Positions 1-64,000 of a stretch of DNA of 64,000 bases are shown one piece after another. This stretch comes from Mizuhopecten yessoensis (taxonomy: Eukaryota). The stretch is from positions 1,207,113 through 1,271,112 of the forward strand of contig NW_018407853.1 of NCBI RefSeq assembly GCF_002113885.1, read 5' to 3'. A program made the position numbers and the translations under genes. A model generated the notes under the pieces. It ran no database searches. It saw nothing but the letters and a program-made list of their open reading frames with translations, and was not told the origin of the DNA. The first letter of the stretch is position 1. Every line of letters begins with the position of its first letter.

Positions 1-2402
1 CTGTACGTAAATGATCATTACGGGGGTCGGGGCCAACCTGTTTCTGTCTCGTATATTCCGGAGGGCGGTGGTTCAGGGTCAGGACGAGTAAAATCTTACG
101 GGTATACTTTTCTGTGTATCCATGGAGTAGTTCAAGGAAGTCTCGGAGGTGCGACTGATTTTATCCAAGAAATATAGCAAGTTGGTTCCTAGGGTACCAG
201 AAGTGCAACGTCTTCGTCTTCATTCCAAATCCATTAAGATGCCGGAAATGTCAGAAGTACGGTCATCATGAAAAACGATGAAGGCAGAAGACCGTTTCCA
301 GTATTGTGGTTCGTGAGGGTCATCAGCACCAGACTGACTGTGCTATTGCCGACATGCATTGTGTGAATTGTGAGGGAAAGCATGCTGCTTCGTCTCGAGA
401 CTGTCCTGCCCAAAGTAGCGAAAGAGAGATATTTCAGCTTTGAAGTATACCCGGAATGTCTTCTTTCCTGAGGCTAGGAGGATAGTGAGAGTACAGCCAT
501 AGCTGCATCTCACTAAGTCCGGTCGCCGGTTGACAATGTCACGGTTTTGCCGTACCGATTCAAATTACTGTAAGCTTAAAATTTGGTGGGCAAAGGCTCG
601 GCTATCAATGAAAAACGACAAAAGAAGCAGCTGGAGAGAATATGAATCTAGAATATATCTTCAAAAACATTCTCCAGTTTAATGGGAAATGATTCTGAGG
701 CTAAATGGAAACAACAACATTAGCCTGTGTCATTAATAAAACCATTTTCTTTGAGGGCAAACGAAAACGGCTACAAAATGCACCTCTATCATCAACAAAA
801 AGCTTACAGTCACCTAAATCTTGCACTTAATGGCATTATAATCCCAGTTGTTAAGCAAAGCAACTTTCATTGACTATTATTTGAATCGAAACTCTCCTTT
901 ATTCCACATGTAAGGCATCCGAAAGATAAGTGTCTGAGTCGATAAACAATCTACAAGTCATCTCACATACTAATTGAGGTGCATACCGTTAAAGCCTGTT
1001 GCGACTTTATAGATCACTCTTCCGATAAAACCTCAGTTATCGTTCAACGGTATACGGTTCGGCAAGCAGTTCCTATGTGCAGATGTTGGATCCAATCCAT
1101 AACCAAGGGCTGCGTCTAACGCTTGTAGCTTTTTGAACGACGCCAGTGAAAAGCCTTTACGCAGAAGCGAATGAACCAGTTCTTTATGACTGAAGGAAAA
1201 GACTAGCTTCACAGTTTGCTGCTAAACTCAAATCAAAGCAAAGCAATTCTGCCTTTGACCAATTCGAAATACCTACACATCTTCGCGCAAAATCCAACAT
1301 TTGGTATCTGCATTTCCAAATTCCTGTAGGAGATCAGCATACATTTTAACAACATAGATTTATACAACGTACCGGATGCTCGACCATGGACTATGCAAAC
1401 ACCTGATGTTAATTTTACAATGCTTGAGCGGTCAAAATCTAGTGCACTGCCCGAAGAACACCAAGCCTCCATTCGTTAGTGCATTTCGAGGACCCCTTCT
1501 GATACATAGCTTTACACTGATGTTTCTAAAGATGACAAAATAGTAGCAGCAGCTTGCTGCTCTGTTCACTATTCCAATTCAATGCGCAGCACGTTCCATC
1601 GGTTTGGCCCTTGACTATATCGTTGAAAAAGCAATCGTCTATTCTGATTCTGTATTGGTCTTTTAAATTCTGCAGTTACATGATCCGATAACACTCTTAC
1701 ACAAAACCTCTCTATTCGCTAATCTTGTATCTCAAATAAATACAAAACAATTCTGCTATAGATTCCGAGCCACGTCGGAATAATAAGTTACGAAAATGCT
1801 GACAGTAGGTAAAATACATCTAACTCTCAGCAAGCCAATACCAAAATGCCACATACAGATTTCAATCATTATACAATCGGTCATTCAAAGGGAATGACAT
1901 CAACGATGGTCTCTCGAAACCACGAGCAAACTTTTTAAAGTGCAATCAAACCTTTAACCTTGTCTGCCCAGTCGGAGAAACCGCAGAGAGGAGGTCGTCC
2001 ATTGTCGGCTCCGCACTGGTCATACTCATCTCACTCGTGCTTATCTGCTGTATAGGGCAGATCAACCTACATGCCACGCACGTGACTCTCCATTAACAGT
2101 GGAGCACAATTTGACAAAATGTTCAGATTTTAGATATTTTCGTGATAAATACTTCAATGTCACGGACATGAAAACCCTTTTAACTTCCGTAGACTGTAAG
2201 GAATTATTCAACAATAAATACAAGACATCGGTCTGTTTTATAAAATTTCATTAACTTACATGACTCTTTTTACGGCATTTATACGTATCTCTTTCCATTT
2301 TAAATCTTTACACAATGATTTCAAATGAAATATTCTTGCCCTTAAAGACCATTGTTTTCAAAGTGCCATTAAAATCAAACAAACAACAACAAATAAACAA
2401 AC
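1..2402 (+). mobile_element. Decayed, internally deleted non-LTR retrotransposon, I/Nimb-like clade (ORF1 zinc knuckles + ORF2 RNase H/CCHC end)
   Basis: Manual translation gives IPNPLRCRKCQKYGH and HCVNCEGKHAASSRDCP (gag-like knuckles, ~220-410). RNase H-like remnants include YTDVSKD (~1510) and SHVGI (~1768). The C-terminal RREEVVHCRLRTGHTHLT...CHARDSPLTVEHNLTKC lies at ~1982-2122. An (AAAC)n-type tail lies at ~2370-2402. Many stops and frameshifts; EN and most of RT are missing. Confidence 0.85.
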
Positions 2403-2559
2403 ATATATCAATTGATAGCACCACAATATTATAACATATCATTTAACTACATGATAACAGCGATAAAATGTTATGAAATAAGAAAAAATAAAATAAAAAA
2501 GATAGTATTGTTGTTGTTTTTTATAAATCTGAGCATTTCCTGTATGGCCCTGTCCATTC

Positions 2560-3367
2560 TCGCCCTTGTATATGGATAAAGAAACCATGTGTAAATTTAT
2601 TCCGAATGGTGCTCTATTGCCATGGTAATACCTTTTAAAGTTATCTTTGAAACCTTCGTCGGTATTATTAGGTCGTTTGAAGCAGATATCGGTATATACA
2701 CAATCGTTCTTATTTCCCCATAAAACATGGTTCACCGGAATCTCCCAAAATCCCTTATGTTTTTGTTTTGGGCATATATTTGAAAATTTGCGACCGAAAT
2801 CCAATGTTAATGGCCACAAATAGCTAGCATTCACGTGAAGAAATGGTTTTGTTAGCGAAATGTCGTATGTGTTATCGAGGGTTTGGAGTGCGGTTACCTG
2901 GCCATCACCTGATGTAAATAAACCAGGACTCCTCTTAGTGACACCAACCAATTTAGCGATGTTGTCTCGTTGGTCACGTGCATCTTGCATAACCTTTGTG
3001 CCTGTATCAATGGCGGTAAGAGACACACTGTCAGCTCAAACCCGCATTCGTAGTACATCTTTGCTATGTCGTAGTGTGTTCTGATGTAATATGTATAACG
3101 TGGCTCCGATCGGACAGCCGTTCGGGTTGGCACGGCTACGTCTGAAAAGAACATTGTAGTGCTTAGAACCTTCAGGAGTCACTGCGTCATCGAATCCAAA
3201 ATACACCATTTGAGGAATGTCCCGTCGGTCCATGGGGTGTTTTAATGTACTACAGAATCCGTCCGGTAGGTGGCAGTTGATACATTGTTCACATGTCGAC
3301 TGATCAGTTACAAGATAAAAATGTGGAAACAAAACAGGGACCGCAGGATTTTTGTGAGCTCAATCAT
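2560..3367 (-). pseudogene. Frameshifted, 3'-truncated chitin deacetylase-like pseudogene
   Basis: Homologous pieces lie in three ORF frames: CINCHLPDGFCST..PQMVYFGFDDAV..NPNGCPIGATLY (3036-3332), YDIAKMYYECGFELTV (2894-3154) and QDARDQRDNIA..WPLTLDFG..GFWEIPVN..GNRAPFGINLH (2439-3026). A signal-peptide-like MIELTKILRSLFCFHIFIL starts at 3367 out of frame. The IVGW segment before RSP is deleted and there is no TM or tail. Confidence 0.88.
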
Positions 3368-6300
3368 AATTTTGTATGTGATATTATGAGCGCAGTTGAT
3401 CTCGTTGTTCATTTAGGAGGACAGCTTCTGGTTGTCGACACCATTTGTCTGTCGCTATCAGCAATACGCATGTCTCTGTTGTCAATCCTCACTCTAGCTG
3501 CCATCCCCAATTTTCTATCTGTCGGAATCACGCTTTGGTAGATATCAAAGAGAAGTAAAACACGTGTACTTTTACAGCAGAACTTAGATACCGATTAGTA
3601 TTTTGATTGTTAAATATAAGATAATTCATTTTCTTATATTGAGATAAAAAATGTTTTGGTCAGGTATTATGTCAAATATCGACAAGTTAGTCAATGAAAC
3701 ATCTTATTCTATCTAGCACTGTTGATATAGGAGGCACTCAGTAATTGTAGTTTTGTCATTGTAGATTTTCGTGAGAAGTTGATTCAGTAAACTCAATAAA
3801 AATATATCAAGCTCAATATAAATTTCACAACATAGCCGATTTTTTCGAAATTGCCATTTCAACAGAGCCCAATTTAGACTTATTCTACGTAAATATGGAG
3901 TTTTTTCCAGAACGTATTATTGTTAACTTATAACAGTACATACGTATTTTGATAATGCTATAGATATTCAACTGTGACAATTCAAATATCTAATTCTGAA
4001 TGACATTGTTTATAATGTTTTTGGGACTGATTCCGTGAATGCATACATTTTTAATTTATCTGTTGGGCACCTTGTTTTGATAGGGGTTATAGTCTTTTTC
4101 TTAAATAGTGTCTGAGTGACATCTACCTGTAAAAATCACCTGTTGGAAATTAAGCACATATGCTTATATAAATATTCTTGTATATTTTTTTGACTTTCTA
4201 ATTTAAATAAATATTTTTTTTTTTTTTTTTTTACTTTCTAATTTCCTTAAATTTTATATTTTTGATAATGTTAACAAGCTAATCCATATAGTATTTAATA
4301 TAATATTAATTGTCATGATCTTTCAATAACAGATGAATAAATTAATCATAAAGCACTATTAGTCAAACTTTTACAACACCCTAATTGATATATATATCTT
4401 AGTCATTTACTGGAGAAACCAAATATTTATCAGGACCTTACAAGTGTATAAGTGATAATATAATTTAAAAAAAAAGTATTATGGGTTGGGTGGGTTTTTT
4501 TGAAAATGAAAACTTCATAGTAAGCAGATTAAAGTGAAACATGTATGTTTATACATCTGGCAGTCCAGTGACAGATTTTGGGCCTTAAAGCAAAAATTAT
4601 ATCAAATAAAAAAACTATATCAGTTAAATTTAAAAACGGTAATACAGACAACGCAACAATTACTGAAATAAAAAGGATTCATAAATATCCTTTGTATGTG
4701 TGTATTTGGACTGGGGGTTTATCTATTCAACTCTCATAAAGGTCAATCTATGCAGGTGCCGCTTCAATCTTCTCCATCTTGTATGAGATCAAAATCTCTT
4801 CATGGAACTAGTCGCTTTTCCATGTCTTTAATTTATGAATTTTCTTTTCTTATAGTTTCTTTTCATATTATCAGATTATTTCTTTCATTTCAAGTATTTT
4901 CTTTCATTTTCAGTTTCCCTTTTCTTTTATTTTCGGCATTTTATAAATTACTCTTCAGGCTTTTAACTTTCCAAAAAAAATCGTTCATTTGTGTTTAACA
5001 AGAGCTAAACATTTCAGCGTTCGTCATATATGTATTTTTCCCTCATGATATTTTTTTCCCCCTTAGGTTTTTAACTAAATATACAGAGTTAAATAAATTT
5101 ATATCCTTACTTTGAAAGCAAAATCAGATAGTAAAAGAATGGTTAGGGACTAAATATTTATCACAGATACAGCAATATTACACTGTTATTTCAAACATTT
5201 TTATTTTTTTTTTATTTTTCTTCTTCTTCAAAATATACGGAGACACTTTTCAGTGTTTTGAAGATGTTACATTTTTATGATTTGACCAAAAATATTGAAG
5301 CAAACATTATTTAAGAAAGCGTTATTCTCACTTTTATCTAATTTGCATCAGCATAAGGCAGATGACAGTATTGTACCTCATGTAAATAATTTCTTTTATA
5401 ATTCATAATTCTCTATATTAGTAAGTTGGAGTTTATTTTTCCCCTATTAATATGTGAGCTCCTTTATGCAACTTACATATTTAATGTCTTAAGAGTATTA
5501 AAAAGTAATATTTTCCCAATACACAGAAAAAATGTATATCACTGTTCTATTGAATTCGATTGTAAATAATATATTGACATTAAGTATGGATTGATCGAAT
5601 AAAAATATTGAACTGATGATGATGATATCATTCTTTGGAACCTTATGCAAGTTAAATAAAAATCATAACTATTTACCTGTAAAATCACAAGTAGATATAC
5701 AGGTAAAATATCTCAGGTAAATATAGTACATATATGATACAAAATATAATTACCATCCCTTTGATGTTTCTACCTATTGTCCTAAAGATGTATGCGTTCA
5801 GGGAACATCCTGTTTTTGGACAATTCGTCAACTTATCATCGCAACTATTAAATCGAGCTTTTTGATTTTACCTATAATTTATTTATTTTAAAAACAATAG
5901 ATATATCTCATATAATCCAAGTAATGACATACCTCTCTTACATTTAAAGACATCTTTATTAAGAGATATCCTGAATTCATCTGAAGCTGTCTTTAATTCA
6001 TTGAATTTATATGCAACGAAAAGCAGCTGTTTAGCAATTTTGCAACATTAAAATATAGCCTTATTAAGCAACTTAATTTTCTTGGCAACGTAAGTGAGAA
6101 GCGAGACATTTTTGCAACGCAAATTTTATATCGTTGCTGTTTCAATTATTTAATAATTTGTCTATGTCATGCTAAATTTAGCCTTTTAAACTCAAAAATG
6201 CCATATTGCAATGTTGCGAGTACAAAAAATTGTGATTAACGGCTGTTTATCGTTGAAGGTCTTATTCCGTAAATAGGTATTCTTATTAACTGTTCTGCAC

Positions 6301-7109
6301 TAAAGACAATCCGATTTTGTATCTATACAACATTTTTTAAGTGCATTGAATCCGGCTTTTAAAAGAGGATTACATCGTCAACTCTCTTACTTCATTTACA
6401 GGAGATATTTGTCAATATTTACCGACAGTTTTCACATTTGAATTAATTATAAGTAATTGACTGAAGCGCCTCCTGTTCATATTCGTGCAAAAATATCTCG
6501 GAGCAAAACCCTCACATAGCTGCCACCTTCAAAATGTGAGAAATAAACAAATTTATAAATGTTTTTGTGCTGTGTGTTTTCAGAAGATCACCAGCAGCAG
6601 CAGCAGATACTTCTGCATGAAATTTGATCTTTTTGTTTCGTTTCCGAATTGTCTTTTTTATTGTAAATGTCTACTCTATTCGTTATTTAATTTGTTAAGC
6701 TGAACAATTTAAATTAGAAACATTTAACAGTATCGGACTAAGCAGTTTTTATTTCAGACATGCTTGTTTGTTACCATCAACAGTGGAAGTAGAACCTTGA
6801 TCTATTGACATTTTGAGGTGTACACGTATTCCAGTGCCAAAAGTAAAGAAACGTTTAAATTGAAAATTAAGTGAAAATGGAATTAAACAATTCTGTGCAA
6901 TATCCTAACCGCATTATATCAGAACGCGTCCATTTCTCATTATTAATACGTCTGCATTTTAAGCTCTTTGCACAGACGTCTTGTACAAACCACCCTGTAT
7001 TTATTTATTCATGTGCACATTGAGATGATTAGTTTCTTTTTTAATGTATAATGATGTTTGTTAGCCTTTTTTTGTTTAACAATCATAACTAATACTATTA
7101 TCCATATGA

Positions 7110-7195
7110 TGTAAAGCGCTTTAGAGTAATGTTACAAATGATATAGGGCGCTATATAAATGTTGTATATTATTATTATTTCTTATTATTATTAAT
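7110..7195 (+). mobile_element. 3' terminus of an L2/CR1-type LINE or partner SINE
   Basis: TGTAAAGCGCTTTAGAG...GGGCGCTATATAAATG followed by (TTA)n. The same tail motif ends the SINEs at 14945-15437 and 62649-63000. Confidence 0.6.
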
Positions 7196-7456
7196 AATAG
7201 GGATAATGGCTAATTTTGTAAATGGACGTAGACGATAGAGATCATCATTATTTTCAATACCTCTGTTACGAGTCGAGTTTCTGTCTACTCATTATTTCAT
7301 GTATTGATTAAATTAAAGATATGGTCCATTACGCCTGCAATATACTTATATGAATGATTGTACATAGTGTCGCCCTAAGGAACCGTTGTCGACAGTAGAA
7401 AACATTGGTATCTAACGAAAGCATTTACGACCGAGGAAATCATAACAGAACAAAGA

Positions 7457-7516
7457 AAGCAATGGCACCTGAGGAGATGGTCAAGCAATGTCACCTGAGG
7501 AGATGGTCAAGCAATG
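7457..7516. repeat. 26-bp tandem duplication (2.3 copies)
   Basis: AAGCAATG(G/T)CACCTGAGGAGATGGTC units start at 7457, 7483 and 7509. Confidence 0.85.
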
Positions 7517-7718
7517 CATTAAGTTAATGAAATTATCGATAGTTTCACACTTTCAGCGTGGAAAGCACTCATAAACCACTTTGCACATTATATTGTTTTC
7601 TTCTCCTTTTTTCAAACTTTATAACATAGCATATTCTAAAGCTAATTCAGTAAAAGCAAACCTTAGTCGATATGCTCTCCGATCCTTGAATCACGGTGTG
7701 AAAGCGTGGCGTAGTTAA

Positions 7719-8160
7719 TTTTACATGTCTCATTAGTATGTCACCCTTGCCTGTTGATATTTTACATGTCTCATTATTATGTCACTCTTGCCTGTTGATA
7801 TTTTACATGTCTCATTATTATGTCACCCTTACCTGTTGATATTTTACAATATCGCCTGGTAATGTCACACTCCCTTGGCAATATTCATGCTACCTCATTG
7901 TAATGTCACCCTCACGCGCATTTGGCGACATTTTACATTGACTAATTGTAATGTCACGCTCAAGTGGCGACATTTTACATTGCCTTATTGTAATGTCACG
8001 CTCAATTGGTAACATTTTACACTGTCTAATTGTGATGTCACGCTCAATTGGCGAGATTTTACATTGCCTTATTGGAATGTCATGCTCAATTGGTAAAATT
8101 TGACATTGCCTAATTAAAATGTCACACTAAATTGGTGACGTTTTACGTTGCCCTCTTGCC
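7719..8160. repeat. Degenerate 41-42-bp minisatellite downstream of the first dead CDA copy
   Basis: Units resemble ATTTTACATTGCCTTATTGTAATGTCACGCTCAATTGGCGAC, ~10 copies. A paralogous array lies at 21255-21790. Confidence 0.85.
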
Positions 8161-8531
8161 TTGTACCCTTGTACGGCAATATTTAACACTGCCTAATGAT
8201 TATAACTTTAACCTCAGCTCTATTTGTCTTTGTACTAATAGTAGGTAACAGCGATTTTACATCGTTTTCTCTCTGTCAAGCACATCATAAAGTTTAACAG
8301 CATCGGCATTTCAATAAAAAAGTAAAAACTTTAAAAAGTGACATTTTTTATTTATTTTATATAAGATCGATTAACAAAACTCTATATTCATCTGCATGGT
8401 TTGATAACTTAAAACGGCAATGGTTTAAAATGAAAAATAAAATGAAACTAAATCGTGAAACATGTATATATAGCATGGTAGTAAAACATTATTACGTTGG
8501 TACATTTTGTGCGATACTGATTCATTTACAA

Positions 8532-9740
8532 TCACATGTAGATATCTTCTTGCGTGAGGGGAATTTCCTCATATAACGGCCGAGAGTGGCGCTTAAATAG
8601 ACTGGGATAAACTCTCTCAACTACAATTGAAAGTGTATACAAGATAGCAACACTTGAAACTAGTATAAGAATATCTATCAAGGCCTTCTCCCCAAACGTC
8701 AGTTCATTAGAAGGTCCCGTCTTCGCTTTCTCTCGATCCTTTCCCATTACACCGGAAGTACACCAAGGTTCAAAAGCCCGGATGCCAGAGAGTTTGGTAG
8801 GACGTCTCATCCATTCAACAATTTGTTTAATATCAACGATATAAACACCATCGTTATTCAATATGTCCACAATAAACCTCTCCAAAGGTTCTTTATGTAG
8901 GCTAAGGAAATCAGTGGAATGGATGTTAATTCCAAACGGAGATCTATTGCCGTAGTAGTGACTTTTGAAATTGTCCATCAAATATTTGAAAATTTCGTTA
9001 GAATTCGATAATTTCTCCTGGCAACTATCAGCGTAGGTACACGGTTCCCCGTCAAGTATCATAGAGTTTACAGGAATCTCCCAAAAGCCATGATATTGAT
9101 CGTTGGGGCACCGAGAGGCACAGGTTGATTTGTAGGGCCACCCATAATCTAATGTAAACGGCCAGGCATTACTATCATTTATAGAACTTTTCGTATATGT
9201 CATAGAACTGTCGTAGCGGTACCTTGATTTTTGCAAAGCGAGGAACTGCATATCCCCCATCGCCATTAAAGAAGGGCTCCTCCAGCCTGCTATATCTCCT
9301 AGAGGTATTCCAACGTGTTCAGACAGCATGTTTTTATGTTCTATGACATCGTTCATGATGTTAAACCCCACATCGTATATATTATTTTCGGTGTCTGACA
9401 CGGCTAAGTCTAACCCGTGTTTGTAGTACTTTTTTGATATATCATGATCGGTGTTATTGTGTGTGATAAACAATGTGGCACTGATTGGACAGCCGTTCGG
9501 GTTGGTATGGCCTCGCATGAATAACAAATCGTAGGTTTCAGCAGAAAATGAATTCAAAACACCGTCAAATCCAAAATACACCATCTGTGGAATTTCGCTC
9601 CGGTTCATCGGATGTTTGAATGTACTGCAAAAGCAATCCGGAAGATGGCAGTTGATACATTGTTGACAGGTCTGTGCTTTCACTAGAGTAACTGTCAAAA
9701 CACTAGCACAAACTATGGAATATACCAACGTAAACCCCAT
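8532..9740 (-). CDS. Membrane-anchored chitin deacetylase-like protein (CE4), predicted catalytically inactive, copy A
   Basis: 402-aa single-exon ORF with signal peptide, CHLPDCFCS, PQMVYFGFDG, NPNGCPISATLF, GWRSP, WPFTLDYG, FWEIPVN, GNRSPFGINIH and VYIVDIKQIVEWMRRP (animal CDA-like pattern). TM segment at ~aa353-374; tail contains YEEI and DIYM. Motif 1 DD>DG and motif 2 HSxxH>SDxxN. Confidence 0.92.
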   Translation of the reverse strand: MGFTLVYSIVCASVLTVTLVKAQTCQQCINCHLPDCFCSTFKHPMNRSEIPQMVYFGFDGVLNSFSAETYDLLFMRGHTNPNGCPISATLFITHNNTDHDISKKYYKHGLDLAVSDTENNIYDVGFNIMNDVIEHKNMLSEHVGIPLGDIAGWRSPSLMAMGDMQFLALQKSRYRYDSSMTYTKSSINDSNAWPFTLDYGWPYKSTCASRCPNDQYHGFWEIPVNSMILDGEPCTYADSCQEKLSNSNEIFKYLMDNFKSHYYGNRSPFGINIHSTDFLSLHKEPLERFIVDILNNDGVYIVDIKQIVEWMRRPTKLSGIRAFEPWCTSGVMGKDREKAKTGPSNELTFGEKALIDILILVSSVAILYTLSIVVERVYPSLFKRHSRPLYEEIPLTQEDIYM

Positions 9741-9926
9741 GGTTAGTTCTGTTCCAGATATTTCATGGTGTAGAGTCAGCCTGTATACACTTTTATGATG
9801 GTAAGTAACAACGTGGAGACATCAAACAGCACATTGATTAGATAAAGTAGATTAAAGTCAAGTCCAGACGAACTATTCTCTGTGCGTGTCCTAACACATC
9901 TGGCGTAGTAGGTACATTTATATAGT

Positions 9927-10090
9927 ATTGCTATTTATAGTGTGCGATTCTTTACACTAGCCACACAGCAAGCCATACTCATTATACAAAAGGCTAATGA
10001 CAACCAGTAATACCAGTGTGATATGAAATAGGCCGTTTATTCACAAAACGACATAAAGTACAAACATGTATACACTACATTGCTATTTAT
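9927..10090. mobile_element. ~150-bp insertion flanked by 12-bp direct repeats (TSD-like)
   Basis: ATTGCTATTTAT occurs at 9927-9938 and 10079-10090. The paralogous site upstream of copy B (~23538-23549) has a single ATTGTTATGTAT and no insert. Confidence 0.65.
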
Positions 10091-10251
10091 TTGAGAATAT
10101 GCCTTAGGGAGTCATGAAATACAAGTCAGTGATCCCTTAAATATATTTCAGCGAATAAGGTAACATTGCCATTTTCCAAAACCATATATATATATTTTTA
10201 TTTGTAATGTTTTTTCCCCATTAAAAGTCATATAACATCAATATCAGTCAT

Positions 10252-11172
10252 GACATACATCAACGTGTACGTACTATGTAGTGTCAGACATACATCAACA
10301 TGTACGTACTATGTAGTGTCAGACATACATCAACATGTACGTACTATGTAGTGTCAGACATACATCAATGTGTATGTACTATGTAGTGTCAGACATACAT
10401 CAATGTGTATGTACTATGTAGTGTCAGACATACATCAATGTGTATGTACTATGTAGTGTCAGACATACATCAACATGTACGTACTATGTAGTGTCAGACA
10501 TACATCAGTGTGTATGTACTGTGTAGTGTCTGACATACATCAGTGTGTATGTACTATGTAGTGTCAGACAAACATCAATGTGTACGTACTATGTAGTGTC
10601 ATACATACATCAACGTGTACGTACTATGTAGTGTCAGACATACATCAATGTGTATGTACTATGTAGTGTCAGACAAACATCAGTGTGTATGTACTATGTA
10701 GTGTCAGACATACATTAATGTGTATGTACTATGTAGTGTCACACATACATCAATGTGTACGTACCATGTAGTGTCAGACATACATCAACGTGTATGTACT
10801 ATGTAGTGTCAGACATACATCAACGTGTGTGTACTATGTAGTGTCAGACATATATCAATGTGTGTGTTCTATGTAGTGGGAGATGAACATCAACGTGTAT
10901 GTACTATGTAGTGTCAGACATACATCAATGTGTATGTACTATGTAGTGTCAGACAAACATCAATGTGTATGTACTATGTAGTGTCAGACATACATCAATG
11001 TATATGTATTATGTAGTGTCAGACAAACATCAATGTGTATGTACTATGTAGTGTCAGACATACATCAATGTGTATGTACTATGTAGTGTCAGACATACAT
11101 CAACGTGTATGTACTATGTAGTGTCAGAAATACATCAACATGTACGTACTATGTAGTGGGAGATGTATATCA
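10252..11172. repeat. 35-bp minisatellite, ~26 copies
   Basis: Consensus GACATACATCAATGTGTATGTACTATGTAGTGTCA. Confidence 0.97.
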
Positions 11173-11282
11173 AGATTTCTCATTTAAAGATTATATTGGC
11201 TTTCAAACAATCGCTATATTGTTCTCAAATTTCCTTGTACATCTACATTAAGAGATCCACAATTGATGACTACATGTGAGTT

Positions 11283-13569
11283 ACTGACAGTACCTTACTT
11301 GGCTGATTTCACAGTACCTTACTTGGCTGATTTGACAGTACCTTACTTGGCTGATTTACAATACCTTACTTGGCTGATTTGACAGTACCTTACTTTGCTG
11401 ATTTGACAGTACCTTACTTGGCTGATTTGACAATACCTTACTTGGCTGATTTGACAGTACCTTACTTGACTGATTTAACAGTACCTTACTTGGCTGATTT
11501 GACAGTACCTTACTTGACTGATTTGACAGTACCTTACTTGGCTGATTTGACAAAACCTTACATGGCTAATTTGACAGTACCTTACTTGGCTGATTTGACA
11601 GTACCGTACTTGGCTGATTTGCCAGTACCTTACTTGGCTGTTTTGACAGTTTCCTACTTGGCTGATTTGACCGTACCTCACTTGGCTGTTTTGACAATTC
11701 CTTACTTGGCTGATGTGACAGTACCTTACTTCGCTGATTTGACAGTAACTTCCTTGGCTGATTTGACCATTCCTTACTTGACTAATTTGACAATACCTTA
11801 CATGGCTAATTTGACAGTACCTCTCTTGGCTGATTTGACTGTACCTTACTTGGCTGTTTTGACAATTCCTTACTTGACTAATTTGACAATACCTTCCTTG
11901 GCTGGTTTGACAATACCTTACTTGTCTGATTTGACAATTCCTTACTTGCCTGATTCGACAGTACCTTACTTTGCTGATTTGACAACACCTTACTTGGCTG
12001 ATATGACAGTTCCTTACTTGGATGATTTGACAATTTCTTACTGGCCTGATTTGACAATACCTTACTTTGCTGATTTGACAGTAACTTCCTTGGCTGATTT
12101 GACACTTCCTTACTTGACTGGTTTGACAATACCTTACTTGACTGATTTGACAATACCTTACTTTGCTGATTTGACAATACCTTCCTTGGCTGGTTTGACA
12201 GGACCTGTACTTGGCTGATTTGGCAGTCCCTTGCTTTGCTGATTTGACAGTCCCTTTCTTTGCTGATTTGGCAATCCCTTACTTGGCTGATATGACAGTT
12301 CCTTACTTGGCTGATATGACAGTACCTTACTGGGCTGATTTGACAGTTCCTTACTTGGCTGATCTGACAGTACCTTACTTGGGTGATTTGACAGTACCTG
12401 TACTTGGCTGATTTGCCAGGACCTGTACTTGGCTGATTTGACCATTCCTTACTTGACTAATTTGACAATACCTTCCTTGGCTGGTTTGACAATACCTTAC
12501 TTTGCTGATTTGACAGTGCCCTACTTGGCTGATTTGACCGTACCTCACTTGGCTGATATGACAGTCCCTTCCTTGGCTGATTTTACAATTCCTTACTTGG
12601 CTGATTTGACTGTACCTTACTTGGCTAATTTGACAGTACCTCTCTTGGCTGATTTGACCGTACCTCACTTGGCTGTTTTGACAATTCCTTACTTGACTAA
12701 TTTGACAATACCTTACTTTGCTGATTTGACAATGCCTTACTTGGCTGATGTGACAGTACCTTACTTAGCTGATATGACAGTACCTTACTTGTCTGATTTG
12801 ACAATTCCTTACTTGACTGATTTAACAGTACCTTACTTGGCTGATTTGACAGTACCTTACTTGGCTGATATGACAGTACCTTACTTGGCTGATTTTACAA
12901 TACCTTACTTGGCTGATTTGACAGTACCTCACTTGGCTGATTTGACAGGACCTGTACTTGGCTGATTTGACAATACCTTACTTGGCTGATTTGACAGTAC
13001 CTGCACTTGGCTGATTTGACAGTACCCTACTTGGCTGATTTGAAAGTACCTTACTTGGCTGATTTGACAGTACCTCACTTGGCTGATATGACAGTACCTT
13101 ACTTGGCTGATTTTACAATACCTTACTTGGCTGATTTGACAGTAGCCTACTTGGCTGATTTGACAGCACCTTACTTGGCTGATTTGACAATACCTTACTT
13201 GGCTGATTTGAAAGTACCCTACTTGGCTGATTTGACAGTACCCTACTTGGATGATTTGACAGTACCTTACTTGGCTGATTTGACAGTACCTTACTTGGCT
13301 GATATGACAGTACCTTACTTGGCTGATTTTACAATACCGTACTTGGCTGATTTGACAGTACCTTACTTGGCTGATTTGACAGTACCTGTACTTGGCTGAT
13401 TTGACAGTACCCTACTTGGCTGATTTGACAGTATCTTACTTGGCTGATTTGACAATACCTTACTTGGCTGATTTGACAGTACCCTACTTGGCTGATTTGA
13501 CAGTACCTTACTTGGCTGATTTGACAGTACCTTACTTGGCTGATTTGACAATATCTTACTTGGCTGATT
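11283..13569. repeat. 24-bp minisatellite, ~95 copies
   Basis: Consensus TTGACAGTACCTTACTTGGCTGAT. Occasional 25-bp CCTGTAC variants shift the frame. It is the source of the ADLTVPYL/SNQPSKVL/QISQVRYC ORFs. Confidence 0.97.
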
Positions 13570-23351: not shown

Positions 23352-26133
23352 GGTTAGTTCTGTTCCAGATATTTCATGGTGTACAGTCAGCCTGTATACA
23401 CTTTTATGATGGTAAGTAACAACGTGGAGACATCAAACAGCACATTGATTAGATAAAGTAGATTAAAGTCAAGTCCAGACGAACTATTCTCTGTGCGTGT
23501 CCTTACATATCTGAAGTAGTAGGTACAATTATATGGTATTGTTATGTATTTGCGAATATGCCTTAGGGAGTCATGGAATAAAAGCGACTTTCTTATCGTT
23601 ATGCGACATCTGTACGTAAGAAAGGTGGGGGTTTCGCCTATGCTAACACTGCCGTCTGCCAACATTTAGATTTCTTTTATAGCATCACGTCAGTGATTCC
23701 TTAAATATGTTCAGCGAATATGGTAACATTGCCTTTTTCCAAAACCATGGATACTTTGATAACATGAGACATATTCAGATAAAGGACAGATTATATGAAT
23801 CTAACGACAAAAAAACGAAAAGACTTAATTTTTATAGCTCACAAAACGACTATTAAAGATTGAGTAGCCGTTTACCTATAAGTAAATGATTTTATTCGAG
23901 GGTAGAATCTTTTAGCGATTTAGAAATGTAACTATGTGAAGATATACAAAATTCAATTAGTGATCAATTAATATTACCGTCTCCCAATGTTTGGATTACT
24001 CATCTAATGTTTACCAGTACTTATTCAATTTTGAAATTCAATTTGCTCCTCCCCTTCTGTTTCAACAACTGTAAGACCAGTTTGGATTTTCACCATTTTG
24101 GCGCCTAGCATCAGCCATGAGTCCTAGAAGGACAACAGCAGATGTATGGTGCATATAGTTTGTTGTTGCCCTACTGCATTAATTACTAAAGTATTTGAAA
24201 TGTACAATCACATGTGTATTCATCATCATCAATATCATACATGTACATTGTACTTCATTCCCAAATCTCCAACGGTTCTGTTCTACCTTCATATGGAACT
24301 CATTGTAAAATTGGCAGAGTGTATGAGAAAATAGGAAGGCAATTGGGTTAGGTGAGGCATCCACATCAGCCACAAAATATTTGACCTGACTTAATACCGT
24401 ACAATCCTCTCCATCCCCTCTCCGCCCCCGCCCTTATTAGAGTTAGATTAACTTATTTCAGCCCCTGTTGTAGAGGAGGGTTGTCAAGAGGGTAAAAAAG
24501 TGAGGTAAAAAAGAAGAAGAAATTACAGTATGAGAGTGTGAAAAAATGAGAGAGAAAAAATGAACCGGCGTTGATTTGTGAAGAAAGAAAATAGCGAGTG
24601 TTTGATGTATTGAGAGTTGTAGCTAAGGCATCCCATCCCGAAACAACCAACGAATAATGTACGCATCCCTGGGTTATTAAATGTATATACACACACAGAA
24701 AAAAGCAGCAAATAACTTAGCTCCTTCAAGATGACTATGTTTGCCAGAATTGGTCCCACATTATCTATTGAATAGAATAAATATTTCAAAGATGAATAAG
24801 TGCATGTCTTTGTCATTCATCTGTGCCTCTGGTAAGTTTGGAATAAAAAAAAAGTATCGGATTTTCATTTTTGAGTGTCAATTTCTCTGAGAAGTACAAA
24901 AAGCAATACGTTCTTAAAGAAAGTAGGCTATATTTATCAGAACAAGAATATTGATTAAATTTGGAAGCGGGAAAATATACCTTGTTAACAGAAAATAGGG
25001 TGCGATATGGTGAAGATGCATCTCCTGGAAGAGAAAGCTATTTAAATGTTGACACCTCAATTTAATTCTAGCAGCAGTTGTATAGGTTTCTACAGTACAA
25101 ATCATTGTATGGTTCATTTGTGTGCAAAATGAGAGGCCGAAAGCTAAGGGGTGATTCGTAGATGTATTATCCCAGGCGCTGTAACAGATATGAATTTAGG
25201 TAATAAATGCCTACATAAAGAATCTTTTTAAGGTACGTCATTACCGAAGTCTGCATTAATCACGAAAACATGCCTTTCCAGGTGTCGTTTCCCCTGGAAT
25301 CTAGGTATTTATCAGCTGTGACACAAGAACAAATTACAGTGTGCCTAAGTTCTCACGATCTTAACCCAGCAAATAGTGCGTGTTTGTATTGGTAATTACT
25401 TATTACGTTATTAACACTTATGTATGTATCGTTCGTAGCGAGGTACGGCATGTAGAAATGAAACACATTGCACGATTCTGGTTTCTGTGTATTGTATTCA
25501 TTCAAATCAATAGATCTATGTGATTTATTGGTTAGATGACACCGGTGATTCTTACTGCAGCAGTATATAAATACATATATCCATTAAGACTCTCTTATAA
25601 TATATTCAAACTGTAAACTTGATTACATCATTTGATATAGTGTGATGACGTGTCGTTGGCTTTGAAATACAGTGGCAAAGTCCACCAAGTATCGACCACC
25701 AAAGTTAGATATGAATATTGCATGCATATATGCACATTATGTGTCATGCTAATGTTTAACAAGTCCTGGTCCGCCAACAACGAGTACTCTAAATTGTATT
25801 GTTGTCAGATATTGAAATTCTATATATGAAAAAACATGGGTTAATCTTATTGTTTTGAAATTTAAACACAAATTATCTATTAAATTTTTAATTAAAAAGG
25901 AAAATTATTTGAAAATGTTCACATAAAAGTAGACTTAAGTGTAACTATACCAGTGGTGACGATCACTACCACCTAAGGACAAATAGTACTTTAGATGTGG
26001 TGTAGATAATAACTACCACCTTGGGACAAACAATGCATCGACGAATCGATACCACCTTAAGACAAATGTCACACTACAGTCAAGGTGTATACCGAAACAT
26101 AAAGATAATAACGCCAATGATATATAGTTTAAA

Positions 26134-27300
26134 ATGGAGATTGGGGTCGCAATCTTGTGTTCCCTAATATATTTCAACAAAATAACCATCGCAACTGATG
26201 TTTTGTGTCAACAAGGCGTCAACTGTCACCTACCGGACTGTTTCTGCAGTACATTTGAACATCCCATTGACCGAAATGACATCCCGCAAATGGTCTTTTT
26301 TGGCTTCGATGATGCAGTGAATGAACAAGTAGCTAAACACTATGACTTTATGTTCAGACGTGCGCGGACTAATCCTAACGGCTGTCCGATCGGTATCACG
26401 CTATATATTTCCCATAGAGGTACTGACTACAACACGGTAAAAAAATACTACAAACGTGGATTCGAACTGGCCGTGCATAGTATTAATCACGGTAAGATTG
26501 ATACCGACTCAAAATTGCTACAAGAGGCTAGAGATCAACGAACCAACATCGCTTCGCTAGCTGGTGTACCCCAGGATCACATCGTCGGTTGGAGAAGCCC
26601 AAGTTTACTGACAAGGGGGGATGCACAGTTTGACATCCTGACAGAACTTAATTACACGTATGACGTTTCGATGACGTATAGACGACTAAACATGCAGGAT
26701 CCCAATCCTTGGCCCTTTACCTTAGACTACGGATGGCCATTTACTCATACGTCGTGCACACCGAGCTGTCCTAGGAAGAGGCACAATGGATTTTGGGAAG
26801 TGCCTCTTAATGCAATGATTTTGAATAGATTCCCGTGTACTTATGTTGACGGCTGTTTCAGGATGCCGACCAGTGCCGACGATGCTTACAGATACGTCAT
26901 AGATAATTTCCAAAGCCATTACCGTGGTAACCGGGCTCCATTTGGAATCAGCATGCACGCCACCTGGTTTCTTCACCCATTCACTAGAGATGGTTTGGAT
27001 ATGGCAATACGCGACATGTTGTCACACGGGGATGTGTATATAGTAACTGTGCAACAAGTGTTGGAATGGATGAAAAACCCCGTCAAACTTTCGGATATTC
27101 ATAAGTTTGATGCTTGGAGTTGCAGCATTACAGATAGAATTGTGCATGGTACGTTATTGGCCGAATTGGTGGCTGGAGTTCTGGGTATTGTTCTATTAAT
27201 TGTTGGAGTTATCAGTGCAATTATCATCCGTACGCGAAAAGCATCAACCTATGCTCTCCTTAATGATTTGGAAACCGTAAACATAAACCCGGAAAAATGA
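26134..27300 (+). CDS. Membrane-anchored chitin deacetylase-like protein (CE4) with intact metal-binding triad
   Basis: 388-aa single-exon ORF with signal peptide, FGFDD (D59/D60), AVHSINH (H115/H119), GWRSP and GISMH. TM LLAELVAGVLGIVLLIVGVISAIII; tail RTRKASTYALL. AATAAA at 27516. Confidence 0.93.
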   Translation: MEIGVAILCSLIYFNKITIATDVLCQQGVNCHLPDCFCSTFEHPIDRNDIPQMVFFGFDDAVNEQVAKHYDFMFRRARTNPNGCPIGITLYISHRGTDYNTVKKYYKRGFELAVHSINHGKIDTDSKLLQEARDQRTNIASLAGVPQDHIVGWRSPSLLTRGDAQFDILTELNYTYDVSMTYRRLNMQDPNPWPFTLDYGWPFTHTSCTPSCPRKRHNGFWEVPLNAMILNRFPCTYVDGCFRMPTSADDAYRYVIDNFQSHYRGNRAPFGISMHATWFLHPFTRDGLDMAIRDMLSHGDVYIVTVQQVLEWMKNPVKLSDIHKFDAWSCSITDRIVHGTLLAELVAGVLGIVLLIVGVISAIIIRTRKASTYALLNDLETVNINPEK

Positions 27301-29274
27301 AATCAGTATGATGTTGCTACCAATGCAGGCTAACGACCGAAACATTAAATATTGGTATGTTTACTTTCAGGAGTACTTGTTTGTTGATTGATTGTTTCAT
27401 AACTATACCTGGTTCGACTCTTATTGTGAAGGTCCATGATGTTTTTACTCTTGTTTTGGTTCCTGCCTTTTTGTAACGACCTTTACCTCAGGTTTTAGCG
27501 CTGTTGATTTATTGAAATAAAATATTTTCAAAAATAGGCATAGGGACATTGAATTATTTCAAATGATGTATGACCAATGATTTAGGATATGTTACATGTA
27601 TCTACTAAGGGGAGGATATGTTCAGCCTCGTGGATCAAATACCTATTCTGAACATGCTTTGCGTTTATCAACATTTGACGGATGGTGTTAAGGATTTTAT
27701 TTGACCAATGCTAGTATTTGAAATATGAAAATTTAGGTCAAATTTTCAAAATAAGGATAACGTGGAAAATACGACATGATTTGCAATATAAGCAGATGAC
27801 AGTAATGTGTATTTGAAAACTATTTTTCTTCCGGCAAAAACCTAGAAATAGATTGACTTTTAGGCCATGAACATGGAAACAAACGCTATTGGAAAATTTG
27901 CGAAAGAAGAAATATTGACCACGGGTAAGTACTGTCACTAAAATATTTAAGGCTTTACAATCCCAAAGTGTTATGAGGGAACTTTAACCAGAAATATCAG
28001 TGTATAACTATATATATATATATTATGTTGTCTCTGCACGTGTTTATAATGGCTCTCAAAGCATCGGTCACGAGACAGTCACTTTATAAATACAACTGCA
28101 CACATGACACAAACAAAGAAAAAGAAAAGAAAAAACCCAGTATTTGTTACTTGACATTATTAAAGCTAGATCAAATCCCTTGACATTTATCGTTTTTTAT
28201 GCGGGAAGCACGTACAAGTACAACTAGCCATAAAGCATTCAAAATAAAAGTATAAATACTGTTTAAATTATTGTAGAATTTAAGTTTCTTCCTTGGTTCG
28301 AAAATAAGTTTTGAAATATATTTTTGCAAGATTATGAACTGATTAACTATTAAACTGATCATGATCTATGGACTGTTTAATGTAAACTGTTATGTGGATA
28401 ACAAGGTGTGCAACGTTTCACCATATAAATATCTGAGCACTGGTTTGACACAACCTGCCTAACTCTGTTTGATGTTACAGGTTAGCCATGGGGTTCCTCC
28501 CTATTAAGGCATATAGACACGTATGGGCTATTATATGCACAGCAGTGAGCGAGGCATGAGTAATGTTAAACTACTATTTATAGTGTAGAGAACATGGTTT
28601 GTATACTCACAATTTTATTAAAAAGTGGAATAAAATGTTTATATAAAACTCCATATTGACGTGTGGTCTGTTCATGTTCCTCAGTCAATTTCTGATCCTA
28701 ATAAATAGGGTTGGTGATGACAACTAGGAAAATACATGTACTTTTAAATGCAAATGTTACAGTACCGCACATAAAGAAATATGTTAAACATTTTAGCGAC
28801 TTTTATCTTTCAGTAGTAAAAGACAACATATTTGGCTTCTTAAAAATAGCAAAAATTTGCATTGTTTCAAACGAACATCCCAATCGTATAATAGTGTAAA
28901 CAATGATCCAGTATTTATTGACTTCCCTATACACCAAAGTAACCGAGGTACAGCGGTAGCCAAATTAGCACAATTATCACTACAAATACTAAGAAAAAGG
29001 AGCAACTATTCAAAAATGTGGTTTGCGGATGAAGAACGCTAAACGAAGTCAACATTTTACTGCATCAAGGTCGATTCGTCCATTAAGTACTCGTCAGTGA
29101 TACTGAAGTTAACAAGAATAAACAACCCATGTCTTTATTCTGAAACATACGTGTACTCAACAGATGGGCCAGGTGCCCATACAACCCCTCATAACGTTAC
29201 ACATTGACAATATTAGGCAACAAGAGTAGTATATACTTAGACTAGTATTTCATGTAAACCGTACCAGGATAAAT

Positions 29275-30430
29275 TCCAGGCTACGGCCAACTTAAACGGC
29301 CAACTTCTGGGACTGATAATCCATGTTAAGGCCAACTTCTGGGACTGATAGTCCTAGCTACGGCCAACTTCTGGGACTCAGTTCAGGCTACGGCCAACTT
29401 CTGGGACTGATAATACAGGTCACGGCCAACTTCTGGGACTCATAATCAAGGCTACGGCAAACTTCTGGGACTCAGTTCAGGTTACAGCCAACTTCTGGTA
29501 CTGATAGTCCAGGCTACGGCCAACTTCTGGAACTCATAGTCCAGAATACGGCCAACTTCTGGAACTCATAGCCTAGGCTACGGCGAACTTCTGGGACTCG
29601 TAGTCAAGGCTATGGCAAACTTCTGGGAATGATAATCCAGGCTTCGGCCAAAATCTGGGACTCAAAGTCCAGGCTACGGCCAACTTCTGGGACTAATAGT
29701 CCAGGCTACGGCCAACTTCTGCGACTTAAAGTCCAGACTTCGGCCAACTTCTGGGACTGATAATCCATGTTACGGCCAACTTCTGGGACTGATAGTCCTG
29801 GCTACGGCCAACTTCTGGGACTCAGTTCAGGCTACGGCCAACTTCTGGGACTGATAATACAGGTTACGGCCAACTTCTGGGACTCATAATCAAGGCTACG
29901 GCAAACTTCTGGGACTCAGTTCAGGTTACAGCCAACTTCTGGTACTGATAGTCCAGGCTACGGCCAACTTCTGGAACTCATAGTCCAGAATACGGCCAAC
30001 TTCTGGAACTCATAGCCTAGGCTACGGCGAACTTCTGGGACTCGTAGTCAAGGCTATGGCAAACTTCTGGGAATGATAATCCAGGCTTCGGCCAAAATCT
30101 GGGACTCAAAGTCCAGGCTACGGCCAACTTCTGGGACTAATAGTCCAGGCTACGGCCAACTTCTGCGACTTAAAGTCCAGACTTCGGCCAATTTCTGGGA
30201 CTGATAGTCCAGGTTACGGCCCACTTCTGGGACTCATAGTCCACCAACAGAATAAATCACCGTGTTGCGTTATATACAGACAACTTTTGCGACTCATAGT
30301 CCAGGCTACGGCCAACTGCTGTGACTTATAGTCTATGCTACGGCCAACTTCTAGGACTCACAGTCCAGGCTACGACCCACTTCTGGGACTCATAGTCCAC
30401 CAACAGAATAAATCACCGTGTTGCGTTATA
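29275..30430. repeat. 32-bp minisatellite (with 30-bp variants) containing a 444-bp higher-order duplication
   Basis: Consensus CCAGGCTACGGCCAACTTCTGGGACTCATAGT. The order of variant units at 29297-29740 repeats at 29741-30184. Confidence 0.95.
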
Positions 30431-31663
30431 TAGTCACTACAAATATGAAGAAAAGGAGGCACCTTCTAAAATATTTAAAAATGTAAATTGTAAATGCAGA
30501 AATTTATACAAACGTTTTTCTTTTCTATATGGCTATTTCGTCCATTAAGGACTCATCAGTATTACAAAGGTCAGAAATTGAAAATTCAATTTCTAAAGTG
30601 TTCAAAAACATATTTTTATAGGCGAACATTAAAAGGAGAAGTACTTATAATACCCGTTACAACTTTACAACTTGTAATTTTTTCTGTTATATTTGTTTAA
30701 TGATACAATGAACTTATATTTTGAAGTACTAGTAAAGAATATTTAGGAATTGTGCTGCTTTCTTTATTTCTCTTTATATCAATTCATTTGCATTATTTAA
30801 AGGAAGAAATGACAAAATATACAAAATATTAAAAGAAAATGTGTTCCTCTTTCTAAAACATCCACAAAAATGGGGGGTCGGTCATATCATTTGTGTTACT
30901 TTTTACCTTTTTGGTGGTCAAAAATCAAAAGTGTTTCAGTTACACTAAATATGTAAATTTTTTTATCAATAATGTATAATGGCGACACAATGACAACTCG
31001 AGTGATCAATCTAGTGTCAAAAAAGGTGATTTTTTTGCCTTTTTTGAAGCCCAAGAAATACACATCAATACACATTTTCAAAATGGCCGCCGAATAGGTA
31101 ATTTTTTCAAATTCTTGTAAAAAAAGTTCTACAAACAACAGACATTTAGTTTTTATTACGTTTTCTTGAACGTGATTAAAACCTCAGAAGAGTACATCCT
31201 TAAGGATTAACTTAAATATATTTTTTATGTTATGAAGATATAACAAAAAAAAACCCGGAGTGTACTCTAAATAAACCGCGAAACTAACGAGACGCTAGCA
31301 TTCTTCCAATTCACCCATTGCTACAAAATCAATATAATATCTGACATATGAATTAAGAATTATACTGTAACTAACGCAAGTTCTGTCTTACTTGCTACTT
31401 GACGTCCCTCAATAAACAATATAATGTCCAGTGTTCACATTTATGTCCGACTGGGGATGTTAACTTTGAATAAAAAAATAATAATAGAGGTCTCTAAAAC
31501 AGCGGCGTAGTTGCATTGACTACTTAAAATTATTTCGCGTTGCCCGTTTTTGGTATCACATTATCTTACATTATTCTTTTTCTGTAATTTATTTCTGGAA
31601 ATTGTTTCCTACAAAATCTCCCGAACCGACGCCGTTAATTAAAAACTCATCTTACTCACACTC

Positions 31664-32145
31664 CAGTGGCGTAGCAAATCATTTTTCGAAGTGAATGCGT
31701 ACAGAGGGTTGAGCGTCCGAGGCGCGTAGCGCCGAATGAGGGTGAGGGTATGAGAGGGGGATTTCCCCTCTCGTTGCTGGAAAAAAAGAAATTCTACTAG
31801 GCCCTAGAAGCAATCTGTCGTATTCTGGGAACTCCTTTTAGTGTGATAATAAACAAGTAAAACCCGACCTTTTATATGAAAAACATTGAATTTTGTACTT
31901 GAATAAGTAGTTTTTGATTTACGTAGTCCTTCGAGATGTTTCACTGTGTATAGACACAACATAGCAACACCATTGTATCAAATTAAAATTGTCAAGAATT
32001 TTTTTTATTACTTTACTTTTTATGATTGATACGGACGGTCCATATCAATCATAAAAAAAGAAAGAAATTAATACAAATAATCTTATTAAAAAAATCTTTA
32101 GTGTATGACTGAGCATACAAGCATACATGTATGTTTCGCCACGTG
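31664..32145. mobile_element. Degenerate hAT-like MITE
   Basis: Starts CAGTGGCGTAGC and has a degenerate complementary end GTTTCGCCACGTG. CACTC is present on both flanks. Confidence 0.4.
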
Positions 32146-33048
32146 CACTCGGGGATTACGTTTCATAGTGAATTCGAGATTTTGAAGTAAGTTGTTTCCC
32201 TTTGACTATTCAAATATGTTAACAGGCGTCAAGAAAAACACCATATTCCACTTAAACGACGACCTTCTACGTATTAGGTATATAATCGGAATAGTCAACG
32301 TATAAATCAAGAGCGAATTTATTACAATAGATACAACACTAATCTTGCAATGTTTCGGTAGTACGTGCAAGAATTTTTTTCAAAATGTATTTCTATTTTT
32401 TGTTCATTCATTGAAGTAATGGAATACGTGACTTTTATCATATAATGGTGAATTAACTATTATTTCTAACACATATTTTAAAGTGGATTGAAATTGTAAA
32501 GCTTTTAAAGAATAATTGATGATATTGAATTTTTTTAATGACATTTCTTCGGCTTTCAAAACATAATTAACATGTCAGGATTATGAAATTTGGTCGACAA
32601 CTTTGGGCCAGATATCAATTCGTAACAATAACGATATCAAACATCCCGACCAGATAGATATCAATACAAAATATGATATGTGTTTGTAAGGAAATGTTTA
32701 TTTTAGCCACGGCGATGTAATACGTAAAACCCAATTTCCCTTAATGTGTCGCTATAGGAGGAACTAAAACCGATAATCATCCTTTTCACTCGGGCAGAAT
32801 ACATTTTGACAGAAACGTTGTCTAGTAGTCTAGTTTGCTAATCGCCTTAATCCTCACTATCAACGCAAGATACAACATCCAAAGGAGAATATGTAAAATT
32901 GACCATAAAGATAAAGATTATTTATTTACACAATTAACAGATATTCAATATCTTTCAAATTTAACTCCAGAAAAAATGTAATACCGATTTTATCATAATA
33001 TGCCATTTTAATACTGATGGTATTTGACATGATCACAGACATGCATCT

Positions 33049-33215
33049 CAGGCGCGTAGCTGCCTATGTATATGAATCCATCAATTTTTAAACAGGGAAA
33101 AAATCACAAAAAAATGTTCGTTGTACTACCCCCTTGTCCCCCTCAGCTATTAAGGCCGTCCACTGGACCTGCTCCTAAATGAATCCACTCCGAACAAGGG
33201 TTAGCTACGCCTCTG
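33049..33215. mobile_element. Short hAT-like MITE
   Basis: Termini CAGGCGCGTAGCT / AGCTACGCCTCTG (imperfect 13-bp TIR). Confidence 0.55.
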
Positions 33216-33471
33216 GGATCACACTAACCATTACTTGTACATGTTACGTCTCTGCAGACACATATAAACGTCTCTGGTCTCTGCGACCAGAGACGTACAA
33301 TGTACATATTACAATATAAACTCTTGTTAAGTTTTGAAACTTTTTTAAAACTCTAAGATTGTTTTCCAATCACTCTAATATTTCATGTTTGTTACAATTG
33401 CAAGCGTTGGCTTATTAAATAAATCTCTACTTTTGAACTAAAAACGATGATAACACACTTACTTAAAATAA

Positions 33472-33534
33472 TTTCGCGCCAAAATAACTATATATCCGAG
33501 TAGTTCCGAACAGTAGTCAACAAAAGTCACGTGA
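33472..33534 (+). promoter_or_regulatory. Putative promoter of the + strand gene: overlapping double E2F site and E-box
   Basis: TTTCGCGCCAAA (33472-33483) and GTCACGTGA (33526-33534) lie just upstream of a CpG-containing segment that ends in a strong donor CG|GTGAGT at 33761/33762. Confidence 0.45.
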
Positions 33535-33549
33535 TGAAGCGTACAGTTG

Positions 33550-33761
33550 TCAAGTTAGTTACACTTCCCCACATAGAAAGGTGTCCAAGCAAACAGCTGT
33601 GTGTCGGGGATAGTACCCGAGGTTTAGAGGATTTTGAAGTGAACAGGATTACACAATTAAATTGTTACAGGGATATGTACAGTTTTTGATGTCCAGACAG
33701 GATTTACACTGCTGAGTGCCAGCCGTGCCGACGGGCACTTGTTCCAGACCATGTGTTTACG
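33550..33761 (+). other. Putative non-coding first exon of the + strand multi-exon gene (start approximate)
   Basis: Donor GTGAGT at 33762 with promoter-like motifs upstream. The exon at 43592 begins with an acceptor and 78 nt of UTR, so an upstream exon is needed. Confidence 0.45.
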
Positions 33762-34929
33762 GTGAGTCGAGATCAATCAGTCACATATGCAGCTGATCGT
33801 GACTAATTATTGTTTATCGTACAGGTGTGGGTCAGTTTAGGAACGTCGACCCTCTTAACGATATATAATGAGTATTGCCATATCGATAACTGTATAATTT
33901 GGTTCCATTAAAATACCGCATGTACAATTATATCTTTTCAAATAGTTAAATATATATATACAATACATAATATATCTACTTATTTGGTATATTACAGTAC
34001 AGAGACACCCATGTGCTGTAAAAAGGCTTATTAGTGGATCGATGATTTCAGAAAAGGATATATATAAAGTTCTAAATTGCACAGTCCGAGTTCAACCCGC
34101 ATTAATTAATAACTTCATTTCCCCCATCTAACCCCAAGAGTGTAAAGTATTGGTGTTAGAGGTTTACACAGTGAGTAACTTCTGACAGGCGCAGTCAGCA
34201 AAATCATATCTGATAGAAAAAAGGCTGACCAGTAGCCTCTTATGTTATAAGAGTATAGGGGCAGTACTGCATGTGTTCAACATAGTGTATTTATATCCCT
34301 ATGTATATGTTATGGCTTAGAGTTACATGAACGATAAACTTTCCTTATTGCAGTATATTCATTTTAGATCTCTAGCCTAGACACCCGACTTAGACATTTT
34401 GACAGATAGATGTGTGGTATTGGCAGATTATAAGTCTATCTGTCAAATGCCTAATTTTGGTATCCGGGCCAGAGGAAACTGGGACTATAATGTTCATCTT
34501 TCATTTTGATACTGTGCATGTCTTATATATATAGCATCATGTTAATGAAGTACAGCGTACATATGATTGCCAGTGTAATAAATATATATGAAAATATATA
34601 TATCAGAGGTTTGATCCCTGCAGCTTTTGTTGTTCAAGTTTGTTTACTGTTTTTCTGTTTTCAAATATACTGTACTCACCAATGCCGAACAACTACAATA
34701 TTTGGTAAAATTCATTTATCAATTGTGAGAATGTGATTCATGTGGAACACTTTTATAGAAAAAATATTTTAAAACATATATTTCATGAAAGTGACAATGT
34801 TAATAGTACAGAATTTTGATGATATTTTGACTTATGCAATTGATAAGTTTCTGTAATCAAATTAAAGGCTTTAATACTTCTGAGTCCATTGCATAGGGCT
34901 AGGGGATGTGCCATGAGACCTTTTTACTT

Positions 34930-35820
34930 AGCGTTACAACAGGGAAGGGAAACTGCAAAGGGGCAGGATTGCTGAGATTTAAAACCAGGGATCCAGGCAA
35001 ACTCTAGATGGACGGTCTAACCAGTGGATAAGTACCTTGTCAATGACAGTCACTAAGCCTAGCCTCACTACACACTATCACCTCTCTTCTTTTTAAGTCT
35101 TTGCCCTAGAAAACATTCCCCTATTTACAAACCAACTAAGTTCACTGGGTGTCCTTTTTTCCATGCACATATGCAGTACTTTAATCAAGGGTTGGTTACA
35201 GGCACCACAGTAACATGAGAGGGAAAAAACAACAGGGCCAGACTGGGATTCAAACCCAGGACCTAAAATATAGCTCCAAACTCTACTGGTATGCTGTCAC
35301 TAACTGAGCAACCTGCCAGTCACGGATGGTCATCCGGCTTCGCTTCTTCCTCCTTTTCATATGTCTTTCTACGTACCCTAAAACAATACTATTTACAGCC
35401 CAGGTTACGGTACATAACTCGTTGCCAAGAGCACACTTAGTGCTTGAAACATGGATTGCATATTCAGGACACCACTGTAACAGGAGATAGATACTGCATT
35501 AGGGTTAGATCTGGTTTCGAACCTGATGTCTCTGGTGAGTGACCCAGTCCAGTTTCACAACACTCCTACCTCCGTTTCTTGTCTTTGTCCCTGAAAACAA
35601 CTCTTATACCCCCACCGGATGGCTTATATATATCCTCTTGCTGAGAGTATCCTCAGTATTCGAAACTTAAGGGTAAGTCACAAGCACCACTGTAACAGAA
35701 AAGGGAAAATGTGATAAGACCAGACAGGTACATGTATTCTAACCAGGCCCCCTGAAATCTAGATGGATATTCTCACCAAATGATTGAACTACCTGGTCAG
35801 TGCAGTCACCTGGCCAAGTC
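34930..35820 (-). repeat. Degenerate tandem array (~4 x 215-270 bp) of tRNA-derived units
   Basis: Anchor CACCAC(A/T)GTAACA at 35203, 35470 and 35685. Reverse B-box-like GGGATTCAAACCC (35245) and GGTTTCGAACC (35513), plus A-box-like ACTAACTGAGCAACC. Recurring GTCTTT..CCCT.AAAACA. Confidence 0.65.
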
Positions 35821-37479
35821 CCTCTACAGTTTATAAGGTAACATGTCCCTGTGCTCCAGGGAAGTATACAATTATGTATACAGTGGCAGTAGAAATTTGA
35901 AATTTGAAATTATGATGCAAATGACTATATGGAATATGACATGCGTCGCAAAGCATTGTTATGTTACATGATGTCATAATTAGAAGATTGACCAATGGCA
36001 TAAAGTCCATGGTGTTATCCACTAGTAGGTAACCAAAAGTGTATACCAACTTCCAGTAGGTTAATCAAATGAGTCAGGAGTAAGGAAACAAATAGTGATT
36101 GTGGGAGAAAAAAGATGATAAAGTGAATGTAATCGGCAGTTAATGGCATGTTACTGCAGTATATGGATATTGGTTAACAATTTACAGTGGATAAACAAAT
36201 TTTGAATTTGAAGGTAATAAGGTGTTTTTATTTTCACTTGAAAGGCTGTTTCATTAAAAGTACTTAAGATTTATGATGCATTTAAAGTAGGCCTGCTATT
36301 GAATAATGAATTCTAGATCCCCTGCATGTCGCACAGGTGGTGTGAAGTGGAGTGTGTTTGTATCAGAAGTATATGCCAAGCGCTGGCCAGCAGACGTTCA
36401 AAACCGATATCCTCTGATTAAAACCGTTCTGTCGACAGTCTAACAATAGACAATATCAGAGGGTGTATGGTGGATAATGAATGCAGCTCATTGTTTGGGT
36501 CAAGGTATATACGCTAAGCAGACCTGGAGTAGGTTTAGGCTGTGGGTGGATAGTAACCTGATATACCGTAAATGGTAGAATCAATCCAATGTTAAGAAAT
36601 GAGTTTAACTATATATACATCTAAGCACAATATGTATATTATATATATGAAGTTGACTATCATGGTACATACACCATTTAATGTATACATAATTATTTAA
36701 TAACTCAAGTTTATGTACCTTTTTATGTTTGATCCATATAGAAGAGGATAATTAAAGAGACAGAGGGCCCAGATGGGGGGGGGGGGGGGGGGGGNGTTGG
36801 GGTATTGCTAGTAGATTGGAGAGAAGGAGAAAAAAGGGACTGAGGAAGAGGAGGGACAGAGGAGGAAGAGGGAAAGAGCTGGGGATCTCGGCGGCTTGAA
36901 GAAAGAATATAGAGAATTGGTTGATGAAGAGGTATCATAGGTTTTATAGAGCTTCCTGTTGCATTAATTCAGTCATTTTCATTGATTGACAAGAGCTGAT
37001 TGCTGGACAAATAATGCTAGCACTGTGCCTGGGAGATTGGGCCTGGTGAAAACCATGAAGGGGTCCCGAGCAGGTGTATGGCACAAGGGTAGCCTGAAGA
37101 GGGAAGATAACAGGAGGGGAAGTCTCAAGAGGGTGGATGGCAAATGCAAGAGGGTGGTCTCAAAAGGGTGAATGAAAGGAGGGAGGAGTCAATGAAGTAT
37201 ATTAAGGAGTGATCGATAAAAGTTGAGTCAAGAGAATGTTTGTGAATGCGTGAGGTAAGGGGTTATAGCTATAGGGAAGAGAGTGACAAGATTGAATTGG
37301 ATGAAATGAGGGGACATCTTTAGTGAGTAGGAGTGACTGGCAGGAATATAGGGTGTATTGTGACAGTTGGTTGATGGCAGCAAGATGGAATTGGTTATAG
37401 TCAGAGAAGGGGGACTTCCAGGGAGTGGGCATGGCTAAAGAGAGGGAAAAGAGTCTAGAAAAGACACGACAGATTATAT

Positions 37480-38030
37480 TTGATTTTACCTCCAATTCCT
37501 CTGAATCAGGGTATATCGCATTCATTTCAGGGGTCATCTGTCTGTGTGTGCATGCATCCCAATGTCCTCGTGCTGACTGCTGACCAGTACATATCACAGG
37601 CACAATTTCGAAAACAAGCATCAAACTTTGTCAAAGGTATAGGCAAAGTGTTACATCCTAAAATGAGGTCTTTGTGACCTCTATTCGACCTTTACCTCAA
37701 GTACTTAAACAAAGTGTAAAACAGATTCTGAATTATATCTTGGCTTACCGGATAACTGTTTTATGTATGGACTTCAGACTTGAGGTGATCAGGGTACTCT
37801 AGAGTCAAGCAATATGTTACAATACTAAAGTTGGTTTATTGGAACCTCATTATGACCTCAAATTTTAAATATAGTGTACATAATGGTCAGGCTGTGTGTC
37901 CTGTCATGATATCAGGCCAACACCCAATGTTTTGACCTTGACCTTGAGTACAATTACTATTCATATAGGAACAGACAAGTGGAGAGTGGGGGTATCCATG
38001 AAGCTCATACTTGAAGTTAAATCTTAGTTA
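37480..38030 (+). mobile_element. Decayed HINE/Helentron-associated element
   Basis: TTTTACCTCC...GGGTATA start, TCTGTCTGTGTG tract, TGACCTTGACCTTG motifs, and a GGGGGTATCC...TCTTAGTT end. Confidence 0.45.
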
Positions 38031-39224
38031 TTTTAGCATCATATTGACAGCTGAGGTTATGAAGGATGTACCATGTGTGTGTAATGATTGTAATATTGCA
38101 TGTACTAGAGTTTGCCTCCTTGTGATAGAGTGAATCTGATGCCAACTTTAGAGGACTACCTCACTGAACTCAAAGCCTTTCTGAGGGTGATTGATGGGGT
38201 GTCTGCATGATGGTAGGAAAAAGGGTCTGAAGAGGATGGGTAACAGAAGGGAGTTTTGTTAAGGGTCTAGATGGCTAGATACTTATTTGCTTTTGGTTTG
38301 ATGTTATAAAGCCTGGGTGCATGGTTTGGTAGCTTATTGACAAAAGTGGTCTACAGATTGTGGGTATATCAGTTTTGAACTTGCCTGATTAAAGAATAGA
38401 GAGCTTTGCTGGTGTGATTGACTAGGCCAGGTACTGATGTACATTTGTAGGTTAAGGTTTACAGGGTAGGGTTGTCCATTGATTCAGATTGTGTGCTGCT
38501 AGCTGACTGATTTTTTATATGGAGGTTCATAGTGGGTCTAACATTGATATAGTGAAAATGAAAATAAGTATGTTTAATATTATGAAGGTTTTCATCTCTT
38601 TTGGACTTAACATATTGTGAGGTTTCAGTTTTTAGGTAAGATATGTGAAGCCTTGCCACTGATTCAGCATGACACTTAAATTGATGTTCATTTGGGGGTC
38701 TAACAGTAAAATGTAGCCAAAACAAACTGAAAACAAATCTGATTTTTGTGAGTTTCACCTTTTATTTTGACTTTACTTATTTACTCAAAAATATAAAGCA
38801 CAAATTATTTATTGGTAAGATATACTGTACCTGTATAATAAATAGATGAGGGTTTGTTGAGTTTGACACCATTTTTGGTTTAGATTAAATAGTAGAAGTC
38901 AAATAAAGGATATTGCTACTGGGGAAGGTTTGTGAGGGTGGTTGATTAAAATATACTCATTCATCATTTGATTACAATTTGTAAGACAGTCTTACTAGAT
39001 AATAAAACCAATGGTAGACATGCACTGCGGAACTGATTCAAAAACGGTGTGAAGCCTTCTTGTCGAACATAGCATTAGTAAGTGCATGTATATGAAGCCA
39101 AAGAGTATGCTGTTGATTCCCCATCTTCTTTCCATGCAATACTGTTTACTTATCTAATGTAAATACTAGAAAACTTAGTGGTGTTCCCATTGAATATTTA
39201 CATACAAATGTATATACTAGTATT

Positions 39225-42200
39225 TCACTTATGTTTCAGAATATAACAATACACTCACTTGTGTTGCAGAATATACCAAAACACTCACTTATGTTGCAGA
39301 ATATACCAATACACTCACTTGTGTTGTAGTATATACTAATACACTCACTTGTGTTGTAGTATATACCAATACACTCACTTGTGTTTGGGAATATACCAAT
39401 ACACTCACTTGTGTTTGGGAATATACCAATACACTCACTTGTGGTGTAGAATATACCAATACACTCACTCATGTTGCAGATTATACCAATATACCAATAT
39501 ACCAATACACTCTCTTGTGTTGCAGAATATAACAATACACTCACTTGTGTTGCAGAATATAACAATACACTCACTTGTGTTGCACAATATAACAATACAC
39601 TCACTTGTGTTGTATAATATACCAATACAATCACTTGTGTTGCAGAATATAACAATACACTCACTTGTGTTGTATAATATACCAATACAATCACTTGTGT
39701 TGTAGAATATACCAAAACACTCACTTATGTTGCAGAATATACCAATACACTCACGTGTGTTGCAGAATATACCAATACACGAATATAACAATACACTCAC
39801 TTGTGTTGTAGAATATATCAATACACTCACTTGTGTTGCAGAATATCCCAATACACTCACTTATGTTGTAGAGTATACGAATCTACCAATACACTCACTT
39901 GTGTTGTAGAATAAACCAATACACTCACTTATGTTGCAGCATATACCAATACACTCACTTGTGTTTGGGAATATACCAATACACTCACTTGTGGTGTAGA
40001 ATATACCAATACACTCACTCATGTTGCAGATTATACCAATATACCAATATACCAATACGCTCACTTGTGTTGCAGAATATACCAACTCACTTGTGTTGCA
40101 TAATATACCAATACACTCACTTGTGTTGTAGAATATACCAATATACCAATACACTCACTTATGTTGTAGAGTATACCAATCTACCAATACACTCACTTGT
40201 GTTGTAGAATATACCAATATACCAATACCCTCACTTGTGTTGTAGAATATATCAATACACTCACTTGTGTTGCAGAATATACCAATACACTCACTTGTGT
40301 TGTAGAATATACCAATACACTCACTTATGTTGCAGATTATACCAATATACCAATATACCAATACACTCACTTGTGTTGTAGAATATATCAATACACTCAC
40401 TTGTGTTGCAGAATATACCAATACACTCACTTGTGTTTGGGAATATACCAATACACTCACTTGTGTTGCAGAATATACAAATACACTCACTTGTGTTGCA
40501 GAATATACCAATCCACTCACTTGTGTTGCAGAATATACACATACACTCATTTGTGTTGCAGAATATACCAATACACTCTCTTGTGTTGCAGAATATACCA
40601 GTACACTCACTTGTGTTGCAGAATATACCAATACACTCACTTGTGTTGTAGAATATACCAATATACCAATACACTCACTTGTGTTGCAGAATATACACAT
40701 ACACTCATTTGTGTTGCAGAATATACCAATACACTCACTTGTGTTGCAGAATATATCAATTAACTCACTTGTGTTGCAGAATATACAAATACACTCACTT
40801 GGGTTGCAGAATATAACAATACACTCACTTGAGTTGCAGAATATACCAGTACACTCACTTGTGTTGCAGAATATACCAATCCACTCACTTGTGTTGCAGA
40901 ATATACACATACACTCATTTGAGTTGCAGAATATACCAATACACTCACTTGTGGGGGGGAATATACCAATACACTCACTTGTGTTGCAGAATATACAAAT
41001 ACACTCACTTGTGTTGCAGAATATAACAATACACTCACTTGAGTTGCAGAATATACCAATACACTCACTTGTGTTGCAGAATATATCAATTCACTCACTT
41101 GTGTTGCAGAATATACAAATACACTCACTTGTGTTGCAGAATATACCAATACACTCACTTGTGTTGCAGAATATACCAATACACTCATTAGTGTTGCAGA
41201 ATATACCAATACACTCACTTGTGTTGCAGAATATACTAATACACTCACTTGTGTTGTAGACTATACCAATATACCAATACACTCACTTTTGTTGTGGAAT
41301 ATATCAATACACTCACATGTGTTGAAGAATATACCAATACACTCACTTATGTTGCAGAATATACCAATATACCAATACACTCACTTATGTTGTAGAATAT
41401 ACCAATATACCAATACACTCACTTGTGTTGTAGAATATACCAATACACTCACTTATGTTGCAGAATATACCAATATACCAATATACCAATACACTCACTT
41501 GTGTTGTGGAATATATCAATACACTCACATGTGTTGCAGAATATACCAATACACTCACTTGTGTTGCAGAATATACCAATACGCTCACTTGTGTTGTAGA
41601 ATATACCAATATACCAATACACTCACTTGTGTTGCAGAATATACAAATACACTCACTTGTGTTGCAGAATATGCCAATACACTCACTTGTATTGCAGAAT
41701 ATACCAATACACTCACTTATGTTGTAGAATATACCAATATACCAATATACTCACTTGTGTTGTAGAATATACCAATATACCAATACACTCACTTGTGTTG
41801 CAGAATATACCAATAAACTTCCTCGTGTTGTAGAATATACCAATACACTCACTTATGTTGTAGAATATACCAATATACCAATACACTCACTTATGTCGTA
41901 GAATATACCAGTATACCAATACACTCACTTGTGTTGTAGAATATACCAATATACCAATACACTCACTTGTGTTGCAGAATATACCAATACACTCACTTGT
42001 GTTGTAGTATATACCAATACACTCACTTGTGTTGTAGTATATACCAATACACTCACTTGTGTTGTAGTATATACCAATACACTCACTTGTGTTGTAGTAT
42101 ATACCAATACACTCACTTGTGTTGTAGTATATACCAATACACTCACTTGTGTTGTAGTATATACCAATACACTCACTTGTGTTGTAGTATATACCAATAC

Positions 42201-42480
42201 ACTCACTTGTGTTGTAGTATATACCAATACACTCACTTGTGTTGTAGTATATACCAATACACTCACTTGTGTTGTAGTATATACCAATACACTCACTTGT
42301 GTTGTAGTATATACCAATACACTCACTTGTGTTGTAGTATATACCAATACACTCACTTGTGTTGTAGTATATACCAATACACTCACTTGTGTTGTAGTAT
42401 ATACCAATACACTCACTTGTGTTGTAGTATATACCAATACACTCACTTGTGTTGTAGTATATACCAATACACTATCTTGT
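39225..42480. repeat. 30-bp minisatellite (~100 copies) in putative intron 1
   Basis: Consensus ATATACCAATACACTCACTTGTGTTGCAGA, with 38/46-bp variants from an extra ATACCAAT. The last ~16 units are identical. Confidence 0.97.
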
Positions 42481-43669
42481 GCTTAGTGCTCATGAAAAAT
42501 ATCAGTATTCAGTCATACTCTTCCTAATAAAATATATCAAAGTTTACAAACAGTAACAATTCTTTGACTGTTAGTATGTATATTATAACAAAGACCTGTG
42601 AAAATGTTTGACTGTTTAAGATGCTTAAAACTGGAGTTAAATCACAGATAATAATCTGAAGTTCTTTTCTATACAAGGAATGACCTTTCCCTCTCATACG
42701 TTGGTCTGCTCATTAGTATAATTTACATGTATTTGGGATTAATAGATTACTACAAAAAAATGTTCAGTTCGTTGGAGAATTAAGTGTAATTAAATACCAT
42801 ATAAATTGAATCTGAACTTTAACTTCAATCACCTGTATTGAGGTATTGACTTTCGATATGTTTCTATTTATTTTACAATATAAACACCTGTTGACTTATT
42901 TATAAACTTACATAATAACATGAGTCGTAATTCCGAAGAGTCACACTAAATGTATATGGTAAGTAAATTTAACATTTCCCATCTTTCATTTTCATTTATT
43001 TTATATTTAAATATTTTTGTGCCTAATTAGTATCTAATATTGTTAACTAGAACAAATTGTGTCCAAACCAATTTGCACACTACTGTATTTGCCAGGAAAT
43101 TAATTCACATAAATCGCAGTGTACATATTTTACAGTATGCACAAATATTTTTTTTCTTCAATTCTTTAATTAGTGATGAATGCACATATGTTTAACTAAA
43201 ATGTATGTGACCATAAATACTGTATGAAACATTGGTAATCAGCAGGAAATATAACAGATAGACCGAAACCATCCTATTTTTCTCAGTTTAGACCAAATGG
43301 ATACAAAGTAATATATAATCATCACTATTAATTTTTATATATTTTTTACATTAATTCATGAGGAAAGTTAAGCATGGAAGTTTGCGTCTCACAAATAGTG
43401 GCATTCATTTAAATCAAAATATTTAACTTTCAGATCCTTTGAAATACATCATCTAAATCACAATGGTGAAAATAAGATTTCACAAAAATTGAGTTATTTA
43501 CAGTACGGTGGTGGGGCATCAACAATAGTTGATTAACACATGTACAATGTCAGGTATTAAAAAATATAATTTGATTTCTGTGATTTGACAGGTTGATGTG
43601 ACAAAACTTGATGGATAAGTGAATACGCTGCGTTGTACATTAGTCGTGCATAGTCAGGTGTGCATCATA

Positions 43670-43741
43670 ATGGGAACCCTACTAATGCAGACAGAGCTGG
43701 GAACCTTGGAGACCGGACTCAAGGATCTCAAAAAGTCACGG
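43670..43741 (+). CDS. Uncharacterized multi-exon protein, coding exon 1 (MGTLLMQTELGTLETGLKDLKKSR)
   Basis: Acceptor TTTGACAG ends at 43591, ATG at 43670, donor GTAAG at 43742; phase 0 matches the next exon. Confidence 0.7.
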
Positions 43742-43875
43742 GTAAGAGCTGTTTATCATAAACTGTAGTATTTGTTTCCTGTGCTTGTAGCTTATAAAAC
43801 ATATTTTCCTTAAAGTTTAATACATAAGAGCAATGCATATAGTGAACGATCTGGAAAAGTATTTTTTTTCTGAAA

Positions 43876-43967
43876 TTAACTCATTCACCCCTGAAGACAC
43901 ATTTGGACTCTTCCAATTCTAGGGTTGGAATAGTTCATTATAAAATTTTCAGGGATGAATGAGTTAA
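43876..43967. mobile_element. 92-bp TTAA-flanked MITE (piggyBac/Kolobok-like)
   Basis: TTAACTCATTCACCCCTGAA ... TTCAGGGATGAATGAGTTAA, 19/20 inverted match including TTAA ends. Confidence 0.75.
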
Positions 43968-45709
43968 AAACCTGTTGCTTTATCAAGACAAGATGATTAA
44001 TACATGTAGGGGAAAACAATAGTGATCTTTTATAATGTATTAAACTGTAGACATTGTATATAAATATATTTATTAGACAGTGACAAAGACAAAGGAAGAT
44101 ATGTTATGACTTGTGCTCAATTTCTGAACCTCAAACTCACAATCTATCAGATCAATTCATCTGTATACATGTAGCTTGCCAATAAATATTCACTTAGACC
44201 ACTAAACCACTACGCCTCCAATATACATAAATAAGAATAATAACGAGCACTATATATTCTGCAATGTTCACAATAACAAATTCTAATTCTTGGCTAAGCA
44301 CCCCATTTATTTGTTTGGTGAGCTTGATAGCGAAAATGGTGTTATGTTTAATTTTCCAGGTCAAAATGGCTTTATAATGTTTGTAAACCTTAAAGGTAAT
44401 TAACACTAAAATGGTTGCGACTGTTAAGTCTGATTCCTTGTGATTGGCCAGCTGGGAACCTTTGTTTATTACTTAGTTATTGATAGCTTTAGATTAACAG
44501 TCTGATAAATACTAAAGATAAATAAATAAAACCCATGTGCTTTACAAGCATAATCCGTAAAAGAATCGTGTCATTTATAGATCAGTAATCAGATTTCCAG
44601 TTTAAAGGCCCAGCTATGTCTAGGTAAATCTATTGACAAGGTTTTGTTAGTGTTCTTGGTGCAATGTAAATAGCACTAAAAAGTACAAGATGAAAGGTTA
44701 ATTCTGTGTGTGGACACTGGACAGCCACCTCTCTTGCTTAAAGTCACTAAAGATGTATTTTACACTACATTCTTGCCAAAAGTTTTGATGCATAAACTTT
44801 CTTTCTATATGCTGTATTAATGTGCCTGTAAACAGTCTTCTTGATGTACATATATATAAACAATAAATCAGTAAAGTTGAAAAAGAGGTCTTACAAGGTC
44901 AGTTTAATTTAAAAAGTAAGAAAATTTCCATCAAAATAACACTACACACTCCTGGGCAATGTTCATCGGCAGAGTATGTCTTTACCCAAATGCTTTGCAG
45001 TGTTCATTAATCAAAGGGGTAGTTTGTATGTGTGTTGATATATAGACTTTCGCGGTTAGACAAACCCACAGAATATTTGAAATATTTAATCTATACAGGG
45101 AATAATTGATGTGACTTCTTAAGTTCTTATATGTATTTTCTTGCAGAACAATATAGATAGAGTATGTTTAATTCTTACATACAATTTTAAATAAGTCTAG
45201 GGAGGTTTGATCAAATTTGGAAATATGGCAGCTCATAAAAAATATTAAAGAGAGATATGAGATTTTACTGTAATAATCACACATTGTAATACCAAAATAC
45301 AATATTGTTTACAGTGCAAAACAATAAGTATTTTACAGTCTTTTACTCATATCTCATTTCATAGTTTTTGTATAATTTAAAACTTAAAACTCATTTATGT
45401 CCTCTATATTATTACCATATGTATCCTGAAATAAGCCCATGTCTGGTGACTAGCCCACCCATTAGTCAGATACAGTTCAGTAGAAATACTAACAGATGAT
45501 ATTTCAATGTCCTGCAATAAACCATTACTCTCTAGTTTAAGTCAGACTTTATAAATGTGTTTGTCCCCATGTCGTACATCGTCGATACTCCAGGGGTTAA
45601 TTATCCTCACTTGCGCTCTCTGCACCCCTGGAATATGTCATAGCAAAATTGAAGGCTCAGTGTGCGCCACCTTGTGGATGAGATAAGAAGACTAGTTTGA
45701 TCCTTTGAT

Positions 45710-45840
45710 GTACACCAAAGTGAGCTTATATGTCATGGTGCGGCATCCGTTGTTCGTTCATCAATTTTTCCTTATAACAACTTCTTCTGAAGAACGAACT
45801 GGCATAGAGCCATGATATTTGACTGAAGCTTCGTTGGTAG
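45710..45840 (+). mobile_element. 5' fragment of a HINE-like element
   Basis: GTGAGCTTATATGTCATGGTGCGGCATCCGTTGTTCGTTCATCAATTTTT..AACAACTTCTTCT resembles the start of the element at 57790. Confidence 0.45.
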
Positions 45841-46529
45841 GAGCTGGTAAAACTTACTGGCTTTGAAGTCGGACGTCGCTCCTTTGTAATCTTCAAAGGA
45901 CAGGTATCAGCCTAGTGATTGGTCAGGCTTTTTTACCTGAGACTAATCAAATAGCTAGCAACATGCCTTCAATTTTGCTATGACATATTCTAGGGGTGCA
46001 AAGTGAAGGTGAGTGTAACCCATGGTTATCAAGGATGCATGTCTTATTGCAGGATAAATGCAGTACATGTACTTACATATCTATGCAGAATTGATAATCT
46101 GTTGCCTACGTTTACATGTACACACATGTAGATGTGATAGCACGCAGGTGTACATGTATAGTGTTTCAAACATCAACTTTGAAGAGTTTTAAATATACAT
46201 GTATCTGGTATACTTTGAAAACATTCTTTGTCACTTAAAACCTAAACTCCCAAAAATTATTTTGCACCCTTTAATTTTGAATAATTGTTTAAGTTGTGTA
46301 TTATAATTATTATTGTCAAATTTTTGGAGTTAAAGGGTATACTTCAGTCCTCTTAATGCAAACAATGGAAACTAAGGCTCTAAGACTACCATTATAGTAT
46401 CAAAACAAAGGAATCTCGGCCCCTCAATCACAGTCATTCTCATCAAAGATGAACTCTTCATGCAACTTTGAGGGGACTGATCATGAGAATTTCTCAGGCC
46501 TGAAGTACAGACTCATGCAATTAAAAACA

Positions 46530-46995
46530 CTGGCAAAGCATCCCTCTGTAGTACATCAAAGTCTGACAGACCATCCCTTTGTAGTACATAAAACTCTGAC
46601 AGACCATCCCTCTAAAGCACATAAATGTCTGACAGACCATCCCTCTAAAGCACATAAAAGTCTGACAGACCATCCCTCTGTAGTGCATAAAAGTCTGACA
46701 GACCATCCCTCTGTTGTACATAAAAGTCTGACGGACCATTCATCTGTAGTACATAAAAGCCTGACAGACCATCCCTCTGTAGTACATAAAAGACTGACAG
46801 ACCATCCCTCTTTAGTACATAGAAGTCTGACAGACCATTCCTCCGTCGTACATAGAAGTCTGACAGACCATCCCTCTAAAGCACATAAAAATCGAACAGA
46901 CCATCCCTCTGTAGTACATAAAACTCTGACAGACCATCCCTCTGTAGTACATAAAAATCGAACAGACCATCCCTCTGTAGTACATAAAAGTTGGA
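46530..46995. repeat. 33-bp minisatellite, ~14 copies
   Basis: Consensus ACATAAAAGTCTGACAGACCATCCCTCTGTAGT; source of the HKSLTDHPSVV ORF. Confidence 0.95.
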
Positions 46996-49900
46996 CAGAG
47001 CTGCTGTTTGTGTAGCATTGAATCTGACAAAAATATGTGATAGTTTTACCCGAAGTTGTCCTATATATAAAGCTATTTTAATTCCTGTTTTGAGGTCCAA
47101 CACAGGTTGCCCCTAGTCAAAGAATTTTATTTCCTGTGGTTGTTGCTTAATTAAATTGGAAATTGACAGGGAATGGTACTATGGAATAATCAACACATGT
47201 GTGAAATCGAATTTTAACGGCTGACTGAATTTTAAAGGATTGCTGTACCTTTAAATCAGGTTAAGAATTGCCAACCAATTGCCATGTTTGATCAACATAT
47301 GGATAAATTTTCCTTAACGCTTACATTAAATATGTACCGGTAGTACATGTATTGAGGTACAACCTAAACAGCTGAACCCTATATAGACGTTAAAACCCAG
47401 CTGTCTCACTATACCTACAATAGTTGTATTTGGTAACGAAAGCTTTGAACATTACATATACGCTGGTAATGATTGTATATAGCCTTAAGTCACAGCTTAA
47501 ATCGTGGCTGAGTGTGATCAAATTCTTACTTTGACCACACTCTACAGTACTTTTTGTATTTCTCTTCAATATAAAAAACAACACAAATACATAACAAAGT
47601 GTATCAATTTTAAATTTTACCAGTGAAATATTGGCAATTATTCATCAAATGATGAGAAATATCAAAAGGATTGAAATTTTTCACAAGTGACAAATTATCG
47701 TTAAATGATACTTTCTCAGATTTCAACCAATGAAAGTACAAAAAGCAAAAGCATGAATATACATTTACTTCTCAGAAAGTTTGAAATGCATGTGTTCGGC
47801 TTTGTCCTTGATTTTTTATATAAATGAAGTTTGTGAGACGGACCTTGGGCCAGGGGCATGTGGTATAAAGTGAACCAAAATAATACAATTTTATTTTTAA
47901 ACTTGTTTCTGAGCTGAACGATGCAGACTGCTACCTTATTTTGTCTGAAACACTAATTTCCTGAGGCCAGAAGGGTAGGGTCAAAAATGTGAATCAAGGG
48001 TGTTTTTGCTTCATAATCTTACACCAGGGGATTCATGTACATGTAGTTGGCATGAAAGGTTGAATACACTATGCTAACATGTACCATAGTATTGGCCTGG
48101 GGATTTTGCAAACAGTTTGAAACTCTCACCTTATAACCATATAAACAGTTGTTGGATTTGAGAGAGATGCATACATTTATCTTAACAGGATTGTCCTGGG
48201 TGTCCAATGTTATCCGCACCCTAATGATTAACTCCCTGGGTCGTAACATGGAAACACTTGAGATTCCCACCCTATAACTATATACACAATTGCTAGGCAT
48301 GAAGAGAAAGAGAAAACTTTGTTCATGCGACCACTATTGGCTCTGATATCCAGCCCCACCCCTGGATACTTACTCTCTTGGTCATTACATAGAAACAGTT
48401 GAAATCCCTCTTTCCTATAACAATTATATATAATTAGGCTTGAAGAAGAAAATACATTAAGGTAATAGGATTGTGTCGCCATTTCCCAGTAGAATTTCTT
48501 CAAATTTTGTAGTTATATTGCTTTGAAGTAAAGAACATTTTCTGCCACAAAAAAAATATAGGTTGTCAGAATTTTGTAAGGATTTTAAATGGAAATTTAT
48601 GTAAAAAGGAGTGAATTTTGAAAAATATATGAAACACACAATAATTGCAAAATAATGTCAATAAAAATGATACTGACATAGATTAGTATTGCATTAATGT
48701 ATATCAATTTCATAAATGCTAAAATTGTGTAAAATTAATTATCTATAAACGATTAAAAATTGGCATTTTATATAAAACGATATACACATAGTAATTGCAT
48801 GTAAGAGTTATCGTTCTTGAAAAACTTCACAGTAGTGAAATAGGTAGCCGGTTTCCTGAAGTACAGAAAAATGGACACATATGTGACTCATTGATTAAAA
48901 AACAACTGAATTAATGCCTGGATTGCTTTCAAATACTTTTATATTGAAAGAACACACTGTTCTGTCAATAATTAAACATACAATATTCATCAGTTTAATA
49001 TTAAACATTAGAATATGCGGAAATTGTGATACTGTCTCCCTACATTGGATTTTCAACTAGGGATGTACTCCTATTTCCGTTTATCAATACACTCCTATGA
49101 CCTTAATGCTACCATGACTCAGCAGGGGTCTGGCCTTGCCCCTGAGCACTTACTCCCTGGTTCATAACACGGAAACTATTAGGTACCCTACCTGTACTCT
49201 CTCAGAAATAAACACCTGCACTCTTGCCATGACTCATCAAATAATACTTTTGAAAAGAATATATTGCTCAAATGCTTAAACATACCGGCAGTTTAGGCCA
49301 CTTGTTTTGCTGTTTCTTACATGTATATGTATATTTTCTTCATTTTCTTAGAAAAAAAATCTATAAAGTATAAAAAAATCTATAATAATCAGTATGAAAA
49401 TAAACGTGTTAGATATTTAAAAATTATGATCCACTCTACAAAAACTTGAAATAAAATAAAATGTTGAAGGTACTCTAGACTTGCAGTTTGTATATCTCAC
49501 TGAATTCATTGACAATGTATTTTACCCACAATTTAAAATGTCGGCCAGGTGTCAACAAGCTGTGTTGAGTTTCATTATACCTTGCAGTTGTTCTTGAAAC
49601 TGTTTTCTTTCCAGCAAAAGTCAAGAAGTTTAAATTCAGTCACCTGATAATGATATAGGTATAATATTCTATGTGTATAATCACATCGTACCCTAAGTAT
49701 TACTATAGAGGGGGTAGGTAGATCTAGATTTGTCTATTACAGGTTATGTAAAGCCTGCATTCAAAATCATATGTAAAGTATATAAACCCAGTCTATACAT
49801 GACTGCCTATACAAACATTTCTGAAGTTACACACTATATAAATAATCAATAATAAAATTTCTTTCTTTGAACTGAAAGATTCTAAATTGAAATATCAATA

Positions 49901-50820
49901 CTTGGTTGAATAATGTTTTCTTTCGTTTCCCTTTGTAAGTACATATGTATTAGCTGTTCGTTACTACACAATTATGCATACATGTATGTGCTGAAGAAAG
50001 TTCTCTGTATATTTATCATGTCAATACATATATTGAATCAATATTTGACTAATGAATGTGTTTGATGGTAACGGCAGTCCTTGCAATTTGAATGAATTTT
50101 TAATGTTTAACAGCTAAATACATAAAATACAAGCCATGCCACCAGCAAGGTAAACACATCACCTACACAGCTGTCATAACCTTATATATATATATCAGCA
50201 TTTACTTTAAATGTTCATTTTATAGATGTGTGAACACACCAAATGAAAAAAAAAAATGACCCTTTAGTAATTCAGAGATTATTAAAACTTGATTATTCTG
50301 AGTTTTAAAAATTGCAAACCCTATACCTCTGATCATAATACTGTCACTGAATTGACTTTCATCAGAAAGGGGATTAATTTATTACAAACTATTGGGATAT
50401 CAGAGTGAGGTAACAGACTGCCAAGATGAGATAGGATTGGACTTTTAACAGATAATTGTAACACAGCATTTAATTATAATGTTTAAATTAATTCTTCTTA
50501 TCAGATAACATTATCAATCATATTCTATATTAATAACTTTGAAATTAGAGTTACCGTACTTGATAACAATGTAACGTCACATGTACAAGGTACCATGCAC
50601 TTTGAGGGTACTTTAGGGGCTGAAAATTGTTGTATCTTTGCCCTGGGGAAACCGGTCCGCATGCAATAAAAGTATTCCACCTATTTAACTTGTGAAGCTG
50701 GTTAATGTTGAGAACACTCCTACCTACGATGTTTGATCTAACCAACTGTGCTACCTGGTAGTAACGCTCTTGCTATGTTACGCTACAGTTACTAGTATAC
50801 ATATTGTATACCAAAACATA

Positions 50821-50864
50821 ATTAAGGGGAGGCCACTCACTGATTAAGGGGAGGCCACTCACTG
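50821..50864. repeat. Perfect 22-bp tandem duplication
   Basis: ATTAAGGGGAGGCCACTCACTG x2. Confidence 0.9.
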
Positions 50865-51409
50865 TACGTAGGTACGAAAACCTACAATAGAATTACATGT
50901 ATCTAGTGCAGTGGGACAGGGATCCTTACTTCCAAACAGACCATACAGAATTACTACTATGTTGTGTTACTGACATATTCAGTTTCATTTACAAGGTTTT
51001 GTTTTGTGAAAGAACTTTTGACAGTGGTTTTCCTTTTTTACCAAATTATATGACATTGTATGTTTAACCAGAACAGACTTTTAAGACATATCAAACTTAA
51101 TCAGTATATGTACATGTACAATACACGTACAGATATAAATCTGAATAGATTTTACCCTGTTTAAACAATAAATTTTATGGAATCTATCTTACTGATCTAA
51201 GCTTAACCATGCAGTAATTAAAGATATGCACACTGCTATAGGTAACAAAATACCTTCAATAGACCTCCTGGTATAAAAGATCTTTAAAAGTAATTGTATG
51301 GATACATGTTTAATTGAAAAGAAAAAAAGAGAAAGCGACATCAATAGTATATCCATAAATTTACATTTCAAGGACTTGAATAATTAAAGTAGGGAAAAGG
51401 TATGCCACA

Positions 51410-51740
51410 GTGCTAACACAAAATGACAAAGTATATATCACGTTGTCAACACACAAGGACAAAGCATACCACAATGTTAGCATAAATGGACAAAATATAC
51501 CACAATGTCAACATAAATGGACAAAATGTATCACAGGGTCAACATAAATAATGGACAAAATATACCACAATGTCAACATAAATGGACAAAATATACCACA
51601 ATGTCAACATAATGGACAAAATATACCATAATGTCAACATAAATAATGGACACAATATACCACAATGTCAACATAAATAATGAACAAAATATACCACGGT
51701 CAACATAAATGGACAAAATATACCATTATGTCAAGTTGTC
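51410..51740. repeat. ~31-bp minisatellite, ~10 copies
   Basis: Consensus TATACCACAATGTCAACATAAATGGACAAAA. Confidence 0.9.
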
Positions 51741-51956
51741 AACACACGTAAAGAAAACAAACTCAAAGTTGATACAGAAAGAAGACTACAATAGAAACTA
51801 AAAAAAACAACAAAAAATAGTCTAGAAACTTTATTTACATGTTTCGGTTAGGTATAAAAACCCAGAACTGTGTGGAACTAATTTAGAATTTGAATGTCCA
51901 GGTCATCTTTAACAGTCCGACTCCGGTTTATTGTTTTCTCTTGTTGTACATTTCAG

Positions 51957-52057
51957 TTGATGGGTGTCCAGGAGTTCAAGGACATGTACGGGGCCATAGA
52001 GGAGCATCATAGGGACCTAAAACTCGCCCACTTGACTGGGAAAGCTCGTGACCTCCT
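51957..52057 (+). CDS. Uncharacterized multi-exon protein, coding exon 2
   Basis: Pyrimidine tract + TTTCAG acceptor; LMGVQEFKDMYGAIEEHHRDLKLAHLTGKARDL; donor GTAAGT at 52058; phase 0 to 2. Confidence 0.8.
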
Positions 52058-54621
52058 GTAAGTTACTGATATGACCGCAATCATATCTACTGTTATTATT
52101 AATGCCCCCTGTTGAGGATGCTGTAGTCAAGAGGACCTGGCTTGGAAGTATTTAACCCACACTACAAGTATCCAACTACATTGTACTCCCTTACCCTGGT
52201 ATTACTGTAAATCACTTTATTTTTGTGGATATTTATTTTTGTGAATTTCCTTTATCTGACTTATTTGCAAGAACTAACCACAAAAAAAAAATCATTACCA
52301 GTAACTAAATTTTATATGTTCCATCCTTAAAAATGTATCTGAATAAATATCTAACTAAGATCAGTAGTGTTAAAGAGATGTCAGTTTTTTCCTGGGAGTA
52401 TCGATCTGGGGAGGTCTTTACATGGACAGGTCACTGTACATGTATTTACTATACCCATACAGTGTACTTTGGTCTGAATCAAAGATGAACATAAGCTGGA
52501 TGGAATTTAATGTAATGAGATATTCCCTTGTTATTGAAACTGCAAATAATTCCATGCTAGATATTAATACCACATTTCATAAGATATCAATACAGTATTT
52601 ATATAAAACAGAGATAATTAGGGTTTTAGAGCTTTAAAGATTGAACTTAACCCGACTGACAGAAGAAGTAGGATTGTAGCGCCAGACATTTTTGTGTAGC
52701 GTGATCTATCACAACCCTACTGATCACTGTGACAAATCCCACTCGTCTTATCATCTGTGATTTAATTCTCTTCATTTAAACAGTGTTTATCTCAGCACCT
52801 GACATCGAATTGGCACTGACTTATATTCTTATAGCAAAGATTGGTCAACTTCATTTTGGTTTACATGGAGTGGAATGTAATGATGTTGCATGTACAGTAA
52901 TCTGCCATGCACCCTGGGAACCCCCCACCCCCCACCCCAATAAAAGAAACCCAAAAAAACACTGAACTTTTACCTTTTTCCTGTGAAAATTTCAAGGTAA
53001 ACATGGACAATTTTTTTTATTTTTTATTTTTATTTTTTTAGTAGATTATAATTGATGTTGTTAAATTTTTAAGAAGGAAGATATCAATCTAATTATATAA
53101 AAATAAAATGCAAATTTAGGACTGAAGTTTTACCATGATATTTCTAGTTATTTCTTATATGATTTTTTACAATTTTTTTTTGTATTTTTTTTTTTAAAGA
53201 TTTGTAGATTTATAATATTATTTTTTCAATTTTGAGCCAAGCTTACCTGACATTTCATAGATCTGTGCCACAGCTGGAGTGATTTGGTATTCATTGATAA
53301 GAATGTTTGAGAGGGGTTGTGTACAACTCATGGTGATCCACTGGGGTGTTAAAGATCCTCTGACCCCTCTTTTTGGACTTGATCTAATTCCTATACACTG
53401 ATCTGGACTAGTCTATTACTCCCAGTAGTGGTGTAGGCTTTATTAGTTAATTTCTGGTCAGAAATGAACACTTAAGAAGCCAGCATATCTGTAACACCTG
53501 CATATTGCTATTTAAGCTACATGTATAGCTGACAAAAAATAATTATAAGGTAAATTCATAGTAAAAATTAAAAAAACCCATACATAACTGTGTTCCTAAG
53601 TACATGCATGTATTTCAAGACAAATAAAGCTAAATAAGGCCTTTCTAGGGAGTAGATTTGTTGCAGAAAAGTATTAACAGATATCATGACTGGAGGCATA
53701 GTGGAGAATCTCCCTGCTTTAAAATTAAGAGGTTTGGGGATTTTATTCTTAATGAGCAAATTTTTTTTCGCAAAAAAAATAATGTATCAAAAATATTTCT
53801 TTTGTATTTACATGTATAAGCAAACTTCGGTAAGAAAAATGCCAAATTGATTGGAATTACTGAATTTAGAGATACACCTCAGTGACCTGTATACAGTGTT
53901 GGAACTTTCTACCCTACGCAGTGATAAATGAAATTCCTGCCTACCGGTAATCAATGGCAGTGGAGAATTAGATTTCTCTGAGAGTGTCAGTAAGGATATA
54001 GACACTTGAAATAAATGTATTCCCCAGCAACTTGGGCACTGATCAATGTACTGCTACTTGATCAGCTGCTGGGGATTTCAATGTATTTACTAGTCTTATG
54101 GATTGATCATGAAGTGCTGTATTAATCATAGTGAAAATGTTAGATCTGTTTTAACAGGGGTACATATTTATTTAGATACATAAAAATGTATTTACCCAGG
54201 AATATACCTGTCTTTGATATACACTTGAACAATTTTAACATAAACTGGCATTAAAGACAAAAAGCGGATTTGACAACCATATGCAGATGATATGATAGAT
54301 TATATCCTGTGATGTTTTCTGTCTTTTCCCCCTTGACTTAACTTGTCAAAAACAGGCTTTGAAGACTTGAAAGAGAACAGAAAATGTGAAATAAAGCCAA
54401 AATACATGTAGGAAAAAAATAGATATATACATGCAACTTAAAAAAGTGTTATAACAAAAGTGTTGTTATCACATGTTAATTTCAGAAGGCTTTAAAGTAA
54501 GATTTATTATCTGTTGAGCACAGTAAAACATGTTTTAATGCATCAGAAATTGTGATGAGGTATTTTAATAGGGAAAAATATAGAAATACATTTTTGTTAT
54601 ATGTTGTTTATCATTTTGCAG

Positions 54622-54687
54622 GGAAAAAGCTGCTAGAGACACTAAGTTTTTCCATGTCCTGGTCAAAATGATGTCAGAAGTGAAACA
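54622..54687 (+). CDS. Uncharacterized multi-exon protein, coding exon 3
   Basis: TTTTGCAG acceptor; EKAARDTKFFHVLVKMMSEVK; donor GTAAGT at 54688; phase 2 to 2. Confidence 0.8.
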
Positions 54688-54881
54688 GTAAGTGTTTGTC
54701 CTCACAATTTTAAATGCTATTTATATTTTTCAGAATCATAATGCATATTAAAAATGAAAATCAGACCGAAGGGACATAACTCTTTCTGATTTGGTTGAAG
54801 AGATTTTCCTGTCATCTTAAACCATTGTTTTACTTTACAATACATTTACCAAAGAGGAACTAATAATTTCATAAATTTTAG

Positions 54882-54966
54882 GTTACGCACAGCAAAACAG
54901 AGGGAATCTCTACAGAAAGTCCATTCCTGGTTCATGGCAAATAGGCATACCCTATCATCCAGACCT
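54882..54966 (+). CDS. Uncharacterized multi-exon protein, coding exon 4
   Basis: TTTTAG acceptor; LRTAKQRESLQKVHSWFMANRHTLSSRP; donor GTAAGT at 54967; phase 2 to 0. Confidence 0.8.
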
Positions 54967-55714
54967 GTAAGTCAATTTTATACAATTTTATTGTATTTTT
55001 GGAGTACTCAGATACCATAAGTAGTGATTTAATTTCTTGATATTGATGCCTACATCTTGAAATTGTTTCAGAACCTTATTATCAATTTGTTTGCTAAAAT
55101 TAAATACAATGTTTTTTCTTTCTGTTTTTATAGGAGAAAATGCAATTAACTATAACAAGACTGTGATTGTTAGGGGCAGTGGCCACAATGATATCATTGT
55201 ATTTTTGTTGTCACAAAATCTTCCATATTTAGATAAATAGATACCTTAATTAAGTATGTAACTTGCTTTTTGCATTGAAAACTATTAAATTTCAGACATA
55301 TGTTTCCCAATTTGTTGATTTGGGTTTATCCCATGATGTATAACTCAGGGGGCACGTGAAGAAAAAATGATGTTTCAAGTAGGGATGTTCAGTTAGCATC
55401 CAATAATATTTGTTTTTAATTATTTTCAGTTTTTAAGAAAAAGATGTCTTTTGCTATTTTTCTTATCACAACAAAGCATTAAAAAGACACCTCTTTTATG
55501 AATGTATTTTTTATTTATTGTTATGATTTATGTTTATCATCAATGGTAACTGAAGTATTGGATTTTATATCCATTATGCCAGCATTAGTCTGAAGAAATT
55601 GTAGTAATTAATCTTATCTAAATGAAGTGAGTAAAATTCTGGGCTTCCTTAACATGCTTATGCTAATTTACATTAGTGAATAAATATCTAAGAACTTATT
55701 GTTTTTATTTTCAG

Positions 55715-56131
55715 CGCTTTGGTAAGTCCTTCCAGATGAAGGAAGCTGAAGATTTCAAACAGAAAATCATGAAAACTCCACGAAGTGCTCGACAGTCTTC
55801 AAAGGACAACAAAGACAAAGCGAAGCAGACTAAAGTCACACGACTGTCATCCGCTGACGGGATGCATCAGTTTTTTAGAACTGAAACCCCTTCTTCTAGG
55901 GCAGGAGGGTCCTCTATGCGGGGTCCTGTCATACACGACCTCCCGTCTAACAAAGACTACGTCAGTGAATACCTCTCCGCAAGCTTTTTCAATGGAAGTA
56001 CTGATTTTACTCAACAATTTGTGACAGACATGCCCCCAGCGACAAAAGTGGTGGTCAACCAGCTACCTCTGGACGCTATGGACGACATTCATGTCCTAAG
56101 TCCCACACTACTGGACAGACCGGAGTCTGAG
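55715..56131 (+). CDS. Uncharacterized multi-exon protein, coding exon 5
   Basis: TTTTCAG acceptor; 139 codons RFGKSFQMKEAEDF...LDRPESE within ORF 55676-56200; donor GTGAGT at 56132; phase 0 to 0. Confidence 0.85.
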
Positions 56132-57789
56132 GTGAGTGGATGGATAGGGAGTGAACAGAAAATGATATCCATAATTATATATGATAGTGTTGATAAATGA
56201 TGTGATATTCCGTTTAGGCAATGTGATTGATTTACATCTTTATTGGTTGTTAAATTGATCTTTGTTTTCCCGTTCAAGTCCTAAAATGATGCACACTTTG
56301 CATAATACTGCAAAGGTTTGGGAAGAGCGCACATGCATTTTTGGTCCTACCATTTTCATTTTGTTTCTGAAAGGTAACTGACTGCATGAAACCATGATAG
56401 TTCAATGTTACTTAAACTTGTATTTCTTCAGGGCTTAAGGACAGCTAGAACAACGAAATGGCAGAAATCAGAAACCATCATAATTTCTTGCTGTTTTCTC
56501 AGTTAAATCACATGTCTTGTTTAACCTAATTAAAAACATCCATAATTCTACATAAGATAAACTTGAATACCTAAAAGGTGGATTCCCTTGTTTTAGACCA
56601 AATGATTTCCCGCTATTGTAAGGAGACAAGTTTCACTCTGTATCAAATCTTTAATGAGTTTTATGAAGACAGAGTGTGTGGTGAAAGAAACAAGGTCATG
56701 GGTCAGGCCCAGTGGACCTTTTGTTGTATTACAATCAAAATTGACACTGCACTTGTCATCATAATGTCACATATGTTCTCTGTAGATTTTGTGTTATTTA
56801 AAAATAATAGGAAGAGCTGCTGTCAATGTTAAAGGTATTAACACAGTAGGGCTTCTGTTCATGTTCCTGTTAAACCGCTGGGAAGGTAAACAAGCCCTTT
56901 GACCAGCTTGTATTTTATGTAAATAGCCACCTTTGTGCTCTTTGTCGTCACTGTGAGATATGGCCCTGTTAAGATAAATTGGTAAGCTTGTATAACAAGT
57001 ACAAGGTAAAAGCATATTTGGCTGCTAAGAACATCTTAAACTGTGAGTTGTTAGGCTAGAATTATATAAGATTGGTCTCGCTGTGTGGTAATTTACGAAT
57101 CATTGTAGAGGTCGGCGACATTATTTTAGTCTGAGGCTCTGTGAGTTGTATCTGAAAAGGTCTTTAGGATTGCAGATCAATGCGAAGTAGCATTACAGTG
57201 CAGCCTGATTAATTGTGTAAGGTAAGTTAGGCTCTGTTCTGTCTACAGTACTGGTTCTCTGGTGCTGAGGAAATAACTTCGTCTCATCATTGGAATATTC
57301 ACTCACAAGAAGTGGAGGTGCCCCGATCGAGATATTTTATTCTGTATGAAAGTTTTTCTGAAAACATCAAATAGAAACTTAGATACCAGTGTGGTGTGTT
57401 TATAGATACAGTATGTAGTTGTGCTTTATTGATCGTAATAATGGATTTATTCAGGAGAGGTAGGTACAAAACACAGCAGCTTGACATATCTGTAGATCTC
57501 TTACAATGATTGGAAACTGGTTTTTGTGGATTGAAACAATACAATAGTGTTTCTAAAGATTTGTAATGTACATTATGTACAATCGTGATAAGACTTGACA
57601 GTATATTTTCAATGTTTCTGTACAGTATTAAAAAAAAGTCTTACTACCGTACATGTATAATGATTAACATTGGACCTGAAGTCCTGCTTTTGTGCTCTAG
57701 CTGGAGTTTGACTCGAGAAGTCTACTTAGCCATAGAAATAGTAACCAATAGGCTGGGATATAATTGTTCAATAGTCTTTATCATATTTG

Positions 57790-58490
57790 TTTTGCTCACC
57801 TGGTCCAACAGACCAGTGAGAATATGCTGTGGCTTGGCGTCCAATGTCTGTCTGTTTGTTGTCCGTCTGGCATCAATTTTTTACTTTCAACAACTTCTTA
57901 AAAGCCAAAAGACCAATAGTGATAACACATGTATCAGGCCAGTAGTAGCTGGGATCAAGGGCTATCAGATTGTTCAATGAATGACCTTGAGGTCACAGGT
58001 CACAGGTGTCAAATGTTTTAAAAAATTCAAATGACTTATTCTGAATAATGAAAATGCTTATGGTGATGCCATTTGGCCAGTAGAATGCTTGGATGATTGG
58101 CTCTCAAGTTTGTTCAATCAAATGACCTTCACGTTCAATCATATTCAAGGTCACAGGTGTCAAATGTGTTCAGAATTTACGCGACTTCTTCTAAATAACG
58201 AAAAGACCTAGGGTGATATTTGTCCTGTAGCATACTTAGATGGAGAACTGTCCAGTTTGTTCATGGAATGACCTTCACCCACCCATATCCAAGGTCACAG
58301 GGGTCAAATGTCTTGAAAACTTTGAAACACCTTCATTTTGATAACCAAGAGACTTACGGGAATGATTTGTGGCCCGACTGGAAAAGCATGCTCAGATGAG
58401 GGCTTTCAAATTCTTAACTGAATGATCCAATAATCAAACGCAGTAGCATGCTGGGATGAAGTTTTACCAAATTTTTTAAATGAAGAACCT
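57790..58490 (+). mobile_element. HINE-like element, left arm with degenerate ~130-bp internal repeats
   Basis: TTTGCTCACCTGGTCCAACAGACCAGTGAG hairpin start, TGTCTGTCTG tract, and repeated AAGGTCACAGG(T/G)GTCAAATG units. No right end seen. Confidence 0.65.
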
Positions 58491-59479
58491 TAACCTACTT
58501 TTCTCTGTCTGTCTTGCCTCAGTTAAACAATCATCTCTTAACTATAAGAAACTCCTTAATTCATTTTTTCTCTCACATTTTCCCTATGAGAAAACAGCTG
58601 AAATGAAGGTAAATTTCCTTAACATCAGTTTTCCCTTAACTCCTTTAATACTTTCCTTAGAAAAAAATGCAGGAAGTGTAGTAACATATTTGAAATTATT
58701 GTGTGGTATTAGCACGAAATATGTTTATAGCAAATGGCTTGATCGTATCGTAACACTCATAGAAAATTGTGTCTTTTTTCTATTAACTAAGGTTATTATT
58801 GCCGTTTGCTTTCCGAGATATCGATGCCATTATATGCTCTGGAGCTGAATACCACTGTTAACTCTGTTCTAAACCAAATATTGGCTAATGATGGATCAAT
58901 AGTTTGTACCACACCAATTTGTGACAGAAATACCTGTGCTATTTCATACCGTATATTGCTGGCTTGACATTTGTGGCTGTTACATTATCACAGCAAAGGA
59001 ACAAGCAAGATTTTTTTTTTTTTTTAAATTGTTACAACATGTTTATCGACTTTCGTTTGTAATAATGATAGATTTGGTAGTAAACCTGGCCGAGGTTCAG
59101 TTAATAACTTCTGGTGTTTTTTTAAACTTGATGAACTGTTCGATGTAATGAGAATATTTTTTAAACCACATTCACCTAGTAACATTGACTGAATGCAGAG
59201 TTTACATGGGACATTTAACAGGTCTATCTTTGAATAGAAAAGGTAAGAATATGTATTGTAGATATGGATCAGGATGGAAAGCTGCTTAACATGACTACTG
59301 AACAGTTGTTCCTACATCTACAGAAACTGTAGCTCATTGTTCGATAAATTAACATTTTTAGTATCTCATATCCTCAGTCAAGGGTGAGGTTTTAGACAAA
59401 ACCTTTTATCTCCACTTACCCAATGTAACACATGTAGACATATGATATAACTTTACCTTCTTTGAACATATGTCTTAAA

Positions 59480-59721
59480 TATAAACTTTATTTATTTTAT
59501 ACCAATTATGAAACAAGCTATTACAACATACAGGGTATATTAATCACTCTTGCTGGCCTTAATGTTAGAGTGTGATGGGTCTTAATGTGGGAGGAAACCG
59601 CAGTACCCGGAGAGATTTCTTGTTGTCAGACAGGTGACCCATACCTTTTCACTTCTGATCGGAGAATGAAACCCTGGCTGCATCGGTGAAAAGCAAGTGG
59701 GCTATCAACTGCTTCATCTGC
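59480..59721 (-). mobile_element. V-domain tRNA-SINE (degenerate)
   Basis: Minus strand has a tRNA-like head, V-domain core CTCTCCGGGTACTGCGGTTTCCTCCCACA (~59586-59614) and an AT-rich AATAAAG tail. Confidence 0.7.
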
Positions 59722-59801
59722 AAAAACTCCAAAAAGGCAACTTTGTTTAAACCATATTGAAATGTCTGTTATATATAATTTTTCTTTGTTATTCTCAACA
59801 G

Positions 59802-60053
59802 TTGCAACGTCTGGCGTCCCCACATGACCTTGACATTGCCGGTGATACGCCACGCCGTGAGTTAGATGATGCCTCAAACATCAGTCTCCATTACATTGAG
59901 AGTCTGATCAGTGAGAGTCACCGTGGTGTCAAAGACCAGGATGAAGAGGCTGTGAACAGGGATGCTGACGACATGGAGTATCCGGAGACAAGGCGGAAAT
60001 TGTCTCGTGCCCAGACTCCCTCTGCCAGTATCCGGCCAACCATCACTGACCGG
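59802..60053 (+). CDS. Uncharacterized multi-exon protein, coding exon 6
   Basis: TTCTCAACAG acceptor; 84 codons LQRLASPHDLDI...RPTITDR; donor GTATGA at 60054; phase 0 to 0. Confidence 0.82.
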
Positions 60054-60070
60054 GTATGAACAATCTGTAT

Positions 60071-61705
60071 TAGAAGCTCTTTTTAACTGATTTTTCCAAA
60101 GTTATTATATTTTGAGGGGCCTGAGGGTTGGGGCCCAATAGAGAACACATAGCAAATTTTTTAAAATCTTTCTGCTTCTGTAGGAATGAAAGGATTTGTT
60201 TCATATTTTGTCTGAAGCATCATTGGGTGAAGGGGAACCAATTTTTCATAAACCGTGGGTCTGGCCCCTGAGGGGCCTGATGGGTGGAGCCCAATAGGGG
60301 AAACATAGCAAATTCTTAGAAGCTCTTTTTAACTGATTTTTCCAAAGTTATTATATTTTGAGGGGCCTGAGGGTTGGGGCCCAATAGAGAACAGATAGCA
60401 AATTCTTTAAAATCCTTCTTCTTCTGTAGGAATGAAAGGATTTGTTTCATATTTTGTCTGAAGCATCATTGGGTGAAGGGGAACCAATTTTGTATAAACC
60501 GTGGGTCTGGACCCACAGGGGCCTGAGTGTCGGGGCCAAAAGTGGGCAATTGGGCTATATTGATTTAAGCAACTTCATCTCTGGAACTAAGAGATGGATA
60601 TCAACCATATTAAACTGGAAGCATCCCTCGGTAGTGGAGATTCAAAATTGTACAAATGGTTGGGCTGACCCCCCAGGGGGCTGAGTGGTGGGGCCAAAAG
60701 GGGGCAATTCGGCTATATTGCTACAAACGACTTCTGTAGAATTATGCACTGGATATCAACCATATTTCACTGGAAGCATTCCTAGGTGATGGGGATTCAA
60801 AATTGTACAAAATGGTTGGGCTGACCCCCCAGGGGACTGAGGGAGGAGGCCAAAAGGGGTCAATTTGGCTATATTGCTATAAACGACTTATGTTGTAGAA
60901 TTATGCCATGGATATCGATCATATTTGGTCAGAAGCGTTCATGGGAGACAGGGATTTAAAATTGTACAAATGGTGGGGCTGACCCCCGGGCTAAGGGGTG
61001 GGGCCAAAATTTTTTTTACTTGGAAATGGTTGAGATCCCCAGAGTATAACCATGCACATTTGCGTCCAGGATGGCCTAGGGTCTGGCCTGGTGACTCTTT
61101 GAGACATAGTCCCTGGGTCATAACTTTGAAACGGTTGAGATCCACACCCCAGAACTATATATACAAATACTTGGCATAAAGAGACAAAAGTAGTTATGGT
61201 ATTATAATAGACCTTGGGGTCTGACCGAACCCCAGGGACCTAGTCACAGCTTGAAAACAGTTGAGATCCCTATAACCATGCATCTATACAATTGCTGAAT
61301 ATAAAGAGATGAATGCACATATGCTTCCAGGATGGCCTTGGGGTCTGCCCCACCCTTGGAGACTTAACCCCTGGGTCATAACTTCGAAACTGTTAAGATC
61401 CCCACCCCAAACTATAAAAACAAATGCTGGACAAAAAGAGACGAATGCAGTCATGATATTAGAATTGACCCTGGGGTCTGGCCACAACCCTAGGGATCTA
61501 GTTTCTGAGTCACAGCTTGGAAACAGTTGAGATCCCCACCCCATAACCATGCATTAAATTGCTGGACATGAAAAATCTAATAAAGACATACTACAAGAAT
61601 TGGCATTGGGGTCTGGCATATTCCCTTGGATCTCATTTGGAGAATATTTTGCCATGATTGCTTAGATATTCAGGTGAGCGATACAGGCCCTCTGGGCCTT
61701 TTGTT
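60071..61705 (+). mobile_element. HINE-like element, right part with several internal tandem repeat families
   Basis: 246-bp direct duplication (60071 vs 60317), GGGGCCTGAGGG..GGGCCAAAA units and ACAGTTGAGATCCC units. Typical end CAGGTGAGCGATACAGGCCCTCTGGGCCTTTTGTT (61671-61705). Confidence 0.75.
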
Positions 61706-61855
61706 TTCATTTACTTTATGATAGTTTGCCAGCCATTAGGGGGGGAAATTTGGACATACCATTTCAAAACAACAGATATTTTTTTCTTATCAGTGACAAT
61801 TAATGTATTTGTTTTGACTCCTAATGTTTTTACTTATTATTTTTTCACTTCTTAG

Positions 61856-62048
61856 TCATCCAATGTGTCCAATGCTGCATTCCTGCCCAAGAAGATGATA
61901 CACCCGATTGCAAGCCTGGTGAATCCCCATGCTCAGCTGGCCGCACAGGAAGCAGAGCAAGCAGAACAAGAATATGTTGCTGCCCGGGAAAACATGGCGT
62001 CGTCAATGAGGGTGCTGTCTGGGAGCAAGTCTCGACAGCAGCAGCATG
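61856..62048 (+). CDS. Uncharacterized multi-exon protein, coding exon 7 (donor position uncertain, 62048 or 62050)
   Basis: Long pyrimidine tract + CTTAG; SSNVSNAAFLPKKMIHPIASLVNPHAQLAAQEAEQAEQEYVAARENMASSMRVLSGSKSRQQQH; phase 0 start. The gene probably continues beyond the window. Confidence 0.75.
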
Positions 62049-62648
62049 GTGTGTGTCATCTTACAAAACAGTGTTGTTTACAAACACCAGTACGCTAATA
62101 TATAAATGATAACCTGTTAGGATATTACTTAAGGATATATGCTACGTTTCTAAAACATGCATCAATCATTTTCAAAAGAGTTCCACTCTAAGTAACAAAA
62201 CTCCAAAACATCTTTCCTGAACAAATCAGTCAAAGTTTGAATCGCGAGATAGTGCCAGGGGAGGTAGCTCTTATTGCACACAGAATATTTTGATATGTTC
62301 AAGAGTTTGACATACCAATGAAATATATATAATATTTAATTGGAAGCTATTAAATGTTCTCTTTGTTACATGGCCCCAAATGTCAGGAAATTGCTGTCAA
62401 CTACTCAAAACAGATATGTTCCAGCATTTGATTTTGACAATAATTATATTTCATTTGTGAAAATGAAATGTTTTGTTTTAATTGTACTTGAAGAGAAGAC
62501 TACACGTAATATGAAAAGTGTGGTCTTAGTGTTGATAACCAAGATGTTTTTTCTTTCTCTATTCCTATATTGCAAGGCACTTATTAGTGATAATTTGTAC
62601 AATAATGATACAGTGTGATTTTCAAAAAAAGGATATTGATGTTGTCTT

Positions 62649-63000
62649 AGAAGGCACAGTGGTCCAGTGGTAGGACGCTTGGCATGTGACTGAAGGGTTG
62701 CGGGTTTGCCCCACGGCATGGCAATGTGTTGTATCTTTGAGCAAGATCAATACTCCGCTTGTTCCAGTCTACTCAGATGCAAATGAGTATGTGGTTGGGC
62801 AGTGCTAGAATTATAGAATGCTAGCTGTGAGCGCCGAAATGGCAGCTCCGGGTGTATGCTCTCCAGGGAGTTGAGAAAAGTATTGGCTGGTTGCAAAGGC
62901 CCTATAACCACGGACAATAATTTGTGAACCGCTTTGAGGCGACCTACGAACTAGGTTGTGATAAAGCGGTATAGAATAACCTCAAATTATTATTATTATT
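62649..63000 (+). mobile_element. tRNA-derived CORE-type SINE with L2/CR1-type tail
   Basis: Head GGCACAGTGGTCCAGTGGTAGGACGC...GCGGGTTTG; CORE-like TGTATCTTTGAGCAAGAT...CTCAGATGCAAATGAGTA; tail TGTGAACCGCTTTGAG...AAAGCGGTATAGAA(TTA)n; TTGTCTT on both flanks. Confidence 0.75.
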
Positions 63001-64000
63001 TGTCTTCTTTGTTACTTAAGTGGACAGAATGTCTGTTGTAGAATTTTCTGCTGTTGACTCAAAGATCATGGAAAACTGAGGGTTTTATTCTCTTCATGAC
63101 ATCAATGTGAAAATGTCCTATCATAGAACCAGACACTTTATTGTGATTGATCCTGTCTACTCAGCTGTTGATTGGGTATCCCAAGTTTGTTGGGAAGTAA
63201 AACACTTATTGTATGTATCTAATAAAAATTGATGTCCTACATCTGAGACAAAAAGGTTTTACAAGGCAGAGTGATATGGCTTAGAAGGTCCTTAACTCTA
63301 TATTGATTTATTTATTTATTGTTTTGTTATTGTCTGTGAAGGTCCGTTACGTTTATATTTCCTGTGTATCAGTTGAAGGTCATCAACACAGTAACGGTTT
63401 ACCGATATTTAGGCCGACAACGGGGAGTCCAAAGATTGAGAACTGGAAATCCTTCAACAAAGACTGGACATATGGGCAGGACATATTAAGTAGGTGTTGC
63501 TTACATCGTATTCATAAATTTAATCATTTAAGAAAAAAATATTTGTGAAAATACTATTTAAGATTTTACAGATCTTCAACGTATGTTTTGATTAGTTGAT
63601 TTAATGTAACAGGAATGTTTTTGATAATTTTGATTTAATATTTGCCTTAGAATAGAATGGGGTGTGTGAGACTATTGCCCTGACAAGGTACATTGTATAT
63701 ATTTGTAAGTCACTGCTGTAGGCCCTGTGTTAAATGCCACCTCTGGTGTAAGTGTGTATAGGTCCCAGAGCATATTTAAATATGATGCCACGACAATAAT
63801 GAAGTCTCTTTTAGAGGCTGCATGGTTTTTCTACAGAACAGAACCTTTATCTCAGAAGAAAATCTGCTGTGGCAGTGTTCCGATATAAAAAACTAAAGCG
63901 TAATTAATTTCACTCTTCAGGGTAGTGACTTTGTTAACCATATATCTAGAACCAGGATTAACATTGCGCTGTGGCAGAGAATACAATAATGACAGAAGAT

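Follow-up and report, generated by a model that had tools for sequence, protein, structure and literature searches.

What could a chitin deacetylase (CDA) do once it has lost its metal site, and does such a protein work together with the intact enzyme encoded beside it? The question arises from a 64,000-nucleotide window of the scallop Mizuhopecten yessoensis genome (GCF_002113885.1, contig NW_018407853.1, positions 1,207,113 to 1,271,112), in which a preliminary description made from the sequence alone had reported three CE4 chitin-deacetylase-like genes. Chitin in molluscs is found in the shell matrix and gut lining and is part of the diet; to our knowledge, CDAs are almost unstudied in these animals. 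A full-text literature search turned up no publication on molluscan CDAs that are metal-less or membrane-anchored, and the database labels for these proteins are 'chitin deacetylase 1/8-like' or 'uncharacterized'.

Locus layout and local turnover

All three open reading frames (ORFs) were located with exact coordinates and strands, and all are intronless. Metal-less copy A (8532-9740, − strand) encodes 402 aa with D59-G60, S115/D116/N119 and D277, a transmembrane (TM) helix at ~355-374 and the tail YEEIPL; copy B (22143-23351, − strand), also of 402 aa, shares 93% amino acid identity with A, and Asn replaces its tail Tyr. The neighbour, head-to-head with copy B (26134-27300, + strand), encodes 388 aa with D60, H115 and H119 intact, a TM helix at 347-365 and the tail YALL. 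The divergent intergenic region between copy B and the neighbour (23352-26133) spans 2.8 kb, compared with 0.8-1.4 kb in other scallops. The genes studied were single-exon ORFs searched by reference, with no spliced model joined; a single N at 36795 and the N gaps in L013 and L018 were left unfilled.

Copies A and B are a recent duplicate, with 44 nucleotide differences in 1209 (dS 0.056) and a dN/dS of 0.58 that rests on few changes. They lie within a duplicated ~2-kb block (7912-9938, with 92% identity to 21521-23549) that includes a flanking 42-bp tandem repeat, and both are on gap-free sequence with different flanks; the metal-less gene is single-copy in other scallops. A 200-bp piece of the metal-less gene lies inverted at 19934-20134 (+ strand), with 96% identity to both copies. 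A fourth copy (~2442-3335, − strand) is a CDA pseudogene in which the motif 1 DD is intact, HSxxH is lost among frameshifts around motif 2, and neither a signal peptide nor a TM region is present; it was not seen at the orthologous loci of other scallops.

Catalytic motifs, fold and membrane anchor

The motif residues given in the preliminary description were borne out for all three genes. The neighbour carries D59-D60 and H115-S-I-N-H119, with triad and acid/base residues intact (D59, D60, H115, H119, R154, D239, and H275), and has Ser at the motif-3 aromatic position, which is Phe or Tyr in 60 of 70 active paralogs. Both metal-less copies carry D59-G60 and S115-D-T-x-N119, such that Gly, Ser and Asn (G60, S115, N119) replace the Asp-His-His zinc triad of motifs 1 and 2, and they keep the catalytic base D59, the motif-3 Arg of the RSP motif (R154-S-P), the motif-4 Asp D238 and the motif-5 His H274. 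The triad is lost identically across four genera, in which D59, R154, D238, and H274 are retained. CE4 proteins without the His pair have been listed as inactive (PMC5855634); judged from these replacements, the metal-less protein would very probably be unable to perform zinc-dependent de-N-acetylation.

The substrate groove has also changed. W278, carried by 69 of the 70 active domains and by each of the 11 fused pseudo-domains examined (see below), is replaced by D277 in the metal-less proteins; other changes in this lineage are Y99 to His, F233 to Glu, Gln or Lys, and F242 to Gln or Glu. F233 and F242 are equivalents of the 'claw' aromatics described for BmCDA8 (PMC6463723), and the aromatic groove is thus not retained. 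The loss of the Trp and claw aromatics weakens a plain chitin-lectin reading, and the Asp at the W278 position, together with polar or charged residues at the F233 and F242 positions, would argue against chitin binding by aromatic stacking. The metal-less proteins have an extra Cys28, and D116, H99, H135, and D277 are newly invariant in the lineage, although the excess fixation of replacement residues is not significant (8/12 vs 60/145 background, p=0.13). Global acidity of the ectodomain was considered and rejected, as the whole-domain pI is no more acidic than that of paralogs; an 'acidic groove' would be a local feature.

The fold is that of an insect-type CDA. In phmmer searches the neighbour matched BmCDA8/BmCDA1 (5Z34, 5ZNS) at E 4e-54, and copy A matched 5Z34 at E 8e-38. 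The AF2 model of the metal-less ectodomain, built from a deeper alignment (pLDDT 93.4; a first model from 13 sequences reached 68), has a TM-score of 0.87-0.89 to BmCDA1/8, and Foldseek matched it to 5ZNS (E 5e-26, TM-score 0.89). The modelled (β/α)7 barrel with insect-type insertions places the protein within CE4/NodB. The metal-less copies gave no match above the curated cut-off of Pfam Polysacc_deac_1, the profile proposed for checking family membership; the intact gene also scores below it (17.3 bits against 23.1), so this model is insensitive for the clade. An atlas search returned generic CDA clusters only.

Membrane anchoring had been proposed for all three proteins, and each is hydrophobic near its N-terminus and has a TM helix near its C-terminus (Kyte-Doolittle 19-mer 2.2-3.0). 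The predicted signal peptide, single C-terminal TM helix (AF2 helix 349-377) and basic stop-transfer residues suggest that the metal-less protein is a type-I membrane protein. Its TM helix is invariant at 13 of 20 positions, compared with 8 of 21 in the neighbour across the same species. The tail YE(E/A)IPL is conserved in the lineage; YEEI or YEAI plus a terminal Tyr was found in four genera, neither copy B nor outgroup P0006 has the YE(E/A)I motif, and YxxL/I is present in most long-tailed paralogs, including active ones.

Across bivalves and gastropods, intact CDA domains are widely found fused to metal-less ones. These fused metal-less domains evolved separately (clades 100/99 each), and derivation of the scallop metal-less gene from them was rejected (AU test p=0.003). 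Most have lost the motif-5 His; D59, R154, and D239 persist.

Retention and expression of the metal-less gene

The metal-less gene is functional: it is expressed and constrained, and it is retained, as the preliminary description had supposed of its two copies. Neither a lack of expression nor absence from related species, the first two outcomes named there as counting against it, was observed. Syntenic 1:1 orthologs with the same lesions are present in Pecten, Ylistrum, and Argopecten, and frames are intact in five species; a profile search (word-based, 0.55-1.75x length) found no metal-less orthologs beyond these five. dN/dS is 0.07-0.14 for the metal-less gene, computed across the lineage over saturated dS, and 0.04-0.13 for the neighbour. 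P0006 and P0012 (Logan runs SRR27895283/4) served as outgroups. In the tree, the stem of the metal-less lineage is long (0.20+0.38) and the branches of its crown are short; the lineage is sister to the neighbour lineage with weak support (83/57), and the species trees of the two are congruent. In the best explanation, the gene is a pseudo-deacetylase of the scallop lineage that arose by duplication while intronless type-I membrane CE4 genes were expanding.

Transcripts of both metal-less copies were found. For copy A, all 38 read variants agree with the A sequence; raw RNA run X22 contains B-type reads, and the neighbour is transcribed there too. In two RNA-type runs, X6 (a contig) and X24 (8 reads), copy A was seen but the neighbour was not, although a transcript may well be missed in contigs or at low depth. 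Coding regions are covered by raw RNA reads, which are lacking over most of the intergenic stretch 23352-26133; run X1 spans intergenic DNA and was left out of the expression evidence. A chimeric metal-less/active transcript with its joint at 23198->26261 (27 reads, opposite strands) was rejected, both loose ends matching exactly the paralog L005 on another contig.

Putative function and relation to known proteins

The likeliest role for the product of the metal-less gene, in our view about as probable as not, is non-catalytic: binding or accessory work by a protein tethered to the membrane. Under this explanation, a duplicate would have lost all three zinc ligands, undergone a burst of change and been conserved since. 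The insect-type CDA barrel of the protein would lie at the cell surface or inside the lumen of endosomes, where the remodelled groove, its metal site emptied and Asp/Glu in place of the Trp and claw aromatics, could hold a glycan or a partner protein. A candidate glycan is partly deacetylated chitin/chitosan, or oligomers from intact CDAs; any choice of ligand, partner or tissue is speculative. The TM helix, the extra Cys28 and the YxxI tail may mediate oligomerization and endocytic trafficking, although the loss of the tail Tyr in copy B counts against this explanation.

The preliminary description had favored a system in which the metal-less copies work alongside the active enzyme, and this was not supported in that form. 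Neighbour orthologs in Pecten, Ylistrum, and Argopecten have D59-G60 with HxxxH, i.e., the metal Asp is lost, and the intact triad is found only in M. yessoensis and outgroup P0012; the genome contains about ten further intact CDA genes, of which several are TM-anchored. Given the Asp loss, the two runs with copy A alone and the other membrane CDAs, an obligate active and metal-less pair is doubtful. A dedicated accessory subunit, co-regulated and complexed with the neighbour, that presents chitin to the enzyme or activates it, is fairly unlikely. The head-to-head pair and a downstream thioesterase gene are kept in four genera, the two lineages group as sisters, with weak support, and have congruent species trees, both genes are transcribed in X22, active and metal-less domains are fused across bivalves and gastropods, and BmCDA1 requires accessory proteins (PMC6463723). 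However, the metal Asp is missing from the neighbour in three of four genera, X6 and X24 speak weakly against co-expression, tandem duplication alone would give adjacency, and the fused pseudo-domains belong to a lineage of their own. Conservation of the intergenic DNA is slight, and a conserved bidirectional promoter was rejected, just short conserved patches being present near each start.

It is improbable that the protein instead hydrolyses another substrate, either without metal or through a rearranged metal site (D59, D116, H274, D277), in the manner of PuuE allantoinase. The invariant D59, its Arg, the motif-4 Asp and the motif-5 His (the last lost in most fused pseudo-domains) would fit such a role, as would the newly invariant D116, H99, H135, and D277, and PuuE, an enzyme of the NodB fold that works without metal, retains motifs 4 and 5 (PMC10967932); however, one motif-2 His is still present in PuuE, whose catalytic set is different, and the conserved residues may be structural, given that D59, R154, and D239 persist in fused pseudo-domains too. 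A signaling or pattern-recognition receptor, relaying through the TM helix (Asp356, Ser363) and a Src-SH2-like YE(E/A)I tail, is quite improbable: the tail motif with its terminal Tyr in four genera and the TM helix, better conserved than the neighbour's, are consistent with it, but YxxL/I in most long-tailed paralogs is more simply a sorting signal, and copy B and P0006 lack the motif. A decaying functionless duplicate, or alleles split by the assembly into A and B, is highly improbable. The pseudogene and inverted fragment attest to local turnover, and the A/B dN/dS and the single copy in other scallops point the same way; decay is ruled out for the lineage by dN/dS ~0.1, intact frames in five species and expression, and allelism is countered by gap-free sequence with different flanks. 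The necessity of copy B, or its reality as a separate locus, may be less secure than function at the level of the lineage.

Catalytically dead CE4 proteins are already known, and the scallop metal-less CDA is probably an undescribed case of a familiar theme, the reuse of dead enzymes as binders. In GH18 chi-lectins/IDGFs, a chitin-active enzyme family has yielded conserved dead paralogs that serve as binders or regulators, although these have another fold and family, are secreted and retain an aromatic groove. Insect group V and group I CDAs (BmCDA8, 5Z34; BmCDA1, 5ZNS; BmCDA6) share with the scallop protein the extended CE4 barrel, Cys-rich N-terminus, C-terminal loops and lack of a separate chitin-binding domain; they are secreted proteins of the matrix that carry the zinc triad, whereas the scallop protein has a TM helix and cytoplasmic tail and lacks the triad and groove Trp. 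BmCDA6, though inactive, binds chitin as its active paralogs do (PMC7953033). BA0150 (4M1B) and Encephalitozoon ECU11_0510/EcCDA (2VYO) also have the NodB fold without metal-binding histidines and are presumed or shown to be inactive (PMC5855634; PMC10967932), but they come from bacteria or microsporidia and arose independently. The catalytic Asp and Arg that the scallop protein keeps are missing from EcCDA, which, as a dead CE4 protein without a demonstrated glycan role, counts against the binder reading. PuuE (3CL6) shares the fold, motif-4 Asp and motif-5 His, with 15% identity in the structural match, but is a soluble bacterial enzyme with different changes in motifs 1-3. The MurNAc deacetylases BsPdaA/BaPda lack the motif-1 metal Asp, and BsPdaA is active with its His pair (PMC5855634); they model the D-G + HxxxH neighbour of Pecten, Ylistrum, and Argopecten, whereas the metal-less gene lacks both His.

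The findings have no bearing yet on a long-standing open question, and dead glycan-enzyme paralogs are familiar. The locus does hint at a wider molluscan pattern of active and dead domain fusions. A broader proposal, that molluscs repeatedly evolved a partnership of intact and metal-less CE4 domains (fused across bivalves and gastropods, or as free, membrane-bound genes in scallops) in which the dead partner is a cell-surface receptor for the deacetylated product, internalizing it or signaling through YE(E/A)I, strikes us as quite unlikely; if true, it would be an animal receptor for chitosan-like oligomers built from a deacetylase. The orthologs form a natural series (full triad, His-His only, no ligands) in which the role of a CE4 domain without catalysis could be tested.

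Metal-less gene and its scallop orthologs

The three open reading frames lie where the preliminary description placed them (copies A and B on the minus strand, 8532-9740 and 22143-23351, and the neighbouring chitin deacetylase-like (CDA) gene on the plus strand, 26134-27300), each as one unbroken coding exon. Alignment to the insect enzymes BmCDA8 and BmCDA1 bears out the motifs described: D59-D60, H115, and H119 of the neighbour coincide with the catalytic base and the zinc triad as defined for insect CDAs (PMC6463723), and both minus-strand genes, aligned also to the neighbour, are metal-less (D59-G60, S115, and N119). All three proteins carry the proposed membrane anchor: each has a hydrophobic stretch at the N-terminus and, towards the C-terminus, a transmembrane (TM) helix followed by basic residues. 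Copies A and B lie within a 2-kb duplicated block (92% identical; 44 coding differences), and thus represent one gene recently duplicated.

The metal-less gene is real. Its presumed retention is borne out in related species: Pecten maximus, Ylistrum balloti, and Argopecten irradians have one ortholog each (67-73% identical), sharing D-G, S-D-x-x-N, the TM helix, and the tail, with dN/dS of 0.07-0.14 (Nei-Gojobori; dS near-saturated), comparable to the neighbour (0.04-0.13). P0006, a more distant Logan transcript (D-G, S..R, TM), is sister to this scallop clade (support 100/99). Expression was likewise recovered, as raw reads of RNA run X22 cover the coding regions of the metal-less gene and its neighbour but leave the middle of the intergenic DNA uncovered. 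Both A and B alleles are among these reads, and copy A was matched at 38/38 listed variant sites. The ectodomain model has a confident insect-type CDA fold (pLDDT 93.4; TM-score 0.87-0.89 to 5ZNS/5Z34), and by fold and sequence the protein belongs to the CE4/NodB superfamily.

Within one study, runs X22 and X24 gave 446 vs 8 reads on the cluster (about 50-fold), which suggests strong tissue- or condition-specific expression. The window also holds an inverted 200-bp fragment of the metal-less gene and a frameshifted CDA pseudogene (~2442-3335, minus strand), the start of which has the extra Cys typical of the metal-less lineage, yet motif 1 is DD; its top overall DNA match (73%) is the locus L013, and it is possibly chimeric. 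Decayed LINE-like fragments, recognised by eye from short translated pieces, occupy 1-2300 between a 4HBT thioesterase gene (outside the window, some 1-2 kb to its left) and the pseudogene. Long minisatellite arrays (10247-13569, 29296-30432, and 39200-42530; 35-, 24-, and 32-bp units and others) produce spurious long ORFs.

The neighbouring gene

The proposed pairing of an active with a metal-less gene stands in its layout: in Pecten, Ylistrum, and Argopecten, each metal-less ortholog is head-to-head with the neighbour's ortholog, upstream of the thioesterase gene. However, an intact gene beside a dead one is not what has been conserved, as the neighbour's orthologs in these genera (L025:7659-8834, L026:7418-8581, and L027:8001-9173) have D59-G60 with both His present. 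The outgroup ortholog P0012, a Logan transcript, has the full triad, so a single loss of the metal Asp is placed on the branch leading to these three genera. MurNAc deacetylases such as BsPdaA are active without the motif-1 metal Asp (PMC5855634); by this analogy, the D-G orthologs may keep activity. They are under purifying selection, and represent a natural His-His-only animal CE4. On the neighbour's side, 33472-33850 and 36334-36566 are 68-75% conserved in Ylistrum and/or Argopecten without a clear reading frame, and are candidate conserved non-coding elements or UTR exons.

Repeated metal-site loss

The closest homologs are scallop proteins, and several paralogs in the 988-Mb assembly match annotated Mizuhopecten yessoensis proteins exactly, from which the species was assigned. 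The assembly encodes some 14-16 CDA-like genes; the triad is intact in most of them, and about half end in a C-terminal TM helix. Anchoring is therefore a trait of the scallop expansion and not peculiar to this cluster. About 30 clusters (50% identity) comprise proteins of two CDA domains, the N-terminal one intact and the C-terminal one metal-less with D-G (Sinanodonta, Potamilus, Tegillarca, Saccostrea, Haliotis, Babylonia, Pomacea, Elysia, and M. yessoensis), for which no description was found in the searched literature. The metal-less C-terminal domains form their own clade, and a shared origin of the window gene with them was rejected (AU p=0.003). Independent losses of the metal site thus occurred several times, including within the second degenerate set described below.

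In the fused proteins (L011/L012, L019/L020, and L004/L017 in M. yessoensis; P0070-P0097), a long low-complexity linker joins the domains; the C-terminal domain, an ancient clade, has D-G, no His in motif 2, and mostly no motif-5 His. The second set of degenerate TM-anchored CDAs, not necessarily monophyletic, spans four scallop species (L010, at G000:C4568:362482-363483, P0258, P0259, P0266, and P0033), has Lys/Leu for the first motif-2 His, and lies in another tandem cluster with intact paralogs alongside; in L010, motif 1 reads S-D. The chiton Liolophura sinensis has metal-less CDA-like proteins of a single domain (P0114 and P0115), hydrophobic at the C-terminus and apparently of independent origin.

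Altered groove residues and possible roles

CE4 chemistry should be abolished once all three zinc ligands are gone, and the triad that defines an active CDA is absent from the metal-less gene. The His pair is missing from CE4 members noted as inactive (PMC5855634), and BA0150 and EcCDA are known CE4 proteins that are likewise dead. Alternative catalysis, for which the retained acid/base set (D59, R154, D238, and H274) could be invoked, is nonetheless improbable. In all four scallops, the metal-less protein has Asp in place of the groove Trp W278, which is present in 69/70 active domains and in 11/11 of the fused pseudo-domains that were examined, as well as His for Y99 and Asp for S116; the equivalents of the BmCDA8 aromatic claw are Glu/Gln/Lys. 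This is thus no untouched chitin groove: the aromatic groove expected of a chitin lectin is absent. Insect CDAs that are inactive yet bind chitin are known (BmCDA6).

We give about an even chance to the protein acting without catalysis, as a membrane-tethered binder or accessory whose ligand site would have been remodelled to hold a glycan (possibly chitosan-like) or a protein. That it is a dedicated subunit of the neighbour is unlikely, if less so than alternative catalysis: the fused proteins favour some kind of partnership, whereas tandem origin alone accounts for the adjacency, the two lineages are sisters in the tree (weakly supported), and copy A but not the neighbour was seen in X6 and X24 (weak, as X6 comprises contigs and X24 eight reads). 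A signalling receptor is marginally less probable still than alternative catalysis; the TM helix is conserved like the ectodomain (13/20 invariant vs 8/21 in the neighbour), and the tail reads YE(E/A)IPL, although YxxL/I also occurs in most long-tailed active paralogs, and these motifs are probably sorting signals. Absence of function is very improbable. The lineage has a long stem branch followed by stasis, which fits neofunctionalisation, and a lineage-specific extra Cys28.

No paper on molluscan CDAs that lack the metal site or are anchored in the membrane turned up in a literature search of incomplete coverage. On present evidence the gene is solidly real and moderately surprising, and not a new class of system; the fused two-domain proteins are possibly of more interest than this cluster.
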